DNA of 37,505 nucleotides from a virus. Taxonomy: Duplodnaviria; Heunggongvirae; Uroviricota; Caudoviricetes. Of this stretch, positions 1 through 37,505 are shown in pieces. Location of the stretch: the IMG/VR virus record IMGVR_UViG_2721755658_000003; one strand, 5' to 3'. How positions within the stretch are numbered: position 1 is the first letter of the stretch; every line of letters starts with the position of its first letter. The position numbers and the translations under genes are program-made. A model generated the notes under the pieces. That model was not told the origin of the DNA and ran no database searches. It saw only the letters and a program-made list of their open reading frames with translations.

Positions 1-258
1 ATGCAAACCGTTATTTTTGGTCGTTCGGGTTGCCCTTACTGTGTGCGTGCAAAAGATCTGGCTGAGAAATTGAGCAATGAACGCGATGATTTTCAGTATC
101 AGTATGTAGATATTCGTGCGGAAGGGATCACTAAAGAAGATCTACAACAAAAGGCAGGTAAACCCGTAGAAACCGTGCCGCAGATTTTTGTCGATCAGCA
201 ACATATCGGCGGCTATACCGATTTTGCTGCATGGGTGAAAGAAAATCTGGACGCCTGA
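1..258 (+). CDS. grxA: glutaredoxin 1
   Basis: 85-aa ORF with CPYC redox motif (SGCPYCVRAK); matches E. coli GrxA from memory over its full length. Confidence 0.9.
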   Translation: MQTVIFGRSGCPYCVRAKDLAEKLSNERDDFQYQYVDIRAEGITKEDLQQKAGKPVETVPQIFVDQQHIGGYTDFAAWVKENLDA

Positions 259-267
259 TCGTCTGAC

Positions 268-300
268 AAGCCCTCGCGTTGAGGGCTTTACTGATTTTTT
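268..300. terminator. bidirectional rho-independent terminator between convergent grxA and ybjM
   Basis: Stem AAGCCCTC / GAGGGCTT with short loop, followed by a T-run (ctgatttttt); overlaps the 3' end of ybjM. Confidence 0.45.
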
Positions 301-665
301 CTGTGCTGTGGTTTAAACAAACTACTGATAAATAAGAAACACAGTGCCCCCAGCGCACACCAGAACACCGCGCTTAGTAACCATGCCAGCTCTTGCCAGA
401 ATGAGCGCGTCGGTGAAAAAAACAGCCGCATAATGAGCATCGAACAGGGTGCCGCCAGCATTGCGCCAAACAGAGGTTTCAGGACTTCTCTACGCTGTGA
501 AAAGAAGCTGGCGACTGCTCCAGGAAGAATGAAAAATAGCAAGCCGATTTCAGGATGCCCGGCAGCCCGAAAAGCGCCTTTCATGTGCGTCGCCAGAAAA
601 AGGCACACCACAATGAAGAGGACAAAACAGCAGATTGCCCCCGCCCAACGTTGTTTATGTTTCAC
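288..665 (-). CDS. ybjM: inner membrane protein YbjM
   Basis: 125-aa hydrophobic ORF convergent with grxA; sequence and length match YbjM from memory. Confidence 0.75.
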   Translation of the reverse strand: MKHKQRWAGAICCFVLFIVVCLFLATHMKGAFRAAGHPEIGLLFFILPGAVASFFSQRREVLKPLFGAMLAAPCSMLIMRLFFSPTRSFWQELAWLLSAVFWCALGALCFLFISSLFKPQHRKNQ

Positions 666-934
666 TCGTTCCTCCTGACACTGCGTCTATCGAACACATT
701 TTTCGCCAGTGTGGCGTTCAGTAAGATAAAGCCGCTTCGCATTCCATGCTAATATAGGCCAACGCAATTCATATAGCCGTTGATACCTAATGTGATTACA
801 CTAGTAAAATATATTGTTACTTTACTATCGTTTAGGTGCGCTGAATGAATCTGCGCCCTGAATTCTGGTAAAAAACATTATCGTAAATTACCATTTCTTT
901 CAACAGCTTACTAGTAAACAAGAAGTTAGCCTCC

Positions 935-2620
935 GTGAATATAAACGTCGCCGAATTGTTAAATGGGAATTACATTCTGTTATTATTTGTGGTCCTCGCG
1001 CTTGGGCTATGTCTCGGAAAGTTACGACTTGGTTCGATCCAACTGGGTAATTCCATTGGCGTTTTAGTCGTATCGCTGTTATTAGGCCAACAACATTTCA
1101 GCATTAACACCGATGCGCTTAATCTTGGCTTTATGCTGTTTATTTTCTGCGTCGGGGTCGAAGCCGGACCGAACTTTTTTTCCATTTTTTTTCGCGATGG
1201 GAAAAATTACCTAATGTTAGCACTGGTGATGGTTGGCAGTGCGCTGGTGATCGCCTTAGGGTTAGGTAAGCTGTTTGGCTGGGATATTGGCCTGACGGCC
1301 GGTATGTTAGCAGGCTCTATGACGTCGACACCGGTTCTGGTCGGTGCTGGCGATACACTGCGTCATTCCGGCATGGAAAGCAGGCAGCTCTCACTGGCAC
1401 TGGATAATCTGAGCCTCGGGTATGCCTTAACCTATTTAATCGGTCTGGTGAGTTTGATTGTTGGTGCGCGTTACTTGCCGAAATTGCAGCATCAGGACTT
1501 ACAGACCAGCGCCCAGCAAATCGCCCGCGAACGTGGCCTGGACACTGATGCCAACCGTAAGGTTTATTTACCGGTGATCCGCGCCTATCGCGTCGGCCCG
1601 GAACTGGTGGCCTGGACCGACGGCAAAAATCTGCGTGAACTGGGTATTTATCGACAAACCGGCTGCTACATTGAACGTATTCGACGTAACGGGATTCTGG
1701 CAAATCCAGACGGTGATGCCGTGCTACAAATGGGCGATGAAATAGCGTTGGTAGGCTATCCCGACGCCCATGCCCGACTCGATCCCAGCTTCCGTAACGG
1801 TAAAGAAGTTTTCGATCGTGACCTTCTCGACATGCGTATCGTCACTGAAGAAGTGGTCGTTAAAAACCATAACGCTGTAGGTAAACGTCTCGCACAACTG
1901 AAGTTGACCGATCACGGTTGCTTCCTTAACCGCGTCATTCGTAGCCAGATTGAGATGCCGATAGATGACAACGTCGTGCTTAACAAAGGTGACGTTTTAC
2001 AAGTCAGCGGCGATGCCCGCCGCGTAAAAACCATCGCCGATCGCATCGGCTTTATCTCGATTCACAGCCAGGTCACTGACCTGCTGGCATTCTGCGCCTT
2101 CTTTGTTATTGGGCTGATGATCGGGATGATCACCTTCCAGTTCAGCACATTCAGTTTCGGCATGGGGAACGCTGCCGGGTTGTTATTCGCCGGAATTATG
2201 CTGGGCTTTATGCGTGCTAACCACCCGACCTTCGGTTACATTCCGCAGGGTGCATTAAGCATGGTGAAAGAGTTCGGCTTGATGGTGTTTATGGCAGGCG
2301 TTGGTCTGAGCGCCGGTAGCGGTATTAATAACGGCCTGGGCGCGATTGGCGGTCAGATGTTGATTGCCGGATTGATTGTCAGTCTGGTGCCCGTGGTTAT
2401 CTGTTTCTTGTTCGGTGCTTATGTATTGCGAATGAACCGCGCGCTGTTGTTCGGCGCAATGATGGGCGCACGTACCTGCGCGCCGGCAATGGAGATCATC
2501 AGTGATACAGCTCGCAGTAACATCCCGGCGCTGGGCTATGCGGGCACCTATGCAATCGCCAACGTCCTGCTGACGCTGGCAGGGACAATCATCGTCATGG
2601 TATGGCCAGGATTAGGATAA
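935..2620 (+). CDS. ybjL: putative AAE-family transporter YbjL
   Basis: 561-aa ORF with hydrophobic N- and C-terminal membrane domains flanking a soluble middle; matches E. coli YbjL from memory; apparent GTG start at 935. Confidence 0.85.
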
Positions 2621-2732
2621 AACTGAAGTTGCCCTGAAAATGAAATTTTTTTGCACAACCGCAGAACTTTTCCGCAGGGCATCAGTCTTAATTAGTGCCA
2701 CTGCTTTTCTTTGATGTCCCCATTTTGTGGAG

Positions 2733-2776
2733 CCCATCAACCCCGCCATTTCGGTTCAAGGTTGATGGGTTTTTTG
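2733..2776 (+). terminator. rho-independent terminator downstream of ybjL, near the prophage junction
   Basis: Stem CCCATCAACC ... GGTTGATGGG followed by TTTTTTGTTG. Confidence 0.45.
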
Positions 2777-2855
2777 TTGCCTGAAATTTATGCCTTTTAA
2801 AATCATGATGTTAGAAGCACTGTTTTTTATCGATGGCGACAAAATGGCGGCAGCG

Positions 2856-3074
2856 TCAAAGAGAGAGCGCCACCTGTCCTGATTTCATTGGATGCGGCTG
2901 AACCGGATTTGACTCTTTTGGCGTTGCAATCGAACGAACAAAAGTTTCATGGGTAACAAAAGTATGGCTGCAGTTAATATTCTGGCACTGGTTGTAACGC
3001 TCTTTGGTCAATGAAGATACCTGAAAACTGCTGCGAGTATGGGCGGCACTTCCACACAGTGGGCAAATCATCAT
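2856..3074 (-). CDS. ogr: Ogr/B-family zinc-finger late transcription activator
   Basis: ORF with CPLCG...CQN.NC zinc-finger pattern resembling P2 Ogr; start chosen at internal Met (MMICPLCG) to give ~72 aa; start is approximate. Confidence 0.7.
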   Translation of the reverse strand: MMICPLCGSAAHTRSSFQVSSLTKERYNQCQNINCSHTFVTHETFVRSIATPKESNPVQPHPMKSGQVALSL

Positions 3075-3164
3075 TTTTCGAGTTCTCCCCATTTTTGCTA
3101 AATTCACAATAATGATACCGCATTATTCCATTTTGCAAACTTAAAAGTTCTCCATTGCGAAGAA

Positions 3165-4265
3165 TCATTCCATTTCGAAATCATCAATCCTCACTTCAAG
3201 CTCCAGACTGGTCGTAAAACCGTTATCCGGGCTGACGGTATGCGTCAGAGTCGTAATGGTCCATTCCGCATCATCTATCGGCTGTTTAAAGCCACTGACT
3301 TTCACTGGCATTTCCGTGTAGAGATCTGCCCGACCTTCCGCCAGTTGTAGCGAGAATGACGCAACGCCGCGTTGCAGGCGTTCCCACTGCATTTTCGCCG
3401 CTCGTTCGGCGTTGCTCCGGTTGGCATAAGTGCGATTAAGTACCAGCACGTTTTCATCCGTACCCACCAGGTAATCGCCCTGCTTCGCTTCCGGCTCTTT
3501 CTTCTGCTTCTTAGTCCTGCGCTTACGCTTCACCGTGGTGCTTTCTTTCTTCGAGGGTTCGCGAGTATGCAACCAGCTGGCAATTACGCCCGTGTAAGCT
3601 CCGCGATCTGCCAGGGTAAAGCGGTGACTGTCGCCGTCCTTACGTGTGATAGTGATCACCGGCAGTGGTTTACCGCTGGCACTTTTACCCTGTCCCAGTC
3701 GGATGAATAACAGATTGCCATTTTTCACTGACGCGATAGCACCGTACTGGCGCGCCAGCCGCATCAGAAAACTGCCGTCACTCTCATTAGTCTGGTCTAT
3801 ATGTTCCACGGGCTTATCCGACAGGTCTTTACCCAGTGCCATCTTCAGCTTGTGACGCGCGGCTATTTCCTTGACCACTTCCCCGACAGTGGTCTTGTGC
3901 CACGACTTTTCACGGCGGGTATTCAGCGTTTCACGAAAATCAGCACTTCGCGCCCGAATAGTCAGGCGGTCCGGTGCGCCAGTGTGTTCAATCTCGTCCA
4001 CCGTGAATGCCCCTTTCGGGAAAAGCGGCTGCCCCTTCCAGCCCAGCGCCAGCGTAATGACCGCACCACGGCGCGGCAGCACGATTTTTCCGTCAGCGTC
4101 GTCCAGCTCCAGATCAAGCTGGTCCGCTTCAAAGCCCCGGTTATCCGTCAGCGTAAGCCCCATCAGGCGGTTGTCCAGCACAGTGGTTATATCCCTGCCC
4201 TCAATACTGATGCTGAATGCGGGAGTTTTGTTGCCTTTGTTAAGCAGTTCAGAGCTGAAATTCAC
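3165..4265 (-). CDS. tail protein D (late control gene D)
   Basis: 366-aa ORF at the P2 gene D position downstream of U; size and position consistent. Confidence 0.8.
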   Translation of the reverse strand: MNFSSELLNKGNKTPAFSISIEGRDITTVLDNRLMGLTLTDNRGFEADQLDLELDDADGKIVLPRRGAVITLALGWKGQPLFPKGAFTVDEIEHTGAPDRLTIRARSADFRETLNTRREKSWHKTTVGEVVKEIAARHKLKMALGKDLSDKPVEHIDQTNESDGSFLMRLARQYGAIASVKNGNLLFIRLGQGKSASGKPLPVITITRKDGDSHRFTLADRGAYTGVIASWLHTREPSKKESTTVKRKRRTKKQKKEPEAKQGDYLVGTDENVLVLNRTYANRSNAERAAKMQWERLQRGVASFSLQLAEGRADLYTEMPVKVSGFKQPIDDAEWTITTLTHTVSPDNGFTTSLELEVRIDDFEME

Positions 4266-4747
4266 GACAGCAGCCCTCCCACCGTTTTACTGATATCGCT
4301 TAAAGCAGATGTTGCCGTTTCCTGCAGATTATTCAGTTGCGCACTGAGATCACCGAACATATCGGACAGGGATTCATCCACCCGTTTGAGCGACAGGGTG
4401 AACTCAATCCGGCGCGGCATACCGTCGCGGAAAAACTCCGTTTTAGTCTGATTCAGTCCCTCAATCACATACATGCCGTAAATCGTGCCGCTGCCTTCAA
4501 TCAGGGGCCATGCTTTCCCCTGTTCTGCCATCTGCTCCAGTGCCAGCAACGACAGCCTGCCGCCTGTTATCTCCGGCATAAGAACACCGGAAAGCGTCAG
4601 CATGTCGTTTTCCGGTCCCAGAAACTGCGTGGACGGACGTCGGTTTACCCGGCTGTTTGCCGCATGTCGCCAGCTGCGTTGATACTGCAGTTCCTGATAC
4701 GGCACGGTGCGCAGCATAAACACGTACAATCCTAGCACCATCATCAT
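4262..4747 (-). CDS. tail protein U
   Basis: 161-aa ORF with 4-nt overlap to D, immediately downstream of the tape measure gene, as in P2. Confidence 0.75.
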   Translation of the reverse strand: MMMVLGLYVFMLRTVPYQELQYQRSWRHAANSRVNRRPSTQFLGPENDMLTLSGVLMPEITGGRLSLLALEQMAEQGKAWPLIEGSGTIYGMYVIEGLNQTKTEFFRDGMPRRIEFTLSLKRVDESLSDMFGDLSAQLNNLQETATSALSDISKTVGGLLS

Positions 4748-7700
4748 GCGTCGTATCCCCCCTGATCGCTGTAGTTACTCCTGGCTTTTGCCTTCAGCCT
4801 GCGTTCACGTTCATCAAGCTGGCGTGCCACCTCCCGCGCAATATCCTGCGCACTTTGTCCTGGCTGCGTCTGAATGATGATCTGCGTCGGTGCCTCAATC
4901 CGTTGAACGGGCGGCACAGTTGCTGCACGACTCACCATCGCTTCGCCGCCTTTCGCGGGAAGTGCCAAAGGATGCAACGGTGGAAGCTCTGCAGGCGCGG
5001 CAGCAACCCCCATCATTCCGGCAACAACAGCAGCCAGTGCAGCTGTATTTCTCCGGCTGGTCACGTTTGCCGGGCCGTTAACAATTTCCGGCCCGTTTTC
5101 ACCGACGATGCCAAACTGCCCGCGCGGGATATAGCCGCCGCTGTCATACATCCCCGCAAAGCCATATCCCCATGACGGAAAACCACCCGATGGCATCATC
5201 ACTTTACCGTCGGCATTCACCGTCGCAGGTTGCTCACGCGTCACGCTTTCCGGCAGTTTTGCCTTTGCAGCCTCTTTACTGACAATGCCGAGTTTTTCCA
5301 GCAACCAGGAAACGCCGGATTTCAGGGAGTCCAGCGGATGCATAACCATATTCAGCCCTTCCGCCAGTGCCTCCCCGAATCGTCGCCCCATTGCCGCTGC
5401 GCTCTGCAGTTCGGCAGAGGTCGACTTAACGGGCATCAGCAGATCAGTAAACCAGCCCCACAACGCCTGCACTTTGTCGCCAATCCACTGAAACACAGGC
5501 TTAAGTGGTTCGAATGCTGCACTGATGGGACCTGCCGCCGCTTTGAATCCTTCCACCACACCAGCGAGAAATGCGGTGATGGGTTGCCAGTATTTCCAGA
5601 CAACCAGCGCCACGCCCGCCAGTGCAGTAACCACAAGACCTATCGGACTGAGCAGAGCACCTAACAGACCAGATATGGCATACAGGGCAACGCGCAGCAT
5701 CGCCAGCGGACCGGATGCCAGTACTCGCAGCACCGCGTCTGCGGCAGCCAGTCCACCGCGTAGTGCTGCCAGTGGATTCATAAACATCACAGCAACAGCA
5801 CGTAAACCGGATAATCCAGACCGCAACAGTGCAACCGGCACACCTGCTACAGTTTTCAGGACATTCCCCGTCAGTGATGCCGTGCGGCGCAAAGACGACA
5901 ACGGCGCAGTAAGTAAACCCGCTGCGTTGCCCGATGAAGCAAGCCCGCGTCGCAGCAGTGCCAGTGGAGCGTGAGCTAACCAGGATAACGCGCTGCTGGT
6001 TCGTGTTACTGCTGCCGTAACGGAAGGTAACGTTTTGATACCCAGCACAGAGAATCCCAGACGGATGACTGCCAGCGGCCCCAGCACAGCAGCCAACACC
6101 ACAGCCAGGGTGCCGAGGCCCACAGTAACAGCAGCCACAACCGCGGCTACTTTCATCAGTGTGCCCGTCAGTTCAGGGTTAGCTTCCACCCAGCGACGCA
6201 ACGCCCCCGTGATGCTTTTCACCGTGTACAGAATATCCATCAGCGGCTGGCGCAGCGTTTCGCCCAGGCTGCTGAAGGTGTTCTGCGCTCCGGTTTTGAC
6301 CAGCAACCACTGCGCAGAAAGTGAGTCCTTGTTAATGTCGGATTCTTTCTGCATCGAACCGAGCGCATCATTGCCCGCTGTCAGTTTTAGCTGGCGCTGC
6401 AGTTCCGGCAGGTTGTTTGCCAGTTTCGCCGCATCATCGCCAAACTCTTTACCAAACAACATGGTCATGGCAGACAGGCGCTTATCCTGCGGCAGTGCGT
6501 TCACCTTCTCCAGTACGCGCTGGATAGTTCCCATCGCATCCTTCGTCATCTGCTTTTCAATCACTTCAGGATTGAGTTTCAGCAGATTCATTCCTTCAAA
6601 GAAACTCTTGCTTTGCATGGTCGCAATGGACAATTCACGCACCATCGCGTTGGCAGCACTGGCAGCGACCTCCGGCGCAGCCCCCAGTGTCAGGAAGGTG
6701 GAACCCAGCGCCGCCGCTTTACGATAATCCAGACGATCAGCCACACCGCCCAGGCGTTGCATGACATCAATGATGTCTGCCCCTTTCGACATAGCGTTAT
6801 CATCCAGATAGTTCAGCGCATCACCGAGCTGTTCAATATTGCGGGTTGGTATTTTGTAGAGCTGGGCGATTTTCCCCAGACTTTCTGACAGTTCATCCGC
6901 TGGCAGCTCAAAGGCTGTTGCCGCCTTTGCTGCCGTACTGGCGAAGGCCAGCAGGTCACGTTTCTGGTCCTCCCAGCTGTCGTCAGGGTTTGCCACATTC
7001 ATGCGCGCACCACCTTCAACCAGTGCGGCGAAGTCCACAGCACCGTTTTCCATTGGCAGCTGTTCACTGGCAGCTTTGATGGCATCCTGCATTTCGTAAA
7101 AACGCGCAGTGCGGTTGCCATTATCGTCACGCAGACCATTGACCTGCTTTGCCACACCTTTCATGGCATCTTCCATGCTGGTATAGCTTTTTACCGCCGC
7201 CATCACTGGCGCGCCCATTGCCAGCCCTGCAGCCGTGGTGGTGGCTCCGGCTCCTGCGATGCGATCGCGCACTTCAAGCCGTCTTGAGTATTGTTCTCTG
7301 GCAGCGTTCATCCGTGCCTGTTGTTCACCCAGACGTTTAAGTGCTTTTTGCTGGCCCTCCAGTGCCTGACGAGTTTCTTCGGCATTTTTCTTAAGTTCTC
7401 GCTGGGCACTACTGAGTTGTCTGGTATCAATCCCTGATTCTTTAAGTGCCTGACGTTGTCTCTGGACCGCCCCCAACAAGCCGTTATAGGTCTGCTGAAG
7501 TTCCTGTACTCGTGTTTTGGCCTGACTGAATAACTTTGCCTGCGCGGCGGTTGGCCTGTTAGTGGCAGCAAATTGTGTGGCGAGTTTTGCCGCCTCTTCG
7601 CGGGCTGCGTTCAGGTTGTTGGCTGTTATGGCTAGTTGCGAGCGCGTCTTGCGAAATTCATCAATTCTGCCAGCCTGCTTATTCAGTTCTTTGAGGCTGT

Positions 7701-7821
7701 TTCGGGTATTCTGAATTGCGCCAGCCAGCTCTTTCGAACTGGCCTGTGCAGCACGGAATGGGCGGGTGAGTTTGTCAACCGCATTAAGAATGACCTGCAG
7801 GCGCAGGTTATTATCACTCAT
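4744..7821 (-). CDS. tail tape measure protein (gpT)
   Basis: 1025-aa ORF, coiled-coil-rich N-terminus and Ala/Leu/Gly-rich hydrophobic central region typical of tape measure proteins; follows E/E'. Confidence 0.85.
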   Translation of the reverse strand: MSDNNLRLQVILNAVDKLTRPFRAAQASSKELAGAIQNTRNSLKELNKQAGRIDEFRKTRSQLAITANNLNAAREEAAKLATQFAATNRPTAAQAKLFSQAKTRVQELQQTYNGLLGAVQRQRQALKESGIDTRQLSSAQRELKKNAEETRQALEGQQKALKRLGEQQARMNAAREQYSRRLEVRDRIAGAGATTTAAGLAMGAPVMAAVKSYTSMEDAMKGVAKQVNGLRDDNGNRTARFYEMQDAIKAASEQLPMENGAVDFAALVEGGARMNVANPDDSWEDQKRDLLAFASTAAKAATAFELPADELSESLGKIAQLYKIPTRNIEQLGDALNYLDDNAMSKGADIIDVMQRLGGVADRLDYRKAAALGSTFLTLGAAPEVAASAANAMVRELSIATMQSKSFFEGMNLLKLNPEVIEKQMTKDAMGTIQRVLEKVNALPQDKRLSAMTMLFGKEFGDDAAKLANNLPELQRQLKLTAGNDALGSMQKESDINKDSLSAQWLLVKTGAQNTFSSLGETLRQPLMDILYTVKSITGALRRWVEANPELTGTLMKVAAVVAAVTVGLGTLAVVLAAVLGPLAVIRLGFSVLGIKTLPSVTAAVTRTSSALSWLAHAPLALLRRGLASSGNAAGLLTAPLSSLRRTASLTGNVLKTVAGVPVALLRSGLSGLRAVAVMFMNPLAALRGGLAAADAVLRVLASGPLAMLRVALYAISGLLGALLSPIGLVVTALAGVALVVWKYWQPITAFLAGVVEGFKAAAGPISAAFEPLKPVFQWIGDKVQALWGWFTDLLMPVKSTSAELQSAAAMGRRFGEALAEGLNMVMHPLDSLKSGVSWLLEKLGIVSKEAAKAKLPESVTREQPATVNADGKVMMPSGGFPSWGYGFAGMYDSGGYIPRGQFGIVGENGPEIVNGPANVTSRRNTAALAAVVAGMMGVAAAPAELPPLHPLALPAKGGEAMVSRAATVPPVQRIEAPTQIIIQTQPGQSAQDIAREVARQLDERERRLKAKARSNYSDQGGYDA

Positions 7822-7991
7822 CGTTGGCCCCGCTTCTCTGAATCGCTTTATACCGCCATTCCAGCACTTCGGTCAGCGGCATAACGTCAGTAACGGATGG
7901 CGGCCAGTGAAAGATGGTGGCGATATCAGCCACCAGATCGTCAACCGTCAGGCTGTCGGTAAACCGGCAAGCACCGACTTCTTCAACAAAA
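7814..7991 (-). CDS. E' extension of tail assembly chaperone E+E' (programmed -1 frameshift product)
   Basis: Slippery heptamer TTTTTTG on the minus strand (plus coords 7985-7991) inside the end of gene E; the -1 frame stays open for ~56 codons and stops at a TGA overlapping the tape-measure ATG (hand-translated). Confidence 0.6.
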
Positions 7992-8250
7992 AAGTGACAA
8001 CCTCAACCGACATGGCAGTGAGATCTGCCGGGTCCATCTCTGCAATTTCCTGTGCAGTCAGTGCCGGACTGGAGATGCGGGGGATCACGGTCATCATCGC
8101 GTTCACATCCATATCCATAATGGCCTGCAGGCGTGTACCGCGCAGCGCACCGGACTGCGGTTTACGCAGCACAATTTCGGTGATTTCTGTTTTACCGCGC
8201 TTGATGGGGGTATCCAGTTGAATAGTCTTTTCAGTCTGCTTATCGCTCAT
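7948..8250 (-). CDS. tail assembly chaperone gpE
   Basis: 100-aa ORF between the tail tube and tape measure genes; P2 E-like position and size. Confidence 0.75.
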   Translation of the reverse strand: MSDKQTEKTIQLDTPIKRGKTEITEIVLRKPQSGALRGTRLQAIMDMDVNAMMTVIPRISSPALTAQEIAEMDPADLTAMSVEVVTFLLKKSVLAGLPTA

Positions 8251-8304
8251 TTTGCTGTCCTGTAAATTGGGTTCTGGCGCGGTATCCCGCGCCGTTCAGA
8301 TACA

Positions 8305-8820
8305 TCAGAGGCCGAGGGCGTTGCGGTGCGCTTCCATCAGGTCCACACCGTCCACAATTTCCACCATGTTGATAAGGTCCACTTCATAGAGCACCTCACC
8401 ATTTATAGTCAGCTTCGCGTAGCTGTTGGTACTGGTCACTTTGGTAGTGTTGCTTTCGCCCGTCTTCCACTCGCCGGAATCCACTTCTTTGTGACGTCCA
8501 CGCACCACAAGCTCCACGGCCTGCACTTCCCCGGTATCGTCACGCTGGATAGAGCCGGTAAAGCGCAACTGGATACCATCCACCGTGGCTTTGCCCATCT
8601 GCTTAAACAGCAGCAGTTCAGTACCACCAATGGAAAATTCCGTATCCAGTGCGCCGTCATCCAGCCCCAGATCCACATCCACTGCACCCGGCATTCCGCC
8701 GCCGCGATACTTCTCATATTTGCGGGTAAATTTCGGCAGCGTCAGCGACTCAACGATCCCCTGCCAGTTGTTCCCGTCATTAAACAGGTTCAGGTGTTTT
8801 AATTTGCGTGGTAAAGCCAT
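8305..8820 (-). CDS. major tail tube protein (gpFII)
   Basis: 171-aa ORF downstream of the sheath gene; P2 FII size and position. Confidence 0.8.
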   Translation of the reverse strand: MALPRKLKHLNLFNDGNNWQGIVESLTLPKFTRKYEKYRGGGMPGAVDVDLGLDDGALDTEFSIGGTELLLFKQMGKATVDGIQLRFTGSIQRDDTGEVQAVELVVRGRHKEVDSGEWKTGESNTTKVTSTNSYAKLTINGEVLYEVDLINMVEIVDGVDLMEAHRNALGL

Positions 8821-8829
8821 GTTGTCCCC

Positions 8830-10002
8830 TTACGCGCTGACCTGGCTGGAGAAATTCACCAGGTACTGATCGGTGATGCGCTGACGCAGCATCAGGTTTT
8901 CAAGTGGCGGCACTGGCGTGTAGTCGTAGTCGATGGTGAGTTTTCCGGCTTTCAGCGTGTCTTTGTCGTTCACCGACTCATCCAGCCAGCAATCACCACC
9001 AATGAGATAGCCCTGACTGACCAGGCTGCGCATTTTGGCGCGGATACCCTCGATAATGTCGCGGGCCAGCGACGGATTCAGCGGTTTATCCACCGCCCAC
9101 ATGTGCGCTTCTGCCATCGTGTCCGTCAGCACCTGCGCCGTGCGGGTGTAGTTTTCGAAGGCAAAGAGCGGGTCATCACTCAGGCAGCGGGAACCCCAGA
9201 AGCGAAAACCGTCTTTGCGGATAAGGGTGGTGACGTCGTTCTGGTTCAGCAGTCCCGCATCGGTTGCCGGGTCCTGCAGATCCCAGAACACATCAGCAGA
9301 AATTCCGGTGACACCGTTAACGCCCACGTTGGACAGGCTTTTGTGCCATCCGGTCTGCTCGTCAATTTTGGCGCGCAGACCAAGCGCACGGGCGGTGGCA
9401 TAAGCCGTTGCTTCGGCATTCAGCACCGTGTCCCAGCCAGTAAAGTCGGGCCAGATCAGCATTCCTTCACGCTGACTGAAGTTTTCACGGTAAGTGATTG
9501 CTTCCTGCACTGTCTTGCAACCATACGCTGACAGGTAAGCAAATCCACGCAGGCTTTGCGCCACGCTCAGCAACTCAGTAGCTACCGCCTTCGTGTCGTG
9601 ACCTGGCACGCCGAGAATGCGCGGTTTAACGCCGAGCTGTGACTGGGCAGATAACAGGGCTTTCATGCCTGTTTTTTTACCTTCAGCGGTCACTGCTCCG
9701 ATGATATTGGTCGTGGTTTCTTCTTCCGTTTCACCCTGCGGCACACGCACAACAACGGTCACGGGTTTTGCCTGGTCAGCGATGGCATCCAGCGAACGAG
9801 CCAGCGTGCCTGACTCACCCGCTTTACCGCTGGCAGTCAGCACATCAGTGATCAGCACGGGTTTATTAAGAGGAAACATTTTTGCATCGGCATCATCGCC
9901 CGTGCAGACCATACCCACGATGGCGGTGCTCACCGTGGTAATGGATCGGGTGCCTTCGTTGACTTCAACAACGCGCACCCCGTGGTGGTAATCCTGAGCC
10001 AT
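8830..10002 (-). CDS. tail sheath protein (gpFI)
   Basis: 390-aa ORF; P2 FI size and position. Confidence 0.85.
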
Positions 10003-10077
10003 AGTGGCGAACCTCCTGATTGGATTAGGCTTCGCCCTATGTTGAAGTGATTGTGCCTGACAAACAGCTAAGCGCAG

Positions 10078-10098
10078 TTGTACCGTTATTCACACAAA
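10078..10098 (-). promoter_or_regulatory. candidate Ogr-dependent late promoter element upstream of FI (P_F-like)
   Basis: TTGTACCGTTATTCACACAAA, a TGT-N12-ACA dyad ~85 bp upstream of the FI start; arms TTGTACCG / CACACAAA identical to the site at 24179-24199. Confidence 0.5.
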
Positions 10099-10144
10099 AT
10101 AACGGTATTTGTCCGCTTGCAGGAAAAATCAAAATAATGCTGAT

Positions 10145-10711
10145 TCAGGGCGATTCATTGCTCTCATTCGCCGGAAATTTTCTATAAATTGTGGAAACAC
10201 CTACATCAAAAATCAGTGCAATACGCTGTCTTGATTCTCCGGCCTCGAGTAAACGTCCAATCTGTGCCCACTGTTCGGTGGTCAACTTAGGACGGCGTCC
10301 ACCTACTCTGCCTTTGGCGCGAGCTGCAGCAAGCCCCGCCCTGGTACGTTCAACTATCAGTTCGCGCTCCATTTCAGCCAGGGCCCCCATGACATGAAAA
10401 AAGAAACGGCCCATTGGGGTACTGGTATCAATACTGTCAGTCAGGCTTCGGAAATTCACGCCACGCTGGCGCAGCTCTTCTATCAGCGTAACGAGATGCC
10501 GCATACTGCGCCCCAACCTGTCCAGCTTCCAGACAACCAGAGTGTCACCTGCCGATAATGTCCTGAGCAGTTTTTTCAGTCCCGGTCTGTCGGACTTAGT
10601 GCCACTGATTTTGTCCTCAAAAATCCGCTCACATCCCGCGCAGTTCAGTGCATTACGTTGCAAATCGGTGTTCTGGTCATTTGTTGACACGCGTACATAG
10701 CCAATAAGCAT
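10145..10711 (-). CDS. serine DNA invertase, Gin/Pin/Cin/Hin family
   Basis: N-terminus MLIGYVRVSTNDQNTDLQRNAL with catalytic Ser context and C-terminal HTH; very close to Mu Gin / e14 Pin by recall; adjacent to the inversion site. Confidence 0.9.
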   Translation of the reverse strand: MLIGYVRVSTNDQNTDLQRNALNCAGCERIFEDKISGTKSDRPGLKKLLRTLSAGDTLVVWKLDRLGRSMRHLVTLIEELRQRGVNFRSLTDSIDTSTPMGRFFFHVMGALAEMERELIVERTRAGLAAARAKGRVGGRRPKLTTEQWAQIGRLLEAGESRQRIALIFDVGVSTIYRKFPANESNESP

Positions 10712-10766
10712 GATCAATCCCCTGAATAAAAACCGGGGATGATGCCAGTTAGCCGTTATCTCTGCA

Positions 10767-10792
10767 TTTTCATAAACGTTGGTTTGGGAGAA
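10767..10792. repeat. inversion crossover site 1 (gix/cix-like 26-bp site)
   Basis: TTTTCATAAACGTTGGTTTGGGAGAA; its 3' 13 bp TGGTTTGGGAGAA are an exact inverted repeat of 12679-12691, and it matches the reverse complement of 12679-12704 at 20 of 26 positions. Confidence 0.65.
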
Positions 10793-11152
10793 GCAGCGAA
10801 ACGGGGTGTGGGAACAGGGGAAAATCAGATACCGGACATGGCTTCTTTTGCCAGTGGTGATGGGTGGATGAAATTACCCAACGGGAAAATCCTGCAATAT
10901 GGTCGTGGTGCGGTTACGCCGACATTATCGACGCAAACAATGAGAATTACATTCAGCATCCCTTTTCCTAAAAAAGTGGACTGCGCCATGCTTACTCATT
11001 CTGGTGATGGTGGTGCGCCTTTAGGTGCTGGGCGGGGATTCGTGATGACCGCAGAAGGCCCAACATTAACCGGTTTTAATTCCGCTTACAGAACTGCATC
11101 AACCAGTTCCACAGTATCGATGAATTACAGTTGGTGGGCTGTTGGTGAGTAA
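10779..11152 (+). CDS. silent alternative tail-fibre C-terminal segment (Sv'-like); no own N-terminus in this orientation
   Basis: Plus-strand ORF begins at the crossover site and encodes the same GLGE junction peptide as H; would fuse to the constant part of H after inversion. Confidence 0.5.
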
Positions 11153-11163
11153 TTTTATTCAGG

Positions 11164-11616
11164 GTGATTTATATGAACGAATATGTTTATAGCGCAAGGC
11201 ATAATGCTTTTTTCCCTGTGGATATGATTGATAAATATAAATCAGAGGGATGGGATTTATCAGACGCTAAGGAAGTAAATCAAAATATTATCAGTGAGTT
11301 TATGGCTGAACCGCCACAAGGAAAAATCCGTATTGCCGGAGATGATGGGCTGCCTGCGTGGGCAGATATTCCTCCACCCACGCATGAAGAACTTATTGAA
11401 ATTACTGAATCAGAAAGACAGCTACTAATTAACCAAGCCAACGAATACATGAACAGTAAGCAATGGCCCGGTAAAGCCGCTATTGGTCGTCTGAAAGATG
11501 ATGAACTGGCGCAATATAATTTGTGGCTGGATTATCTGGACGCACTGGAACTGGTTGATTCCTCCAGTGCGCCAGATATTGAATGGCCTACGCCTCCGGC
11601 AGTTCAGGCCAGATGA
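11164..11616 (+). CDS. alternative tail fibre assembly protein (U'-like)
   Basis: 150-aa ORF inside the invertible segment, convergent with and overlapping the 3' end of the minus-strand assembly gene; true start may be the Met at 11173. Confidence 0.7.
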   Translation: MIYMNEYVYSARHNAFFPVDMIDKYKSEGWDLSDAKEVNQNIISEFMAEPPQGKIRIAGDDGLPAWADIPPPTHEELIEITESERQLLINQANEYMNSKQWPGKAAIGRLKDDELAQYNLWLDYLDALELVDSSSAPDIEWPTPPAVQAR

Positions 11617-12190
11617 CATCCGGCGCGGTGCTGGTATCTGTTGCCGTCACCGCGTCAATGTAATCCAGCACAGCGTTAAGTCGGGTGGTTTCTGCCTGCG
11701 TCAGCTTCCGTCCGGCCTGTAGTTTCAGTTGAATCAGACTGATGGAAGCCATTGCTGCATCAATCAGTGACTGGCGCAGTGCTTCTGCCGCGTCTACTGC
11801 GGCATTATGCTGTGCCTCAGTATCTGTCACCCATTTCTCACCATCCCATTCATCGTATGGCGTTAACGGGGCAATAGTGGTCGTATTTTCAGGATAATCA
11901 CCCGGACCTGTGATTTCTTTCGATTCTCCTGTTTCGGTGCTATAAACGTTTTCACCGCGATGGTCTGGCACATATTCCCATGAGTTAAAATCTGCAGAAC
12001 GGCAAATTGCATAACCAGCTTTATATGAGCCAGGAGCATCTAAACAGGAATATGCAGGGATACCGACACCCACAGCAAGATATTCAGTTGATGCAGAAAT
12101 ATACTCCCGTGTTTCACCATCATAGTTATAGACAGTAATATTCCCCGCCTTCGTGGCAATAAGCTCGCCATTTAATACAGCGTTATCCAT
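11588..12190 (-). CDS. tail fibre assembly protein (gpG-like), active orientation
   Basis: 200-aa ORF immediately downstream of H with 1-nt overlap. Confidence 0.8.
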   Translation of the reverse strand: MDNAVLNGELIATKAGNITVYNYDGETREYISASTEYLAVGVGIPAYSCLDAPGSYKAGYAICRSADFNSWEYVPDHRGENVYSTETGESKEITGPGDYPENTTTIAPLTPYDEWDGEKWVTDTEAQHNAAVDAAEALRQSLIDAAMASISLIQLKLQAGRKLTQAETTRLNAVLDYIDAVTATDTSTAPDVIWPELPEA

Positions 12191-13740
12191 TATGCAGCCC
12201 TCACGATATAGTTAAATGCAATATTCCGTGGACGAGTTTCATTTATCCCATATGCTGTTGTTCTCTGATTCCCGACAAAATATCCATTTGGATTCGAAGA
12301 TACAGAGTAATCATCAAAATCAAGTGGACTATCAGCGCCCGGAGTCAGACTGGCAATATATCCTCTACCCATAACTTCTGATGCTGGTATTTCTTTTGTA
12401 CGATAATCACTGACTCTGAATATCTGCCCCTGATGAGTATGTAATTCTACCCCTCCATTCTGAATACTTAGCAGCGTACGTTCTGCATCAATGCCGCGCC
12501 CATCATCCCAGCCACGAATGAACTCACCACGTAAATCAGGCAATTTATTTGTCGGGTAAGCCTTTGCCAGTTCCGGGTATTCTTCAGCAGAAAAAGCCGC
12601 ACCGTTGCATTTCAGCCAGCCTGTTGGCGGAGTGGCGGAAGGCCACGGAACAGGAACACCAACGGGTAATGCCGAACCTTCTCCCAAACCAAGGTATGCG
12701 AGAAGACCAGCAACATCCTTTCCACTCAAATTGGTAAGCGTATTGTCCAGCGGTTGTTTACCTGCCAGCGCATTAAGCATTGTCGTGGCAAAGTTCGGAT
12801 CATTCCCCAGTGCCGCCGCCAGTTCGTTCAGTGTATCCAGTGCCGCAGGTGCAGAACCCACCATTGCTGCAATCGCTGATTTCACAAAAGCTGTAGTGGC
12901 AATCTGTGTATTGTTGACCGACTGTGCCGCAGTAGGTGCTGTTGGCGTTCCGGTGAGTGCCGGACTCGACAGCGGTGCTTTTAGTGCCAGCGCATTGTTA
13001 ATGGTGATACTGAATTTCGGGTCATTGTTAATGGCTGCGGCAATTTCTTTCAGTGTGTCCAGCGTGGCTGGCGCACCGTTAATCAGAGCAGTAATAGCGG
13101 CCTGAACAAACTCAGTGGTCGCAATCCGCGTGGTGTTATTTCCTGCTGCAGGCGTCGGCGCTTTTGGTTCTCCGGTAAATGTCGGATTATGTTTCTGCGC
13201 ATACTGGGTATGAGGATCTTGTGCGGCAATGTGGTTTCTCATCTGGTCATCCACATACAGCTTTAATTCCAGGACTTCATCATCCACGTATTTACGGGTT
13301 GCCAGCACTACAGCAGGGTCGATTTTCAGGGTGATATTGTCCGTACTGCTGGTAATCAGCACCATGCGCACGGTCTGGGTACGCCCGCTGCCTTCAGCCA
13401 GTTGCGGCTTATAGCTTTCCGGGCAGTTGCCCACGGCAATCAATGCCCCGGATTCATCAAACAGGCCTACTTCACGTATCCACCAACCACCCTCGTTTTC
13501 AGGGATCACCTGTTCAGCAATAATCTGACTGCTATTCTGCGGGTCGATATAGAGCATATTCAGCGCAGCCCGGCGTTTCTCATTTACCAGTGCCGTCTGC
13601 TTTGCGTCCGGCGCTGGCAATGTTCCGCCGCCATCGCCGACCGCCATATGGGTAATTTTTACAGGCACACCGAGCGCGGCGGCGCTGGCAAGTTTCGCCG
13701 CGCCAATATCCGTCAGCAGGGTATAAAATTTTGTGCTCAT
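12190..13740 (-). CDS. tail fibre protein (gpH-like)
   Basis: 516-aa ORF; conserved N-terminal region resembling P2 H and repeated tail-fibre motifs (NDPNFATTMLNALAGKQP); C-terminal third lies inside the invertible segment. Confidence 0.85.
   Translation of the reverse strand: MSTKFYTLLTDIGAAKLASAAALGVPVKITHMAVGDGGGTLPAPDAKQTALVNEKRRAALNMLYIDPQNSSQIIAEQVIPENEGGWWIREVGLFDESGALIAVGNCPESYKPQLAEGSGRTQTVRMVLITSSTDNITLKIDPAVVLATRKYVDDEVLELKLYVDDQMRNHIAAQDPHTQYAQKHNPTFTGEPKAPTPAAGNNTTRIATTEFVQAAITALINGAPATLDTLKEIAAAINNDPKFSITINNALALKAPLSSPALTGTPTAPTAAQSVNNTQIATTAFVKSAIAAMVGSAPAALDTLNELAAALGNDPNFATTMLNALAGKQPLDNTLTNLSGKDVAGLLAYLGLGEGSALPVGVPVPWPSATPPTGWLKCNGAAFSAEEYPELAKAYPTNKLPDLRGEFIRGWDDGRGIDAERTLLSIQNGGVELHTHQGQIFRVSDYRTKEIPASEVMGRGYIASLTPGADSPLDFDDYSVSSNPNGYFVGNQRTTAYGINETRPRNIAFNYIVRAA
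12679..12704. repeat. inversion crossover site 2 (gix/cix-like), inside tail fibre gene H
   Basis: TTCTCCCAAACCAAGGTATGCGAGAA, itself an imperfect dyad; inverted repeat of site 1; encodes AYLGLGEG in the H frame. Confidence 0.65.
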
Positions 13741-14342
13741 GGATTCACTCTCATTGTGTCAATAACATGGACCGCCCCGCCTTCATGCGCGGTGCCGCTG
13801 GAAATAATTGTTTCGTTGATATACGGATAGATCGTGATTTCTTCGCCAAGATAACTGGCGGCTCCCACCCAATGCGGGCCGCTGGTCTGCAGATTGATGG
13901 ACATGCCGATCATGTGACGGCTGCATGGTTTGGCATCGCTTATCAGCCGCTCAAGTTCCAGATAGGTATCTTCAGTGATGCCCTGGTCCTGCACACCAAT
14001 GTCCAGGCGAAACGTGCCCGGTGTTTCTCCGGTCTGCCACCACTCAATAATGCGGATCAGGAAGCCGAACGGCTCCACCACCCGCCGCACAGCACTGGTG
14101 GTTCCTTTATGCTGATGTATATAAAAAGCATCCTTTACCACCTGGCGTTTGACGCTTTCCGTCCAGCCCTCGTCCCATCGATCCACAGAGAACGCCCAGG
14201 CGAGATAAGGCAGGAAACTGACCGGACATGTTGCCGGATCCCACAAGTCACGCAGCGGCACCTGCAAATCAGAAATTCCGCTGCAGGTTTGCGCCAGTCG
14301 GCGCTCCAGTGGCGTTGAACCCGGTGGTAGCAGACTATTCAT
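13737..14342 (-). CDS. baseplate assembly protein (gpI-like)
   Basis: 201-aa ORF with N-terminus LLPPGSTPLERRLAQ resembling P2 I. Confidence 0.8.
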   Translation of the reverse strand: MNSLLPPGSTPLERRLAQTCSGISDLQVPLRDLWDPATCPVSFLPYLAWAFSVDRWDEGWTESVKRQVVKDAFYIHQHKGTTSAVRRVVEPFGFLIRIIEWWQTGETPGTFRLDIGVQDQGITEDTYLELERLISDAKPCSRHMIGMSINLQTSGPHWVGAASYLGEEITIYPYINETIISSGTAHEGGAVHVIDTMRVNP

Positions 14343-15243
14343 CCGTTCCCCCGTTGGTCACGTTCCACTGCGTACATGATGCCGCCTGCGTTTTGTTCAG
14401 GACCACATCCGCCTGCGGGGAAGCCAGTTCCACACGTTGAACACCCTCAACATGCAGGGCGGCAAAGATGGCACTACGGCGAATATCCCGACCAAGCCGC
14501 GTCTGACTGGCGATGTACTTCTGCAGGCTGGCTTTTGCCGCTGCCATTACCGGCTCTGCTTCCGGTCCCGGATAGAGAAAAATGGTGGCATCCACCCGGT
14601 ACGGGATGATTTCTGCGCTGCGAACCGTCAGACGGTCAGCCACCGGGCGGACGTTCTCACTGTTCAGGGCTTTTTCCACCACATCCAGTAGATCTTTTTC
14701 TGCTGTTCCGTCGCCTTCGCGGCTAAGGACAGTCAGCACCACCTGTGCAGGTGCCGGACTGGTTGCACTGGCATCCGCCACCCGACCGTCGGCGCTTCGG
14801 GCATGAAATTCATAAGCGGCAGTTGGCCCCGCAACTGAAAGCCCTTCAAAGGCTGCAGGCACACGCAGGCGTAACGCTTCATCACTTTCCATCACAGCCG
14901 CAACGGGCGGCACAGCGTCATCATCAGCAGGTGTCACCGTCAGTCGTTTCACGTTGTAATTGGCGGCGAGCTGGTCCAGATCGCCCCCTATGGCATAAGC
15001 CACCATCACCGCCTGTGCGGCTTCGTTAATGCGCTGTCGCAGAAGCAACTCACGGTAAGCGTTTTCCTGCAACAATTTAGTGACGGGTTCAGATTCCAGT
15101 TCCAGCGTACGCATCACAGCTTCCTGTTCATCTTTCGGATGAAGCGCCACAAATTCTGCCTTGCGTTCGGCAAGCAGCATCTCAAAGTCCGGCACATCCA
15201 CAATCTGCGGCGCAGGCAACTGCGAAAGGTCAATCACTGCCAT
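14335..15243 (-). CDS. baseplate assembly protein (gpJ-like)
   Basis: Start placed at MAVIDLSQLPAP, matching the P2 J N-terminus by recall; ORF track extends 13 codons further upstream. Confidence 0.8.
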   Translation of the reverse strand: MAVIDLSQLPAPQIVDVPDFEMLLAERKAEFVALHPKDEQEAVMRTLELESEPVTKLLQENAYRELLLRQRINEAAQAVMVAYAIGGDLDQLAANYNVKRLTVTPADDDAVPPVAAVMESDEALRLRVPAAFEGLSVAGPTAAYEFHARSADGRVADASATSPAPAQVVLTVLSREGDGTAEKDLLDVVEKALNSENVRPVADRLTVRSAEIIPYRVDATIFLYPGPEAEPVMAAAKASLQKYIASQTRLGRDIRRSAIFAALHVEGVQRVELASPQADVVLNKTQAASCTQWNVTNGGTDE

Positions 15244-15589
15244 TCTCTGCTCCTGTTGATACGGAAAGGGAAACAGGCACACCGTTATTACGCCGCCCGG
15301 TCAGCTCCACCACCATTGAACCGTCAAAATTACTGTTGATGGTGATGGAATCCAGCGTCAGCCGTGGCTCCCAGCGATTCAGCGCCACATACACTGCCGA
15401 CATGACCTGCAGGCGTAATGCCGGATTTTGTGGCTGGTCTATCAGTGCCGACAGCAGAGAACCATATTCACGACGGGCAATGCGGCTACCCTGCGGTGTC
15501 AGCAGAATGTCCCGCACCGACTGGCGCAGATGGTCAATATCAGTAATGGCTTTACCGCTGGTATTGTTCATCCCGCTATAAAGCGTCAT
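15230..15589 (-). CDS. baseplate protein (gpW-like)
   Basis: 119-aa ORF between V and J; P2 W-like size and sequence. Confidence 0.8.
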   Translation of the reverse strand: MTLYSGMNNTSGKAITDIDHLRQSVRDILLTPQGSRIARREYGSLLSALIDQPQNPALRLQVMSAVYVALNRWEPRLTLDSITINSNFDGSMVVELTGRRNNGVPVSLSVSTGAENGSD

Positions 15590-16164
15590 ACCGGGCCTCC
15601 GGTTGTGTCGCCACCTTTCAGGACGCCAGTATGCTGATGTGCATCAACCACAATTCCGTTAGAACTCATTGCACCGCCGCCCTGGGTAACGCCACCATTG
15701 ATCACTACTTCGCTGTTAATACGCGTGCGGTCAGCCTCCAGTACAAACTCACTGGTTTTCATGGTGATGTTGTCAGCGGCCTCAATGACCATTGATTTGA
15801 TGCCCCTGACATACCAGCGCCCGGTGGCGGGTTCGTATTCAAACCAGCCGCCGTCCGGGTATTCCGTCACGTTGCCGTCCTCAGAGCCTGAAGGTGGCGG
15901 AAACTGGTTTGAGTAGACCGCAGGCAGGGCAAACGCGGTTTCCAGATTGCCGCCAAGGCTGAACAGCACAACCTGCTCACCCACAGACGGTTTCCACCAG
16001 GTGCGCGATTTGCCCGCGCGCAGTGTCAGCCAGTTAATCCAGTTGGTTTCGAGGTCGCCAGTTTTCACCCGACACAGCCAGTTTGCCCTGTCCACTTCGG
16101 TGACTACACCTGTGCGGATCAGGTTGGTGATAAGGCGCATGATTTCGGTTAATTGTGCGTTCAT
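15586..16164 (-). CDS. baseplate spike/assembly protein (gpV-like)
   Basis: 192-aa ORF with conserved RAGKSRTWWKPSVGEQV segment resembling P2 V. Confidence 0.8.
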   Translation of the reverse strand: MNAQLTEIMRLITNLIRTGVVTEVDRANWLCRVKTGDLETNWINWLTLRAGKSRTWWKPSVGEQVVLFSLGGNLETAFALPAVYSNQFPPPSGSEDGNVTEYPDGGWFEYEPATGRWYVRGIKSMVIEAADNITMKTSEFVLEADRTRINSEVVINGGVTQGGGAMSSNGIVVDAHQHTGVLKGGDTTGGPV

Positions 16165-16209
16165 AGGGAAAGGTTGCCATCAATAGCAAGCAGTAGACAG
16201 CCTTTGTAA

Positions 16210-16230
16210 TTGTATTAGACATAGAACAAA
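16210..16230 (-). promoter_or_regulatory. possible late promoter element upstream of V (P_V-like)
   Basis: TTGTATTAGACATAGAACAAA fits TTGT-N12-ACAAA, but the spacing to the V start differs from the other two sites. Confidence 0.25.
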
Positions 16231-16384
16231 TGCCTTTCAATGGTCTGCGTTAGAGCATTAATACGTTGCAAAAGGTCGAATGACGTTGCGCAAGTTAAGA
16301 AGTTCAATGCTCTTAAAAAAGCACTTGAAAGCAACGCCTTTAATTATTAAAAGCCAATTAATTTAGGCGGTTACTATGTTATCT

Positions 16385-16418
16385 TTGACACAAAAGATGT
16401 TTATTGACAATATATAAG
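16385..16418 (+). promoter_or_regulatory. putative sigma70 promoter of the accessory gene
   Basis: TTGACA at 16385-16390 and a second TTGACA at 16404-16409 followed by TATATAAG; AT-rich region just upstream of the RBS AGGAG (16431-16435). Confidence 0.35.
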
Positions 16419-16442
16419 TTCAATCTAACAAGGAGAAAAATT

Positions 16443-18218
16443 ATGCCAAATGAAAATCTTGATATTGACTCAAGGACTACCGAGCAATTATACGAATGGT
16501 ATTTGCAAGGAAATTTGATAGTCAATAGACGTTATCAAAGGAAACTTGTATGGTCTCTAGAAGAAAAGACTTCTTTAATATCTTCTATGCTGCAACAATA
16601 TCCTATTCCGTTATTATTATTTGTTACCATCAATGAACAAAGAGAAATATTGGATGGAATGCAAAGATTAGAAGCAATTATGAGCTTCATCGAACAGAGA
16701 TTTTCATTAGATGGACAATATTTTGATTTGGACTCTATAGCTTTAACAAAACAACTTAAAGATAATGGAACTTTAATTCAGAAAGAACCAATCCTTTCCC
16801 GTGATTCTTCAGCAATTATTGCACGTTATCGATTTGCAATATCAGAATATAGCTCCACAAATGAAAATATTGACGAAGTATTCAGACGAATAAACTCAAA
16901 CGGGAAGATTTTATCCAAACAAGAATTACGTAGTGCAGGAACAGTTAGTAACTTCTCTGAACTGGTCAGATCGATATCAACATCGATCAGAGGTGATACT
17001 AGCCATTCTGACATTATGAATCTCCAGCAAATGCACAAAATTTCAATCAGTAACGATAGATTGGAGTACGGGGTAAATATCGATAACCACTTTTATATAA
17101 AACATCATATTTTAACAAGACGAAGTATTCGTGATTCTGATGACGAGGAATTGATAGCCAATATCCTTGCATATATCAGTCTAGAAGAAAAACCCACATC
17201 TGGGTCAACTTCTCTCGACACATTCTATGGTCAAGGAAACTCCTCTCATGCTCATGGTGTCAGACAGCAATTAGAGTCTTTCATTCAAACCAATAACGCT
17301 GCCACTATTAAGCAGAATTTCATAGCTGTATATGAATTAATTACAAGCCTATATGACGGAAAAAATGATACTTTTAGAAGCCATATTTTAGGGGAGGATA
17401 ATTCATCTCAAGAATGCCCTCGTTATTATCAAGCTGTGTTTTTGTCTATTTATGAACTTCTTTTCAACCAAAATATGCAATTAATTGATAAAGAAGGTTT
17501 ATTCTCGCAATTAAAAAACACTGGCAATACCATAATTATGGTTACCGATGGTGGCCGCTGGGCTGCAAGCACTCGTGAAAAAAGTGTTAATGATCTTGTT
17601 GCATTAATAAGTCGTTACTTCCAACCTGCTCCTCAAAAGTATGTGAATCATGCTTGGGTAACTGAAATTCGCAATCTATTAACAAATTCTAGAACTGAAC
17701 AACCAAGTTATGATTTCAAACAAGGGTTCTTTAATTTATCAGGTAAAAATGAATTTGATGATGAATGTTTAAAAGGAATATTACAAACTTGCGTAGCAAT
17801 AAATAATATTGGAAAAAGCGCAAAAGGCTATATTTTAGTTGGTATTGCCGAAAATAAATTAACCGCAGATAGAATTCAACATTTATATGGAGTAAATTCA
17901 ATTGAGTTCAATGGGTTCTATATAAACGGAATTGATCATGAAGCAATGTTAGTCTCTGGTAGCATTGATGATTACTTTATGTTAATAAAACAAAAAATAC
18001 AAGGATACAATTTCACTGAAACTCTAAAACAGCAGATACTTAAGAATATTGAGTTTTGCTCTTACAATGGCTTACACATACTCAAGATAACTATTCAGAG
18101 CACAGGTCAAATTTGCGACTTTGAGAATATGTTTTATATCAGACAAGGCTCATCGACTGATCCAGTTACGGATACACAAAACATCTCAGCTCTATTTAAC
18201 TCTTACATGAACAGCTAA
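16443..18218 (+). CDS. accessory protein: DUF262 (ParB-like/GmrS N-terminal) domain fused to an AlbA_2/Schlafen-like C-terminal domain; candidate anti-phage defence protein
   Basis: ATG at 16443 with SD AGGAG 7 nt upstream (ORF track uses an upstream TTG at 16404); N-terminal motif RRYQRKLVWSLEEK...DGMQRLEAI typical of DUF262; C-terminal DFKQG...ILQTCVAINNIGKSAKGYILVGIAENK resembles the AlbA_2 core; AT-rich, opposite strand to flanking tail genes. Confidence 0.7.
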   Translation: MPNENLDIDSRTTEQLYEWYLQGNLIVNRRYQRKLVWSLEEKTSLISSMLQQYPIPLLLFVTINEQREILDGMQRLEAIMSFIEQRFSLDGQYFDLDSIALTKQLKDNGTLIQKEPILSRDSSAIIARYRFAISEYSSTNENIDEVFRRINSNGKILSKQELRSAGTVSNFSELVRSISTSIRGDTSHSDIMNLQQMHKISISNDRLEYGVNIDNHFYIKHHILTRRSIRDSDDEELIANILAYISLEEKPTSGSTSLDTFYGQGNSSHAHGVRQQLESFIQTNNAATIKQNFIAVYELITSLYDGKNDTFRSHILGEDNSSQECPRYYQAVFLSIYELLFNQNMQLIDKEGLFSQLKNTGNTIIMVTDGGRWAASTREKSVNDLVALISRYFQPAPQKYVNHAWVTEIRNLLTNSRTEQPSYDFKQGFFNLSGKNEFDDECLKGILQTCVAINNIGKSAKGYILVGIAENKLTADRIQHLYGVNSIEFNGFYINGIDHEAMLVSGSIDDYFMLIKQKIQGYNFTETLKQQILKNIEFCSYNGLHILKITIQSTGQICDFENMFYIRQGSSTDPVTDTQNISALFNSYMNS

Positions 18219-18260
18219 TCAATCGCCATCTCCACAGGAGCTGGCTTATGGATAAAAACA

Positions 18261-18295
18261 AAAGACGAGAGGGTTATTTAAACCTCCTCGTCTTT
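18261..18295. terminator. bidirectional terminator between the accessory gene and gene S
   Basis: Hairpin AAAGACGAGAGG ... CCTCCTCGTCTTT with T/A-rich flanks on both sides. Confidence 0.5.
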
Positions 18296-18740
18296 ATTTT
18301 GATAGTTCCTCCTTTATGCTCATAATAATATTTTCTTCTGTTTTATAAGATAAGCCCAATAAAGTACGTTGCGGATATTTCGCGATTAAACCTTTTTTAT
18401 TTACGCGATCACGCAGACCGTAGTGATGAACACGGGCAATGCGCTGTACCTTGCCTTCAAACTGCACGCTGGCAGAGTCGGCGCTGGCGGAAGTTTTCAG
18501 GTATTTTGTGGTGCACAGCTTTGCAAACATCTGACGTTTGATACGGCCTTTTTTACTGCGTGCTGTTACCCGTCGCGGTTCATAACTGCTGCCATCTGGA
18601 TTGCGCTGCATTCTGATATTTTGCTGCTGTGTCCGGCGTAGTTCCTGCGCCAGCTGGCGCATCATGCGGCTTCTTGCGGCTGGCTCCAGATTAGCCAGCA
18701 AGGCACTCAGCCAGTCGTCCACTTTCTGCAGTTCAGCCAC
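18294..18740 (-). CDS. tail completion protein (gpS-like)
   Basis: 148-aa ORF; LMRQLAQELRRTQQ region resembles P2 S. Confidence 0.75.
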   Translation of the reverse strand: MAELQKVDDWLSALLANLEPAARSRMMRQLAQELRRTQQQNIRMQRNPDGSSYEPRRVTARSKKGRIKRQMFAKLCTTKYLKTSASADSASVQFEGKVQRIARVHHYGLRDRVNKKGLIAKYPQRTLLGLSYKTEENIIMSIKEELSK

Positions 18741-19164
18741 GTTTCACCGTCCACATTTCTTCAGGTTCATCAGGTTCCTCTATAGCTTCAACGCTCGACA
18801 CACTGCCGTCAGTGCTGACCAGCACACGCTCCGTCAGTTGCAGGTTGAGGCTGATATCACAGACATCGTTGCGCAGAATATCCACCTCAAAGGTGAATAG
18901 CTTTTCCCGTAACGCCGGGTTATTGATGGCATCGGGCTGGTTATCACTCAGCCACAGCAAAACCGGGGCCATCAGCAGATTCTGGTCGCCGCTGAAATCC
19001 TCAATCACCACGTTCAGGGTGTAGCGGTACTCCCATGACATGGAGCTGGCCCCCGTGGCAACCAGCGAACCGTTATCCACAAACAGATGCAGTTTGTCCG
19101 GGTTATTGCGGACATAAGGCACCGCTTTATTGAGGGCGTGGCGCAGGGATTGTGGTTTGTTCAC
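18733..19164 (-). CDS. tail completion protein (gpR-like)
   Basis: P2 R-like sequence (FVDNGS, RYTLNVVI); start probably the GTG at 19164 preceded by AGGAG rather than the ATG at 19185. Confidence 0.7.
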   Translation of the reverse strand: MNKPQSLRHALNKAVPYVRNNPDKLHLFVDNGSLVATGASSMSWEYRYTLNVVIEDFSGDQNLLMAPVLLWLSDNQPDAINNPALREKLFTFEVDILRNDVCDISLNLQLTERVLVSTDGSVSSVEAIEEPDEPEEMWTVKRG

Positions 19165-19417
19165 TGTTTCGCTCCTGACACGCAATAATCATGTCCACTT
19201 TGTCTGCACAGACCGCCCAGGCGGCCTCCGTTTCATCCAGCAACGCATTCAGATCACCGTTAGTGCGCGGTGCTGCCTGCTCCAGCCGACACGGCGTCAC
19301 TCGCGGACAACCACTGACGGTAAGCTGCACCTCCGGTGAGTGCCGGACGTTCCCGCAGCCGGATAATGTCAGCAGGCAAAGGAGTATCAGCCCAGTGGCG
19401 TAAATCCTCGTTCTCAC
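19127..19417 (-). CDS. LysC-like o-spanin (Rz1-type lipoprotein) embedded in lysB
   Basis: 96-aa ORF in an alternate frame of lysB with lipoprotein signal and lipobox (LLTLSGC); P2 lysC is also 96 aa and overlaps R. Confidence 0.65.
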   Translation of the reverse strand: MRTRIYATGLILLCLLTLSGCGNVRHSPEVQLTVSGCPRVTPCRLEQAAPRTNGDLNALLDETEAAWAVCADKVDMIIACQERNSEQTTIPAPRPQ

Positions 19418-19688
19418 GTTTCAGTTCCTCGATCCGGCGTTGTCGTTGTCTCAGCTGTGCGCTGGTCTGTTCTGCTTCGGCATAGAGCCGCGCCTGCTCC
19501 CGGTTATTGGTTTCAGTCAGAATGGACAGGCTGATAAGCTGGCTGTTGCTCTTTGCCAGTGCCTGGCTTTTGCTCTGCAGCTCGTTTGCCTGCGTGCTGA
19601 TGGTCTGGCTGGCATCAGCCAGCCGCCACGTCTGCCAGCCCAGCGCCGCCAGTAATAACGCCAGCACAACCAGCAGCAACCGGTTCAT
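19260..19688 (-). CDS. LysB-like i-spanin (Rz-type)
   Basis: 142-aa ORF with N-terminal transmembrane segment and coiled-coil remainder. Confidence 0.7.
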   Translation of the reverse strand: MNRLLLVVLALLLAALGWQTWRLADASQTISTQANELQSKSQALAKSNSQLISLSILTETNNREQARLYAEAEQTSAQLRQRQRRIEELKRENEDLRHWADTPLPADIIRLRERPALTGGAAYRQWLSASDAVSAGAGSTAH

Positions 19689-19696
19689 GCTGCTAC

Positions 19697-20062
19697 CTAT
19701 TGCGCCATCTGATTACGGGTGATCCAGAAGGCAATAACGGTCAGTAGATAAAAGACCAGGGTAATAGCCCACCCCGTCCATGCGAGACTTACAACAATCA
19801 GCAATCGCATCACCCAACTGATAAATACGTATTCTTTTCGGGTAATTGTCTTCAGCAAAGATGCCCTTAACTCCTGCCAGAGCGGGCCATTCTGAATTAA
19901 CGCAGCCAGTGCTACCGGAATTACCGCCCATGTCAGCAAACAGGCTACCCAAACGCCGGACGCTGCCAGTACCGGAAAGATCCCCTGCGGATACACCATT
20001 GCTGCGATTAACAGCGCCATCCATAACATCAGAAACAGTCCGCTGATTAATTTCTTTTTCAT
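19697..20062 (-). CDS. LysA-like membrane protein (lysis timing)
   Basis: Start at MKKKLISGLF (ATG 20062, just past the K stop); multiple predicted TM helices. Confidence 0.6.
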   Translation of the reverse strand: MKKKLISGLFLMLWMALLIAAMVYPQGIFPVLAASGVWVACLLTWAVIPVALAALIQNGPLWQELRASLLKTITRKEYVFISWVMRLLIVVSLAWTGWAITLVFYLLTVIAFWITRNQMAQ

Positions 20063-20063
20063 T

Positions 20064-20576
20064 TCAGTTTGCTCCCTGTAAACACCAGGCCATCTCCCGC
20101 GCACGGCGGTTATCCAGCCCCTGATTAAACACACCTTTTACATAAACCCAGCGCGGCAACTGTCGGCACGCATCCGCCCAGCGCCGCTGATTGAGCAATT
20201 TCACCAGCGTGGAACTACAGGCATTGCCCGTCCCCACGTTGAAGGCAAACGACACCGTAGCGTCATACACCTTCTGTGGTGGCTGTTGCTTCACACACCT
20301 TTCCAGTGCCCGCTCCACACGCAGCACGTTGGAGATCAGCCCTTCTGCTGCCTGTCGTTCCGTGATTGTTTTGCCGGGAATGACGCCCGATGTATTACCA
20401 ATGCCGTCGGTCCAGACACCCGCGCTGCACTGATACGGCTGCAGACGACAGCCTTCGTAATCGGCAATCAGTTTCAGTCCCTCCACGGAGGTGTGAAGCT
20501 GCTGAAAACCCGGCAGCGTGGCAGCAATAGCCAGCACGACCCCGACAAGGCAGCGTTTAACGATTGATGGATTCAT
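20064..20576 (-). CDS. endolysin (gpK-like lysozyme), possibly signal-anchor-release type
   Basis: 170-aa ORF with hydrophobic N-terminus (CLVGVVLAIAATLPG) and a lysozyme-like body; follows the holin. Confidence 0.75.
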   Translation of the reverse strand: MNPSIVKRCLVGVVLAIAATLPGFQQLHTSVEGLKLIADYEGCRLQPYQCSAGVWTDGIGNTSGVIPGKTITERQAAEGLISNVLRVERALERCVKQQPPQKVYDATVSFAFNVGTGNACSSTLVKLLNQRRWADACRQLPRWVYVKGVFNQGLDNRRAREMAWCLQGAN

Positions 20577-20772
20577 AGTCCTCCCGCGTGATCTGCCCGT
20601 CGCGCAGAAGCTGGTAGGCTTTGTGTTTGTAGTACCAGTTGATAGCCAGCATCAGCACACCGATCATCAGGCCGCCCAGCGTTGAGGCATCCTTGATGGA
20701 CAAATCGCCCAGCCAGGCCAGCACGACGGCGATGCAATACGTGATAAAGGCGCTGATTCGCTCAAGCGTCAT
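20557..20772 (-). CDS. holin (gpY-like)
   Basis: 71-aa ORF with two hydrophobic helices and a charged C-terminus, directly upstream of the endolysin. Confidence 0.65.
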   Translation of the reverse strand: MTLERISAFITYCIAVVLAWLGDLSIKDASTLGGLMIGVLMLAINWYYKHKAYQLLRDGQITREDYESINR

Positions 20773-20775
20773 AAT

Positions 20776-20979
20776 TCAGTCCCATAGCTGGACGGTCTGC
20801 ACGGTGGTGGTTGTCGGAATGTCCGGCAGCTCCACCTGCAGCCCGTGAGGTAAAAAGGGGCCGTATTCGGCAAGCCCCGGATTTGCCTTCAGTACCTGCT
20901 CCGTGACACCCTGCGTGCGCCCGTAATGACGCCAGCAAAGCGCGTCCACCGTGTCATACTGATGCGCACGCACTTTCAT
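20776..20979 (-). CDS. tail protein X
   Basis: 67-aa ORF, same size and position as P2 X. Confidence 0.7.
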   Translation of the reverse strand: MKVRAHQYDTVDALCWRHYGRTQGVTEQVLKANPGLAEYGPFLPHGLQVELPDIPTTTTVQTVQLWD

Positions 20980-21443
20980 CAGATAAGCTCCACAGTGCAG
21001 TGCGGCGCATCCTGTACCCGGCTGATGGCCCAGCGGGCGTCACGCCATAAATCACCGCTGGCTTCCGCCAGTTCCTCGCCCCGCTTCACACCGGATGCCG
21101 TGGCGTCATAGTCCTGGTAACGTTCGTTGAGCATGGCGCGTGCCCAGCAGTAAACCGCGTTGAAATAGTGCTGAATGCGCTCACTTTTCCCATCCAGCTG
21201 TTCTGCCGGAACCTCTGCCAGCGAGGCATATCCCAGCATCTGCTGGCGTCTGCGAAACTCATACAGCTCTGCGTTGACCTCCGAAATTGCCGACAGGGCA
21301 ACCTGTTTTAAACGCGGCTGCGTCACCGTGCCGTCAGTGCGCATCACACTGCGAAACTCCGACAGGTCCACATCAGGCCAGAACGGCGTATTTCTGATGA
21401 TTTCCGCTTGTTCCGGTGCCTGTTCTGGCGCAACAAACTTCAT
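20979..21443 (-). CDS. head completion/stabilisation protein (gpL-like)
   Basis: Start at MKFVAPEQ (ATG 21443, SD AGGAGA upstream); NAELYEF...DLWRDARWA resembles P2 L. Confidence 0.75.
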   Translation of the reverse strand: MKFVAPEQAPEQAEIIRNTPFWPDVDLSEFRSVMRTDGTVTQPRLKQVALSAISEVNAELYEFRRRQQMLGYASLAEVPAEQLDGKSERIQHYFNAVYCWARAMLNERYQDYDATASGVKRGEELAEASGDLWRDARWAISRVQDAPHCTVELI

Positions 21444-21538
21444 GCTGCTTTCTCCTGAAATAGAGGGCGGTGGACGGGGTTTTGATGTGGCAGTGCCTTT
21501 CGCCACCCCGTGCCGCCCGTGCGCAGGGGCACGTTCTG

Positions 21539-22189
21539 TCAGCGGCTGTCATTGCGCAGTCTGCGCTCCAGCTGCTGTTTGTCTTTTTTCACGCCACAGC
21601 GGGGATCGAGCTGTAACGCATGGTTGAGATGATTAAGGGCGGAAGCCGGATTGCTTTCACTCAGGACAGCGCCAATCGCTTTATGCAGACGCGCCCGTGA
21701 CTGGTCCGGCATATCCAGACCGTCTGTCAGCTCCAGCGTCTGCAGCAACAGATCGACATCGAAGCCGGTGGCGGCAAGCATTGCGCTCTGCGCCGCGTCT
21801 GCCATTTCCTCTGCCAGCACGGTCTGCACGTTGCGGTTACCCAGCGGCATCACCCAGCCATGACGCAGGGCATGACGCCCGATCTCCAGCGCCCCGGCAT
21901 AATCTCCGGCATCAATGCGCCACAGCATCACGTACATCAGCACGTCATCCTGTTGAGCGCCTCCGGCAGCCAGGACACCCTCCGCCCAGGCGGCGTACTT
22001 CGGCAGCAGCTCCACCTTGATTTCCGCTTTTTTGACCGTGGACTGAACGCCCTTGAGACGGCGGCGGTCTTCCGCCAGTTGCAGCAGCATCAGGTCATAG
22101 CCCGACGCGTGGCGAACACTGCCGCCCTCACGGGCGGCCTGTTCAGCCTGAACGCGCAGGCGATGCTGCCGTGCGGGACTCAGGCTCAT
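21539..22189 (-). CDS. terminase small/endonuclease subunit (gpM-like)
   Basis: 216-aa ORF at the P2 M position downstream of N. Confidence 0.75.
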   Translation of the reverse strand: MSLSPARQHRLRVQAEQAAREGGSVRHASGYDLMLLQLAEDRRRLKGVQSTVKKAEIKVELLPKYAAWAEGVLAAGGAQQDDVLMYVMLWRIDAGDYAGALEIGRHALRHGWVMPLGNRNVQTVLAEEMADAAQSAMLAATGFDVDLLLQTLELTDGLDMPDQSRARLHKAIGAVLSESNPASALNHLNHALQLDPRCGVKKDKQQLERRLRNDSR

Positions 22190-22192
22190 GAA

Positions 22193-23251
22193 TTACGCTC
22201 CGGCTTCTGCTGCAGCGGCGCTGAAATCGCCAATCTGGATGTTTTCCACCAGTGCGGCGCAGCGGTAGTCCTCAACCACATAGGCTTCGTTAACGGATTC
22301 AAAGTTTTCAATCCGGTCACGTTTCGGGTTGTCGATAACTGAACGGCGGCGGGTGTCTTCCTGCCAGTAGATGGACAGGTTATCCAGACGGGTGATCAGC
22401 AGCGCATTCGGCGGGAAGAACGGCGCACGCACGGCCTGCAGGCCCCCCATGCGTTTCTGACTGATGATCATATCGGCAGCCAGTTTTTCACTGTTTTCCT
22501 GCTCTTTGTTGACCAGCGGGAAATACTTGTCAGACAACAGTTCACGACCGCAAATCACCACCAGATCGTCATCGTCCTGGTAAACCACGTCGATAAGCTC
22601 ATTGACCGCATCCATCACCACAGCGTCCAGGTTGGCATATTCGCCACCTTTCCCGACTTTCACCGCACCCGGTGTGGTTTCACCGCCCGTGGTGGTACTG
22701 CCCATGACGTGATCCGGTGCATCCTCACGGATTTTCTGCAGCCAGCCTTTGTTCACATCCTGCAGCAGCGGGTTTTCGCTACGGTTGGAGGTTTTCGCAC
22801 GCTTCACGCCGTTAAAGCCGATCATGATGCGGTCCAGTGCCTGACGTTTCACGATGGCGTTACGGATACGCACCTGGAAATCCTGAAACTTCGCCCACAG
22901 GTCCAGCTTCGCGTAGGTCAGCACCGTGTCAAAGTTGGTCTGCTCGCATTTATATTCCACATCGACCATCAGCGTCGGATCGACAGGCTCACGCTCTTTT
23001 GCGGTGGTATCAGTGGTTCCGGCAATGGTGCTGCCAACTCCCAACCCCAGCAACTGCCCAGACTGCTCAGTCACTGGCGTGACGTTAATCAGCGTCAGGA
23101 AAGCGGCGGACTGCTGGATCTGGTCTTCCAGCGTCTGCTGTACAGACGGCTCCACGGTGAACTTGCTGGACAGTTCTTCAACTGCCACACCGTTCAGACG
23201 CGCCAGCTGCTGCAGGTAAGCGTTAAAAGCAAAGCGGGTATTCTTCTTCAT
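22193..23251 (-). CDS. major capsid protein (gpN-like)
   Basis: 352-aa ORF; size and position of P2 N. Confidence 0.85.
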   Translation of the reverse strand: MKKNTRFAFNAYLQQLARLNGVAVEELSSKFTVEPSVQQTLEDQIQQSAAFLTLINVTPVTEQSGQLLGLGVGSTIAGTTDTTAKEREPVDPTLMVDVEYKCEQTNFDTVLTYAKLDLWAKFQDFQVRIRNAIVKRQALDRIMIGFNGVKRAKTSNRSENPLLQDVNKGWLQKIREDAPDHVMGSTTTGGETTPGAVKVGKGGEYANLDAVVMDAVNELIDVVYQDDDDLVVICGRELLSDKYFPLVNKEQENSEKLAADMIISQKRMGGLQAVRAPFFPPNALLITRLDNLSIYWQEDTRRRSVIDNPKRDRIENFESVNEAYVVEDYRCAALVENIQIGDFSAAAAEAGA

Positions 23252-23267
23252 CAGGTTTTGTGCTCCA

Positions 23268-24101
23268 TCAGCAATTGGTCAGAGTGTCAGCGGGGGCGTT
23301 ACCGCCTGTTGCACGCTGGCGGTAGTCCTGGCGGCTGTCTTCATGGCTCAGCTTATTCACCAGTTCGTTAAAGGCGGTTTGCTGCTCCTGCAGAGCAGTC
23401 TCCAGCTCAGACAGGCGTTCTTCCTGCTCAGACAGGGATTTTTCGGTGCGTGCGCTCAGGTTCTGCTGCTCAGTGGCGACCAGCTCCACGGCTTTATGCA
23501 CATCAGAGAACCGGGCATCGTCTGACTGCTCTTTTTTGGTGAACAGCGCCGTGACGCGGGCAAACAGGGACGGTTTGTCATCCTGGATTTCTTCCAGTTC
23601 GATCACCGTTTCCTCTGCAGCGGTAAAGAGATTGGCGGGATTCTGCTTGCGGTTTGCCAGCGGGTTATGGGCTGCACTGGCGCTGAATGTCAGCATTTCC
23701 GTACCCAGACTGGCGGGATCATCAGTGGCAGCCAGGCCAACCAGGTAGGCTTTGCCCGTATCAGCGAACTTCGGGCTGACTTCCATAGAGGTGAATAATT
23801 TCTGGCCTTTTTTCACCAGTTCCACCAGGGATTCCGTTGGCTCAACGTCGGCATACAGCGCCATCTTGCCAGCCAGCGGACCTTCCGTGATTTCTTCAGC
23901 AAACAGCGCCGTCACCTTGCCGTAGCGGTTAAAGGTGCTGTCCGGCAGATAAGACTTGATATGCTCAAGGTTAATCAGCGCGGTATACACCGCCGGGTTG
24001 TAGCTGGCTGCCATCTGTTCCAGCCATTCACGCTGGATTTCGCGTCCGTCGGTAGTGGCACCTTCCACCCCGATGCGAAAACGCTTTGCTTTCACTGTCA
24101 T
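23268..24101 (-). CDS. capsid scaffolding protein (gpO-like)
   Basis: 277-aa ORF with coiled-coil C-terminus, first gene of the head operon, divergent from P. Confidence 0.8.
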   Translation of the reverse strand: MTVKAKRFRIGVEGATTDGREIQREWLEQMAASYNPAVYTALINLEHIKSYLPDSTFNRYGKVTALFAEEITEGPLAGKMALYADVEPTESLVELVKKGQKLFTSMEVSPKFADTGKAYLVGLAATDDPASLGTEMLTFSASAAHNPLANRKQNPANLFTAAEETVIELEEIQDDKPSLFARVTALFTKKEQSDDARFSDVHKAVELVATEQQNLSARTEKSLSEQEERLSELETALQEQQTAFNELVNKLSHEDSRQDYRQRATGGNAPADTLTNC

Positions 24102-24178
24102 GAGCCGTGCTCCGTTAGAAAAAACTTACTGGAGCCTTATGGTTGCGGTGATGGGGGCAGTGAAACAATGCGCGGTAT

Positions 24179-24199
24179 TTGTACCGACAACCACACAAA
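24179..24199. promoter_or_regulatory. Ogr-type late activator binding site in the O/P divergent promoter region
   Basis: TTGTACCGACAACCACACAAA, a TGT-N12-ACA dyad ~85 bp upstream of the O start; arms identical to the site upstream of FI. Confidence 0.5.
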
Positions 24200-24243
24200 C
24201 CGCAGGCGGGGAAAGCCGTCATTCAAGGCTGTAGGTTTGTGCC

Positions 24244-26022
24244 ATGAACACCACACTGACACCCGCAGATCTCGATCCCCGTCGGCAGGCCATGCTGCTG
24301 TACTTTCAGGGATACCGCGTAGCCCGCATTGCTGAAATGCTGGGCGAGAAAGTTGCAACCGTTCACAGCTGGAAAAAACGCGACAAGTGGGGTGACTATG
24401 GGCCGCTGGATCAGATGCAGCTCACCACCGCCGCACGCTACTGCCAGCTCATTATGAAGGAGCACAAAGAAGGGAAAGATTTCAAAGAGATTGACCTGCT
24501 GGCGCGCCAGTCTGAGCGCCACGCGCGGATCGGCAAGTTTAACAATGGCGGCAACGAAGCCGACTTAAACCCTAACGTCGCCAACCGCAACAAAGGCCCG
24601 CGCCGTCAGCCGGAAAAGAATGTTTTCACCGATGAACAAATTGAGAAGCTGGAAGAAATTTTCCATTCCTCCATGTTCAACTACCAGCGCCACTGGTGGG
24701 AAGCCGGAAAAACCAACCGCATCCGCAACCTGCTAAAGTCACGCCAGATCGGCGCGACCTTCTATTTTGCCCGTGAAGCCCTGATTGACGCCCTGCTTAC
24801 CGGACGTAACCAGATTTTCCTTTCTGCCAGTAAGGCACAGGCTCACGTCTTTAAGCAGTACATCATCGATTTCGCCAAAGAAGTCGAGGTGGAGCTGAAA
24901 GGTGATCCGATGGTGCTTCCTAACGGGGCCACGCTTTACTTCCTCGGCACCAATGCCCGCACGGCCCAGAGTTACCACGGCAACCTGTATCTGGATGAAT
25001 ATTTCTGGATACCGAAATTCCAGGAGCTGCGCAAAGTGGCTTCCGGTATGGCTATTCACAAAAAATGGCGACAGACCTATTTTTCCACACCATCCAGTCT
25101 GACACACAGTGCTTATCCGTTCTGGTCCGGTGCGCTGTTCAACCGAGGGCGCAACAAAGCCGATAAGGTGGACATCGACCTGTCCCACAGCAATCTGGCC
25201 CCCGGCCTGCTGTGTGCAGACGGGCAGTACCGCCAGATAGTCACCGTGGAAGATGCGGTGCGGGGCGGCTGTAACCTGTTCGACCTCGACCAGTTGCGCA
25301 TGGAGTACAGCCCGGACGAATACCAGAACCTGCTGATGTGTGAGTTTGTGGACGATCTCGCGTCCGTGTTCCCGCTCAGCGAGCTGCAAGCGTGCATGGT
25401 GGACAGCTGGGAAGTCTGGACCGACTTTCATGCACTGGCCCTGCGCCCGTTTGGCTGGCGCGAAGTGTGGATCGGTTATGACCCGGCAAAAGGTACGCAG
25501 AACGGCGACAGTGCCGGATGCGTGGTGGTGGCACCGCCAGCCGTGCCGGGTGGTAAGTTCCGCATTCTTGAGCGTCACCAGTGGCGCGGGATGGACTTCC
25601 GCGCCCAGGCTGACGCCATCAAAAAACTGACCGAGCAGTACAACGTGACCTACATCGGCATCGACTCGACAGGTGTCGGCCACGGGGTTTACGAGAACGT
25701 GAAAGCGTTTTTTCCAGCCGTCCGGGAGTTTGTCTACAACCCCAACGTTAAAAACGCCCTGGTACTCAAGGCCTACGACATTATCAGTCACCATCGTCTG
25801 GAGTTTGACGCCGGACACACCGACATTGCGCAGTCATTCATGGCAATCCGTCGCGCAACCACCGCCAGCGGCAACCGCCCGACCTATGAAGCCAGCCGCA
25901 GCGAAGAAGCCAGCCACGCCGATCTGGCCTGGGCAACGATGCACGCATTGTTTAACGAACCGCTGCAGGGCGAATCCGCCAATACCAGCAATATTGTGGA
26001 GATTTTTGATGGGAAAGAGTAA
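24244..26022 (+). CDS. terminase large subunit, ATPase (gpP-like)
   Basis: 592-aa ORF divergent from O; size matches P2 P; overlaps the Q start. Confidence 0.85.
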   Translation: MNTTLTPADLDPRRQAMLLYFQGYRVARIAEMLGEKVATVHSWKKRDKWGDYGPLDQMQLTTAARYCQLIMKEHKEGKDFKEIDLLARQSERHARIGKFNNGGNEADLNPNVANRNKGPRRQPEKNVFTDEQIEKLEEIFHSSMFNYQRHWWEAGKTNRIRNLLKSRQIGATFYFAREALIDALLTGRNQIFLSASKAQAHVFKQYIIDFAKEVEVELKGDPMVLPNGATLYFLGTNARTAQSYHGNLYLDEYFWIPKFQELRKVASGMAIHKKWRQTYFSTPSSLTHSAYPFWSGALFNRGRNKADKVDIDLSHSNLAPGLLCADGQYRQIVTVEDAVRGGCNLFDLDQLRMEYSPDEYQNLLMCEFVDDLASVFPLSELQACMVDSWEVWTDFHALALRPFGWREVWIGYDPAKGTQNGDSAGCVVVAPPAVPGGKFRILERHQWRGMDFRAQADAIKKLTEQYNVTYIGIDSTGVGHGVYENVKAFFPAVREFVYNPNVKNALVLKAYDIISHHRLEFDAGHTDIAQSFMAIRRATTASGNRPTYEASRSEEASHADLAWATMHALFNEPLQGESANTSNIVEIFDGKE

Positions 26023-27043
26023 GAAGAACCGCGCTGCGGCGACGAAACAGATCCAGCTTAAAAGCCAGACTACAGCCGAAGCATTCAGCTTCGGCGATCC
26101 CGTTCCTGTTCTGGACCGCCGAGAATTACTGGACTATGTGGAATGCGTACAGATGGACCGTTGGTATGAGCCGCCCGTCAGCTTTGACGGACTGGCGCGC
26201 ACCTTCCGCGCTGCAGTGCATCACAGTTCCCCGATTGCAGTAAAGTGCAACATTCTGACCAGTACCTACATCCCTCACCCGCTGCTCAGCCAGCAGGCTT
26301 TTTCACGTTTTGTGCAGGACTATCTGGTATTTGGTAACGCCTACCTGGAGAAACGCACGAACCGATTCGGTGAAGTTATCGCCCTTGAGCCTGCGCTGGC
26401 AAAATACACCCGACGCGGGTTAGACCTGGATACCTACTGGTTTGTGCAATACGGCATGACTACACAGCCGTATCAGTTCACGAAAGGCAGCATTTTTCAC
26501 CTGATGGAACCGGATATCAACCAGGAGATCTACGGCCTGCCCGGTTATCTTTCTGCCATTCCGTCAGCCCTGCTCAACGAGTCCGCCACGCTGTTCCGCC
26601 GCAAGTATTACATTAACGGCAGCCACGCAGGCTTCATCATGTACATGACCGACGCCGCGCAGAACCAGGAGGATGTAAACAACCTCCGTAACGCGATGAA
26701 AAGCGCCAAAGGACCAGGCAACTTCCGTAACCTGTTTATGTACTCGCCGAACGGCAAAAAGGACGGGCTTCAGATCATCCCATTGTCTGAAGTCGCGGCA
26801 AAGGATGAGTTTCTGAATATCAAAAATGTTAGTCGCGATGACATGATGGCGGCACACCGCGTGCCGCCGCAAATGATGGGGATTATGCCTAATAATGTTG
26901 GGGGGTTTGGGGATGTGGAGAAAGCGAGCCTCGTCTTTGTCCGCAATGAGCTGATGCCATTGCAGAAACGACTGCAGGAACTGAATGATTGGGCCGGAGA
27001 TGAAATTATTTCATTCGCACCATATGTTTTAGGGACATATTAA
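26009..27043 (+). CDS. portal protein (gpQ-like)
   Basis: Start at ATG 26009 (MGKSKKNR), overlapping the P stop; 344 aa as in P2 Q; the ORF track's upstream extension to 25730 lies inside P. Confidence 0.8.
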   Translation: MGKSKKNRAAATKQIQLKSQTTAEAFSFGDPVPVLDRRELLDYVECVQMDRWYEPPVSFDGLARTFRAAVHHSSPIAVKCNILTSTYIPHPLLSQQAFSRFVQDYLVFGNAYLEKRTNRFGEVIALEPALAKYTRRGLDLDTYWFVQYGMTTQPYQFTKGSIFHLMEPDINQEIYGLPGYLSAIPSALLNESATLFRRKYYINGSHAGFIMYMTDAAQNQEDVNNLRNAMKSAKGPGNFRNLFMYSPNGKKDGLQIIPLSEVAAKDEFLNIKNVSRDDMMAAHRVPPQMMGIMPNNVGGFGDVEKASLVFVRNELMPLQKRLQELNDWAGDEIISFAPYVLGTY

Positions 27044-27047
27044 TACT

Positions 27048-27069
27048 AAGCCGCTCTTGAGAGCGGCTT
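27048..27069. terminator. bidirectional hairpin between convergent Q and the SEFIR-like gene
   Basis: Stem AAGCCGCTC / GAGCGGCTT with 4-nt loop, in the 29-bp gap between the two stop codons. Confidence 0.4.
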
Positions 27070-27072
27070 GCA

Positions 27073-28512
27073 TCATTTTATAGAATCAAGGTTATCGGCG
27101 TTCATCATACTTTCAAAACCAGTTCCCATACGTCCATATCTAACCCCTGAATTATGCATACTCTGAGCGCCGGCCTTAACCTTCAATTTGATCTCTTGCG
27201 CTGACGCTATCCCAGCAATCATTGCTAAATATTCAAAATACTTATGCTGTGTCGCTCTTAAAAATAGTTCAGGTCTATAATTATAACTCGCATAATAAAT
27301 AGTGCATGGATACCAATAGACACCATCATTACAAAATGAATAAAAAAGAACTAGCACATCAGCCTGCATAAGATCAGAAAAGGTAATATCTTCCCTATCT
27401 GCATTTCTTTTAATTAGCTCTGCAACTGGAGAGTAATACCTTATATCTTCTTCAAAACCTGCCTGTAGCGTTTCAGAATCAGCTAAGAAAGCGCTAATTG
27501 ACACGAGTCTATGTTCCGGTGGTAACTGCCTATCACCAGAAAGGAATCTGGCAGATAAAATCGCACGTACTAATTGAAACTTCTCTAATCTAATCAATAT
27601 AGCAACTGAATATAAGAAAATTTCGTATGCAAATACCTTTTGTGCATCATACCAGTTTAATTGCCATGAACTGACATCGCTAGGAGCTTCGGTTAGTAAC
27701 AGAACTTTTTCAAAGAACTTTACTAGTTCTGTTGAAAATTCATCCTGCATCGTAAACTCTGCCTCAAGAGTTATCCATTCACACACATAATCCCTGATAG
27801 GCTTCATGGCAGCAACGTCGCTAATTATTTTCCTACCCATGCTTTGCAAATCATTTTGCTCTGGGCGAGCTCGGATTCTCATCCCGTCAAGGTACTTGAC
27901 TACTGAATCAACGAAATCACGCCGATAATAACTAACACCTGCCCTATTTTGCAAAACAGCTTGTTTCAAGCTATTAAATTTTGCGTGTGGTTCACTCACC
28001 GGATCATATTGCCCACTATCTAAATAACTGGGTCTTTTTCCAAGCTTAGGTTTTATATCTGCTGGTTTTCCATTAAGCAGCCTTACTAACCGTTCCCAAT
28101 TTTGATTTTCTTTTTCTGGTGTTGAAAGGTCAATCCATATTAACGAACTCATAAAAACAGGAAGACAAGGTTCTGAATTCTCATCAAATTCACAAACAAT
28201 AGGTATAAATTTTGATTGTTCGACTTTTGTGTAGACTTGTTGAGAGATGATCTGGGATTCTGTGCCAACCCCACTTTGTTTGTTATCAGCTTTTTTTGCG
28301 TAAACTGAATCACACATCACAAGCACATTGGTGATACTTTTATCAACAATCATTTTTTCCATGAATGCGTTTTTATCATTGCCCTCCTTCAAATCATATA
28401 TGTCAATGACAACATCCACTCCATCACTCAAAAGTCTATCAGCTATTGCTTTAACTCTTTCCTTATGAGCTGGGCTACTCCAACTATATGATATAAAAAC
28501 TTTTGGCGTCAT
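27073..28512 (-). CDS. accessory protein with N-terminal SEFIR/TIR-like domain and uncharacterised C-terminal region; candidate defence protein
   Basis: N-terminus MTPKVFISYSWSSPAHKERVKAIADRLLSDGVDVVIDIYDL matches the SEFIR/TIR_2 signature; AT-rich; lies between cos and the portal gene. Confidence 0.65.
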   Translation of the reverse strand: MTPKVFISYSWSSPAHKERVKAIADRLLSDGVDVVIDIYDLKEGNDKNAFMEKMIVDKSITNVLVMCDSVYAKKADNKQSGVGTESQIISQQVYTKVEQSKFIPIVCEFDENSEPCLPVFMSSLIWIDLSTPEKENQNWERLVRLLNGKPADIKPKLGKRPSYLDSGQYDPVSEPHAKFNSLKQAVLQNRAGVSYYRRDFVDSVVKYLDGMRIRARPEQNDLQSMGRKIISDVAAMKPIRDYVCEWITLEAEFTMQDEFSTELVKFFEKVLLLTEAPSDVSSWQLNWYDAQKVFAYEIFLYSVAILIRLEKFQLVRAILSARFLSGDRQLPPEHRLVSISAFLADSETLQAGFEEDIRYYSPVAELIKRNADREDITFSDLMQADVLVLFYSFCNDGVYWYPCTIYYASYNYRPELFLRATQHKYFEYLAMIAGIASAQEIKLKVKAGAQSMHNSGVRYGRMGTGFESMMNADNLDSIK

Positions 28513-28723
28513 ACTCAGTCCTTATCGAATTTATTAGGTACTTGAGCACAAGTTACTGCTCACAGAGTTTTTCAGCAAGTTCTGTTCGCATCGGCAACAC
28601 CTGCGCTATTAGCTGCTCAGCAGCATTCTGCAGAGTGCTCTCCTTTTACCTGCAATTTAGACAGAAGTTGTCAACGTACCGGAGATTGCGCCGGATTTTC
28701 GCCATTTAACCCCGTTGCGCGCG

Positions 28724-28742
28724 CTCGTATCCCCGCCACGCC
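28724..28742 (-). other. cos-like cohesive-end site
   Basis: Minus-strand GGCGTGGCGGGGATACGAG followed by CGCGCGC resembles the P2 cohesive end GGCGAGGCGGGGAAAGCAC...GCGCGC as recalled from memory. Confidence 0.5.
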
Positions 28743-28782
28743 TGCCCGCTTTATGTAGTGGTTTTCATGCACCTGCATGATC

Positions 28783-28811
28783 TACGCAAAAGCCCGCCAG
28801 AACTGGCGGGC
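28783..28811 (-). terminator. terminator-like hairpin downstream of the lipoprotein gene
   Basis: Stem GCCCGCCAG / CTGGCGGGC followed on the minus strand by TTTTG. Confidence 0.35.
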
Positions 28812-28915
28812 CTTAACACAAAAGATCCTCAAACGATCATGCGATCTCATGCAGCATAGACATGCGCGTTTATGCAGAATGTGCAAAATCGTAACATACT
28901 CAGCAAGCGTGAAAC

Positions 28916-29593
28916 CTAGAACGTGACAGCCTTGTCAAAGCCAGAAATAATTGTATAAGAAATAGACGAGTTATCAGCCTTGTTCACTTTGAACTTGGCA
29001 CCTTTGTAAGCGATAACGTCACTTCCCTTAGAATCTACAGAAAAATCTGTTGTAAATGCTGCACGAGCCATATCGTTTGCAAATTCACGATAGGTGAACT
29101 TCATTACACCGCCTGCATTTCCATTGTATTCGATAGTCTTAACCAATGAGTTACTAACTCGACACAGCCCATCAGGAACACGTTTGATAGAAATTTCTGA
29201 TGCAGTATAAGAAGTACCATTTGGCGGTGATATCTCATTTTTTGCAGCATCGTAACTAACATAATCAACATAGTTACCGATTTGCCCATAGAGATTTTTT
29301 AACGCAACAGCTTGAGGGTTATGATAATTGCGGTAAATTCCATTCCCCTCACTGCAATATGTACCAGCAGCGATAGAAGACAATGCACCATTAGCCGCAC
29401 CAAGTTCTAGTACGTCCGTTTTAAATCCAGTAGCAGATGTGATAATGGGATCGCCCATGTAGGCGGTAGCACTTTGCCCAATAGCAGGCTTCACCACTTC
29501 AATAGCAGTGATATTTCGGTTAGAAGCATGTGGCACGCAACCAGTTAGGATTACAGCAAGAGATATTGGTAACGCTACATTATTAATTTTCAT
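28916..29593 (-). CDS. accessory lipoprotein of unknown function
   Basis: Start at MKINNVALPISLAVILTGC (ATG 29593) giving signal peptide plus lipobox LTGC; C-terminal aromatic residue; AT-rich. Confidence 0.6.
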   Translation of the reverse strand: MKINNVALPISLAVILTGCVPHASNRNITAIEVVKPAIGQSATAYMGDPIITSATGFKTDVLELGAANGALSSIAAGTYCSEGNGIYRNYHNPQAVALKNLYGQIGNYVDYVSYDAAKNEISPPNGTSYTASEISIKRVPDGLCRVSNSLVKTIEYNGNAGGVMKFTYREFANDMARAAFTTDFSVDSKGSDVIAYKGAKFKVNKADNSSISYTIISGFDKAVTF

Positions 29594-29616
29594 TTTTAGC
29601 CTATTATTCTTTTCTT

Positions 29617-29651
29617 GACAAAAAACAAGGCGATATCTGATTGACATCGCC
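29617..29651 (-). terminator. rho-independent terminator after the DinI-like gene
   Basis: Minus-strand hairpin GGCGATGTC...GATATCGCC followed by TTGTTTTTTG. Confidence 0.45.
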
Positions 29652-29706
29652 TCTCACTCATATGTAACCCTTTTTGATTAGTAAAAACAAGCGTCTATTG
29701 ACAAAA

Positions 29707-29940
29707 TCAATGCAGCCAGCTGTCGTCTTCCCACACCTTCTGCATAATTTTCATCACTTGTTTTCTTTCTTCGTCCAGTTGCAGTCCGGTCAGTTCCACA
29801 CCGTTAGAGCTACCTTTACGGATACGGATTACCGTTTTGGGATACAGGGGGCGCAGATTGCGGTAAAGCTCGGATTCAAGGGCGTCCAGGGTAGACTGGC
29901 TAATCTTCTGCTCTTTATCGATCATTATTTCAATGCGCAT
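29707..29940 (-). CDS. DinI-like protein
   Basis: Start at MRIEIMIDKEQ with SD GAGGTGA 5 nt upstream; resembles E. coli DinI (MRIEVTIAK...QETWE) in length and pattern. Confidence 0.65.
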   Translation of the reverse strand: MRIEIMIDKEQKISQSTLDALESELYRNLRPLYPKTVIRIRKGSSNGVELTGLQLDEERKQVMKIMQKVWEDDSWLH

Positions 29941-29950
29941 AAAAGTCACC

Positions 29951-30139
29951 TCAGTTGATGACATCCATTGAGCGGTTGTATTCGTGGCTTCTGATTTTTG
30001 CCATGAGTTCATCAGTCAATTCAGAAACCCACTGCAGAGCCAGCCCCTTCTCTTCATCACTACACTCACTAGCCGCTACAAGCTTAAGAAAAAAATCAAT
30101 GCGCTGGAGCTTCAAAGACTCCAAAAAATAGTCCTGCAT
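29951..30139 (-). CDS. small SOS-controlled hypothetical protein, first gene of the LexA-box operon
   Basis: 62-aa ORF with strong SD (AGGAGGAAAG) and a LexA box 43 bp upstream. Confidence 0.5.
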   Translation of the reverse strand: MQDYFLESLKLQRIDFFLKLVAASECSDEEKGLALQWVSELTDELMAKIRSHEYNRSMDVIN

Positions 30140-30181
30140 CTTTCCTCCTATGACACCACACGCAATACTGTATGTATAACC

Positions 30182-30199
30182 ACTGTTTATATTTACAGT
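30182..30199 (-). promoter_or_regulatory. LexA (SOS) box overlapping the promoter of the small-ORF/DinI-like operon
   Basis: ACTGTTTATATTTACAGT has a perfect CTGT-N8-ACAG core; overlaps a -10-like TATACT and a TTTACA -35 on the minus strand; a second degenerate box overlaps at 30166-30185. Confidence 0.7.
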
Positions 30200-30292
30200 A
30201 TATAATAATCTTACTGATGTAAAACGTTTTTTTACGCTTATCAGCCTGATATGCCTGGTATTATTAAGAGCACGAATTGTTAACCAGCGTAA

Positions 30293-32707
30293 TTAATACA
30301 GGTTCCGCCACTTATCATCTTCCTGCAAACGCTGGTTCCGATAGAAGATACGCAGGCCTGCTCCTGACGGAATACTGCCGCCGCGAAGGAGTAAATCGAC
30401 CTCTTTCTCGCTGCCATCAAATCCTCTGGATTTCAGTTCATAGACGAGCTGCTGTCGTTGATGGTCTGTAATTCGCTGTTTGTAGTCTCTACGCCGTTTC
30501 GGTTTCACCAGACGTAACCTTGCAGCCAGTTCCCGGCGCTCCTTTTTGTTCATACTGTGCAGGTAATCGTGCAACACCTTGTCATCCATGCGGGTAATGT
30601 CCGTTCTGGGGTCCCCATCAGCTGATTTATCTTTCTCCTGTTGGTTCAAATTTTCAGCAAGGGGACAGTTATTGCCACGAGTCCAAGGGGCGCAAGCGCC
30701 CTGGTCGGCTGCCGCCTCCTGAACGTCAACGGCTTTACGAACCATTTTCCACTTCACTGCATGAGTGCAGATCTTGCCCTCTGCAATGGGTGACCAGATG
30801 CCATAAATACGAATGCCGTGATCGCCATAGGCGGTCGGCTCTTCGTTGATTTCATAAGCGGTTCTGATGAGGTGATATTTACGGGGAACCAGTACGCCGC
30901 CCTGCTTCATGATGTAGGTGGCAAAACAACCAGCATCAGCAGCAGCCAGGATGGCATCAAGGCGCGGGTTATCCAGTACCGGCGCACCTGCTTTTTTGTC
31001 CCCCTTTTGCCTTGCCGCCTGACCAGCCAGCAATCGCAGTTCACGGTAAGCCTGACGCCCCGGAATGCCAAAGAAGCGGAATTGCTGAACACGATGCAGA
31101 GACGCCCAGGCATTCACGTATTCAGCGTTATCACGCAGAGATTTACCCGTTTCCTTGCTGATCTCGCCAGCCAGACCACGCCCGTCAATGTTCTTACTGA
31201 TGTATTTCGCTATGTAGCTTGTCGGCGTTCCTTTGCGCGGGTTAATCAGCTCAGACTTAAAGCGCGGCCCCGTGTTATTGCCCAGCTCCTCGCGGTCTTC
31301 ACGGATAGCAAACTTACGCAACAATGCTGTAATGGCGCGGCGGTCTTTTTTGCGCATGAAACACAACAGGTGCCAGTGAACGGTGCCGTCGTGATGCGGC
31401 TCAGCCACCCGCACGCCATACCAGCGCAACCCGGCTTTGTGCATCGCCTTACGAAATGCAGCAAACATACCGACCAGATAATCGCTGCTTTGTCTTACCG
31501 TCGCATTTGTCCAGATCGGGTTGGGCCTGCCGTTATTTAGCGTGGAATGGAAACGTGACGGACAGGTGATGGTGTAGAAAACGGCGCAGTCACCGCGCAT
31601 TTCCGCGATAAGCTCCAGACCTTTAACACAGGCCATCATCTCATTGCGGCGATGCGCAGGGTTGCTGCTGCTGGCGTTTACCACATCCTCCATGTCTAGC
31701 GTGTCGCCGTCTTCGTTCACCAGTTCATGAGAACGGAAAAACTCCAGCGACTTACGGCGCTGCTCACGTTTATGCAACACGGCTTCATAGCTGACATAGG
31801 GAGATGCTTTTTTGCTGACAAGGCAGACAGCACGCAACTGCTCTTCCCGCCATTCGCAACGCATCTTCCATAATTTCCGATACCACCAGTCGGCGCACAA
31901 CATACGCGCCAGCGAACCCGGAATGAGTTCATAGGGCACGGGTTTACGGCGGTTTCTTTTCCGACGGAGTTGCTCAAACGCAGGCGGGATGACATCCAGA
32001 CGCAGGGTTTCCGCTGCCACCCTTTCCCATGTATTGCGGATTTCTTCTGGCTTAACGTCATCGGTGGCATACAAATCGCCACAAGCGGCATCAAGGCACA
32101 TACTCATATGCGCAGCTACCAGGGTGGACAGGCGTTTCACCTGATCCTGACTCATTTCAGGCAGGATCAGCAGGCCGTCCAGCCCTTCATGGCTTGCCAT
32201 AAAGCGAAAAGATGCAGATAGCTGACTGTCGCGTACATGCTCCAGTCGTTCCAGACATGGCTTAATCGTCTCACGTAAATAGCGGGAATAAGCCTTTGGC
32301 CTGCCCAGGCTGCTGAAGTATTCAATACGTTGCATCAGCGGCTTGCTGATATGGGAAGGCTGGGCGTTGACGTCCGCCAGAATGACCATATCCGGATTAA
32401 AACGCTGCTGCTCATGCGCCAGCTTTGCCCGACTAATGAGCTTATCCTGTTCCATTTCGCGCTGGACAGGATCACGGGATTCATTAAAGAAATAACGCTC
32501 CCAGACCTGATCACTCAGCGCCTCACGGCGCAGCTGTTCCTGCTCGTTATCGGCAGCGTACAGAGTGATCAGGTTTGAAAGCGTAGAAACCGGCGCAACT
32601 TCCGCCGGGTCCAGATAAGGGTTAATGGCCTTTTTCGAGCTGTTCCATGAGAACGATGCGGCAGCTTCGTTAAAGCCGCAGCAGTTGTTCATATCGGCAT
32701 GACTCAT
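30293..32707 (-). CDS. replication initiation endonuclease (gpA-like, rolling-circle initiator)
   Basis: 804-aa ORF with [15 protein letters not shown] motif typical of P2 A-family initiators. Confidence 0.85.
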
Positions 32708-33561
32708 GCACGTACTCCGTACACGGCAGAACTATCCACGCCACGCGAATAATCAAATCCCACCCAGCAGCGCGGCCCGGAAACAGCAATGATTTCTGTT
32801 GCTGATTTACCCTCGCCAGCTGCCACACCGATGCTGCGTTTTGCCTTGATGTAGTGGTGAGTAAAATTGCGATACAGCGAACGGATCAGGGATGTGTCAC
32901 TGTTAGAAACAATGACCGGATGTCCTTCTGATGACCGATGTTCAAGAACAGATGCCAGGTGATACTGGTCATCTTCAGTGAAGCCGTCAGTGTGATAGCC
33001 GAAAAACGTACCGTCATACGGCGGATCGCAATACACCACATCCCCCGCCTTCAACATCGCCAGCGTTTCATCAAAGCTGGCGCAGATAAACGTTGCTCGC
33101 TGGGCCTTTTCTGCAAATGCGCGAATTTCTTTTTCAGGGAAATACGGATTTTTATAATTACCGTAGGGAATGTTGAAATGCCCGCTCTTGTTATAGCGAC
33201 ATAAACCACGGTAACCGTGACGATTGAGATACAGGAAATATACCGCTTTCATGAAATCAGTAATTTCAGTTGAGTAATTAAACTCCTGCCTTATGTTGTA
33301 ATAAGCCACCTCCCTGTTTGCGTTCTCAAATAAAACTCTGGCGCGAGATATAAACGATTCACAATCAGCGGCAACCTTTTTATAGAGGTTGATTAAATCA
33401 GGATTAATATCCGCAACCAGATAGCTGGGATAATCCGTCTCCATCATCACAGCACAGGAACCCGCGAAAGGTTCAACCAGTCGCGGGCCAGCAGGAAGAT
33501 GTTTTTTCAGTTCGGACATTATGGCAGTTTTATTTCCCGCCCATTTCAGGATGGTGCTCAT
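32704..33561 (-). CDS. dam: DNA adenine methyltransferase (Dam family)
   Basis: Start at [11 protein letters not shown]; DPPY catalytic motif and SAM-binding FAGS motif present. Confidence 0.8.
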
Positions 33562-33785
33562 ACAGCACCTCCGTTGTAATGTTTGCCTTTCAGCTCTGCG
33601 ATTTCCTGACAGGTAATGCAAAGCTGCACACCCGGAATGGCACGGCGGCGTGCTGGCGGAATTGGCGCTTCACACTCAATGCAAAGCACGCGGGACACGC
33701 CCGGCGTTTTGGCACGGGCAGCACGGATATGGCGTTGGCGTTCTTCTTCAACGCGCTGCTGTACGAGATCCATTGCATCAGCCAT
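33558..33785 (-). CDS. TraR/DksA-family C4 zinc-finger protein
   Basis: 75-aa ORF with CIECEAPIPPARRRAIPGVQLCITCQ four-cysteine motif. Confidence 0.7.
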   Translation of the reverse strand: MADAMDLVQQRVEEERQRHIRAARAKTPGVSRVLCIECEAPIPPARRRAIPGVQLCITCQEIAELKGKHYNGGAV

Positions 33786-34024
33786 TAGTGGATCTCCTGC
33801 GCTTCGTTCTGGATTGCTTCAGCAGTCACACGAAGCAGTTCTGCCGCTTCGACGTGGGTTAGCTGGCGGGATGTGATATGACACGCCAGGCTATCAAGGC
33901 GAGCTGCCATTGCTTCAGCCCTTGCCCGGCGTTCTTCCAGACGAGCCTCTGTCAGTAAAATATTAAGCCCTGCGTCATCCGGTCCGGTTTTGGTCGAGAG
34001 GGTTTCAATATTACGCATAATCAA
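33785..34024 (-). CDS. hypothetical early-region protein
   Basis: 79-aa ORF tightly packed in the early operon; no family recognised. Confidence 0.45.
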   Translation of the reverse strand: MIMRNIETLSTKTGPDDAGLNILLTEARLEERRARAEAMAARLDSLACHITSRQLTHVEAAELLRVTAEAIQNEAQEIH

Positions 34025-34085
34025 TTCTCCTGAATTTAGATAAAGGGATGCCCGGCGGGTTTACGCCATTAATTTCATTAGTTGG

Positions 34086-34427
34086 TTAATTCGGCATGGT
34101 TAGCCGTCTGGGAAATAAGCTCACCACTGCACGAAAATGATTCATTGCTTTAATCAACTCCCGCTTTTCGTCAGTGGTCAGCTCATTAATGCTGATGCTA
34201 TGACGTTCAGCTGGAATTTTTGCCATAAAGAATATGGCAGCCAGTGCCCGTTTATTTTGTTCGCTATTAATATCCCGTGAATCACGCATATCTTTAATAA
34301 ACCGCTCAAGCTCTGACTCAATATTCAGGCCAAAAACTTTCGCCCTTAACTCCGCAATGTGATTAAGTCCATTCAGGCGTTCACCGGGGCTTAATGGAAC
34401 AGTCGCCGCAGTGCCTTCAATAGCCAT
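34086..34427 (-). CDS. hypothetical early-region protein
   Basis: 113-aa ORF in the early operon; no family recognised. Confidence 0.45.
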   Translation of the reverse strand: MAIEGTAATVPLSPGERLNGLNHIAELRAKVFGLNIESELERFIKDMRDSRDINSEQNKRALAAIFFMAKIPAERHSISINELTTDEKRELIKAMNHFRAVVSLFPRRLTMPN

Positions 34428-34591
34428 TTGTTCCCCCGTTTTTTCGTAGATAGTTCTGCCAGCAATTCATCTTGTGAACGGCACGGATGCCAGCGTTTAC
34501 CATCCTCCCCCATGATCCAGCCGTGACCGTAATGCATTGCCGGGCTTTGTTTAACCAGCAGCGATGCAAATGATGGTTCTTTCGTCAGCAT
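34391..34591 (-). CDS. hypothetical small early protein (gene call uncertain)
   Basis: ORF directly after cII with start at MLTKEPS; overlaps the next ORF by 37 nt in another frame. Confidence 0.3.
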   Translation of the reverse strand: MLTKEPSFASLLVKQSPAMHYGHGWIMGEDGKRWHPCRSQDELLAELSTKKRGNKWLLKALRRLFH

Positions 34592-34598
34592 AAGCACC

Positions 34599-35108
34599 TC
34601 ACAGCAAACCAAATGAAGCACCGAGGCCAGTCACGGTATCAACTGCACTCGCCATCGCAGGATTAGCCTGTAAACGGGCCTGCAATGAAACAGCCGCCAG
34701 CGCCATCAGTCGTGTTACAGAGTTAATGCTGCTGATAGCATCACGACGACCGGCACAGGTTTTTACATCGCCAGACACCGCACCTGCAGCAACACGCCCG
34801 ATCTCTGCGGTTGCACTCATGACGTAATGTGGCAGTTTCTCTTTTGCCACCTCATTAATCGGTACACATGGCAGACAATGAATCTGTGCCAGAAAACCAT
34901 CTACCAGCGTTGAATCTTCAGTCAGATCGGTAAGCAGCCAGATTTCTGGTGCGGTTAATAAATGAGGCTGAGCTGGGTTCAGCTTGTTCCGCAGAATCTG
35001 CACATTCATGCCTGCACGTTCTGCCAGTTGCACCAGATTGTGGCGCAGTGCAAATGCACGACAGGCTTCATCAAAATGTGGATGTTTGGAAACTTGGTAA
35101 TCAAACAT
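34599..35108 (-). CDS. cII: CII-like transcriptional activator (phage 186 CII type)
   Basis: Near-identical to 186 CII as recalled ([11 protein letters not shown]...AGMNVQ.LRNKLNP...[25 protein letters not shown]...GASFGL). Confidence 0.85.
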
Positions 35109-35140
35109 GGTCAATGCCTCTGATGTATTTCAGAATCGAA

Positions 35141-35362
35141 CTAATTAAGGTTTAGATTGCATTCTGAAAGCGCATCAACGGTCATTGCTGCTATGTTGAT
35201 CATCACTTTTTCGCGTTTTTTATCTTTGCGCAGACGGTGACGGATAAGGCGTCCATCAGCCAACATGTCATTGATGGTATCGATGGATAGCCCTGTCAGC
35301 TCGCTATAGCGTTCAATAGTCACATGAGGCGTGGTAAGAGTGATTGAAATGTTAGGTCTCAT
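35141..35362 (-). CDS. apl: Apl/Cox-like excisionase and transcriptional regulator
   Basis: 73-aa ORF, first gene of the early operon divergent from cI; HTH-like [18 protein letters not shown]. Confidence 0.65.
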
Positions 35363-35434
35363 GATGCAACATTCCTCGTTTAATGATGATTAATCAGGAC
35401 GAATACGGATCGTTTGTATTTTGTGAACACCATA

Positions 35435-35463
35435 AACATACGATCGCACGGTGAAATCGTCAA
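35435..35463 (-). promoter_or_regulatory. candidate early lytic promoter (pR-like) in the immunity switch region
   Basis: Minus-strand -35 TTGACG, 17-bp spacer, -10 TATGTT, about 65 bp upstream of the apl start. Confidence 0.4.
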
Positions 35464-35487
35464 GATAAAAGTTCACTTGGAGTGACC

Positions 35488-36057
35488 ATGAATTTGGAGA
35501 AAGGCGGACGAGGCGCCATAGAGCGCATGGTAGAAGCTTATGGATTCAAGACTCGACAGGCGTTGTGCGATCATTTAGGAATCTCTAAAAGTACACTCGC
35601 CACACGCTACATGCGTGACTCATTCCCAGCAGAATGGGTAATCCAGTGCGCCCTTGAAACAGGCACCTCGCTTAATTGGCTCACAACCGGGCATGGTTCA
35701 AAGCAAACTTCAGGTAATACAAATACTATGGAAGTTGCTAAATATGTATTATCTGATGGGGCCTTGTGTGAAGACGGTTTTTATATTTTCGATAGAGAAT
35801 TTCTACCGTCGGCATTCAAGAATCTTTTTGTAATCACAGATAATAATTCTGAATTTATTTGTGATAAGGAATTTGATGATATACGTGATGGTAAATGGGT
35901 AATAAGTATTGATGGCGAAATAACGATCCGTGACATTACTCGTTTACCCGGTGGAAGAATCTTCGTCGAGGGTGGAAACAGAGCCTTTGAATGTAAGATA
36001 GAAGACATTGAAATAATTGGTAAAATTATAAGTTTAACAGTCAAGTATGTTAAATAG
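35488..36057 (+). CDS. cI: CI immunity repressor (phage 186 CI type)
   Basis: ATG at 35488 with SD GGAG 5 nt upstream (ORF track uses GTG at 35482); resembles 186 CI (EAYGF, CALETG..L.WL.TG, C-terminal RLPGG..FVEGG). Confidence 0.8.
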   Translation: MNLEKGGRGAIERMVEAYGFKTRQALCDHLGISKSTLATRYMRDSFPAEWVIQCALETGTSLNWLTTGHGSKQTSGNTNTMEVAKYVLSDGALCEDGFYIFDREFLPSAFKNLFVITDNNSEFICDKEFDDIRDGKWVISIDGEITIRDITRLPGGRIFVEGGNRAFECKIEDIEIIGKIISLTVKYVK

Positions 36058-36072
36058 TACCGGGAGGAAATT

Positions 36073-36264
36073 ATGCTTGGTAAGGTATTTTTTGTGGTTT
36101 TGTCATGTTCTTTGTTATTAAACCCACTAGCTACCTATGCTAGAAATTATCCCTGCTCAGGGAAAAAGGGAGGTGTTTCTCACTGTACCTCTGATGGCAA
36201 ATTCGTTTGCAATGATGGAACTATTAGTAAATCCAAAAAAATCTGTACTAAAAACTCACGATAA
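36073..36264 (+). CDS. small secreted cysteine-rich protein, unknown function
   Basis: 63-aa ORF with SD GGGAGG, signal-peptide-like N-terminus and four Cys in the mature part; between cI and int. Confidence 0.5.
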
Positions 36265-36403
36265 CTTTTGCTTTTATATCTGCACCTAAAATAAAAATGA
36301 GCCACAGGTTAACCGCAAAAGTTACATGATCACATAGCAAAAAGAATAGCCTACTTCATTATGGCTTCAGTGAGATGTATGGTCGCAGGATTTCATACAT
36401 TGA

Positions 36404-36423
36404 CACTGGTTATACATACAGTA
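36404..36423. promoter_or_regulatory. LexA-box-like motif upstream of int
   Basis: CACTGGTTATACATACAGTA, a CTGG-N8-ACAG with one core mismatch; 18 of 20 positions identical to the reverse complement of 30166-30185. Confidence 0.3.
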
Positions 36424-36452
36424 AAAATGCTCTCTATTGGAGGGCATTTTTT

Positions 36453-37505
36453 ATGGCTGTACGAAAACTCACCACAGGAAAATGGCTTTGCGAATGTTAC
36501 CCCGCCGGACGTAGTGGGCGTCGTGTGCGTAAACAATTCGCCACCAAAGGCGAAGCACTGGCTTTTGAGCGTCACACGATGGAAGAAACCGAAGCAAAGC
36601 CCTGGCTAGGTGAATCAGTGGATCGTCGAACACTGAAAGACGTGGTTGAGCTATGGTTCAAACTACATGGTAAATCACTGACTGCTGGGCAGCATGTCTA
36701 TGACAAATTGCTGCTGATGGTTGACGCTCTGGGCAATCCCCTTGCAACTGATCTAACCTCTAAAATGTTTGCCCACTATCGAGATAAACGCCTGACAGGT
36801 GAGATCTACTTCAGCGAGAAATGGAAGAAAGGAGCAAGCCCGGTCACCATTAACCTGGAGCAAAGCTATCTAAGTAGTGTTTTTAGCGAACTATCCCGCC
36901 TGGGCGAATGGTCGTATCCGAACCCACTGGAGAACATGCGAAAATTCACCATCGCAGAAAAAGAGATGGCATGGCTTACCCATGAGCAGATTGTTGAATT
37001 ACTGGCTGATTGCAAACGTCAGGACCCAATTCTGGCACTGGTAGTTAAGATATGCTTAAGCACAGGCGCACGCTGGCGAGAAGCCGTAAATCTTACTCGT
37101 TCACAGGTGACCAAATACCGAATTACCTTTGTAAGAACGAAGGGGAAGAAAAACAGAAGCATCCCTATCAGTAAAGAGCTTTACGAAGAGATCATGGCGC
37201 TTGATGGGTTCAATTTCTTCACAGACTGCTATTTTCAATTTTTATCCGTGATGGAAAAAACGTCTATCGTGCTCCCTCGCGGTCAACTCACACACGTTCT
37301 GCGCCATACGTTTGCGGCGCACTTCATGATGTCGGGTGGAAACATTCTGGCCTTACAAAAAATTCTCGGACACCACGATATAAAAATGACTATGCGTTAC
37401 GCACATCTGGCACCGGATCATCTGGAAACGGCGCTCCGTTTCAATCCTCTGGCAACGCTGCCAAGTGGCGACAAAGTGGCGGCAGCGGTTGGCATTACCC
37501 CGTAA
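36453..37505 (+). CDS. int: tyrosine integrase (P2 Int family)
   Basis: Start at MAVRKLTTGKW; conserved CLSTGARWREA and HVLRHTFAAHFMMSGG...Y motifs as in P2 Int; stop codon is the last three bases of the window. Confidence 0.85.
   Translation: MAVRKLTTGKWLCECYPAGRSGRRVRKQFATKGEALAFERHTMEETEAKPWLGESVDRRTLKDVVELWFKLHGKSLTAGQHVYDKLLLMVDALGNPLATDLTSKMFAHYRDKRLTGEIYFSEKWKKGASPVTINLEQSYLSSVFSELSRLGEWSYPNPLENMRKFTIAEKEMAWLTHEQIVELLADCKRQDPILALVVKICLSTGARWREAVNLTRSQVTKYRITFVRTKGKKNRSIPISKELYEEIMALDGFNFFTDCYFQFLSVMEKTSIVLPRGQLTHVLRHTFAAHFMMSGGNILALQKILGHHDIKMTMRYAHLAPDHLETALRFNPLATLPSGDKVAAAVGITP

What the first reader, a model, noticed from the sequence alone, without database searches (positions are those of the whole stretch)
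10145..12704. Gin/Pin-type invertase and invertible tail-fibre segment occupying the P2 Z/fun position
A serine invertase gene lies next to a ~1.9-kb segment bounded by 26-bp gix-like sites in inverted orientation (10767-10792 and 12679-12704), whose 13-bp arms TGGTTTGGGAGAA are exact inverted repeats. Site 2 lies inside tail-fibre gene H; the segment carries the current H C-terminus plus assembly gene on the minus strand and a silent alternative C-terminus plus assembly gene on the plus strand. Both junctions encode the same GLGE peptide, so inversion would swap the receptor-binding tip in frame, as in the Mu G and P1 C segments. Classical P2 has no such switch, and the module replaces the Z/fun accessory locus between G and FI.
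Basis: seen in the sequence. Interest (0 to 1): 0.55.

Follow-up and report, generated by a model that had tools for sequence, protein, structure and literature searches.

The report
Known invertible tail-fibre switch in P2-like prophage
A P2-like prophage of Escherichia carries a Gin-type DNA invertase and a flippable 1.9-kb DNA segment that swaps the receptor-binding tip of its tail fibre; the reading is correct, but this module is common and already annotated in this phage family, so it is ordinary.

Summary
An intact 188-aa serine invertase (75% identical to Mu Gin, 79% to P1 Cin, 99.5% to the annotated invertase of phage Cartapus) lies beside a 1,914-bp segment. The segment is bounded by two 26-bp gix-like sites that share a perfect 15-nt inverted arm. 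One site lies inside tail-fibre gene H. The segment holds two convergent cassettes, each a fibre tip plus a chaperone gene, and flipping it in silico gives an in-frame alternative H. Homologous modules do switch. Among 5,426 complete E. coli genomes, 177 are colinear with the window's orientation and 141 with the flipped one. Two sibling wastewater isolates are identical over 6.8 kb except for an exact inversion at the same 15-nt arms. Phage pro483 carries the same cassette pair in the flipped state. All four cassette genes show purifying selection. The position matches fun(Z) of P2. None of this is new: Fels-2 fin, the P2-like prophages of EPEC E2348/69 and a 2024 hotspot survey describe it, and many Peduoviridae records annotate it. 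Verdict: real, almost certainly functional, already known, low interest.

The parts
10145..10711 (-). DNA invertase gene (188 aa, Gin/Cin/Pin/Hin family), transcribed away from the invertible segment, as gin is in Mu
   Evidence: Pfam Resolvase and HTH_7. Matches the PDB Gin chains 3uj3/4m6f at E=1e-92, residues 1-184 without gaps. 75.1% aa identity to Mu Gin; Ser9, Arg42, K46/K47/R50 and Q150/R153/L154 are all present. 99.5% identical to the phage Cartapus 'DNA-invertase' and 79.1% to P1 Cin.
10627..10690 (-). Candidate recombinational enhancer (two G-N13-C Fis-like 15-mers at gene nt 22-36 and 71-85); inferred, not shown
   Evidence: The same two 15-mer positions are conserved in Mu gin. The first lies about 95 bp from the crossover centre in both, which fits the ~100 bp reported for hin. 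Their spacing here is 49 bp against 47 bp reported for hin. This stretch is 76.6% identical to Mu at the nucleotide level against 65% for the next 215 nt, but it also encodes the conserved catalytic N-terminus.
10767..10792 (.). Crossover site next to the invertase (positional equivalent of Mu gixR): TTTTCATAAACG-TT-GGTTTGGGAGAA
   Evidence: It aligns column for column with Mu gixR upstream of gin. The inversion breakpoint seen in the sibling isolates falls here.
10781..11152 (+). Silent alternative H C-terminal tip (123 aa from GLGE; Gp53-like_C domain), with no start or promoter of its own
   Evidence: Pfam PF21882, 3.1e-13. 97.6% identical to the C-terminus of the expressed tail protein ORF31 of phage pro483. 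Omega 0.105 against pro483.
11173..11616 (+). Silent alternative tail-fibre assembly (chaperone) gene
   Evidence: Pfam Caudo_TAP, 7.4e-31. Omega 0.156 against pro483.
11588..12190 (-). Currently expressed tail-fibre assembly gene (P2 G equivalent); overlaps the convergent silent chaperone gene by 29 nt
   Evidence: Pfam Caudo_TAP, 2.3e-31. Annotated tfaE in relatives.
12190..12690 (-). Currently expressed variable C-terminal tip of H (166 aa from GLGE; tail Collar domain)
   Evidence: Pfam Collar, 2.8e-15. tblastn finds collar-type tail fibres in 1,126 phage records.
12679..12704 (.). Crossover site inside gene H: TTCTCCCAAACC-AA-GGTATGCGAGAA
   Evidence: The reciprocal breakpoint in the sibling isolates falls here. 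pro483 has the same site.
12691..13740 (-). Constant N-terminal part of tail-fibre gene H (350 aa), outside the invertible segment and driven by the fixed late operon
   Evidence: Pfam Phage_tail_fib, residues 1-150, 3.8e-65. GLGE begins at residue 351.
8830..10002 (-). Tail sheath gene FI, the flank that fixes this as the P2 G-FI (fun(Z)) interval
   Evidence: Pfam Phage_sheath_1 and Phage_sheath_1C. P2 gene order is H-G-fun(Z)-FI.

Best explanation
This is a two-state host-range switch of the Mu G / P1 C type, built into the tail-fibre operon of a P2/186-like (Peduoviridae) prophage of Escherichia.

The late operon transcribes a fixed 350-aa N-terminal part of H. Transcription then crosses a 26-bp crossover site into a 1,914-bp invertible segment. 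The segment holds two convergent cassettes, each made of a receptor-binding tip and its own assembly chaperone.

The adjacent Gin-family serine invertase binds the two inverted sites and cuts at the identical, non-palindromic 2-bp cores (TT/AA). It rotates one half of the synapse by 180 degrees and religates. This most likely happens on a Fis-bound enhancer inside the 5' end of its own gene.

The result is that either the collar-type tip with chaperone 11588-12190, or the Gp53-like tip with chaperone 11173-11616, is fused in frame at the GLGE codons. A lysogen population would therefore release particles of two receptor specificities.

Shown here: the anatomy, the in-frame fusion, an intact invertase with its family-specific residues, and real switching at these same sites in homologous prophages. 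Inferred: switching in this particular lysogen, Fis/enhancer dependence, and a change of host range.
For: Anatomy and domains. In-frame alternative H after the in-silico flip.

Invertase: E=1e-92 to the Gin crystal-structure sequences, no gaps over residues 1-184, catalytic Ser9 present. The residues described as unique to Fis/enhancer-dependent invertases are conserved.

Sites: half-sites TTCTCCCAAACC, TTTTCATAAACG and TTCTCGCATACC resemble the Mu gix half-sites TTATCCAAAACC and TTCCTGTAAACC. The site sits at the same distance upstream of the invertase gene as gixR.

Population evidence: 177 E. coli genomes are colinear with the native orientation and 141 with the flipped one. Isolates SW071611 and SW071619 are identical over 6,761 nt except for an exact reverse-complement of 1,845 nt flanked by the 15-nt arm TTGGTTTGGGAGAAG.

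Phage pro483 carries the same cassette pair (94% nt identity) in the flipped state, with the window's silent tip fused to H. Omega is 0.10-0.18 for the three cassette genes that could be measured, whichever one is silent.

Literature: phase variation was shown experimentally in P2-like prophages of EPEC (PMC4272514). Fels-2 tail-fibre inversion is attributed to fin (PMC7953296).
Against: There are no reads or second assembly of the source strain, so switching in this lysogen is not shown. The closest complete-genome relatives of this region are only about 96% identical.

The enhancer is only a candidate. The two Fis-like 15-mers are 49 bp apart, against 47 bp reported for hin, and their conservation is confounded with coding constraint.

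The orientation counts are not phylogenetically independent. No host-range data exist for either tip.
Confidence: 0.9

Rival explanations
1. Frozen relic. The module descends from a working switch, but in this lysogen it no longer flips, for example because the invertase is not expressed or the enhancer is impaired. In that case only the collar-type tip is ever made.
For: No direct evidence of switching exists for this exact sequence. The candidate Fis-site spacing differs by 2 bp from that reported for hin. No convincing sigma-70 promoter was found upstream of the invertase; promoter-like hits in the region match the number expected from shuffles.
Against: The invertase ORF is intact and all checked functional residues are present. 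Both crossover sites have perfect inner arms and identical cores. Invertase and sites match those of prophages that demonstrably switched. The silent cassette is intact and under purifying selection.
Confidence: 0.07
2. The orientation differences among genomes come from RecA-dependent homologous recombination between the inverted repeats, or from assembly artefacts, and not from the invertase.
For: Inverted repeats can in principle recombine by general recombination. Assemblers can pick either orientation of a repeat-bounded segment.
Against: The shared perfect identity is only 15 nt, which from general knowledge is below the roughly 20-30 bp usually needed for efficient RecA recombination. 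The breakpoints coincide with gix-like sites placed exactly as in Mu, next to a Gin homologue. If an assembler chose between orientations, both must have been present in the reads, which itself implies switching. The near-even 177:141 split across many independent assemblies fits frequent site-specific flipping.
Confidence: 0.02
3. Benefit to the lysogen rather than, or in addition to, phage host range. In the lysogen the inversion would produce a fibre-tip protein that masks a surface receptor and blocks superinfecting phages, as reported for PinQ and StfE2 of e14. Alternatively, the invertase acts in trans on other prophage segments.
For: PinQ-driven inversion of the e14 P segment creates StfE2, which blocks T2 adsorption (PMC12529663). 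The locus lies in a known cargo and defence hotspot of P2-like phages. From general knowledge, invertases of this family are known to cross-complement.
Against: H lies in a late operon that is normally silent in a lysogen. The prophage looks complete, with all structural genes intact, so the ordinary virion role is sufficient. The invertase has no PADLOC match. Nothing here tests expression in the lysogen.
Confidence: 0.05

Closest known systems
Mu G segment with Gin (and D108)
   Same: The layout is the same: constant fibre N-terminus, crossover site, two convergent tip-plus-chaperone cassettes, second crossover site, then the invertase transcribed away from the segment. The invertase is 75% identical to Gin. 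The site lies at the same distance upstream of the gene, with similar 12-bp half-sites.
   Different: The host element is a P2-like myovirus, not a transposable phage. The segment is 1.9 kb against about 3 kb. The tips show no detectable BLASTP similarity to Mu S or S'. The core dinucleotide is AA/TT against GA/TC in gix.
P1 C segment with Cin (and p15B Min, e14 P/Pin)
   Same: Same invertase family (79.1% identity to Cin), and the same logic of swapping tail-fibre C-termini in frame.
   Different: This is a simple two-site system, not a multi-site shufflon like Min; only two sites are present in the window. Comparison with cix and pix sites was not made here.
Fels-2 fin and its invertible tail-fibre segment (P2-like prophage of Salmonella LT2/LT7)
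   Same: A P2-like prophage with a Pin/Hin-family invertase adjoining an invertible tail-fibre region. [quoted passage not shown]
   Different: The host genus differs. Sequence identity to Fels-2 was not measured here.
Invertible loci in the two P2-like prophages of EPEC E2348/69 (Goldberg et al. 2014)
   Same: Phase variation by inversion was shown experimentally in clonal cultures inside P2-like prophages. One of the two is a simple two-variant switch like this one (PMC4272514).
   Different: The second EPEC locus has three inverted repeats and four variants; this window has two sites. Identity to those loci was not measured.
Annotated Peduoviridae phages with the same module (pro483, 500465-1, Cartapus, KP12, Kp48xx-2, 'P2' of O157:H43 T22)
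   Same: Same gene order: sheath, invertase, [tip', tfa' | tfa, tip], H. Nucleotide identity is 89-94% over the region. The invertase is up to 99.5% identical. pro483 has the same cassette pair, flipped.
   Different: Only allelic differences. For example, the C-terminal half of the collar tip is mosaic (60.8% identity to the Omnitron copy; the pro483 copy is 3 codons shorter).

Membership tests
Fis/enhancer-dependent DNA invertases (Gin/Cin/Pin/Hin subclass of small serine recombinases) | Protein of about 190 aa with an N-terminal resolvase catalytic domain and a C-terminal HTH DNA-binding domain | tested here: met
   Pfam Resolvase, residues 5-137, and HTH_7, residues 140-183. Full-length gap-free alignment to Gin 3uj3/4m6f, E=1e-92.
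Fis/enhancer-dependent DNA invertases (Gin/Cin/Pin/Hin subclass of small serine recombinases) | Catalytic serine (Gin Ser9 / Hin Ser10) and the conserved Arg (Hin Arg43) | tested here: met
   Ser9 and Arg42 are present. The role of Arg43 is taken from PMC3798978.
Fis/enhancer-dependent DNA invertases (Gin/Cin/Pin/Hin subclass of small serine recombinases) | Residues unique to the invertase subclass: basic helix-B residues (Hin 47, 48, 51) and the DNA-binding-domain helix-1 Fis-contact patch (Hin Gln151, Arg154, Leu155) | tested here: met
   The definition comes from PMC3798978. The window protein has K46, K47, R50, Q150, R153 and L154 in Gin numbering, which is Hin numbering minus 1.
Fis/enhancer-dependent DNA invertases (Gin/Cin/Pin/Hin subclass of small serine recombinases) | Two 26-bp crossover sites in inverted orientation, each with two imperfect 12-bp half-sites around a 2-bp core, and with identical cores in the two sites | tested here: met
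   10767-10792 reads TTTTCATAAACG-TT-GGTTTGGGAGAA. The reverse complement of 12679-12704 reads TTCTCGCATACC-TT-GGTTTGGGAGAA. Compare Mu gixL and gixR.
Fis/enhancer-dependent DNA invertases (Gin/Cin/Pin/Hin subclass of small serine recombinases) | A cis-acting recombinational enhancer with two Fis sites, located in the 5' part of the invertase gene about 100 bp from the nearest crossover site | tested here: inconclusive
   Two G-N13-C 15-mers are conserved in position with Mu gin. The first is 95 bp from the crossover centre and they are 49 bp apart. hin is reported as about 100 bp and 47 bp. The conservation is confounded with coding constraint. No Fis-binding model was available.
Fis/enhancer-dependent DNA invertases (Gin/Cin/Pin/Hin subclass of small serine recombinases) | Catalyses inversion of the segment between the sites in vivo | not testable with these tools
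   This cannot be tested for the window itself because there are no reads. It holds for homologous modules with identical inner arms and a near-identical invertase: both orientations occur in 177 and 141 genomes, and sibling isolates differ by an exact inversion.
Invertible phage tail-fibre host-range segments (Mu G, P1 C, e14 P, Fels-2) | Constant N-terminal fibre part outside the segment, alternative C-terminal parts inside it, and in-frame fusion in both orientations | tested here: met
   The native H is 516 aa. The in-silico flipped H reads through GLGE into the Gp53-like tip and ends at a stop. The flipped form is annotated as an intact 1,404-nt gene in SW071619 and as ORF31 in pro483.
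Invertible phage tail-fibre host-range segments (Mu G, P1 C, e14 P, Fels-2) | Each alternative tip is followed by its own tail-fibre assembly chaperone gene | tested here: met
   Two Caudo_TAP genes, 11588-12190 (-) and 11173-11616 (+), only 36% identical over 78 aligned residues.
Invertible phage tail-fibre host-range segments (Mu G, P1 C, e14 P, Fels-2) | The two orientations give different receptor specificity or host range | not testable with these tools
   The tips belong to unrelated domain families, Collar and Gp53-like_C, which suggests different receptors. This is an inference only.
Multi-site shufflon-type tail-fibre inversion systems (p15B Min; three-repeat locus of an EPEC P2-like prophage) | Three or more crossover sites giving more than two arrangements | tested here: not met
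   Only two matches to the 15-nt arm in the whole window, even with up to 3 mismatches allowed.
Cargo of the P2 fun(Z) hotspot (between G and FI) | Located between the tail-fibre assembly gene and the sheath gene FI, where P2 carries fun(Z) | tested here: met
   P2 order is H, G, terminator, fun(Z), pF, FI. Window order is H, tfa, [tfa', tip'], invertase, FI. A DNA invertase is 'often' seen at this locus in P2-like phages (bioRxiv 10.1101/2024.10.15.618418).

The most novel reading that the evidence does not exclude
The switch may serve more than the virion. In the lysogen, one orientation could yield a fibre-tip product that masks a surface receptor against superinfecting phages, as reported for PinQ and StfE2 of e14. 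Alternatively, this invertase could drive inversion of other prophage segments in the same chromosome in trans. The evidence here does not address expression in the lysogen or trans targets, so neither reading is excluded.
Probability: 0.05. Interest if true: 0.4.

Novelty: already known. Interest (0 to 1): 0.12.

Why it matters
For annotating this prophage, the 'hypothetical protein' ORF at 10739-11152 is really a silent tail-fibre tip, and H has two alternative products. Any host-range or receptor prediction for this phage must consider both tips. Assemblies may report either orientation.

Beyond that, the case adds nothing new. Invertible fibre segments are textbook for Mu and P1. They are documented in P2-like prophages (Fels-2, EPEC E2348/69) and are annotated in dozens of Peduoviridae genomes.

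One by-product may be useful. About 6% of complete E. coli genomes carry this cassette pair, split roughly 56:44 between orientations, and there is a clean pair of sibling isolates that differ only by the inversion.

Tried and rejected
(1) Homology of the two tips to Mu S, Mu S' and the P2 H C-terminus: no significant BLASTP match. The tips come from other tip families, so the 'Mu-like' label applies to mechanism only. One search failed because of a frame error and was repeated.

(2) A shufflon with extra crossover sites: none found in the window.

(3) NCBIfam naming of the five proteins: only sub-threshold hits to other serine recombinases and nothing for the fibre genes. The invertase has no PADLOC match.

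(4) Calling the Fis enhancer from sequence: only candidate G-N13-C 15-mers, with spacing 2 bp off the published hin value. Left as inconclusive.

(5) Promoter and terminator scan: the number of hits matches the shuffles. One weak hairpin is recorded under Noticed in passing.

(6) The first chance test for the inverted repeat was flawed, because overlapping palindromes inflated the shuffle counts. It was redone with separated arms.

(7) The paper on Fin of Fels-2 (PMC1347348) is not held, so PMC7953296 was used instead.

(8) Some fetched loci (L003, L005, L007) were not available to scripts. The comparisons were done with L002/L004 and with the alignment tools.

(9) The exact source genome was not found. 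The best complete E. coli genomes are about 96-97% identical over 25 kb.


Full report
WHAT IS THERE. The window is a P2/186-like (Peduoviridae) prophage inserted next to ybjL in an Escherichia chromosome. It has a CI repressor, an integrase and a full set of P2-type structural genes. On the minus strand the order is V-W-J-I-H, then a tail-fibre assembly gene, then (after the invertible segment) a serine recombinase gene, then the sheath gene FI.

The recombinase ORF is 10145-10717, and the likely ATG start is at 10711. It has the Resolvase and HTH_7 domains.

The repeat finder reports one outstanding inverted repeat, 10767-10793 with 12678-12704, 27 nt at 81% complementarity. Its inner 15 nt, TTGGTTTGGGAGAAG, are perfect.

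Written as 26-bp sites, the two are TTTTCATAAACG-TT-GGTTTGGGAGAA and, in reverse complement, TTCTCGCATACC-TT-GGTTTGGGAGAA. A separated perfect inverted repeat of 15 nt or more appears in about 1% of shuffles of this 4-kb region (one search was a flawed first attempt). The repeat alone is suggestive; the context makes it decisive.

ANATOMY OF THE SEGMENT. The right-hand site lies inside H (12190-13740, minus strand). H has the Phage_tail_fib N-terminal domain and a Collar domain in the part encoded within the segment. GLGE, the peptide encoded by the conserved arm, begins at residue 351.

Inside the segment, the minus strand holds the last 166 codons of H and a Caudo_TAP chaperone gene (11588-12190). 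The plus strand holds a 123-codon Gp53-like_C tip (10781-11152). The mechanical ORF for this tip starts at 10739 only because it runs across the site. The plus strand also holds a second Caudo_TAP gene (11173-11616).

The two chaperone genes converge and overlap by 29 nt. They are only 36% identical over 78 aligned residues, and the two tips are unrelated. Reverse-complementing 10779-12692 in silico gives an uninterrupted alternative H that ends ...WWAVGE*. Only two copies of the arm exist in the window, so this is a two-state switch and not a shufflon.

THE ENZYME. The protein aligns over residues 1-184, without gaps, to the two Gin crystal-structure sequences (E about 1e-92). It is 75.1% identical to Mu Gin and 79.1% identical to P1 Cin. 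It is 98-99.5% identical to proteins annotated 'DNA invertase' in Peduoviridae phages Cartapus, KP12 and Kp48xx-2.

It keeps Ser9 and Arg42. It also keeps the residues that McLean et al. (PMC3798978) describe as conserved only in Fis/enhancer-dependent invertases. These are basic helix-B residues 46, 47 and 50 and the Q150/R153/L154 Fis-contact patch, in Gin numbering.

The DNA upstream aligns with Mu, so that the invertase-proximal site falls on gixR at the same distance from the start codon. The half-sites resemble those of gixL and gixR.

Two Fis-like G-N13-C 15-mers lie at gene nt 22-36 and 71-85, the same positions as in Mu gin. The first is about 95 bp from the crossover centre. This fits the hin enhancer layout of about 100 bp, with centres 47 bp apart, but the spacing here is 49 bp and the region also encodes the conserved N-terminus. 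I treat the enhancer as inferred.

DOES IT FLIP? No reads are available for the source strain, so I tested homologous modules. The native 4.8-kb region (9500-14300) is matched colinearly, at 80% coverage or more, in 177 of 5,426 complete E. coli genomes. The in-silico flipped version is matched colinearly in 141 genomes. The segment makes up 40% of the query, so 80% colinear coverage requires the matching orientation.

Among the hits, strains SW071611, SW071619 and SW07163 come from the same wastewater source and their chromosomes differ in length by 1-2 bp. They carry the prophage at the same position but in opposite orientations. Over 6,761 nt, SW071611 and SW071619 are identical except for a 1,845-nt stretch that is an exact reverse complement. 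That stretch is flanked by the same perfect 15-nt arm as in the window.

Phage pro483, of the genus Peduovirus like P2 itself, carries the same cassette pair at 94% nucleotide identity in the flipped state. There the window's silent tip is fused to H as ORF31, the collar tip is silent, and an invertase sits next to the sheath gene.

Nei-Gojobori comparison of the window with pro483 gives omega of 0.105 for the Gp53-like tip and 0.156 and 0.175 for the two chaperone genes. The collar tips differ in length, so that pair could not be measured. The silent cassette is therefore maintained as a coding gene (the counts are small).

POSITION RELATIVE TO P2. In the P2 reference the order is H, G, terminator, fun(Z) on the opposite strand, the pF promoter and FI, with no invertase.

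It is not a new observation. A 2024 preprint on hyper-variability hotspots states that a DNA invertase is often encoded at this P2-like locus, accompanied by inversion of the adjacent genes. Goldberg et al. 2014 showed phase variation experimentally in two P2-like prophages of EPEC E2348/69, one of them a simple two-variant switch. The Fels-2 prophage of Salmonella has the fin invertase next to an invertible tail-fibre region that differs in orientation between LT2 and LT7. Phage records such as 500465-1 (genus Wadgaonvirus) annotate the identical gene order.

RIVALS. A frozen relic cannot be excluded without reads. Against it, the ORF, both sites and the silent cassette are all intact, and they match modules that have switched.

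General recombination is unlikely with only 15 nt of identity, and it would not explain the gix-like placement. An assembly artefact would itself imply that the reads contained both orientations.

A benefit to the lysogen, such as receptor masking as reported for PinQ/StfE2 of e14, or trans-action on other prophage segments, is possible. Nothing here supports it.

COMPARISON AND VERDICT. The module works like the Mu G/Gin and P1 C/Cin systems. It meets every sequence-level criterion I could test for the Gin/Cin/Pin/Hin invertase family and for invertible tail-fibre segments. The enhancer remains inconclusive, and the biochemistry and host range are untestable here. The tips are not homologues of Mu S/S' or of the P2 H tip; they come from the wider pool of exchangeable fibre tips.

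It is an already known, widely annotated feature of P2-like prophages. Interest is low.

Noticed in passing
window 16404-18218 (+): A 604-aa protein with GmrSD_N and Schlafen AlbA_2 domains. Its best PADLOC matches are NsnA (2.9e-23) and PD-T4-2_A. It lies on the opposite strand between baseplate gene V and the tail-completion genes. The sibling prophage in SW071611/SW071619 carries a 'P-loop ATPase, Sll1717 family' gene at the same spot, so this looks like a further cargo or defence hotspot.
   Followed up: partly
window 27073-28512 (-) and 28916-29647 (-): A bSEFIR-type defence gene (PADLOC 1.9e-104; Pfam SEFIR and TIR_2), followed by a 243-aa ORF with no family match. Both lie in the old/tin position between the portal gene and replication gene A. 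The SW0716xx relative has a TIR-domain gene plus a hypothetical gene there.
   Followed up: partly
window 10731-10750 (-): A weak terminator-like hairpin (6 pairs followed by TTTATT) between the invertase-proximal crossover site and the invertase start codon, conserved in relatives. It could insulate the invertase gene from read-through out of the late fibre operon. The scan found no more terminator-like sites than in shuffles, so this is only a lead.
   Followed up: no
window 12190-12690 (-) compared with L008 4915-5445 (-): The collar-type tip is itself mosaic. Its first ~70 residues after GLGE are nearly identical to the silent collar tip of pro483, after which the sequences diverge and differ in length by 3 codons. 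Identity to the Omnitron copy is 60.8% overall. This suggests recombination within tips as well as cassette swapping.
   Followed up: partly
L002 (NZ_CM129855 3560874-3567634) and L004 (NZ_CM129853 3540875-3587635): Wastewater isolates SW071611, SW071619 and SW07163 from Galapagos have chromosomes within 2 bp of each other in length and differ in the orientation of this prophage segment. They are a ready-made natural pair for studying switching.
   Followed up: yes
window 10739-11152 (+): RefSeq annotates the equivalent ORF in relatives as a free-standing 'hypothetical protein' or 'tail fiber protein' that starts upstream of the crossover site. This is an annotation artefact of a promoterless silent cassette.
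   Followed up: partly

What the first reader, a model, noticed from the sequence alone, without database searches (positions are those of the whole stretch)
16165..18300. AT-rich single-gene insertion between baseplate gene V and tail completion gene S: DUF262 (ParB-like) plus AlbA_2/Schlafen-like fusion protein
The V-S junction is tightly packed in the P2 backbone (P2 carries only the small accessory orf30 there). Here it holds a ~590-aa gene on the opposite strand with its own promoter-like region, strong RBS and a bidirectional terminator, and with markedly AT-rich codon usage compared with the flanking tail genes. The N-terminus carries the DUF262 signature (RRYQRKLVWSLEEK...DGMQRLEAI), the domain found in GmrSD/BrxU-type type IV restriction enzymes. 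The C-terminus lacks the usual DUF1524/HNH partner and instead shows an AlbA_2/Schlafen-like core (DFKQG...ILQTCVAINNIGKSAKGYILVGIAENK). This architecture is not one of the textbook DUF262 systems, so it is a candidate for an uncharacterised prophage-encoded anti-phage or anti-MGE defence protein.
Basis: partly seen in the sequence, partly recalled or inferred. Interest (0 to 1): 0.85.

Follow-up and report, generated by a model that had tools for sequence, protein, structure and literature searches.

The report
Prophage DUF262–Schlafen anti-phage defence gene
A P2-like prophage of E. coli carries, between two tail genes, a single foreign gene that fuses a ParB-like NTPase domain to a Schlafen-type RNase domain; this fusion type was shown in 2025-26 to protect E. 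coli from phages, so this is a new, untested member of a recently described defence family, not a new kind of system.

Summary
A 591-aa gene (16443-18218, +) lies between tail genes V and S of a P2-like prophage (E. coli H7). It has 33.5% GC against about 55% in the flanks. It scores above Pfam thresholds for GmrSD_N/DUF262 (aa 26-165) and SLFN_AlbA_2 (aa 419-575). The DUF262 motifs (QR, DGxQR, FxRxN) and the Schlafen catalytic motif E419-x4-D424-x-K426 are invariant in 40 homologues.

The AlphaFold model (pLDDT 87) matches BrxU, SspE and ParB at the N-terminus, and SAMD9-AlbA_2 and SLFN5/11/12 at the C-terminus. No DUF1524/HNH nuclease domain is present.

The claim of an uncharacterised architecture is outdated. 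Perez Taboada et al. (Nat Microbiol 2026) define DUF262-Slfn fusions as a prokaryotic Schlafen class. They show that EcoSlfn7 from E. coli UC4224 defends against many phages, T7 most strongly.

I found the only DUF262-Slfn gene seen in UC4224 in a sibling prophage at the same chromosomal site, but in the portal-gpA hotspot. It is 34% identical to the window protein over the full length.

The V-S junction is itself a cargo hotspot: SIR2, TIR, FRG and P-loop NTPase genes occupy it in other strains.

Verdict: a new member of a known kind. The likely mechanism is a phage-triggered tRNase gated by the DUF262 NTPase. This is untested for this allele.

The parts
15586..16164 (-). Gene V (baseplate assembly protein V); conserved left flank of the cassette
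   Evidence: ORF list. RefSeq annotation of the identical E. coli H7 locus. Homology to the empty-site phage ends at window 16182.
16183..18400 (.). AT-rich variable segment (33.5% GC) that replaces the 68-bp V-S spacer and the 3' end of S found in empty-site relatives
   Evidence: Alignments to Escherichia phage 500465-1. GC values. Present in 28 of 1038 E. coli genomes with this backbone.
16211..16228 (-). TGT-N12-ACA dyad, the probable Ogr/Delta activator site of the late promoter pV that drives V-W-J-I-H. It lies inside the variable segment.
   Evidence: Its centre is 55.5 nt upstream of the V ATG. A single such dyad lies 54.5-57.5 nt upstream of V in all 8 P2-like loci examined, whatever their cargo. 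The annotated P2 activator site has the same geometry. Identifying it as an Ogr site rests on established P2 biology; it is an inference.
16385..16409 (+). Two perfect TTGACA boxes (16385-16390 and 16404-16409); putative promoter or operator of the cargo gene
   Evidence: Python scan. The boxes are conserved between the E. coli and Enterobacter loci within diverged spacer. They are not significant in the generic promoter scan.
16430..16435 (+). Shine-Dalgarno AAGGAG, 7 nt upstream of the ATG
   Evidence: Sequence; conserved in Enterobacter.
16443..18218 (+). DUF262-Schlafen fusion gene, 591 aa (WP_048266801.1, annotated 'GmrSD restriction endonuclease domain-containing protein')
   Evidence: Full-length PHROG family phrog_26759, E 1e-75. 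250 clusters at 50% identity with E<=1e-30; the best 150 listed are mostly 570-640 aa with near full-length matches. dN/dS 0.04.
16518..16937 (+). DUF262/GmrSD_N (ParB/Srx-fold NTPase-type) domain, aa 26-165. Includes the QR motif (Y31-Q32-R33...W37), DGMQR (aa 71-75, nt 16653-16667) and F147-x-R149-x-N151...G154.
16938..17687 (+). All-helical middle region, aa 166-415. Its first part (up to about aa 348) resembles PADLOC NsnA. Residues 261-320 and 341-400 are among the most variable in the family.
   Evidence: Secondary structure of the model. PADLOC NsnA match covers aa 9-348. Conservation profile.
17697..18167 (+). Schlafen/AlbA_2 nuclease-type domain, aa 419-575. Catalytic-type motif E419-x4-D424-x-K426 (nt 17697-17720), plus an acidic residue at position 470.
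18261..18295 (.). Hairpin (about -17 kcal/mol on either strand) flanked by an A-run and a T-run: bidirectional intrinsic terminator between the convergent cargo gene and gene S
   Evidence: RNAfold on both strands. The simple scanner missed it.
18294..18400 (-). Divergent AT-rich (28% GC) 3' end of gene S, encoding an alternative last ~35 residues. It travels with the cargo.
   Evidence: This S tail is shared with the Enterobacter prophage that carries the same cargo. It is not shared with the empty-site phage or with UC4224, which has different cargo. GC.
18294..18740 (-). Gene S (tail completion / virion morphogenesis); right flank

Best explanation
The gene is a single-protein anti-phage defence system of the prokaryotic Schlafen family, DUF262-Slfn class (pSlfn7 of Perez Taboada et al. 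2026). It is carried as lysogen-expressed cargo in the V-S hotspot of a P2-like prophage.

**Proposed mechanism.**
- The protein is made from its own promoter in the lysogen and kept inactive.
- On infection by a competing phage, the N-terminal DUF262 (ParB/Srx-fold) NTPase module, together with the variable helical middle region, senses a phage cue and switches state.
- This licenses the C-terminal Schlafen nuclease (E419/D424/K426, acidic 470) to cut tRNA in or near the anticodon arm.
- Translation falls and phage yield drops.

**Shown here.** Domain identity, intact catalytic and NTPase motifs, fold, purifying selection, mobile-hotspot location, and full-length homology to the UC4224 DUF262-Slfn protein.

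**Taken from the literature.** A DUF262-Slfn from UC4224 defends E. coli. A different class (RorSlfn5) is a trigger-activated tRNase. Other prokaryotic Schlafens are tRNases.

**Inferred only.** That this allele defends, that its substrate is tRNA, and that DUF262 is the sensor or switch.

**Cassette design.** The cassette keeps the phage viable. It carries its own copy of the pV late-promoter activator site for V, a bidirectional terminator, and a replacement 3' end for S.
For: **Domains, motifs and fold**
- Both Pfam domains score above their gathering thresholds.
- E419, D424, K426 and D71, G72, Q74, R75 are invariant across 40 homologues down to 37% identity.
- The model is confident (pLDDT 87, pTM 0.83).
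- Structural matches at the N-terminus are BrxU, SspE and ParB. At the C-terminus they are SAMD9-AlbA_2, SLFN5, SLFN11, SLFN12 and SLFN13.

**Relation to the validated protein**
- The UC4224 prophage protein WP_028985442.1 has the same two Pfam domains.
- It aligns end to end with the window protein at 34% identity, E 2e-87.

**Literature**
- CRISPR-associated Schlafens cleave tRNA (PMC13462974, abstract).

**Genomic context**
- The same family sits at V-S in Enterobacter prophages.
- It sits in the classical portal-gpA defence hotspot in Serratia and in UC4224.
- It sits in an integrase-bounded island in Vibrio.
- Other V-S cargo matches PADLOC SIR2, TIR, PDC-S49 and PDC-S15 models.

**Gene integrity and cassette**
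- dN/dS is 0.04.
- The pV dyad is retained in every cargo variant.
Against: - No experiment exists for this allele.
- It is only 34% identical to the validated protein.
- Five of the seven pSlfn genes tested in PMC13056530 gave no protection on the phage panel, so architecture alone does not guarantee activity in E. coli K-12.
- The mechanism of the DUF262-Slfn class itself (trigger, substrate, role of NTP) was not studied in that paper. tRNA cleavage is extrapolated from pSlfn5, Cash and human SLFNs.
- The best structural match of the C-terminal domain is the SAMD9 AlbA_2 domain solved bound to DNA, so a DNA substrate is not excluded.
- The SLFN_AlbA_2 Pfam score is only just above threshold (27.5 against 25.3).
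- That WP_028985442.1 is EcoSlfn7 is an inference. The paper's supplementary tables were not available, and only the large plasmid and the prophage of UC4224 were inspected.
- PADLOC (2023) has no full-length model; it hits the N-terminal part only.
Confidence: 0.6

Rival explanations
1. It is a type IV-restriction-like DNA-directed enzyme. As in GmrSD, BrxU and SspE, the DUF262 NTPase would recognise modified or foreign DNA. The AlbA_2/Schlafen domain would replace DUF1524/HNH as a DNA-binding or DNA-cutting module, so the target would be incoming phage DNA and not tRNA.
For: - The DUF262 domain with all canonical motifs is structurally closest to BrxU, SspE and DndI.
- NCBI annotates the protein as GmrSD-domain-containing.
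- PADLOC hits PD-T4-2_A and a restriction-enzyme model over the N-terminus.
Against: - The defining nuclease of GmrSD (DUF1524, His-Me finger) is absent.
- The conserved C-terminal motif is the Schlafen RNase active site Ex4(E/D)xK.
- The validated homologue is most active against T7 and T3. To my knowledge their DNA lacks hypermodified bases.
- Every prokaryotic Schlafen with a described substrate in the papers found here (RorSlfn5, Cash) cleaves tRNA.
Confidence: 0.15
2. It is not primarily an anti-phage gene. It would be a maintenance, addiction or regulatory factor of mobile elements, for example a toxin-like stabiliser or an AlbA-type nucleic-acid-binding regulator. It would benefit the prophage or plasmid directly.
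For: - A 69%-identical paralogue sits next to the pemIK addiction module on IncF plasmids, in about 800 of 5426 E. coli genomes.
- Pseudomonas and Aeromonas homologues are solitary genes without defence neighbours.
- In the published survey, 30% of pSlfn genes are not near known defence genes.
Against: - There is no partner antitoxin gene in the cassette.
- The gene is patchily present (28 of 1038 backbones), and occupies slots that otherwise hold SIR2, TIR, bSEFIR and PDC-type genes.
- A same-family protein has a measured anti-phage phenotype.
- The plasmid copy is frequently truncated by IS elements without loss of the plasmid. This argues against an essential maintenance role.
Confidence: 0.1
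3. It is a decaying or inactive passenger gene with no current function.
For: IS1 has interrupted the gene in 2 of the 28 E. coli carriers. Many plasmid paralogues are truncated.
Against: - The reading frame is intact in 26 of 28 carriers, at 98.7-100% identity.
- dN/dS is 0.04 against Enterobacter alleles.
- Catalytic and NTPase motifs are invariant across phyla.
- The family keeps a near-constant length of mostly 570-640 aa.
Confidence: 0.05

Closest known systems
EcoSlfn7, the DUF262-Slfn fusion of E. coli UC4224 (pSlfn7 class; Perez Taboada et al., Nat Microbiol 2026, PMC13056530). Presumed to be WP_028985442.1.
   Same: - Same two-domain architecture and length (589 against 591 aa).
- End-to-end alignment with the window protein.
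- Intact Ex4(E/D)xK and DGxQR motifs.
- A single gene with no partners.
- Carried by a P2-like prophage integrated at the same ybjL/rcdA site.
   Different: - Only 34% identical.
- It lies in the portal-gpA (old/tin) hotspot and not at V-S.
- It is found in 3 of 5426 complete E. coli genomes, against 28 for the window allele.
- EcoSlfn7 has a measured phenotype; the window allele has none.
- The identification of WP_028985442.1 as EcoSlfn7 is inferred.
RorSlfn5 (Schlafen-Ig-like fusion, Raoultella ornithinolytica)
   Same: It has a Schlafen nuclease domain with the same catalytic motif. It is a single-gene, sensor-plus-effector design. It is the only pSlfn in that paper with a mechanism worked out: trigger binding leads to cleavage of the tRNA anticodon arm.
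   Different: The nuclease is N-terminal and the sensor is an Ig-like domain that binds a T5 tail assembly chaperone. It has no NTPase domain. Its specificity is narrow (T5 only).
GmrSD / BrxU / SspE (DUF262-DUF1524 type IV restriction and phosphorothioate-sensing nickases)
   Different: There is no DUF1524/His-Me-finger nuclease; the C-terminus is a Schlafen/AlbA_2 domain. Sequence similarity to BrxU is confined to short motif stretches.
Human SLFN11/13/14 and SAMD9 (AlbA_2/Schlafen antiviral tRNases)
   Different: The bacterial protein has a single Schlafen lobe and not the two-lobed horseshoe. The sensor domains are unrelated (helicase or multidomain SAMD9 against DUF262). Sequence identity is 8-17%.
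P2 orf30 and other cargo of the S-V junction in P2-like phages
   Same: Same slot: between the end of the S-containing late operon and the pV activator site. P2 orf30 is also on the opposite strand and non-essential.
   Different: There is no sequence similarity to orf30. Orf30 has no PADLOC match.
Menshen NsnA (PADLOC PDLC03877)
   Same: It is the best PADLOC hit (E 3e-23), covering aa 9-348, that is DUF262 plus part of the helical region.
   Different: The hit does not cover the Schlafen domain. In my recollection Menshen is a three-gene system (NsnA, NsnB, NsnC); I did not check this here. The window cassette holds only this one gene.

Membership tests
Prokaryotic Schlafen defence proteins, DUF262-Slfn class (pSlfn7) | Schlafen/AlbA_2 nuclease domain detectable by profile and by fold | tested here: met
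Prokaryotic Schlafen defence proteins, DUF262-Slfn class (pSlfn7) | Catalytic Ex4(E/D)xK motif | tested here: met
   E419-QPSY-D424-F-K426. E419, D424 and K426 are invariant in 40 homologues. Motif definition from PMC13056530.
Prokaryotic Schlafen defence proteins, DUF262-Slfn class (pSlfn7) | Fusion to a DUF262 domain in the same polypeptide | tested here: met
   Pfam PF03235, E 1.7e-17, aa 26-165.
Prokaryotic Schlafen defence proteins, DUF262-Slfn class (pSlfn7) | Homology to the validated member (EcoSlfn7, E. coli UC4224) | tested here: met
   34% identity over 581 aligned residues, E 2e-87, to the DUF262+SLFN_AlbA_2 protein of the UC4224 prophage. Caveat: that this protein is EcoSlfn7 is inferred. 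The large UC4224 plasmid has no DUF262 gene.
Prokaryotic Schlafen defence proteins, DUF262-Slfn class (pSlfn7) | Protects cells against phage infection | not testable with these tools
   Requires plaque or burst assays.
Prokaryotic Schlafen defence proteins, DUF262-Slfn class (pSlfn7) | Trigger-dependent tRNA cleavage | not testable with these tools
   Not shown even for EcoSlfn7 in the paper. Shown for RorSlfn5 only.
GmrSD/BrxU-type type IV restriction enzymes | N-terminal DUF262 NTPase domain with conserved motifs | tested here: met
GmrSD/BrxU-type type IV restriction enzymes | C-terminal DUF1524 (His-Me finger/HNH) endonuclease domain | tested here: not met
   No DUF1524/HNH family appears in the Pfam scan at E<=1. 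The C-terminal fold is AlbA_2/Schlafen. The RefSeq name 'GmrSD restriction endonuclease domain-containing' reflects the N-terminal domain only.
GmrSD/BrxU-type type IV restriction enzymes | Modification-dependent DNA cleavage | not testable with these tools
   Biochemistry required.
Menshen (NsnABC) | NsnA-like protein accompanied by the other components of the system (NsnB and NsnC, as I recall the system; not checked here) | tested here: not met
   The NsnA profile matches aa 9-348 only. The cassette contains a single gene between V and S.
Accessory (moron) cargo of the P2 S-V junction | Located between S and V, dispensable (present or absent among close relatives), with atypical composition | tested here: met
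   Empty site in phage 500465-1 and in most relatives. 28 of 1038 backbones carry it. GC 33.5% against about 55%. P2 orf30 is at the same site.

The most novel reading that the evidence does not exclude
This allele may represent a distinct clade of DUF262-Slfn proteins: 34% identical to EcoSlfn7, 69% to a paralogue on IncF plasmids, and with relatives reaching Vibrio and cyanobacteria. In this clade a ParB/Srx-fold NTPase would act as a nucleotide- or nucleic-acid-gated switch for a Schlafen tRNase. That coupling has not been resolved for any member. The trigger or phage range could differ from EcoSlfn7.

In addition, the V-S junction would be a self-contained 'plug-in' defence hotspot of P2-like phages. 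Each cargo would bring its own pV late-promoter element, terminator and S gene 3' end.
Probability: 0.35. Interest if true: 0.55.

Novelty: new member of a known kind. Interest (0 to 1): 0.35.

Why it matters
**Defence biology.** Prokaryotic Schlafens were recognised as anti-phage effectors only in 2025-26. The DUF262-Slfn class has a phenotype, but its trigger, its substrate and the role of its NTPase domain are unknown.

This locus adds a second, divergent E. coli member, in a prophage that is a sibling of the one carrying the validated gene. A third lineage sits on IncF plasmids, in about 15% of complete E. coli genomes. Together these form a natural comparative set for mapping specificity determinants. 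The variable helical region and the C-terminal end are the obvious candidates.

**Phage genome organisation.** The S-V junction of P2-like phages behaves as a defence-cargo slot that preserves late-operon function. SIR2, TIR, FRG, P-loop NTPase and DUF262-Slfn genes all occupy it.

**Annotation.** RefSeq's 'GmrSD restriction endonuclease domain-containing protein' is misleading for this family.

Tried and rejected
1. **NCBIfam.** No model matched.
2. **Hidden DUF1524/HNH nuclease.** None appeared in the Pfam scan at E<=1, and there were no such structural hits.
3. **Generic promoter/terminator scan.** Promoter-like sites were no more frequent than in shuffles, and the scan missed the real hairpin. 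I replaced it with direct folding and comparative conservation.
4. **Supplementary tables of the Schlafen paper and preprint.** I looked for the EcoSlfn7 accession or WP_048266801, but the tables are not held.
5. **EcoSlfn7 on plasmid pUC4224_1.** I read the whole 111.8-kb plasmid; it has no DUF262 gene.
6. **Low-coverage chromosomal blastn hits (PCN033, SB0258h1).** These are IS-flanked fragments of the IncF paralogue inside resistance regions, not independent chromosomal homologues.
7. **Homology to P2 orf30.** None.
8. **Full-length homologues in deposited phage genomes and in BFVD.** Only matches to the DUF262 part were found.
9. **TGT-N12-ACA as a window-wide signal.** It occurs at chance frequency, 10 observed against 10 expected. 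Only its fixed position upstream of V across loci is informative.
10. **P2 hotspot literature.** I searched for an explicit description of the S-V slot or of DUF262/Schlafen cargo. I found only coarse statements ('within the tail genes', 'downstream of GpL') and no mention of DUF262 or Schlafen.
Full report
**What is there**

The window is a complete P2-like prophage of E. coli strain H7 (NZ_CP010171.1), integrated between ybjL and rcdA. Tail genes V (15586-16164, -) and S (18294-18740, -) flank one ORF on the opposite strand, 16443-18218, encoding 591 aa from the ATG. RefSeq names it WP_048266801.1, 'GmrSD restriction endonuclease domain-containing protein'.

GC is 33.5% for the gene, 55.8% for V and 54.7% for the conserved part of S. 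An AAGGAG Shine-Dalgarno lies 7 nt before the ATG. A hairpin at 18261-18295 (about -17 kcal/mol on either strand) has an A-run before it and a T-run after it. It separates the two convergent genes.

A generic sigma-70 scan finds no excess of promoter-like sites in this AT-rich DNA. However, two perfect TTGACA boxes (16385, 16404) and the SD stand out as conserved islands when the spacer is aligned with the Enterobacter version of the locus.

- Escherichia phage 500465-1 and many Klebsiella and E. coli relatives have V and S only 68 bp apart.
- Of 1038 complete E. coli genomes with this backbone, 28 carry the gene.
- Homology to the empty site stops at 16182 on the left.
- On the right it resumes only at about 18400, inside gene S. 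The last ~35 codons of S are AT-rich (28% GC) and encode a different C-terminus.
- The Enterobacter prophage with the same cargo has the same alternative S tail. The empty-site phage and a prophage with different cargo do not.

I infer that the cassette is exchanged by recombination within the flanking genes, not by precise insertion.

The variable segment also contains a TGT-N12-ACA dyad (16211-16228) centred 55.5 nt upstream of the V start codon. A single dyad of this kind sits 54.5-57.5 nt upstream of V in all eight P2-like loci I examined, whatever the cargo. The annotated Ogr activator site of P2 pV has the same geometry. So every cargo variant keeps a late promoter element for the V operon. 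This fits, because the terminator after the cargo would otherwise cut V off from upstream transcription (inference).

**What the protein is**

- *Profile hits.* Pfam gives GmrSD_N/DUF262 (aa 26-165, E 1.7e-17) and SLFN_AlbA_2 (aa 419-575, 27.5 bits against a cut-off of 25.3). NCBIfam gives nothing.
- *PADLOC.* It matches only the N-terminal part: NsnA over aa 9-348, and PD-T4-2_A.
- *PHROGs.* There is a full-length family of unknown function, phrog_26759, E 1e-75.
- *Family size.* An exhaustive search finds 250 clusters at 50% identity with E<=1e-30. The 150 best are mostly 570-640 aa with near full-length matches. Named members come from Enterobacterales, Vibrio, Aeromonas, Pseudomonas, Comamonas, Sulfitobacter and cyanobacteria.
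- *Invariant residues.* In 40 homologues down to 37% identity, the invariant residues include the DUF262 motifs (Y31-Q32-R33...W37; D71-G72-x-Q74-R75; F147-x-R149-x-N151...G154). They also include E419, D424 and K426. The latter three form the Ex4(E/D)xK Schlafen active site defined by Perez Taboada et al.. Position 470 is acidic in the window protein and in the family consensus.
- *Conservation profile.* The two catalytic cores are the most conserved parts. The helical middle (aa 261-320 and 341-400) and the C-terminal end (aa 536-591) are the most variable.
- *No GmrSD nuclease.* No DUF1524/HNH domain is present.
- *Selection.* dN/dS against the Enterobacter allele is 0.04.

**What is already known**

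[quoted passage not shown] DUF262 fusions make up 1.8%.

The authors tested seven Enterobacterales genes under native promoters. The DUF262-Slfn fusion of E. coli UC4224 (EcoSlfn7) reduced plating of a broad range of phages, 538-fold for T7. The preprint names T3 and T7 as most affected. The mechanism was worked out only for another class, RorSlfn5. There, an Ig-like sensor binds a T5 tail assembly chaperone and the nuclease then cuts the tRNA anticodon arm. Later papers report further prokaryotic Schlafens in defence. CRISPR-associated Cash proteins cleave tRNA, SLFN-pAgo fusions protect cells, and an Enterococcus Schlafen confers defence.

**Relation of the window protein to EcoSlfn7**

The paper's tables were not available, so I searched UC4224 itself. 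Its accession (NZ_CP104472.1) turned up in a spread sample of V-S junctions.

- The large plasmid has no DUF262 gene.
- The chromosome carries a sibling P2-like prophage at the same ybjL/rcdA site.
- In that prophage, a 589-aa 'DUF262 domain-containing protein' (WP_028985442.1) lies between the portal gene and gpA, the classical old/tin defence hotspot.
- That protein has both Pfam domains and an E-x4-E-x-K motif.
- It aligns end to end with the window protein at 34% identity, E 2e-87.

I take it to be EcoSlfn7; this is an inference. It occurs in only 3 of 5426 complete genomes, namely UC4224 and two closely related UC strains (UC4315, UC4316). In the window's prophage, the portal-gpA slot instead holds a bSEFIR gene (PADLOC E 2e-104).

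**Context across elements**

- Alleles 89% identical to the window protein sit at the V-S junction of Enterobacter prophages.
- Alleles 68-72% identical sit in the portal-gpA hotspot of Serratia P2-like prophages.
- A 59% allele lies in an integrase-bounded element in Vibrio that also carries a CI-type repressor and a replicase/primase gene.
- Pseudomonas and Aeromonas copies are solitary.
- A 69%-identical paralogue (WP_001262766.1) lies next to pemIK on IncF plasmids in about 800 of 5426 E. coli genomes. It is often truncated near nt 1283 by IS elements.

**The V-S junction is a cargo hotspot**

In an evenly spaced sample of backbone matches, 31 junctions were empty and 22 held other genes. 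I examined four of these:

- a SIR2 protein (ThsA/LmuA-like);
- a TIR protein (PDC-S66/SpbK-like);
- a P-loop NTPase that matches PADLOC PDC-S49 over its full length;
- an FRG protein matching PDC-S15.

The P2 hotspot literature mentions defence cargo 'within the tail genes' and 'downstream of GpL' only coarsely. It does not mention DUF262 or Schlafen.

**Mechanism, and how sure I am**

Most likely (0.6), this is a lysogen-expressed, single-protein defence system. The DUF262 NTPase and the variable helical region would sense a phage cue and license the Schlafen nuclease to cleave tRNA.

- *Shown:* domains, motifs, fold, selection, mobility and family membership.
- *From the literature:* the defence phenotype of a family member, and tRNase activity of other Schlafens.
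- *Inferred:* activity, substrate and switch for this allele.

Three rivals remain:

- a type IV-like DNA-directed enzyme (0.15). The DUF262 kinship and the SAMD9-DNA structural match favour it. The missing DUF1524, the RNase motif and the T7/T3 sensitivity of EcoSlfn7 count against it;
- a maintenance or regulatory role (0.1);
- a decaying passenger (0.05). dN/dS and motif invariance contradict this.

**Verdict**

The architecture is no longer uncharacterised, so this is a new, divergent and untested member of a known kind.

The residual interest lies in three things: the unresolved mechanism of the DUF262-Slfn class, the natural trio of E. coli lineages, and the plug-in organisation of the S-V hotspot.

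Noticed in passing
window 27073-28512 (-): A second defence gene in the same prophage. It is a 479-aa SEFIR-domain protein matching PADLOC bSEFIR (E 2e-104), and it lies in the portal-gpA (old/tin) hotspot. The sibling prophage of UC4224 carries the DUF262-Slfn gene in that slot instead.
   Followed up: partly
L020-L023 (E. coli GPEC1222, GN02461, APEC IMT5155, ETEC4067), V-S junction; sample: The V-S junction of related prophages holds other single-gene cargo: SIR2 (ThsA/LmuA-like), TIR (PDC-S66/SpbK-like), a P-loop NTPase (PADLOC PDC-S49, full length), FRG (PDC-S15), DUF6216 (also in BL21), and several hypothetical proteins. In the sample, 31 junctions were empty and 22 occupied. Cargo occurs on either strand.
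   Followed up: partly
window 16211-16228; also L002, L003, L018, L020-L023: Every locus has exactly one TGT-N12-ACA dyad, centred 54.5-57.5 nt upstream of the V start codon, although the surrounding sequence differs with the cargo. Window-wide the pattern occurs at chance frequency. However, other copies fall upstream of the sheath gene (10079) and between the divergent capsid-scaffold and terminase genes (24180, 24238), where P2 late promoters are expected.
   Followed up: partly
L012:6001-7773 (pUMNK88_K88) and about 850 plasmid places in E. coli: A 69%-identical full-length paralogue (WP_001262766.1) lies directly downstream of pemI/pemK on IncF plasmids. Only 132 of 816 genomes keep at least 80% of the gene. 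Most copies stop at about nt 1283, or keep only nt 1275-1608. This suggests a recurrent IS insertion that separates the DUF262 part from the Schlafen part.
   Followed up: partly
E. coli CFSAN064035 and 22AR0322 (hits H3/H4, H58/H59): In 2 of the 28 E. coli carriers, the prophage gene is interrupted by IS1B.
   Followed up: no
L024:541-1059 (Enterobacteria phage GEC-3S) and other Krischvirus phages: T4-like Krischvirus phages encode a 172-aa hypothetical protein, two genes downstream of a DNA methyltransferase gene. A stretch of it is 37-38% identical to residues 16-91 of the DUF262 domain. It could be an ordinary ParB-like protein or a decoy against DUF262 defences. I did not explore this.
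   Followed up: no
L018:20658-21317 (UC4224, V-S junction): UC4224's own V-S slot holds a 219-aa hypothetical protein with only a sub-threshold DUF3112 match. Its stop overlaps the end of S by 4 nt.
   Followed up: no
L025:2311-16054 (Vibrio chagasii): A 59%-identical homologue lies in an integrase-bounded element that also carries a CI-type repressor, a CP76-like gene and a replicase/primase gene. This resembles a phage satellite or small integrative element.
   Followed up: no
window 10145-10711 (-) and adjacent 10742-12190: A recombinase-family gene lies next to oppositely oriented tail-fibre and tail-fibre-assembly gene fragments. This is a probable invertible host-range segment of the prophage. 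I took it from the RefSeq annotation of the identical locus.
   Followed up: no

What the first reader, a model, noticed from the sequence alone, without database searches (positions are those of the whole stretch)
27044..28723. SEFIR/TIR-like domain protein inserted between cos and the portal gene
In P2 only a short non-coding stretch separates the left cohesive end from the 3' end of Q. Here a ~480-aa AT-rich gene fills that space, convergent with Q, ending 29 bp from the Q stop and starting ~210 bp from the cos-like sequence. Its N-terminal ~140 aa match the SEFIR/TIR-like signature (KVFISYSWSS...H...DGVDVVIDIYDL); TIR and SEFIR domains are NAD+-depleting effectors in several bacterial immune systems, including Thoeris and the single-gene SEFIR system. 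The C-terminal ~330 aa, the likely sensor, match nothing I can recognise. The cos-proximal accessory region of P2-like phages (tin/old) is a known defence hotspot, so this is a strong candidate abortive-infection protein with a possibly new sensor domain.
Basis: partly seen in the sequence, partly recalled or inferred. Interest (0 to 1): 0.8.

Follow-up and report, generated by a model that had tools for sequence, protein, structure and literature searches.

The report
Known SEFIR defence gene, P2 hotspot
This is an intact copy of the already described single-gene bacterial "SEFIR" anti-phage system, which starves infected cells of NAD+, sitting in the already described variable defence slot next to the DNA-packaging site of a P2-like prophage; it is a correct call but an ordinary one.

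Summary
A 479-aa gene (27073..28512, minus strand, GC ~0.37 against ~0.55 in the phage backbone) lies between the portal gene Q (stop at 27043) and a cos-like 19-mer (28724-28742).

The "possibly new sensor domain" is not new. The whole protein matches the PADLOC bSEFIR profile over residues 2-478 (E 1.9e-104) and phrog_11745 (E 2.9e-140). More than 1,300 cluster representatives carry the same C-terminal domain, in many bacterial phyla and in Methanosarcinales. That domain is all-alpha and has no Pfam family and no specific PDB fold match, so its function is still uncharacterised.

The Q-cos interval is a polymorphic cargo slot in E. coli P2-like prophages. Sampled alleles are empty or carry ShosTA, a ThsB-like TIR, a PIN protein and others. 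It lies inside the gpA-gpQ hotspot of Rousset et al. 2022, whose tables already list "TIR_2/SEFIR" cargo.

Identical proteins are annotated at NCBI as SEFIR or TIR domain-containing proteins.

Most likely function: abortive-infection defence by NAD+ depletion, with an unknown trigger. Low novelty and low interest.

The parts
27073..28512 (-). bSEFIR-family gene, 479 aa, including the stop codon at 27073-27075
   Evidence: ORF list. PADLOC bSEFIR E 1.9e-104 over residues 2-478. phrog_11745 E 2.9e-140. A 100% identical protein cluster is present in public E. coli genomes.
28063..28512 (-). N-terminal SEFIR domain (aa 1-150), the presumed NADase effector. Invariant residues include D37, D40 and E85 in the motif GVGTESQIIS.
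27997..28062 (-). Linker (aa 151-172), predicted disordered
   Evidence: pLDDT below 50 for residues 152-171. This is the lowest-identity segment together with the C-terminal domain.
27076..27996 (-). C-terminal all-alpha domain (aa 173-479), the family's conserved but uncharacterised putative sensor or regulatory domain
27047..27070 (.). GC-rich hairpin between the convergent Q and SEFIR genes; a likely bidirectional terminator
   Evidence: Terminator scan. Fold dG -16.6 kcal/mol, z -4.2.
28513..28715 (-). 5' region of the cargo module, with a Shine-Dalgarno-like AAGGA at 28519-28523. The promoter has not been located.
   Evidence: Sequence. Homology to other alleles stops at ~28715. The 70 bp upstream of the ATG travel with the gene in a non-phage chromosomal copy, L100. 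The promoter scan found nothing convincing upstream.
28716..28865 (.). Conserved cos core block, including the 19-mer at 28724-28742. It separates the two variable slots.
   Evidence: 89-96% identical in E. coli and Klebsiella phage alleles that carry unrelated cargo. The 13-mer is unique in the window and present in 14 related loci.
26009..27043 (+). Portal gene Q, the conserved left flank. Its last ~50 bp diverge between alleles.
   Evidence: Translation. Annotation of the identical locus. Homology breaks at 26992/27009.

Best explanation
The gene is a member of the bacterial single-gene SEFIR (bSEFIR) anti-phage family. It is carried as a self-contained cassette (gene, short 5' region and terminator hairpin) in the variable slot between the portal gene and cos of a 186/P2-like E. 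coli prophage. The proposed mechanism runs as follows. The protein is made in the lysogen and stays inactive. When a heterologous phage infects, the C-terminal alpha-helical domain detects a cue that is still unknown. This releases or assembles the N-terminal SEFIR domains through SEFIR-SEFIR contacts. The assembled domains hydrolyse NAD+ to ADP-ribose and nicotinamide, and NAD+ depletion aborts the infection, which protects the lysogen population and the resident prophage. What is shown here: family membership over the full length, the domain architecture, the solitary (single-gene) context, and the hotspot behaviour of the locus. What is taken from the literature for the Bacillus family member: defence against phi29, loss of defence with D40A, NAD+ depletion, and reversal by the phage NARP1 pathway. 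What is inferred: that this E. coli copy is active, that E85 is the catalytic residue, that the C-terminal domain is the sensor, and when the gene is expressed.
Against: There is no experimental evidence for this E. coli member. I could not obtain the sequence of the validated Bacillus protein, so homology to it is shown only through the PADLOC profile and the B. cereus SEFIR structure. The profile match spans 348 of 412 profile positions with 477 residues, so the C-terminal region carries insertions relative to the profile. The equivalence of E85 to the TIR catalytic glutamate could not be shown by sequence, and residues 81-85 are modelled with low confidence. No convincing promoter was found. 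The SEFIR score is only marginally above TIR_2 in Pfam (56.7 against 56.2 bits).
Confidence: 0.8

Rival explanations
1. The protein is a signal-generating TIR-like enzyme of the Thoeris ThsB type. It would make a nucleotide second messenger that activates a separate effector encoded elsewhere, rather than depleting NAD+ itself.
Against: PADLOC gives no ThsB hit for this protein, only bSEFIR. The slot holds no second gene, and there is no conserved neighbour in any context examined. The family is reported as a single-protein NAD+ depleter.
Confidence: 0.05
2. The protein has no defence role. It could be a general protein-protein interaction scaffold, as first proposed for bacterial SEFIR domains, a lysogenic-conversion factor, or an addiction factor that benefits the prophage in some other way.
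For: Before 2022 bacterial SEFIR domains were proposed to be generic interaction modules (Yang et al. 2018, as cited). There are no functional data for this copy. The trigger and the role of the C-terminal domain are unknown.
Against: The protein matches the defence family over its full length. It sits in a slot whose alternative cargos are known defence systems. The family is enriched in defence islands and has been validated experimentally.
Confidence: 0.08
3. The gene is a defence gene of the bSEFIR family, but the C-terminal domain is not a direct sensor of a phage protein. It would be an autoinhibitory or oligomerisation scaffold, or it would bind a conserved small molecule or nucleic acid produced during infection.
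For: About 30 C-terminal positions, many of them charged or aromatic (R197, D199, R214, E250, E268, E365, R373, D375, Q422), are invariant across 40 diverse homologues that include several bacterial phyla. This fits a fixed ligand or interface better than a fast-changing phage-protein surface. The fold is a generic alpha-solenoid.
Against: The C-terminal domain evolves faster than the effector domain. It also occurs behind other N-terminal modules, a PD-T4-6-like kinase and a ParA-like ATPase, as portable sensors do. None of this discriminates firmly between the two readings.
Confidence: 0.3
4. The gene is decaying, non-functional cargo.
For: It is rare among complete E. coli genomes, present in 3 of 5426 at high identity. 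Fragmented copies exist: Escherichia phage 500465-1 and truncated cluster members.
Against: The ORF is intact and all family-invariant residues are kept. Intact 479-aa variants of this 90%-identity cluster were seen on many E. coli contigs. The SD sequence and the terminator are intact.
Confidence: 0.03

Closest known systems
bSEFIR, the single-gene SEFIR defence system (Millman et al. 2022; Bacillus sp. NIO-1130 protein; PADLOC PDLC03957)
   Same: Same architecture: an N-terminal SEFIR domain followed by a ~300-aa C-terminal domain, acting as a single gene. The profile match is full-length (E 1.9e-104).
   Different: Enterobacterial and prophage-borne rather than from a Bacillus defence island. 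This copy is untested. Its C-terminal domain is about 40% identical to those of distant family members.
BcSEFIR, the crystal structure of a Bacillus cereus SEFIR domain (PDB 5Y8E/5Y8F)
   Different: The structure covers the SEFIR domain only. No solved structure covers the C-terminal domain.
gp16 of Klebsiella phage ST15-OXA48phi14.1 (Peduoviridae), and portal-adjacent SEFIR genes in Hafnia, Enterobacter, Citrobacter and Klebsiella P2-like prophages
   Same: Same family (bSEFIR E 6.9e-103 for the Klebsiella phage gene; the prophage copies are full-length homologues by sequence and Pfam SEFIR/TIR_2). Same position and orientation: between cos and the portal gene, convergent with Q.
   Different: Only 43-54% identical to the window protein (76% for Klebsiella P0008). 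They are as distant from each other as from copies in other phyla, so there are several deep lineages or repeated captures.
Cargo of the P2 gpA-gpQ hotspot (tin, old, and the systems catalogued by Rousset et al. 2022)
   Same: A cos-proximal, AT-rich, swappable accessory gene with a presumed anti-phage role. 'TIR_2/SEFIR' proteins are listed in that catalogue.
   Different: tin and old lie on the A side of cos, whereas this gene lies on the Q side. The window also has separate cargo on the A side, at 28866-29708.
Other NAD+-depleting single-protein defences (the TIR-NLR/Avs of P4 satellites, DSR1/DSR2)
   Same: The same logic of an N-terminal NADase effector joined to a C-terminal sensor.
   Different: There is no STAND NTPase, TPR or SIR2 domain here. 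The C-terminal domain has no Pfam family.

Membership tests
bSEFIR single-gene defence system | An N-terminal SEFIR domain, with the SEFIR hit stronger than the TIR hit (criterion in Millman et al.) | tested here: met
bSEFIR single-gene defence system | Full-length match to the family profile, including the C-terminal domain | tested here: met
   PADLOC PDLC03957 E 1.9e-104, residues 2-478, profile positions 38-385 of 412.
bSEFIR single-gene defence system | Acts alone, with no conserved partner gene | tested here: met
   It is the only gene in the Q-cos slot. Neighbours differ in every context examined.
bSEFIR single-gene defence system | The acidic residue needed for SEFIR-SEFIR interaction (D40 in the Bacillus protein) is conserved | tested here: inconclusive
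   D37 and D40 are invariant in 40 homologues.
bSEFIR single-gene defence system | Protects against phage and depletes NAD+ on infection | not testable with these tools
   Known only for the Bacillus member.
Cargo of the P2-like gpA-gpQ (cos-proximal) defence hotspot | Lies between the portal gene Q and the replication gene A, next to cos | tested here: met
   Order in the window: Q 26009-27043, SEFIR, cos 28724-28742, a 243-aa gene, DinI, gpA 30293-32707.
Cargo of the P2-like gpA-gpQ (cos-proximal) defence hotspot | The interval is polymorphic between conserved flanks in related prophages | tested here: met
   1288 of 5426 E. coli genomes match part of the query spanning the flanks, and only 3 carry this cargo. 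In the sampled records where both flanks were joined, the span ranges from 959 bp (empty) to ~2.5 kb. Homology breakpoints are at ~26993 and ~28716.
Cargo of the P2-like gpA-gpQ (cos-proximal) defence hotspot | Alternative alleles include recognised defence systems | tested here: met
   ShosA 9e-70 and ShosT 3e-18 (L019), ThsB-like TIR 6e-12 (L016). Annotations of other alleles: PIN, SieB-family, DUF4145, TIGR02391.
Thoeris (ThsB TIR plus ThsA effector) | An adjacent ThsA-type effector gene and a ThsB-type TIR profile match | tested here: not met
   No ThsB hit for this protein. There is no second gene in the slot.
TIR-superfamily NADases | A conserved catalytic glutamate in the active site | tested here: inconclusive
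   E85 (GVGTE) is invariant and occupies the segment after strand C where TIR NADases carry their catalytic Glu (my inference). No sequence alignment to any TIR NADase was obtained, and residues 81-85 have pLDDT below 50.

The most novel reading that the evidence does not exclude
The uncharacterised C-terminal alpha-helical domain of the bSEFIR family may be a portable sensor module. Evolution would couple it to different effectors: the SEFIR NADase here, a PD-T4-6-like Ser/Thr kinase in P0262, and a ParA-like ATPase in P0248. The several deep, fast-evolving lineages parked at the same portal-cos slot of enterobacterial P2-like phages would then be allelic sensors tuned to different phage triggers. 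If so, this E. coli cassette would be a tractable entry point for finding the still unknown trigger of SEFIR immunity.
Probability: 0.2. Interest if true: 0.5.

Novelty: already known. Interest (0 to 1): 0.15.

Why it matters
It also shows that the case is already covered: by standard defence predictors (the PADLOC bSEFIR profile), by NCBI annotation, and by the published catalogue of P2 hotspots. Its remaining value is practical. It is an E. coli-native, prophage-borne bSEFIR allele with its own regulatory region. It could be used to find the unknown trigger and the role of the conserved C-terminal domain in a genetically easy host. It also illustrates that the cos core of P2-like phages separates two cargo slots that assort independently.

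Tried and rejected
- Megablast of the module against 50,697 phage records found nothing. Only tblastn found divergent homologues.
- NCBIfam has no model for the protein.
- A profile search of the PDB with the 40-sequence alignment found only BcSEFIR and no TIR NADase, so the catalytic Glu could not be aligned by sequence.
- Foldseek against viral structures gave nothing at E <= 0.001.
- The afdb50 fold library was not available.
- The sigma-70 scan gave no more sites than shuffled sequence and none convincingly upstream of the ATG. A perfect TTGACA at about 28670-28675 lacks a good -10 by eye.
- Literature searches for a structure or trigger of bacterial SEFIR found none.
- The published version of Millman et al. 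2022 and one 2026 preprint are not held. NAD+ depletion by SEFIR therefore rests on the statement in Osterman et al. 2024.
- I considered Thoeris-like signalling and rejected it, because there is no partner gene and no ThsB profile hit.
- I could not confirm that the accessions in Rousset's table (WP_053065571, WP_113990193) are this exact protein. Cluster listings show other accessions.

Full report
**Observation.** The window carries a complete 186/P2-like prophage in reverse orientation. Host genes ybjM and an Asp-Al_Ex permease lie at the left end and the integrase at the right end. The terminase gene P (24244-26022, +) is followed by the portal gene Q (26009-27043, +, 344 aa). Twenty-nine bp after the Q stop, an ORF on the other strand ends. 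It runs 27073..28512 (-), starts with ATG and encodes 479 aa. The 29-bp gap holds a GC-rich hairpin at 27047-27070 (dG -16.6 kcal/mol, z -4.2). An AAGGA lies 7-11 nt upstream of the ATG.

The sequence GGCGTGGCGGGGATACGAG lies 211 bp upstream of the ATG, at 28724-28742 on the minus strand. Its first 13 nt equal my recollection of the phage 186 cohesive end. That 13-mer occurs once in the window and at the equivalent place in 14 related loci. GC falls from 0.52-0.57 in the phage genes to 0.35-0.40 across the ORF.

**What the protein is.** Pfam finds SEFIR (E 4.3e-15, aa 3-122) and TIR_2 (E 6.4e-15, aa 5-143), and nothing in the remaining 330 aa.
- The PADLOC profile of the single-gene SEFIR defence system (bSEFIR, PDLC03957) matches residues 2-478 with E 1.9e-104.
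- PHROG family phrog_11745 (function unknown) matches the full length with E 2.9e-140.
- The only solved relative by sequence is the Bacillus cereus SEFIR domain (5Y8E/5Y8F, E 5e-25, N-terminus only).

**The family.** A word-indexed search returned more than 3,296 hits. The best 120 are all ~473-512 aa and align over 99-100% of the query.
- A scan of GTDB species genomes found full-length copies at 38-49% identity (81% in the enterobacterium Silvania). The hosts include Proteobacteria, Verrucomicrobiota, Chloroflexota, Planctomycetota, Bacteroidota, Chlorobiota, Nitrospirota, Cyanobacteria and a Methanosarcinales archaeon. This matches the distribution Millman et al. described.
- A profile of the C-terminal domain alone finds 1343 representatives of 50%-identity clusters. 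Most are ~470-495 aa with the domain starting near residue 165.
- The N-domain is more conserved than the C-domain: 73% against 53% mean pairwise identity, and 67% against 40% for the window protein compared with distant members.
- Invariant residues include D37, D40 and E85 (GVGTESQIIS) in the SEFIR domain, and about 30 positions in the C-terminal domain.
- Distant homologues sit alone among unrelated genes in Vibrio, Pseudomonas and Ekhidna, as expected for a single-gene system.

**The locus.** BLAST of window 26400-30300 against other alleles defines three conserved blocks: the portal gene up to ~26992, a cos core at 28716-28865, and the DinI/gpA block from 29709. Two variable slots lie between them.

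Slot 1 (Q side) holds the SEFIR cassette here. In other E. coli prophages it holds the following:
- nothing (L017, ~160 bp from the portal stop to cos);
- ShosTA (L019; ShosA 9e-70, ShosT 3e-18);
- a ThsB-like TIR plus a 243-aa protein (L016);
- a PIN-domain protein (L018);
- by annotation only, SieB-family, DUF4145, DUF6953, TIGR02391 and RNA-binding-domain proteins.

Of 5426 complete E. coli genomes, 1288 match part of the query spanning the flanks and 3 carry this SEFIR allele at 99.8-99.9% identity, in the same position. PGAP annotates it as 'SEFIR domain-containing protein'. Near-identical 479-aa variants in the same 90%-identity cluster have been seen on tens of E. coli contigs each (82, 72, 39 and so on).

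Slot 2 (A side, 28866-29708) holds a 243-aa lipoprotein-like gene in the window. It is empty in L001 and carries different genes in L004-L007, all three next to the same SEFIR allele. The two slots therefore assort independently around the cos core.

**SEFIR genes in this slot in other P2-like phages.** SEFIR genes occupy the same slot, in the same orientation, in:
- Klebsiella phage ST15-OXA48phi14.1 (Peduoviridae, 43% identity, cos motif 86 bp upstream);
- P2-like prophages of Hafnia (52%), Enterobacter (54%), Citrobacter farmeri (50%), Klebsiella (76%) and Silvania (81%).

In a rough neighbour-joining tree, and by pairwise identity, these copies are no closer to each other than to copies from other phyla. 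This suggests several old lineages or repeated captures. A 74%-identical E. coli copy sits in a non-phage chromosomal site near abg/smrA. It shares only the gene plus ~70 bp of upstream DNA with the window, so the cassette also moves outside phages.

**Relation to the literature.**
- Rousset et al. 2022 defined the P2 hotspot as the interval between gpA and gpQ. That includes both sides of cos. Their locus table lists 'TIR_2/SEFIR' proteins in it (PMC9122126).
- A 2026 study confirms gpA-gpQ as the main P2 defence hotspot (PMC13586616).
[quoted passage not shown] - Osterman et al. describe SEFIR as a single-protein system that depletes NAD+ through its N-terminal domain and is overcome by the phage NARP1 pathway.
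- I found no paper on the trigger, or on the structure of the C-terminal domain.

**Mechanism.** The best-supported reading (confidence ~0.8) is abortive-infection defence expressed from the prophage. An infection cue is sensed through the C-terminal domain. The SEFIR domains then associate and cleave NAD+, and the infected cell stops supporting phage growth.
- Shown here: membership, architecture, solitary context and hotspot behaviour.
- Taken from the literature: the phenotype and NAD+ depletion of the Bacillus relative.
- Inferred: activity of this copy, E85 as the catalytic residue, the sensor role of the C-terminal domain, and expression in the lysogen.

The rivals are all weaker: a Thoeris-like signalling TIR, a non-defence scaffold, and decaying cargo. 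The open mechanistic question is whether the C-terminal domain senses a phage protein or a conserved ligand.

**Verdict.** Known family, known hotspot, already annotated. Interest is low (0.15) and the novelty rating is 'already known'.

Noticed in passing
window 16404-18218 (+): A 604-aa gene on the strand opposite to the late genes. It lies between baseplate gene V and the tail-completion genes, which by my recollection is the P2 'orf30' position. It has a GmrSD_N (DUF262) domain (1.7e-17) and a Schlafen AlbA_2 domain (5e-6). PADLOC hits are NsnA (2.9e-23) and PD-T4-2_A (1.3e-17). It is probably a second defence cargo in the same prophage.
   Followed up: partly
window 28866-29708; ORF 28916-29647 (-): The second variable slot, on the A side of the cos core, holds a 243-aa protein with an N-terminal lipobox (LTGC). 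It matches phrog_1353 (E 4e-105, unknown function) and has no significant Pfam or PADLOC hit and no NCBIfam hit near the curated cut-off. The same SEFIR allele occurs with this slot empty (L001) or filled by other genes (L004-L007), so the two slots assort independently.
   Followed up: partly
window 10145-11616: A resolvase/invertase gene (10145-10717, -; Pfam Resolvase 2e-53) lies next to oppositely oriented genes for a tail-fibre C-terminus (Gp53-like_C) and a tail-fibre assembly protein. This looks like a Gin/Cin-type invertible host-range segment, at what I recall as the position of P2's Z/fun locus.
   Followed up: no
proteins P0262 and P0248 (metagenome representatives): The bSEFIR C-terminal domain also occurs behind non-SEFIR N-termini: a PD-T4-6-like Ser/Thr kinase N-lobe (P0262, 532 aa) and an AAA_31/ParA-like ATPase that matches PADLOC candidate PDC-M28B (P0248, 649 aa). 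This hints at effector swapping on a common sensor. Assembly artefacts were not excluded.
   Followed up: partly
L100 3431-4933 (E. coli, Logan SRR8505965): A 74%-identical SEFIR copy sits in a non-phage chromosomal site between abg (Peptidase_M20) genes and smr/GGDEF genes. It shares with the window only the gene plus ~70 bp upstream, with no portal and no cos. The cassette is therefore mobile beyond P2-like phages.
   Followed up: partly
window 26993-27043 (3' end of portal gene Q): Homology between alleles with different cargo breaks ~35-75 bp before the portal stop codon. The C-terminal ~12-25 codons of Q therefore travel with the cargo module rather than with the portal gene.
   Followed up: no
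L103 1488-3028 and L009/L010 3498-5273: In other SEFIR-bearing P2-like prophages the A-side slot carries other cargo: a DprA-like (DNA_processg_A) gene plus a 216-aa gene in Citrobacter farmeri, possibly ShosTA-like, and PAAR-motif proteins in Hafnia. These prophages would then carry two accessory or defence loads flanking cos.
   Followed up: no

What the first reader, a model, noticed from the sequence alone, without database searches (positions are those of the whole stretch)
28916..29660. Accessory lipoprotein gene in the cos-to-A hotspot
A ~225-aa AT-rich ORF with a classic lipoprotein signal (MKINNVALPISLAVILTGC) and a C-terminal aromatic residue sits between the SOS operon and cos, flanked by its own terminator-like hairpins. 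Prophage lipoproteins at such positions are often superinfection-exclusion or receptor-masking factors, or lysogenic-conversion surface proteins. I recognise no family.
Basis: inference. Interest (0 to 1): 0.45.

Follow-up and report, generated by a model that had tools for sequence, protein, structure and literature searches.

The report
Orphan prophage outer-membrane lipoprotein cassette
This is a real, strongly conserved gene for an outer-membrane lipoprotein of unknown function, carried as a one-gene add-on in the defence-gene hotspot of a P2/186-type prophage; it was already catalogued but never tested, and most likely blocks other phages at the cell envelope.

Summary
On the minus strand, 28916-29593 encodes a 225-aa lipoprotein precursor with lipobox LTGC. 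The mechanical 243-aa ORF starts inside a hairpin and is not coding. The gene is AT-rich and under strong purifying selection (dN/dS about 0.05). It forms an 843-bp one-gene cassette (28866-29708) between a LexA-box tum/dinI operon and cos.

It is not new as a sequence. It is Fels-2 STM2726, PHROG 1353, and 'system 44' of the published E. coli P2-hotspot catalogue, listed there with a signal peptide but not among the tested systems.

It is independent of the bSEFIR defence gene beyond cos: that cargo swaps (AbiU, retron, bSEFIR) while the lipoprotein stays the same. Its own slot is empty in about half of close relatives. Elsewhere that slot holds DarTG, 3HP, KAP-NTPase and other cargo.

Function is inferred, not shown. 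The best guess (about 0.4) is exclusion of other phages at the envelope. Interest is moderate.

The parts
28916..29593 (-). Lipoprotein coding sequence. The precursor is 225 aa, with signal peptide plus lipobox LTGC and the lipidated Cys at residue 19. The mature protein is about 206 aa and all-beta.
   Evidence: ORF. Start supported by homologue N-termini, the RefSeq CDS and the 1-nt indel upstream. dN/dS about 0.05. PHROG 1353, E 3e-105. AF2 model pLDDT 80.3.
29616..29653 (-). Hairpin with an 11-bp stem plus U-tract, lying between the dinI stop and the lipoprotein ATG. It looks like an intrinsic terminator or attenuator and is part of the cassette.
   Evidence: Terminator scan. Fold -16.6 kcal/mol, z -4.3. 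Compensatory C-G to U-A change in E. coli NCTC11121. Absent from the lipoprotein-less relative.
28866..29708 (-). The whole 843-bp insertion cassette: 5' leader, hairpin, CDS and about 50 nt of 3' tail. E. coli QDFD216 has 83 bp here instead.
   Evidence: BLAST breakpoints against L003 and the L003 sequence.
28782..28814 (-). GC-rich terminator hairpin shared with lipoprotein-less relatives. It is the backbone terminator of the SOS operon and serves as the 3' end of the lipoprotein transcript.
   Evidence: Fold -23.6 kcal/mol, z -4.6. Present in L003.
28724..28742 (-). cos core (GGCGTGGCGGGGATACGAG). It marks the boundary between the right-end slot (lipoprotein) and the left-end slot (bSEFIR).
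   Evidence: Sequence. Similar to the P4/P2 cos in PMC9122126 Table S2. The motif lies about 174-177 nt after the lipoprotein stop in all P2-like loci. Identity to Fels-2 and 4LV2017 begins at 28715-28717.
29707..30198 (-). Upstream SOS operon: LexA box at 30183-30198, a 62-aa ORF at 29951-30139, and a DinI/Tum-like gene at 29707-30012.
   Evidence: Exact CTGT-N8-ACAG match. Pfam DinI E 1e-22 and PHROG 189. Fels-2 annotation 'TumB-like'.
27073..28512 (-). bSEFIR defence gene in the neighbouring cos-to-Q slot. It is an independent module and not part of the lipoprotein unit.
   Evidence: PADLOC bSEFIR E 2e-104 and Pfam SEFIR/TIR_2. It occurs without the lipoprotein in E. coli. The lipoprotein occurs with AbiU or a retron instead.

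Best explanation
Window 28866-29708 is a self-contained one-gene accessory cassette. It sits in the right-end hotspot (dinI/tum to cos) of a 186-type P2-like prophage.

The product.
- Shown from sequence: a Sec/Lgt/LspA-type lipoprotein precursor with Cys19 lipidated. No Asp at +2, so the Lol pathway should send it to the outer membrane.
- Modelled: a tether of about 10 residues, then an all-beta body. The N-terminal half is variable and the C-terminal 70 residues are highly conserved.
- Inferred: the two invariant Cys residues form a disulfide.

How it acts.
- Shown by distribution: it works alone and independently of the bSEFIR gene on the other side of cos.
- Inferred (about 0.4): it is an envelope-level anti-phage (superinfection-exclusion) factor. 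The mature protein is entirely extracytoplasmic, so it can only interfere with steps between adsorption and genome entry. It would do this by binding a conserved outer-membrane or periplasmic component, or an incoming tail or ejection protein.
- It does not mask the receptor of its own phage.

Expression (inferred). The gene is transcribed at least partly by read-through of the attenuating hairpin from the LexA-controlled tum/dinI promoter, so its level rises on SOS induction. That is when Tum inactivates CI and repressor immunity is lost.
For: A real gene encoding a lipoprotein:
- Invariant G18-C19 lipobox and invariant C80 and C144 in 22 homologues.
- No Asp at +2 in any of the 33 of 44 family members where the lipobox pattern was found; mature proteins mostly carry 2 or 4 Cys.
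- dN/dS 0.04-0.07.

Cassette and independence from bSEFIR:
- Breakpoints at 28866 and 29708.
- Among 59 IMG/VR loci, the P2-like ones share the order A, orf62, DinI, lipoprotein, cos, variable cargo, Q. The lipoprotein is 100% identical on backbones whose gpA is 87-99% and Q 85-100% identical.
- The cargo beyond cos is bSEFIR here, AbiU in Fels-2 and a type II-A retron in 4LV2017.

The slot is a defence hotspot. In 80 phages with identical DinI:
- 36 have an empty slot.
- 10 carry this lipoprotein.
- Others carry DarTG, the 3HP system, a KAP-NTPase (PDC-S49), PDC-S31 or PDC-M18A.
- P2 itself carries tin and old between A and Q, and roughly a third or more of tested hotspot systems defended (PMC9122126).

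Nearer relatives ride other mobile elements:
- Serine-recombinase prophages, next to an OLD-like nuclease.
- Siphovirus prophages of K. aerogenes and Acinetobacter, in the moron site before the tape-measure gene.
- A Prim-Pol/VapE satellite-like island in Aeromonas.
- A Vibrio cassette array with NERD, KAP and ParE genes.

SOS coupling:
- LexA box.
- All three genes STM2726-2728 rose with the mutagen MX, from 14.8-fold down to 2.6-fold (PMC2225428).
Against: - No experiment links this protein to phage resistance. The published catalogue lists it but did not test it.
- PADLOC has no model for it.
- It has no sequence or fold relation to any known exclusion lipoprotein.
- Distant homologues in Woeseia, Nitrospirales and Bacteroidota are chromosomal singletons among ordinary genes. 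The ancestral role is therefore probably not anti-phage.
- No recognisable promoter lies between the hairpin and the ATG. If expression depends on SOS read-through, levels in a quiet lysogen may be too low for constant protection.
- Hotspots also carry non-defence cargo, such as partition systems and toxins (PMC9122126).
Confidence: 0.4

Rival explanations
1. It is a lysogenic-conversion factor that benefits the host rather than blocking phages. As an outer-membrane lipoprotein it would raise serum or complement resistance, envelope-stress tolerance or adhesion, as lambda Bor and plasmid TraT do.
For: - Same cellular address and, for TraT, a similar size. Prophage morons of this kind are known (general knowledge; PMC3594210 listed).
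- The carriers are Salmonella, Klebsiella and E. coli, many from clinical sources.
- Long-term retention at one locus with strong purifying selection looks more like a stable trait than fast-swapping defence cargo: orthologues of 79-88% identity occupy the same slot in diverged P2-like phages.
Against: - It is not homologous to Bor or TraT. Pfam finds nothing; hhalign matches Bor only over the signal peptide and gives TraT a probability of 14%.
- Family members also occur in marine and environmental bacteria, where serum resistance is irrelevant.
- Its slot-mates are defence systems.
Confidence: 0.2
2. It is an orphan immunity or inhibitor protein. It would protect the periplasm from an incoming antibacterial enzyme, such as a bacteriocin, a type VI effector, a lysozyme or a phage tail lysin.
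For: - It is a periplasm-facing lipoprotein with likely disulfide(s), and it is a stand-alone single gene.
- In the Vibrio cassette array it lies near a WapI immunity gene and a ParE toxin.
- Orphan immunity genes are known to collect on mobile elements (general knowledge).
Against: - No cognate toxin gene lies next to any family member in about 30 independent neighbourhoods examined.
- There is no similarity to the known inhibitor families in Pfam.
Confidence: 0.12
3. It serves the phage's own lytic cycle after SOS induction, for example by preventing progeny from re-adsorbing to debris (as T5 Llp does) or by helping envelope disruption.
For: - It lies directly downstream of the LexA-controlled tum/dinI operon.
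- It was co-induced by a DNA-damaging agent.
Against: - It is missing from most close relatives: 36 of 80 slots are empty and only 49 of 5,426 E. coli genomes carry it, against 1,287 with the flank.
- It does not co-vary with the tail-fibre receptor-binding region.
- The window has a complete holin, endolysin, LysB and LysC set elsewhere.
- The family also occurs outside phages.
Confidence: 0.08
4. It is a second component of the neighbouring bSEFIR defence system.
For: The two genes are adjacent, on the same strand and both AT-rich. The exact pairing recurs in 2 IMG/VR contigs (L042 and L051).
Against: - cos and a strong terminator lie between them, so in virion DNA they sit at opposite ends.
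- bSEFIR occurs without the lipoprotein.
- The lipoprotein occurs with AbiU, a retron or no cargo.
Confidence: 0.02

Closest known systems
T5 Llp and phi80/N15/HK022 Cor (phage superinfection-exclusion lipoproteins that inactivate FhuA)
   Same: A phage-encoded outer-membrane lipoprotein, a single gene that acts alone outside the cytoplasm. This is the mechanism proposed here.
   Different: - Llp and Cor are about 60-80 aa, sit next to the receptor-binding gene of siphoviruses and match that phage's own receptor.
- This protein is about 206 aa when mature and has an unrelated sequence. PHROGs gives only family 1353, of unknown function.
- It lies in the cos hotspot of a myovirus and does not co-vary with the tail fibre.
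TraT (F-like plasmid surface-exclusion and complement-resistance lipoprotein, PF05818)
   Same: An outer-membrane lipoprotein of similar length (243-aa precursor), carried by a mobile element, that excludes incoming DNA at the cell surface.
   Different: There is no homology: no Pfam hit and an hhalign probability of 14%. TraT is plasmid-borne and linked to the tra operon.
Lambda Bor / Iss (PF06291)
   Same: A prophage moron that encodes an outer-membrane lipoprotein expressed from the lysogen.
   Different: Bor is 97 aa. Only the signal peptide and lipobox align.
P2 tin and old, and the other cargo of the P2 A-to-Q hotspot (DarTG, 3HP, retrons, bSEFIR)
   Same: The same genomic slot next to cos, with the same presence/absence and swapping behaviour.
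   Different: All of those act in the cytoplasm on nucleic acids or metabolism. This cargo is exported and lipid-anchored.
T4 Sp (spackle) and TP-J34 Ltp (extracytoplasmic blockers of genome entry)
   Same: Exported or lipid-anchored phage proteins that stop superinfecting phage after adsorption by binding a tail lysozyme or the tape measure. This is an alternative version of the proposed mechanism.
   Different: No sequence relation was detected. Ltp comes from Gram-positive phages. No target is known for the protein studied here.

Membership tests
Bacterial lipoprotein (Lgt/LspA/Lnt substrate), Lol-sorted to the outer membrane | N-terminal signal peptide ending in a lipobox [LVI][ASTVI][GAS]C, with a conserved Cys | tested here: met
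   MKINNVALPISLAVILTGC. G18 and C19 are invariant in 22 homologues. A strict lipobox pattern matched 33 of 44 wider family members.
Bacterial lipoprotein (Lgt/LspA/Lnt substrate), Lol-sorted to the outer membrane | No Asp at +2 (the inner-membrane retention signal in Enterobacteriaceae) | tested here: met
   +2 is Val here. It is Ala, Val, Ile, Ser, Thr, Asn, Lys, Gln, Leu or Tyr in relatives, never Asp.
Bacterial lipoprotein (Lgt/LspA/Lnt substrate), Lol-sorted to the outer membrane | Actual acylation and outer-membrane location | not testable with these tools
   This needs globomycin sensitivity, palmitate labelling and membrane fractionation.
Moron (independent transcription unit added to a phage genome) | Presence/absence polymorphism with sharp breakpoints and a deviant base composition | tested here: met
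   An 843-bp cassette replaces 83 bp in the relative. G+C is about 0.40 against about 0.53. The slot is empty in 36 of 80 relatives.
Moron (independent transcription unit added to a phage genome) | Own promoter and own terminator | tested here: inconclusive
   No promoter with both hexamers fits upstream of the ATG. The downstream terminator belongs to the backbone. The cassette does bring an upstream hairpin.
P2-like A-to-Q (cos-proximal) hotspot cargo (Rousset et al. 2022) | Variable gene(s) between gpA and gpQ, next to cos | tested here: met
   The order is A, orf62, DinI, lipoprotein, cos, cargo, Q. A protein with the same motifs and near-identical printed sequence is listed as system 44, with 84 occurrences and signal peptide 'yes'.
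PHROG 1353 | Full-length profile match | tested here: met
   E 3.1e-105, residues 1-223 on profile positions 1-230 of 230. The family is annotated 'unknown function'.
Cor / Llp exclusion lipoproteins | Sequence membership; small size (about 60-80 aa); gene next to the receptor-binding protein gene; matched to the phage's own receptor | tested here: not met
   PHROGs and Pfam return no such family. The mature protein is about 206 aa. The gene lies at cos, far from the tail fibre gene at 12190-13740. The lipoprotein is 99% identical to that of Fels-2, while the C-terminal half of the fibre finds no match there.
Lambda Bor / Iss (PF06291) | Profile match over the mature domain | tested here: not met
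   No Pfam hit. hhalign aligns 21 columns, all within the signal peptide and lipobox.
TraT (PF05818) | Profile match | tested here: not met
   No Pfam hit. hhalign probability is 14% over 30 columns.
Outer spanin (Rz1 / P2 LysC) | Short lipoprotein embedded in or next to the inner-spanin gene within the lysis cassette | tested here: not met
   The window has LysB at 19266-19688 and LysC at 19130-19348, next to the endolysin and holin. The lipoprotein gene is about 9 kb away and its product is about 206 aa when mature.
Integral outer-membrane beta-barrel protein (suggested by the C-terminal Phe) | C-terminal aromatic signature conserved across the family, a membrane-spanning barrel fold, and no lipobox | tested here: not met
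bSEFIR defence system (as an accessory component) | Obligate co-occurrence with the SEFIR gene | tested here: not met
   Each gene occurs without the other.

The most novel reading that the evidence does not exclude
The protein founds a new, widespread family of single-protein defences that act at the envelope. It would be an outer-membrane lipoprotein with a fold that matches no solved structure. Its conserved C-terminal 70-residue module would dock onto a conserved envelope component, and its variable N-terminal half would set specificity. The family has been picked up repeatedly by P2-like phages, siphoviruses, serine-recombinase prophages, satellites and cassette arrays. In 186-type phages it would be wired to the SOS/Tum switch, so that exclusion rises exactly when repressor immunity is switched off.
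Probability: 0.3. Interest if true: 0.65.

Novelty: new variant of a known kind. Interest (0 to 1): 0.4.

Why it matters
Almost all cargo characterised so far in the P2/P4 hotspots acts inside the cell. An exported, lipid-anchored cargo would add an envelope layer to this well-studied defence reservoir.

The family is large: 2,434 clusters at 50% identity. It has no Pfam entry, no structure and no annotation. One phenotype would therefore name a sizeable piece of bacterial 'dark matter'.

The gene sits in prophages of clinical Klebsiella, Salmonella and E. coli. An exclusion or surface-modifying function there would bear on the choice of therapeutic phages.

If it proves to have no anti-phage role, it is a useful counter-example to inferring function from hotspot location alone.

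Tried and rejected
- Pfam, NCBIfam and PADLOC on the protein, and Pfam on 10 and then 44 distant relatives, found no family.
- A PDB sequence profile search found nothing better than E of about 1.
- The afdb50 library was not available.
- hhalign against lambda Bor and F TraT was negative.
- Rfam found no RNA family around the hairpins.
- The 243-aa reading was rejected.
- A promoter between the hairpin and the ATG was rejected. The only scan hit, TTGTCA-N18-AAAAAT, ends on the start codon.
- A two-gene system with bSEFIR was rejected.
- A spanin role was rejected.
- Masking of the phage's own receptor is disfavoured.
- The search for a conserved neighbour among distant homologues found none. 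The only recurrence is ybbA-ybbP-tesA nearby in Pseudoalteromonas and Nitrospirales, which is too thin to use.
- A genome scan with the 44-sequence alignment failed for lack of a conserved stretch. It worked with a 12-sequence alignment.
- P0016 was not on record, and AP001918 was not in the plasmid collection.
- Literature searches for STM2726, EcHS_A0921, WP_000700647 and prophage lipoprotein exclusion found no functional study.
Full report
**1. What is in the sequence**

The window is a 186-type P2-like prophage. It carries a CI repressor, CII, Dam methylase, gpA, portal, terminase, tail genes and an integrase, and a host permease gene lies at the left end. Its closest backbone is Klebsiella phage 4LV2017, at 96% over 84% of the right-hand 17.5 kb.

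The finding is a minus-strand ORF ending at 28916. The mechanical ORF is 243 aa from ATG 29647, but the true start is ATG 29593 (225 aa, MKINNVALPISLAVILTGC...). The reasons are:
- 29647 lies in the 5' arm of a stable hairpin.
- Phage 4LV2017 has a 1-nt insertion between the two ATGs, which would break the longer frame while the 225-aa frame stays intact.
- All homologues start at the MK... position.
- RefSeq annotates 678 bp.
- A weak AGG lies 6 nt before ATG 29593.

G+C is 0.39-0.44 over the gene, against 0.51-0.56 in the backbone. Against orthologues of 97, 96, 88 and 79% identity, dN/dS is 0.053, 0.065, 0.056 and 0.040. This is a functional gene, not a chance ORF.

**2. Anatomy of the locus**

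Upstream lies an SOS-type operon. It has an exact LexA box, CTGTTTATATTTACAG, at 30183-30198. A 62-aa ORF (PHROG 698) and a DinI/Tum-like gene follow (Pfam DinI E 1e-22).

Between the dinI stop (29707) and the lipoprotein ATG lies an 11-bp hairpin plus U-tract at 29653-29616 (-16.6 kcal/mol, z -4.3). Its pairing is kept by a compensatory C-G to U-A change in a 94%-identical E. coli variant.

Downstream, at about 28814-28782, is a GC-rich terminator (-23.6 kcal/mol, z -4.6). The cos core GGCGTGGCGGGGATACGAG follows at about 28742-28724. It closely matches the P4/P2 cos printed in PMC9122126 Table S2.

Beyond cos, between cos and the portal gene Q, lies a 479-aa bSEFIR defence gene (PADLOC E 2e-104).

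E. coli QDFD216 has the same bSEFIR and DinI but no lipoprotein. Comparison with it gives exact cassette limits: window 28866-29708 (843 bp) is replaced there by 83 bp. The upstream hairpin therefore belongs to the cassette. The downstream terminator and cos belong to the backbone.

**3. Two independent slots**

Identity to Fels-2 and 4LV2017 begins at 28715-28717, that is at cos.

- *Left of cos.* The cargo differs between phages: bSEFIR here, AbiU in Fels-2, and a type II-A retron (RT plus NDT) in 4LV2017.
- *IMG/VR survey.* Of 59 loci that encode the lipoprotein, all the P2-like ones show the order A, orf62, DinI, lipoprotein, cos (about 175 nt after the stop), 0.2-3.4 kb of variable cargo, then Q. 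The lipoprotein is 100% identical on backbones whose gpA is 87-99% and Q 85-100% identical. Orthologues of 88% and 79% occupy the same slot in more distant P2-like phages.
- *Right slot (dinI stop to cos).* I surveyed 80 phages with an identical DinI protein:

| Content of the slot | Phages |
|---|---|
| Empty (204-205 nt) | 36 |
| This lipoprotein | 10 |
| A 141-aa secreted protein | 10 |
| A 111-aa acidic protein | 8 |
| PDC-M18A plus a membrane protein | 4 |
| DarTG | 2 |
| The 3HP system (Hp1/Hp2) | 2 |
| A 2-TM protein (catalogue system 43) | 2 |
| KAP NTPase (PDC-S49) | 1 |
| DUF2971 protein (PDC-S31) | 1 |
| GNAT acetyltransferase | 1 |
| DUF6236 protein | 1 |
| cos motif not found | 2 |

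The lipoprotein is thus one alternative cargo of a slot that is itself a defence hotspot, and it is not a partner of bSEFIR.

In complete E. coli genomes, 49 of 5,426 carry the gene, against 1,287 that carry the flanking backbone.

**4. The protein**

- *Lipoprotein signal.* The lipobox G18-C19 is invariant, as are C80 and C144. In the wider family +2 is never Asp, and mature proteins mostly carry 2 or 4 Cys. By the established +2 rule this predicts a Lol-sorted outer-membrane lipoprotein with disulfide(s), hence an extracytoplasmic protein.
- *Model.* AlphaFold2 gives mean pLDDT 80.3, with 103 residues at 90 or above. Residues 1-27 are disordered, which fits a signal peptide plus a short tether. 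The remainder consists of 17 beta strands with no helix.
- *No sequence family.* Pfam, NCBIfam, PADLOC and the PDB sequence profile search all find nothing. Only PHROG 1353, of 'unknown function', matches full-length.
- *Direct tests.* Lambda Bor aligns only over the signal peptide, and F TraT gets a probability of 14%.
- *Not the spanin.* The window has its own holin, endolysin, LysB and LysC.

**5. The family**

An exhaustive profile search finds 2,434 clusters at 50% identity with E <= 1e-3, of which 1,256 have E <= 1e-10. Nearly all are 210-240 aa. The C-terminal 70 residues are far more conserved than the N-terminal body, at 2.7 against about 1.5 bits per column. The conserved pattern is IEYNGxxGxxLxFxYREFxxDxARxAFTxxFxxDLxExxxIxYKGAxIxVxxAxNxxIxYxV. 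Every name given by a source is 'hypothetical protein' or 'lipoprotein', apart from one UniRef label, 'DKNYY family protein'.

Nearer relatives (about 25-60% identity, Gammaproteobacteria) sit on several unrelated mobile elements:
- Serine-recombinase prophages of Citrobacter/Klebsiella and Pantoea, beside an OLD-like nuclease and membrane proteins.
- Siphovirus prophages of K. aerogenes and Acinetobacter, in the moron site between the tail chaperone or antirepressors and the tape-measure gene.
- A satellite-like island with integrase and Prim-Pol/VapE in Aeromonas.
- A Vibrio harveyi cassette array with NERD, KAP NTPase, DUF2971, ParE and WapI genes.

Distant relatives (Woeseia, Nitrospirales, Bacteroidota, Shewanella, Methylotuvimicrobium) are chromosomal singletons among ordinary genes, with no conserved neighbour.

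**6. What was already known**

- The gene is Fels-2 STM2726, 99% identical at the nucleotide level.
- It is present, 95-99% identical, in RE-2010 and in 24 Klebsiella P2-like phage records.
- The exact protein is seen on at least 1,000 contigs.
- Rousset et al. 2022 (PMC9122126) list it in Table S5B as system 44 of the P2 hotspot: one protein, no Pfam family, 84 occurrences, signal peptide 'yes'. Its sequence does not appear in their table of cloned systems, so it was catalogued but not tested.
- I found no functional study.
- One array study of Salmonella treated with the mutagen MX reports that all three genes of 'operon STM2726-STM2727-STM2728' were significantly induced. The range ran from 14.8-fold for STM2727, the DinI-like gene, down to 2.6-fold (PMC2225428).

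**7. How it most likely works**

*Shown.* It is a single exported, lipid-anchored protein. It is mobile as a one-gene cassette and independent of its neighbours. It is under purifying selection. It lies in a slot otherwise filled with defence systems.

*Inferred.* The mature protein never sees the cytoplasm. If it defends, it must therefore act at adsorption, envelope penetration or genome entry. I put envelope-level exclusion of heterologous phages at about 0.4.

It is unlikely to mask its own phage's receptor. Between this prophage and Fels-2 the lipoprotein is 99% identical, yet the C-terminal half of the tail fibre and its assembly protein find no match, and CI is only 41% identical.

*Transcription is unresolved.* No promoter with both hexamers fits in the 24 nt between the U-tract and the ATG. 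Attenuated read-through from the LexA-controlled promoter is the simplest reading and agrees with the array data. If true, exclusion would rise just as Tum inactivates CI and repressor immunity lapses. That link is my inference.

*Rivals.*
- Host-benefit conversion factor, about 0.2.
- Orphan immunity or inhibitor against periplasm-acting toxins or lysins, about 0.12.
- A role in the phage's own lytic cycle, about 0.08.
- A bSEFIR partner, about 0.02.

The remaining probability is 'something else'. The chromosomal distribution of distant relatives warns that the ancestral role is probably a general envelope function.

**8. Verdict**

As a sequence the gene is already known and catalogued. As a kind of thing it is a prophage outer-membrane lipoprotein moron, which is a known kind. 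It belongs to none of the known families and has no fold match, so I rate it a new variant of a known kind.

Interest is moderate (0.4). It is not surprising to a specialist, but it is a well-delimited and cheap-to-test candidate that stands for a large unannotated family.

Noticed in passing
window 27073-28512 (minus strand): A 479-aa bSEFIR anti-phage gene (PADLOC E 2e-104; Pfam SEFIR/TIR_2) fills the cos-to-Q slot. Lipoprotein-bearing relatives hold AbiU (Fels-2) or a type II-A retron (4LV2017) in the same slot.
   Followed up: partly
window 30183-30198 and 29707-30139: An exact LexA box, CTGTTTATATTTACAG, lies upstream of a 62-aa ORF and a DinI/Tum-like gene. This is a 186-style SOS induction operon. 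The Fels-2 homologue STM2727 was induced 14.8-fold by the mutagen MX.
   Followed up: partly
IMG/VR loci L109 (5394-5819, minus) and L110 (5427-5762, minus): In phages with the same DinI, the dinI-to-cos slot often holds other unannotated small genes on the opposite strand. One is a 141-aa protein with a clear signal peptide (10 loci). Another is a 111-aa acidic protein (8 loci). Neither has a Pfam or PADLOC hit.
   Followed up: partly
L002 (Klebsiella phage 4LV2017, KY271398) 5001-5678: The lipoprotein gene is intact in this GenBank record, but only a 63-aa fragment is annotated there. In Fels-2 and some Salmonella and E. coli records it is annotated with the spurious 243-aa start.
   Followed up: yes
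L013 (Pseudoalteromonas) and L016, L017, L018, L028 (Nitrospirales): In two unrelated lineages, distant chromosomal homologues lie one or two genes from a ybbA-ybbP-tesA-like cluster (MacB-type ABC transporter plus periplasmic thioesterase). This is too few cases to interpret.
   Followed up: partly
protein collection cluster of the window protein: The 90%-identity cluster that holds this lipoprotein is represented by, and mixed with, branched-chain amino acid transaminases of 308 aa. This is evidently a clustering artefact of the collection, and it explains why the exact protein was not returned as its own hit in the first homology search.
   Followed up: no
window 10145-10717 (minus) with 11588-13740: A Cin/Gin-type DNA invertase (86% identical to Fels-2 STM2702) lies next to the tail-fibre and fibre-assembly genes. 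The fibre's C-terminal half and its assembly protein differ completely from those of Fels-2. This suggests an invertible host-range segment.
   Followed up: no
L099-L101 (K. aerogenes) and L105 (Acinetobacter) at about 4700-8200: Siphovirus prophages carry a moron island between the tail chaperone and the tape-measure gene. It holds Arc-like repressors, Bro-N/P22-type and pRha antirepressors, and a homologue of this lipoprotein.
   Followed up: no

What the first reader, a model, noticed from the sequence alone, without database searches (positions are those of the whole stretch)
29707..30200. LexA-box-controlled operon encoding a small protein plus a DinI-like protein (possible 186 Tum-type SOS antirepressor module, perhaps split)
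A perfect-core LexA box (CTGT-N8-ACAG) at 30182-30199 overlaps a minus-strand promoter 43 bp upstream of a 62-aa ORF with a strong RBS, followed 8 nt later by a DinI-like ORF and a terminator; a second degenerate box overlaps at 30166-30185. In phage 186 the SOS-inducible tum operon lies at the equivalent position between A and cos, and Tum is an antirepressor whose C-terminal part resembles DinI as far as I recall. The two ORFs overlap in different frames over 29951-30012 and together are about the length of Tum, so this may be a frameshifted or naturally two-part tum analogue coupling prophage induction to the SOS response.
Basis: partly seen in the sequence, partly recalled or inferred. Interest (0 to 1): 0.5.

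Follow-up and report, generated by a model that had tools for sequence, protein, structure and literature searches.

The report
Split Tum SOS antirepressor operon (tumA-tumB)
This is the already described two-gene (tumA/tumB) version of the phage 186 Tum module, carried by a Fels-2-like P2-family prophage: when DNA damage removes the host repressor LexA, a small antirepressor and a DinI-like protein are made and the prophage wakes up.

Summary
A strong LexA box (30181-30200) and an overlapping weaker one (30166-30185) sit on a minus-strand promoter upstream of a 62-aa gene (30139..29951). A 77-aa DinI-family gene (29940..29707) and an intrinsic terminator (29653..29627) follow.

The region is 97.4% identical to Salmonella phage Fels-2 and occurs in about 21% of complete E. 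coli genomes.

The 62-aa protein is a remote homologue of the N-terminal antirepressor part of 186 Tum (hhalign 96.8%, E 2.3e-10). The 77-aa protein matches Tum's DinI-like C-terminal part at 41% identity. PSP3 annotates the same pair as tumA/tumB, and Lemire et al. 2011 (citing Bunny et al. 2002) state that Fels-2 and PSP3 have tum split by a stop codon.

So the split-Tum reading is right and already known. The frame overlap and frameshift idea is an artefact of taking the longest ORF. The real arrangement is stop, 10 nt, ATG, and it recurs across genera.

Details that may be new:
- The operator is a colicin-type double overlapping SOS box, conserved in the Fels-2 subgroup and single in 186 and PSP3.
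- TumA never occurs fused, and 28 of 50 loci lack DinI.
- TumA does not co-vary with its CI partner.
- A third LexA box lies inside the int promoter.

The parts
30218..30223 (-). Putative -35 hexamer TTTACA of the tumAB promoter
   Evidence: Read from the sequence. It lies 17 nt upstream of TACTGT, the same layout as the annotated 186 p95 (TTCACA-18-TACTGT). Inferred: the consensus scan did not call it.
30181..30200 (-). LexA box 1, TACTGTAAATATAAACAGTG. Its first six bases double as the putative -10 hexamer.
   Evidence: 23.0 bits. Conserved in 46 of 50 related loci.
30166..30185 (-). LexA box 2, CAGTGGTTATACATACAGTA. It is offset 15 nt from box 1 and shares CAGTG with it (colicin-type double SOS box).
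   Evidence: 16.6 bits, third best in the window. Aligns without gaps to the double-box region upstream of colicin and cloacin-type bacteriocin genes on small plasmids. Conserved in 22 of the 50 TumA loci, all in the Fels-2-type group.
30144..30149 (-). Shine-Dalgarno AGGAGG of tumA
   Evidence: Sequence
29951..30139 (-). tumA: 62-aa helical-hairpin protein, homologue of the N-terminal antirepressor part of 186 Tum
   Evidence: ORF. phrog_698, E 9.7e-38. Identical in length to Fels-2 STM2728 and differing by one residue in the alignment. hhalign against the Tum N-terminal family: 96.8%, E 2.3e-10. AF2 model: helices 2-23 and 28-61, pLDDT 88.
29707..29940 (-). tumB: 77-aa DinI-family protein
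   Evidence: Pfam DinI E 6.6e-23. phrog_189, positions 71-148 of 151. 100% identical to the Fels-2 DinI-family protein, 78% to PSP3 TumB, 41% to the 186 Tum C-terminal part. E. coli DinI structure 1ghh, E 2.7e-6.
29617..29653 (-). Intrinsic terminator after tumB (position analogue of 186 t95a)
   Evidence: 11 pairs, 5 GC, followed by GTTTTTTGT. (fold z = -3.15).
28916..29593 (-). Lipoprotein gene (signal peptide MKINNVALPISLAVILTGC) occupying the slot of 186 orf97. Possibly reached by read-through.
   Evidence: phrog_1353, E 4e-105, with the match starting at residue 19 of the longest ORF. Present in Fels-2 as STM2726. Not similar to 186 Orf97.
28791..28812 (-). Putative second terminator: GGCCCGCC-AGTTCT-GGCGGGCT followed by TTTG (position analogue of 186 t95b)
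   Evidence: Read from the sequence. The scan did not call it because the T run is short.
28724..28742 (-). cos-like site GGCGTGGCGGGGATACGAG, which bounds the operon
   Evidence: the first 13 nt are identical to the annotated 186 cos.
35482..36057 (+). cI: 186-type immunity repressor, the inferred target of TumA
   Evidence: BLASTP against 186 CI: 33% identity, E 8e-38. Pfam Phage_CI_repr plus Phage_CI_C.
36400..36428 (+). Second LexA-controlled promoter in the same prophage: TTGACA-17-AAAAAT with LexA box CACTGGTTATACATACAGTA (36404-36423) filling the spacer, about 25 nt upstream of the int start (ATG 36453)
   Evidence: 23.5 bits, best in the window. (promoter matches 10 of 12); a box at -49..-52 in all 14 loci with this int type, the window included.

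Best explanation
The region is the SOS operon of a Fels-2-like (186-type, P2-family) prophage, in its two-gene tumA-tumB form.

In the lysogen, LexA dimers occupy two overlapping boxes that cover the -10 region and the start of the tumAB promoter, which keeps it tightly shut. DNA damage activates RecA and LexA cleaves itself. The promoter then fires and two small proteins are made from closely spaced genes.

TumA (62 aa, a helical hairpin) is the antirepressor. It binds the prophage's 186-type CI repressor and stops it binding its operators. The early lytic promoter then opens (Apl, CII, replication) and the prophage is induced. CI is sequestered, not cleaved.

TumB is a DinI paralogue that most likely acts on RecA filaments to modulate the SOS signal. 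It is accessory, not required.

Transcription mostly ends at the hairpin at 29653..29627. Read-through would reach a lipoprotein gene before a second terminator and cos.

Shown here: the sequence anatomy, the homologies, the conservation and the genomic context. Taken from the literature: LexA control and CI sequestration by 186 Tum; the split in Fels-2 and PSP3; antirepressor activity of the upstream PSP3 gene. Inferred: that this copy works the same way, and that the double box makes induction tighter and later.
For: Identity of the locus:
- 97.4% identical to Fels-2 across 700 bp and 98% to many Klebsiella P2-like phages.
- Present in 1124 of 5426 complete E. coli genomes.
- The Fels-2 and PSP3 annotations show the same gene pair, named tumA/tumB in PSP3.

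TumB:
- Pfam DinI E 6.6e-23.
- 41% identical to the 186 Tum C-terminal part. It starts exactly where the internally initiated 186 product Tum95.5 starts.

TumA:
- The family profile matches Tum residues 4-44 in register (hhalign 96.8%, E 2.3e-10; HMM 35.3 bits).
- The same core is seen more weakly in PSP3 TumA (E 0.002).

Operator:
- for the window; 46 of 50 homologous loci keep a LexA box.
- Same -10/LexA overlap as the annotated 186 p95.

Context:
- 186-type CI (33% identity; Pfam Phage_CI_repr + Phage_CI_C), CII (69% identity) and an Apl-like gene.
- Gene order A - tumAB - terminator - gene - terminator - cos, as in 186.

Literature:
- PMC3121763 reports that Tum binds CI, that tum is split by a stop codon in Fels-2 and PSP3, and that the upstream PSP3 gene carries the antirepressor activity.

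TumA stands alone as the core:
- 28 of 50 loci have tumA with a LexA box but no DinI gene.
Against: - No experiment on this copy. The promoter is inferred and was not called by the consensus scan.
- Pairwise BLASTP of TumA against Tum finds nothing. Homology rests on profiles.
- TumA does not co-vary with CI: Mantel r is 0.20 against the CI N-terminal DNA-binding domain and 0.15 against the C-terminal domain. TumA at about 89% identity pairs with CIs at a median of 40%. That is unexpected for a specific protein-protein pair and needs the extra assumption that TumA contacts a conserved CI surface.
- The primary paper on Fels-2 (Bunny et al. 2002) could not be read. Its content is known only through Lemire et al.
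Confidence: 0.85

Rival explanations
1. A frameshifted or otherwise broken tum gene: a pseudogene or sequencing error that once encoded a single Tum-like polypeptide.
For: The two products add up to 139 aa against 146 aa for Tum. The longest downstream ORF overlaps the upstream one in another frame.
Against: - The junction is a clean stop, a Shine-Dalgarno and an ATG 10 nt later. The same layout (8-15 nt) is found in 22 loci from Escherichia, Salmonella, Citrobacter, Kluyvera, Pantoea, Mixta and others.
- No fused TumA-DinI protein appears among 50 loci or among 67 family representatives drawn from 1.8 billion proteins.
- More than 1000 E. coli genomes carry the same arrangement.
- 186 itself makes the DinI-like part separately from an internal GTG.
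Confidence: 0.02
2. ORF62 is an SOS-induced small protein with some other role (for example a toxin, a division inhibitor or a RecA/LexA modulator). On this view induction of the prophage uses another route, or the DinI-like protein is the real antirepressor.
For: - TumA shows almost no co-variation with CI.
- It has no Pfam or NCBIfam family and is called 'hypothetical protein' in RefSeq.
- The similarity to Tum is remote.
Against: - The profile match falls precisely on the Tum N-terminal part, in register.
- CI has the 186-type C-terminal domain (Phage_CI_C) and no Pfam peptidase or self-cleavage domain was hit, so an antirepressor route is the likelier one.
- The upstream PSP3 gene carries the antirepressor activity, and dinI deletions in Gifsy prophages do not affect induction (PMC3121763).
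- 28 of 50 tumA loci lack any DinI gene.
Confidence: 0.1
3. The LexA boxes are chance AT-rich palindromes, and the operon is constitutive or controlled by CI.
For: The bare CTGT-N8-ACAG core is expected 0.5 times per window by chance.
Against: - The 20-mer match is expected 0.00 times.
- The PWM score lies about 5 sd above the window mean and inside the range of genuine sites.
- A box is kept at a fixed distance in 46 of 50 loci while spacer bases vary.
- The arrangement is identical to the double-box region upstream of colicin genes (double LexA binding there per PMC2994835) and to the annotated LexA site of 186 p95.
Confidence: 0.03

Closest known systems
Fels-2 (Salmonella LT2) STM2728 / STM2726.1 locus and PSP3 tumA/tumB
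   Same: - Same two genes, order, lengths (62 + 77 aa in Fels-2) and 10-nt junction.
- Same position downstream of gene A.
- 97.4% DNA identity to Fels-2. TumB is 100% identical to the Fels-2 protein and 78% to PSP3 TumB.
- Same double LexA box as Fels-2.
   Different: - PSP3 TumA is a divergent member (E 0.002 to the family HMM).
- PSP3 has a single LexA box.
- The window's CI is only 41% identical to Fels-2 CI: roughly two-thirds identical in the N-terminal DNA-binding domain (63% over the columns scored) and 27% in the C-terminal domain.
- Its int is of a different type with its own LexA box.
- The cargo beyond cos differs: bSEFIR here, another gene in Fels-2.
Coliphage 186 Tum and the p95 SOS operon
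   Same: - LexA box overlapping the -10 hexamer TACTGT.
- Antirepressor domain plus DinI-like domain.
- A partial terminator, then one more gene, then a terminator and cos.
- 186-type CI/Apl/CII switch.
   Different: - 186 encodes one 146-aa polypeptide (plus internal starts), while here there are two genes.
- 186 has a single LexA box, and here there are two.
- Only about 20% identity in the antirepressor part.
- The downstream gene is unrelated to orf97.
Colicin and cloacin promoters with two overlapping SOS boxes
   Same: Two 20-mer LexA boxes offset by 15 nt and sharing CAGTG, with the second box reading CAGTGG...ACAGTA. They align without gaps to the region upstream of colicin-type genes on small plasmids. 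In colicin operons such double boxes bind two LexA dimers and give very tight repression (PMC2994835).
   Different: Here the boxes overlap the putative -10 hexamer. As I read the aligned colicin sequences, the boxes there lie just downstream of the -10. The regulated genes are unrelated. LexA binding here is untested.
Gifsy-1/2/3 LexA-controlled dinI-antirepressor operons (GfoA, GftA, GfhA)
   Same: A LexA-repressed operon that pairs a small antirepressor with a DinI homologue. The repressor is inactivated by binding, not by cleavage (PMC3121763).
   Different: Gene order is reversed (dinI first). The phages are lambdoid, the repressor family is different, and no sequence similarity to TumA was detected here.
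E. coli DinI (PDB 1ghh)
   Same: TumB has the DinI fold family signature over its full length and the acidic C-terminal WEDD-type motif.
   Different: It is a paralogue, not the host orthologue: NCBIfam equivalog score 42.7 against a cut-off of 111, and 31% identity.

Membership tests
186 Tum-type SOS antirepressor module | Promoter repressed by LexA (a LexA site overlapping the promoter) | tested here: met
   Met at sequence level only. Box 1 scores 23.0 bits and overlaps the putative -10, as in the annotated 186 p95. Conserved in 46 of 50 loci. LexA binding and SOS inducibility cannot be tested with these tools.
186 Tum-type SOS antirepressor module | Protein part homologous to the N-terminal (antirepressor) half of Tum | tested here: met
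   hhalign 96.8%, E 2.3e-10, residues 4-44 against 4-44. The family HMM hits Tum 5-48 at 35.3 bits. Pairwise BLASTP is negative.
186 Tum-type SOS antirepressor module | DinI-like C-terminal part | tested here: met
   Pfam DinI E 6.6e-23. 41% identical to Tum residues 71-146. Encoded as a separate gene.
186 Tum-type SOS antirepressor module | Single polypeptide of about 146 aa | tested here: not met
   Two genes separated by a stop and 10 nt. It therefore belongs to the split tumA/tumB variant (PSP3, Fels-2), not to the fused 186 form.
186 Tum-type SOS antirepressor module | A cognate 186-type CI repressor in the same phage, and a location between gene A and cos | tested here: met
   CI is 33% identical to 186 CI and has Phage_CI_repr + Phage_CI_C. 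Gene A lies at 30293-32707 and cos at 28742-28724.
186 Tum-type SOS antirepressor module | Binds CI and prevents operator binding; needed for SOS induction | not testable with these tools
   Known for 186 Tum, and for the PSP3 upstream gene through a personal communication cited in PMC3121763. Not tested for this copy. The lack of TumA-CI co-variation is neutral to mildly unfavourable.
DinI family (Pfam PF06183) | Full-length match above the Pfam gathering score | tested here: met
   81.3 bits against a cut-off of 24.2, profile positions 1-63 of 63.
DinI family (Pfam PF06183) | Orthologue of chromosomal DinI (NCBIfam equivalog NF007893) | tested here: not met
   42.7 bits against a cut-off of 111. 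It is a phage paralogue.
Colicin-type double overlapping SOS box | Two LexA 20-mers offset by 15 nt (the 16-mer cores overlap by one base) | tested here: met
   Boxes at 30181-30200 and 30166-30185. Gapless alignment with the regions upstream of three colicin or cloacin-type bacteriocin genes on small plasmids. Found in 22 of the 50 TumA loci.
Colicin-type double overlapping SOS box | Simultaneous binding of two LexA dimers | not testable with these tools
   Needs a footprint or gel shift.

The most novel reading that the evidence does not exclude
TumA may be a broad-spectrum antirepressor, not an immunity-specific one. It would dock on the conserved scaffold of the 186-type CI N-terminal domain (GG..I.R..AY.F..R..L..HL..S.ST.A.R..R..FP..W...C...TG.SL.WL..G.G). 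One SOS-induced TumA could then wake heteroimmune P2-family prophages in the same cell.

In this prophage lineage the SOS input would also be wired twice: a colicin-style double LexA operator on tumAB, giving a tight, late, threshold-like response, and a separate LexA-repressed int promoter that supplies integrase for excision.
Probability: 0.3. Interest if true: 0.5.

Novelty: already known. Interest (0 to 1): 0.22.

Why it matters
The module decides when a very common prophage family, present in about one in five complete E. coli genomes, leaves the chromosome after DNA damage, including damage from antibiotics.

Its existence and logic are established, so the finding adds little as stated. 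Four points are still useful:
- RefSeq still labels the antirepressor gene 'hypothetical protein'. A profile-level link to Tum would let thousands of copies be named.
- The colicin-type double LexA operator predicts tighter and later induction than in 186.
- The absence of TumA-CI co-variation makes cross-induction between heteroimmune P2-like prophages a testable question.
- The LexA-controlled int promoter is a second, apparently undescribed SOS input in these prophages.

Tried and rejected
- BLASTP of ORF62 against 186 Tum found no alignment. hhalign with shallow alignments (members at least 81% identical) gave only 16% probability. Homology became clear only with the diverse 50%-clustered representatives.
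- The 243-aa downstream ORF has the same length as 186 Orf97 but is unrelated. The length match is a coincidence of the longest-ORF call. The real start is probably M19, which gives a lipoprotein signal peptide.
- The terminator-like hairpin at the tumA/tumB junction (29962..29945) is not conserved outside the closest relatives. I rejected it as a regulatory element.
- The promoter-like site at 29621..29592 overlaps the lipoprotein start codon, so it cannot serve that gene.
- I tested whether TumA type tracks CI type, as a signature of specificity. It does not.
- No Rfam family was found in 28000-37505.
- TumA has no PDB sequence relative. I ran no fold search, because a two-helix hairpin gives uninformative matches.
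- The locus search with the full 27-sequence alignment failed for lack of a conserved stretch. A 10-sequence alignment worked.
- Bunny et al. 2002 could not be read.
- Literature searches for a LexA-controlled int in P2-like phages found nothing relevant.

Full report
**What is there**

On the minus strand the region reads as follows:
- TTTACA (30223-30218), 17 nt, then TACTGT (30200-30195).
- The 20-mer TACTGTAAATATAAACAGTG (30200-30181).
- An overlapping 20-mer CAGTGGTTATACATACAGTA (30185-30166).
- AGGAGG (30149-30144).
- ATG at 30139, opening a 62-codon gene that ends with TGA at 29953-29951.
- Ten nucleotides containing GAGG.
- ATG at 29940, opening a 77-codon gene that ends at 29707.
- An 11-bp GC-rich hairpin with a U run at 29653-29627.

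The first 20-mer is the only match in 37.5 kb to the LexA consensus with 3 or fewer mismatches, against 0.00 expected. The bare CTGT-N8-ACAG core would occur 0.5 times by chance. I built a PWM from E. coli LexA sites recalled from memory. With it, the three best 20-mers in the window are 36404-36423 (23.5 bits), box 1 (23.0) and box 2 (16.6). The next best scores 8.4.

The box core is at 30183-30198, one base off. The gap between the genes is 10 nt, not 8.

The overlap in different frames over 29951-30012 exists only if the downstream ORF is extended to its farthest ATG. The true start gives MRIEI..., the DinI family N-terminus. It is the start annotated in Fels-2 and PSP3.

**Identity**

The 700 bp are 97.4% identical to Salmonella phage Fels-2 and about 98% identical to many Klebsiella P2-like phages. 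The module is present in 1124 of 5426 complete E. coli genomes. Fels-2 annotates the two genes as a hypothetical protein (STM2728, 62 aa) and a DinI family protein. PSP3 names the homologous pair tumA ('similar to 5' end 186 tum; UV induction of prophage') and tumB.

The rest of the window is a 186-type prophage:
- Gene A lies at 30293-32707.
- CI lies at 35482-36057. It is 33% identical to 186 CI (E 8e-38) and has Pfam Phage_CI_repr and Phage_CI_C.
- CII is 69% identical to 186 CII, and there is an Apl-like gene.
- A cos-like site lies at 28742-28724. Its first 13 nt equal the annotated 186 cos.

The order is therefore A - promoter - tumA - tumB - terminator - one gene - putative terminator (28812-28791) - cos. 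This mirrors 186 p95 - tum - t95a - orf97 - t95b - cos. The intervening gene here is a lipoprotein (phrog_1353) unrelated to orf97.

**Homology to Tum**

TumB matches Pfam DinI (E 6.6e-23). It aligns with Tum residues 71-146 at 41% identity. It begins exactly where the internally initiated 186 product Tum95.5 begins.

ORF62 gives no BLASTP alignment with Tum. It belongs to phrog_698 and has no Pfam or NCBIfam family. An exhaustive HMMER search of 1.8 billion cluster representatives gave 67 relatives, nearly all stand-alone proteins of 55-75 aa.

A profile of 31 diverse members aligns in register with a profile of the Tum N-terminal part: residues 4-44 against 4-44, hhalign probability 96.8%, E 2.3e-10. 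The family HMM hits Tum 5-48 at 35.3 bits. Nearly invariant positions across the ORF62 family include E7, R13, I14, C26, W37, E40, L41 and L45. AlphaFold2 predicts a helical hairpin (helices 2-23 and 28-61) at pLDDT 88. No solved structure is related by sequence.

**What the literature already says**

Lemire et al. 2011 (PMC3121763) make four relevant statements:
- Tum binds its repressor.
- Its second half is DinI-like.
[quoted passage not shown] 2002).
[quoted passage not shown] E. Christie, personal communication).

Murchland et al. 2020 (PMC7708051) summarise the 186 pathway. SOS de-represses the LexA-regulated p95, and Tum then sequesters CI. The finding is therefore a near-identical copy of a described system. 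I could not read Bunny et al. 2002.

**Natural split, not a frameshift**

I examined 50 loci carrying TumA homologues: the window, Fels-2 and loci from a range of Enterobacterales genera.
- 22 have a DinI gene starting 8-15 nt after the tumA stop.
- None is fused.
- 28 have no DinI gene at all.

The 186-type antirepressor domain also occurs widely as stand-alone proteins of 63-72 aa, some named 'Tum protein'. TumA is thus the autonomous core and DinI an optional passenger. This agrees with the report that dinI deletions do not affect Gifsy induction.

**Operator**

A LexA box at a fixed distance upstream of tumA is kept in 46 of 50 loci, while spacer bases vary. In 22 of the 50 loci, all in the Fels-2-type group, there are two boxes offset by 15 nt that share CAGTG. 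186, PSP3 and the other subgroups have a single box.

A blastn search of the operator against plasmids hit about 800 records, most of them mobilizable. The three small plasmids I inspected carry the match directly upstream of a colicin or cloacin-type bacteriocin gene. The window aligns without gaps to their double-box region:
- Window: TATACTGTAAATATAAACAGTGGTTATACATACAGTATT
- Plasmid (cloacin-like): TATACTGTATATAAAACCAGTGGTTATATGTACAGTATT

In colicin operons such boxes bind two LexA dimers and give very tight repression, with expression in only a small fraction of cells (PMC2994835). I infer the same consequence here, namely lower basal expression and later induction than in 186. This is untested.

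**Partner specificity**

I paired TumA and CI from 41 genomes: the window, Fels-2, 38 of the loci and phage 186. They show almost no co-variation. Mantel r is 0.20 for the CI N-terminal domain and 0.15 for the C-terminal domain.

Within the Fels-2-type group, TumA has a median identity of 89% while the linked CIs have a median of 40% (minimum 28%). CIs up to 95% identical occur next to TumA types that are only about 48% identical. For example, the window and Fels-2 share their TumA (identical over the 50-residue core scored), yet their CIs are 41% identical.

Either TumA contacts the conserved scaffold of the CI N-terminal domain, in which case cross-induction of heteroimmune prophages is expected. 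Or specificity lies in a few residues that my measure cannot see. This is the main open point, and the only evidence that pulls mildly against the simple antirepressor picture.

**A second SOS input**

The best LexA-like site in the window (36404-36423) fills the spacer of a good plus-strand promoter, TTGACA-17-AAAAAT (10 of 12 matches). It lies about 25 nt upstream of a GGAGGG and the ATG at 36453, which starts int with MAVRKLTTGKW.

All 14 loci with this integrase type (phmmer score above 600), the window included, carry a LexA box at -49 to -52 with varying spacer sequence. One further locus, whose best int match scores as the Fels-2/186 type (L045, 394), also has such a box. Otherwise the Fels-2/186-type int, which abuts cI, has none. 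Homology with the Klebsiella phages starts just upstream of this promoter, so the box travels with int. Two literature searches found no description of this.

**Verdict**

The frameshift alternative is refuted. Residual interest lies in the double operator, the promiscuous pairing of TumA with CI, and the LexA-controlled int.

Noticed in passing
window 36400-36455 (+): The strongest LexA-like box in the window, CACTGGTTATACATACAGTA (36404-36423, 23.5 bits), sits in the spacer of a TTGACA-17-AAAAAT promoter just upstream of the real int start (ATG 36453). It is 19/20 identical to box 2 of the tum operator. All 14 loci with this int type (the window included) have a LexA box at -49..-52, as does one further locus (L045). 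Otherwise Fels-2/186-type int genes that abut cI have none. This suggests an SOS-induced integrase. I found no description of it in the literature searched.
   Followed up: partly
window 27073-28512 (-): A 479-aa TIR/SEFIR protein matching the PADLOC bSEFIR defence model (E 1.9e-104). It lies between the portal gene and cos, in a variable cargo slot where Fels-2 carries a different gene.
   Followed up: partly
window 28916-29647 (-): The gene after the tumAB terminator is a lipoprotein (MKINNVALPISLAVILTGC..., phrog_1353, no Pfam family). Its longest ORF (243 aa) starts inside the terminator hairpin and happens to have the same length as the unrelated 186 Orf97. The likely true start is ATG 29593. 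It sits in the slot of a gene that in 186 blocks superinfection. Among the 50 TumA loci scanned, only the window and Fels-2 have it downstream of tumA.
   Followed up: partly
window 36073-36264 (+): A small 63-aa gene with a secretion-signal-like start (NCBIfam PRK10040 family, 'hypothetical protein') is inserted between cI and int. It separates int from the cI transcript, which may be why int has its own promoter.
   Followed up: no
proteins P0267, P0273, P0276, P0289, P0293, P0298, P0301: Many divergent TumA-family members end in a glycine-rich tail finishing in LQ or FQ (for example ...KNPQNGGESGRGALQ). The window's TumA lacks this tail. Its meaning is unknown.
   Followed up: no
(186 Tum N-terminal search): The 186-type antirepressor domain also occurs widely as stand-alone 63-72 aa proteins (some named 'Tum protein' in Salmonella, Klebsiella, Kluyvera, Enterobacter). 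Fusion and split states therefore both exist within the 186-type lineage as well. Some short forms may be assembly frameshifts.
   Followed up: partly
window 32704-33564 (-) and 33558-33785 (-): A Dam-type N6-adenine methyltransferase (Pfam MethyltransfD12, E 1e-77) and a DksA/TraR zinc-finger protein lie just upstream of gene A, as in Fels-2.
   Followed up: no
RefSeq E. coli genomes: In RefSeq, tumA is annotated only as 'hypothetical protein' and tumB as 'DinI-like family protein' in over 1000 complete genomes. No Pfam, NCBIfam or PADLOC model covers TumA.
   Followed up: yes

Follow-up and report, generated by a model that had tools for sequence, protein, structure and literature searches.

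In phage 186, the repressor gene cI and the integrase gene int are both transcribed from the lysogenic promoter pL. An exclusion role of the Glo protein of phage K139 was reportedly described by Nesper et al. in 1999. The glo gene of this P2-related phage encodes a periplasmic protein and has been called an immunity gene (PMC4870250), and in K139-like, P2-related phages of Vibrio the interval between cI and int has been described as a hotspot for antiviral systems (PMC9122126). In a census of 2026, the integrase-primase interval held 8% of the defence systems in P2-like prophages (PMC13586616). Two further points of reference are Dis2 (Lpg0823) of Legionella pneumophila, a stoichiometric component of the Dot/Icm outer-membrane cap located near the outer membrane (PMC8486379), and YdcA of E. 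coli K-12, which is described in the literature as carrying a signal sequence, predicted to be periplasmic and of unknown function. Our literature search for YdcA, its accessions or PF27300 found no functional study, and the genes called ydcA on the gonococcal island, on F-type plasmids and in Bacillus were set aside as named by position or unrelated. The small gene described here lies between cI and int of a 186-like prophage and encodes a prophage-borne paralogue of the E. coli periplasmic YdcA; while the family itself is known, the analysis of the slot that the gene occupies, the synteny with Haemophilus phage HP2, the fusions with nucleases and the link to Dis2 are added by this study.

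The window (the whole stretch of 37,505 nucleotides analyzed) contains a P2/186-like prophage of E. coli. The host genes ybjM and ybjL were found at its left end, and rcdA/ybjJ beyond int in sister strains, which places the insertion between ybjL and rcdA. The 186-type CI repressor gene (35482..36057, + strand; 191 aa) matched Phage_CI_repr (PF07022, 2.8e-33) and Phage_CI_C (PF16452, 2.7e-27) of Pfam; the gene for a P2-type tyrosine integrase (36453..37505, + strand; 350 aa), assigned from domain matches and the RefSeq start in identical prophages, has its stop at the final base of the window. The start at 36375 of a listed 376-aa ORF was rejected as an over-extension of int, since the RefSeq start in identical prophages is the equivalent of 36453. 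Together with a Cox/Apl-like gene (35141-35362, - strand; Cox-like match to phrog_575) and a CII-like gene (34599-35114, - strand; family and domain matches), both divergent from cI, the repressor and integrase genes mark this region as the lysogeny module of a 186-like prophage within the P2 group.

A small ORF of 63 aa with an ATG start (36073..36264, + strand; ORF list and sequence read) lies between cI and int. The cI stop codon is TAG (36055-36057), 15 nt separate it from the start of the ORF, and a Shine-Dalgarno sequence, GGGAGG (36062..36067, + strand; read directly), is found 5 nt before the ATG. The preliminary description of this DNA, which had reported a 63-aa ORF with a good ribosome-binding site directly after the cI stop, was correct in this respect, and the translation of 36073..36264 was identical to the protein quoted in it. 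Co-expression with the repressor in lysogens had also been proposed there. In our scan, no terminator-like site was detected on the + strand between cI and int, and no promoter-like site on the + strand directly upstream of the ORF. Since the ORF directly follows cI with no predicted terminator between them, co-expression is the natural reading, and we consider it likely. By analogy with 186, the ORF would be carried on the pL transcript of the lysogen, and pL, driving cI, the small ORF and int, is expected in the switch region that extends from the apl/cox-like gene to cI (35363..35481; promoter scan and flanking gene matches). While the short gap, the strong Shine-Dalgarno sequence and the lack of a predicted terminator agreed with the proposal, pL itself gave no match in a consensus scan of this switch region, in which a pR-like promoter was detected on the - strand (35463..35435). 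A classical moron has its own promoter and terminator; the scan assigned neither to the ORF, which apparently depends on the cI transcript.

The cI-int interval is a variable cargo slot in 186-like E. coli prophages. It is empty in L016, where int follows 77 bp after cI. Elsewhere it contains a gene for a DUF4041 protein matching PD-Lambda-1 (E=1e-119; L014 and phage vB_EcoM-813R9), a two-gene set including PDC-M11A (L015), a YdcA-like gene followed by one for a KAP NTPase matching PDC-S20 (E=2e-171; L012), or a gene for a 350-aa hypothetical protein (Klebsiella phage 4LV2017). In four independent pairwise BLAST comparisons, the variable segment had a sharp right border at 36393-36395, some 60 bp upstream of int, and the left border lies inside cI near 35707, past the DNA-binding domain, where homology to other cI types ends; the C-terminal half of cI (from about 35710) is part of the low-GC variable cassette of the small ORF. 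The GC content was 0.32-0.36 over 35700-36400, compared with 0.47-0.53 on both sides. The presence or absence in a variable slot with deviant base composition, by which a moron is also recognized, was therefore observed for the ORF. These varied contents, defence genes included, make the idea of this position as a home of lysogen-expressed accessory genes a sound one, and in 186-like E. coli prophages the interval behaves as a third slot for cargo or defence genes, which would be read off the lysogenic transcript. In a megablast of the region against phage isolates, no sequenced isolate with this cI allele or the ORF was found, and the int leader alone matched Klebsiella phages.

The AT-rich 3' spacer (36265..36393, + strand; BLAST border and hairpin analysis) travels with the cassette, and homology to prophages with other cargo resumes at the conserved int leader (36394..36452, + strand), within which the scan detected a promoter-like TTGACA-17-AAAAAT (36400-36428). 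An imperfect hairpin in the spacer (36262-36276/36310-36324), beginning at the stop codon of the ORF, was rejected as a terminator because it has no U-tract and its stability against shuffles was not significant (z = -1.65). This hairpin may affect read-through into int. An Rfam scan of 35000-37505 gave chance-level matches only.

The protein matched the YdcA group model of NCBIfam (NF007463) with 114.6 bits against a curated cut-off of 93 (E=1.3e-33); NF007462 and NF007464, its sister models, were also matched, but with scores under the respective cut-offs (68.5 bits against 118 for NF007462). It also matched PHROG 6000 (phrog_6000; E=3.1e-34), and the cluster of identical sequence, which has 355 members and was seen on at least 1,000 contigs, has a precomputed Pfam assignment, PF27300. 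Our own Pfam scan of the ORF returned GULLO2 alone, below threshold, PF27300 being newer than the scanned copy of Pfam. A 211-base query around the ORF found it in 647 of the 5,426 complete genomes of E. coli, among them those of BL21, E. coli B and ATCC 8739; in these, RefSeq (PGAP) labels it "hypothetical protein" or "YdcA family protein"; the weakest matches of this query were to the chromosomal ydcA between cybB and hokB, annotated "periplasmic protein". Among 1.8 billion representatives, 465 clusters at 50% identity matched the family profile (E<=1e-3). The YdcA family is already catalogued, and the small ORF belongs in it; that the ORF is a real gene of this family can be regarded as practically certain. 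The family identity had escaped the preliminary description. Its claim of a genuine gene for a small four-cysteine protein with a predicted export signal was borne out by the NF007463 score above the cut-off and by the four invariant cysteines.

The predicted signal peptide comprises residues 1-23 (36073..36141, + strand), and the remainder (36142..36264, + strand) encodes the mature YdcA domain of 40 aa plus the stop codon, as delimited by family profiles, alignment and AlphaFold2. Lys4 is followed by a hydrophobic stretch over residues 5-19 and by T-Y-A before Arg24; this n/h/c layout, the invariant alanine at position -1 (Ala23) and an N-terminal helix in the AlphaFold2 model (residues 3-15) are the basis of the prediction. 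In the family alignment, the N-termini are hydrophobic and variable, and end in ADA, AMA, SYA, SFA or AQA, the usual small residues. From these features we infer Sec-type export with a signal-peptidase I cut after Ala23. An alternative is a lipoprotein, in which Cys12 of VVLSC would be lipidated and the product membrane-anchored like the Cor/Llp exclusion lipoproteins. The V-L-S before Cys12 fits a lipobox loosely, and the UniRef entry of one Yersinia relative is named 'Lipoprotein', but Cys12 is too near the N-terminus (only seven hydrophobic residues after Lys4) and is not conserved, relatives having I/F/V-C or no cysteine at this position, whereas the Ala-x-Ala type site at residue 23 is invariant. 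The lipoprotein reading was rejected on the early position and poor conservation of Cys12, and is extremely unlikely.

The mature region of about 40 aa with four cysteines, as first described, was found as C28, C38, C46 and C58, a fifth cysteine (C12) being inside the predicted signal peptide. The spacing C-x9-C-x7-C-x11-C is kept in the family, in which all four are invariant (x6-7 in the second gap), and among 30-33 sequences the invariant residues were P27, C28, S29, K32, G33, G34, C38, F44, C46, D48, G49, S52, S54, K55 and C58; the family motifs PCSGxKGG and F(V/I)CxDG(S/T)xSxSK are both present in the window protein. In the AlphaFold2 model (30-sequence alignment), the mature part formed a confident small beta-hairpin domain with strands at 35-38 and 44-46 (block pLDDT 90, 92 and 84), in which the four cysteines presumably form two periplasmic disulfides. 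It is highly probable that the protein is periplasmic and disulfide-bonded. The lysine-rich mature 40-mer has 9 K/R against 2 D/E (net charge +7, pI 9.7), and a positive charge was common in the family: 182 of 194 domains from family representatives were positive, with a median net charge of +4. Pin-II (potato type II) proteinase inhibitors were rejected as relatives: six PDB entries matched by phmmer with E=0.23-1.8 only, none was among the 50 best Foldseek matches listed, and they have eight cysteines against four here. A Foldseek search against viral predicted structures (BFVD) gave nothing below E=1.

When the window allele was compared codon by codon with eight other E. coli alleles, those 91-93% identical to it had 10-12 synonymous and 2-6 non-synonymous codon changes (10-12 and 2-4, respectively, in those about 92-93% identical as DNA). 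Residues 25-56 were identical in every allele compared; in full-length alleles the amino-acid changes were N17S and A20T (signal peptide), R24K (first mature residue) and N61K (C-terminal tail), while the 60-aa allele adjoining the KAP NTPase gene (L012) also has V5F, I57T and T59I and a stop three codons early. Across Escherichia, Yersinia, Buttiauxella, Haemophilus, Moraxella and Acinetobacter, a 34-aa core was 70-88% identical, and the signal peptides were unrelated in sequence. As judged from these codon changes, the mature core is under strong purifying selection. This pattern bears on whether the ORF merely hitch-hikes, having no function of its own and being kept by linkage to one cI allele, or is not translated. 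The ORF nearly always occurs with one cI allele family (656 genomes at 80% coverage or more, against 626-647 with the ORF), so that cI and the ORF travel together, and the lack of a promoter and terminator of its own would fit such a passenger. On the other hand, the selection on the mature core, its conservation from Escherichia to Haemophilus, Moraxella and Acinetobacter, and the strong Shine-Dalgarno sequence all speak against hitch-hiking, as does the decayed prophage of BL21, in which the ORF is intact although cII and a replication gene are pseudogenes. We therefore regard hitch-hiking as very improbable.

A tblastn search of 50,697 phage records found homologues only in Moraxella, Acinetobacter, Haemophilus and Pseudomonas phages, none in Escherichia phage isolates, and none of the annotated phage homologues has an assigned function. 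In the Haemophilus phages HP2 and S2 (Hpunavirus), the homologue is a 60-aa ORF, unannotated in the GenBank records, whose ATG overlaps the cI stop (TAATG) and which is followed by orf1 and then int; the overlap with the cI stop was also found in H. parainfluenzae prophages. Among 80 species-representative loci, the gene was found between a 186/HP1-type cI and an integrase gene (called with the HP2 int as the query) in nine: Escherichia (2), Buttiauxella (1), Yersinia (3) and Haemophilus/Pasteurellaceae (3). In at least one further locus (L020), a gene for an S24-type CI-like repressor is immediately upstream. In the other loci, which are chromosomal or belong to different phage contexts, the neighbouring genes were heterogeneous. 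In Moraxella Mcat phages, the gene was found amid late genes. Apart from an occasional SNase gene, no conserved operon partner was found in the 69 non-prophage loci, the commonest neighbour there being cytochrome b561 (five loci), which corresponds to the Escherichia cybB locus. The recurrence in temperate phages, often right behind the repressor, characterizes the gene as mobile small cargo. Loss of the reading frame in related prophages had been named as an observation that would count against the small gene; the frame is kept in those of Escherichia, Yersinia, Buttiauxella and Haemophilus, and the claim stands.

The closest chromosomal relative, E. coli YdcA (b1419; 57 aa), is predicted to be periplasmic and is encoded between cybB and hokB. 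Like the window protein, it consists of a predicted signal peptide and one domain of about 35 aa with four cysteines at identical spacing, the cores being 76% identical and having the common motif PCSGxKGG(V/I)SHC...GKF(V/I)CNDG(S/T)xSxSKKxC. The window copy differs in being prophage-borne and behind cI, in its signal peptide and in the model that it matches best (NF007463, against NF007462 for YdcA). This similarity, together with the chromosomal location of most family members, would suit a moron for host fitness, in which the prophage copy performs the envelope job of chromosomal YdcA, e.g., in acid or organic-acid survival, and has no effect on other phages. Deletion of ydcA rendered E. 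coli W sensitive to 300 mM 3-hydroxypropionate, and the gene was reported to be induced at pH 5 under YdcI (PMC7642389). However, this single published phenotype is indirect, sister prophages fill the same slot with anti-phage systems, and the benefit of another copy for this purpose is less evident in strains that already have chromosomal ydcA. A role in stress tolerance is thus rather unlikely, in our judgment.

Leads on function came from longer members of the family. Among the 150 best clusters, 49 representatives exceeded 110 aa, and six of these had a C-terminal nuclease after a low-complexity linker: three of the Endonuclease_NS, two of the SNase and one of the PLD type. Others had tandem repeats of the domain or basic low-complexity tails, and single fusions to VasL (T6SS) and to DUF4124 were found. 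Of the 80 loci, five had an SNase gene directly beside the YdcA-family gene (in L074, L087 and three Brucella species) and one (L085) encoded a YdcA-SNase fusion. One small cationic N-terminal module on three unrelated nuclease folds suggests a binding or localizing module with nucleic acid as the obvious ligand, and we propose tentatively, at somewhat less than an even chance, that the YdcA domain binds DNA or another polyanion of the envelope. The nuclease fusions are a minority, and a help in localization or secretion is possible in place of DNA binding. The Excalibur calcium-binding domain is similarly a short cysteine-containing extracytoplasmic module, found alone or joined by a linker to secreted nucleases of the SNase and other types; this comparison is an analogy only, and the Pfam scan found no sequence relationship to the YdcA domain. 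The same fusions, recurrent with all three nuclease types, and the adjacent SNase genes might instead indicate that the small protein assists or regulates a nuclease, either secreted or periplasmic (e.g., endonuclease I), by inhibiting, tethering or activating it. This is quite improbable: a long low-complexity linker is the usual arrangement for modules that bind a substrate or a surface and would be atypical for an inhibitor, one inhibitor for three unrelated nuclease folds is unlikely, and there is no nuclease gene near the ORF in the window.

Dis2 (chain AN of 7MUC/7MUD) was the best and sole meaningful PDB match (phmmer E=3.2e-5; profile E=1.2e-4). It also ranked first in Foldseek with a probability of 0.96, yet this match was weak by E value (0.11) and TM score (0.41). 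The stretch CSKMGGINYC...GRLVCNNGFYS of Dis2 pairs with the YdcA motif, and the alignment shows another, weaker repeat. The two proteins have in common this motif (CSKMGGINYC...GRLVCNNGxxS), a predicted signal peptide and a disulfide-rich mini-domain. They differ in that Dis2 consists of two lobes held by five disulfides and, in 13 copies, forms a fixed structural part of a secretion machine, whereas the window protein is a single domain and much more basic. The Dis2 case would argue for docking near the outer membrane. To our knowledge, Dis2 is not known to bind DNA. Taken further, the small protein would be a structural adaptor of the Dis2 kind, which docks on an outer-membrane machine (a secretin, a type IV secretion system or pilus, or a phage receptor complex) and alters its function. 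Such an adaptor would be consistent with the two YdcA-like lobes of Dis2 as a stoichiometric component of the Dot/Icm cap (PMC8486379), with its place as the best PDB match by both sequence and fold, and with the one family member fused to a VasL domain. Nevertheless, we consider it markedly unlikely: the structural similarity is marginal, one lobe is present here against two in Dis2, no T4SS or other secretion-system genes were found near the ORF in the window, and the family occurs in many genomes and contexts that have no such machines. Dis2, reported to be without structural relatives, would belong to a widespread domain family, and the YdcA family gains two functional handles, the nuclease fusions and the structure of Dis2.

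Our preferred explanation is that the gene in the cI-int cargo slot, beside ybjL/ybjM, specifies a periplasmic cationic binding module that is made by the lysogen and whose most likely role would be to interfere with the entry of foreign DNA; as a whole, we offer it as a possibility of a little under one half. The lysogenic promoter would give a transcript of cI and the ORF, and probably int, and a place on this transcript implies continuous production in lysogens. The 63-aa precursor would be exported by Sec and cut after Ala23, and the 40-aa mature peptide would fold in the periplasm as a small beta-hairpin domain with two disulfides. This domain would be a conserved cationic binder of a polyanion or of an envelope complex. 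Among the candidate ligands, nucleic acid comes first, given the N-terminal position of the domain on secreted nucleases of three unrelated folds and the adjacent nuclease genes, and an outer-membrane-proximal protein complex comes second, given the part that the only solved relative, Dis2, has in the structure of a type IV secretion cap. The free domain would then act as an envelope factor of lysogenic conversion, most likely by blocking the entry of foreign DNA (that of a superinfecting phage, perhaps also in conjugation).

A conversion or exclusion factor had been suggested in the preliminary description. The location of the gene in a variable slot, which is otherwise empty or occupied by PD-Lambda-1, PDC-M11A or PDC-S20, agreed with this suggestion, but the window protein matched none of the families (0) in the PADLOC defence models, and most relatives are chromosomal singletons in heterogeneous neighbourhoods, which indicates that the YdcA family is not intrinsically one of phage defence. 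An exclusion or defence role of the small protein is accordingly doubtful in our estimation. If the free domain does exclude phages or incoming DNA, it would be among the smallest known defence factors, present in many E. coli strains including BL21 and ATCC 8739. A bolder version, which we rate as improbable, is that the YdcA domain is an unrecognized periplasmic or extracellular nucleic-acid-binding module, serving as the substrate arm of secreted nucleases, and that prophages of the P2/186 and HP1 types make the free form off the repressor transcript to intercept or block DNA arriving in the periplasm. They would represent a new class of very small factors for superinfection exclusion (or against conjugation or transformation), encoded in about 12% of the complete genomes of E. 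coli, that of BL21 among them.

Among the phages compared, HP2 provides the nearest counterpart in gene order. As in the window, its ORF directly follows a 186/HP1-type cI, has the same orientation and precedes int, and the cores are 76% identical; unlike the window, HP2 has a further 254-aa exported-looking orf1 between the homologue and int, and its host belongs to a different order (Pasteurellales). K139, on the other hand, was absent from the tblastn matches, and no sequence similarity of Glo to the small protein was found. Both are nevertheless small periplasmic proteins (by prediction here) encoded in the lysogeny module of a P2-related phage, with the same cargo logic of being read from the lysogenic transcript. 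By analogy, the small protein probably resembles K139 Glo and other lysogen-expressed envelope factors in its position and probable location, as a non-homologous counterpart.

In the P2-like prophage remnant of E. coli BL21 (NZ_CP060121, 1-6211), cI, the YdcA-like ORF and int were all intact in spite of the annotation of the cII and replication-endonuclease genes as pseudogenes. Two other E. coli loci differed in this interval. In JA0072, a variant cassette placed before int (1514-3041) carried a shortened YdcA-like ORF of only 60 aa, followed after 14 nt by the start of a gene for a KAP-family NTPase (443 aa), which matched the PADLOC model PDC-S20 (E=2e-171). In AH21 (1373-2625), insertion of an IS5-like element, ISKpn26, has deleted cI together with the 5' portion of the YdcA-like ORF, and the 47-aa ORF annotated before int was the truncated remainder of the latter. 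Among other phages, a 61-aa YdcA-family ORF was found unannotated in the otherwise annotated genome of Acinetobacter phage Ab11510-phi (2917-3102), and the homologue in Moraxella Mcat phages (2935-3114) was annotated as hypothetical, among late genes.

The highest-scoring promoter-like match of the region in the window (TTAACA-17-TATAAT, 11/12; 36025-36053, minus strand) was located in the 3'-terminal portion of cI, directed antisense into this gene. A second promoter-like site (TTGACA-17-AAAAAT; 36400-36428, plus strand) was found in the int leader, a conserved stretch of 60 bp immediately to the right of the cargo border, and may provide cargo-independent transcription of int.

Elsewhere in the window, a SEFIR/TIR-domain protein of 479 aa (27073-28512, minus strand; PADLOC bSEFIR model, E=1.9e-104) was encoded in the classical P2 hotspot, which is flanked by the replication gene (30293-32707) on one side and the portal/terminase genes on the other; the adjoining 243-aa ORF (28916-29647) was without any match. 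A protein of 604 aa with GmrSD_N (DUF262-type) and Schlafen/AlbA_2 domains (16404-18218, plus strand), whose top PADLOC match was NsnA (E=2.9e-23), was encoded on the opposite strand inside the tail-gene region, the second known P2 cargo site. At the left end, 288-2620 was host chromosome containing ybjM (PF11045) and a gene for a ybjL-type permease (Asp-Al_Ex/TrkA_C domains); therefore, the prophage-host junction falls within the interval from about 2620 to 3165, and the window consists of phage and host DNA rather than a pure phage genome.

Secreted nucleases with one of three folds (SNase, Endonuclease_NS or PLD-type) were fused to, or encoded beside, YdcA domains; cases included the family representatives P0104, P0205, P0153, P0158 and P0169, and the loci L085 (3956-4708; a YdcA-SNase fusion), L074 (4213-4902), L087 (2963-3856), and L026, L029 and L031 (about 4020-4670). 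YdcA domains were also found as tandem repeats, three in P0064 and two each in P0065 and P0066. Legionella Dis2 (Lpg0823; PDB 7MUC/7MUD chain AN), which carries the misleading name 'Neurogenic locus notch homolog', has been described as lacking structural relatives; it appears to belong to the YdcA domain family as a two-lobe member.
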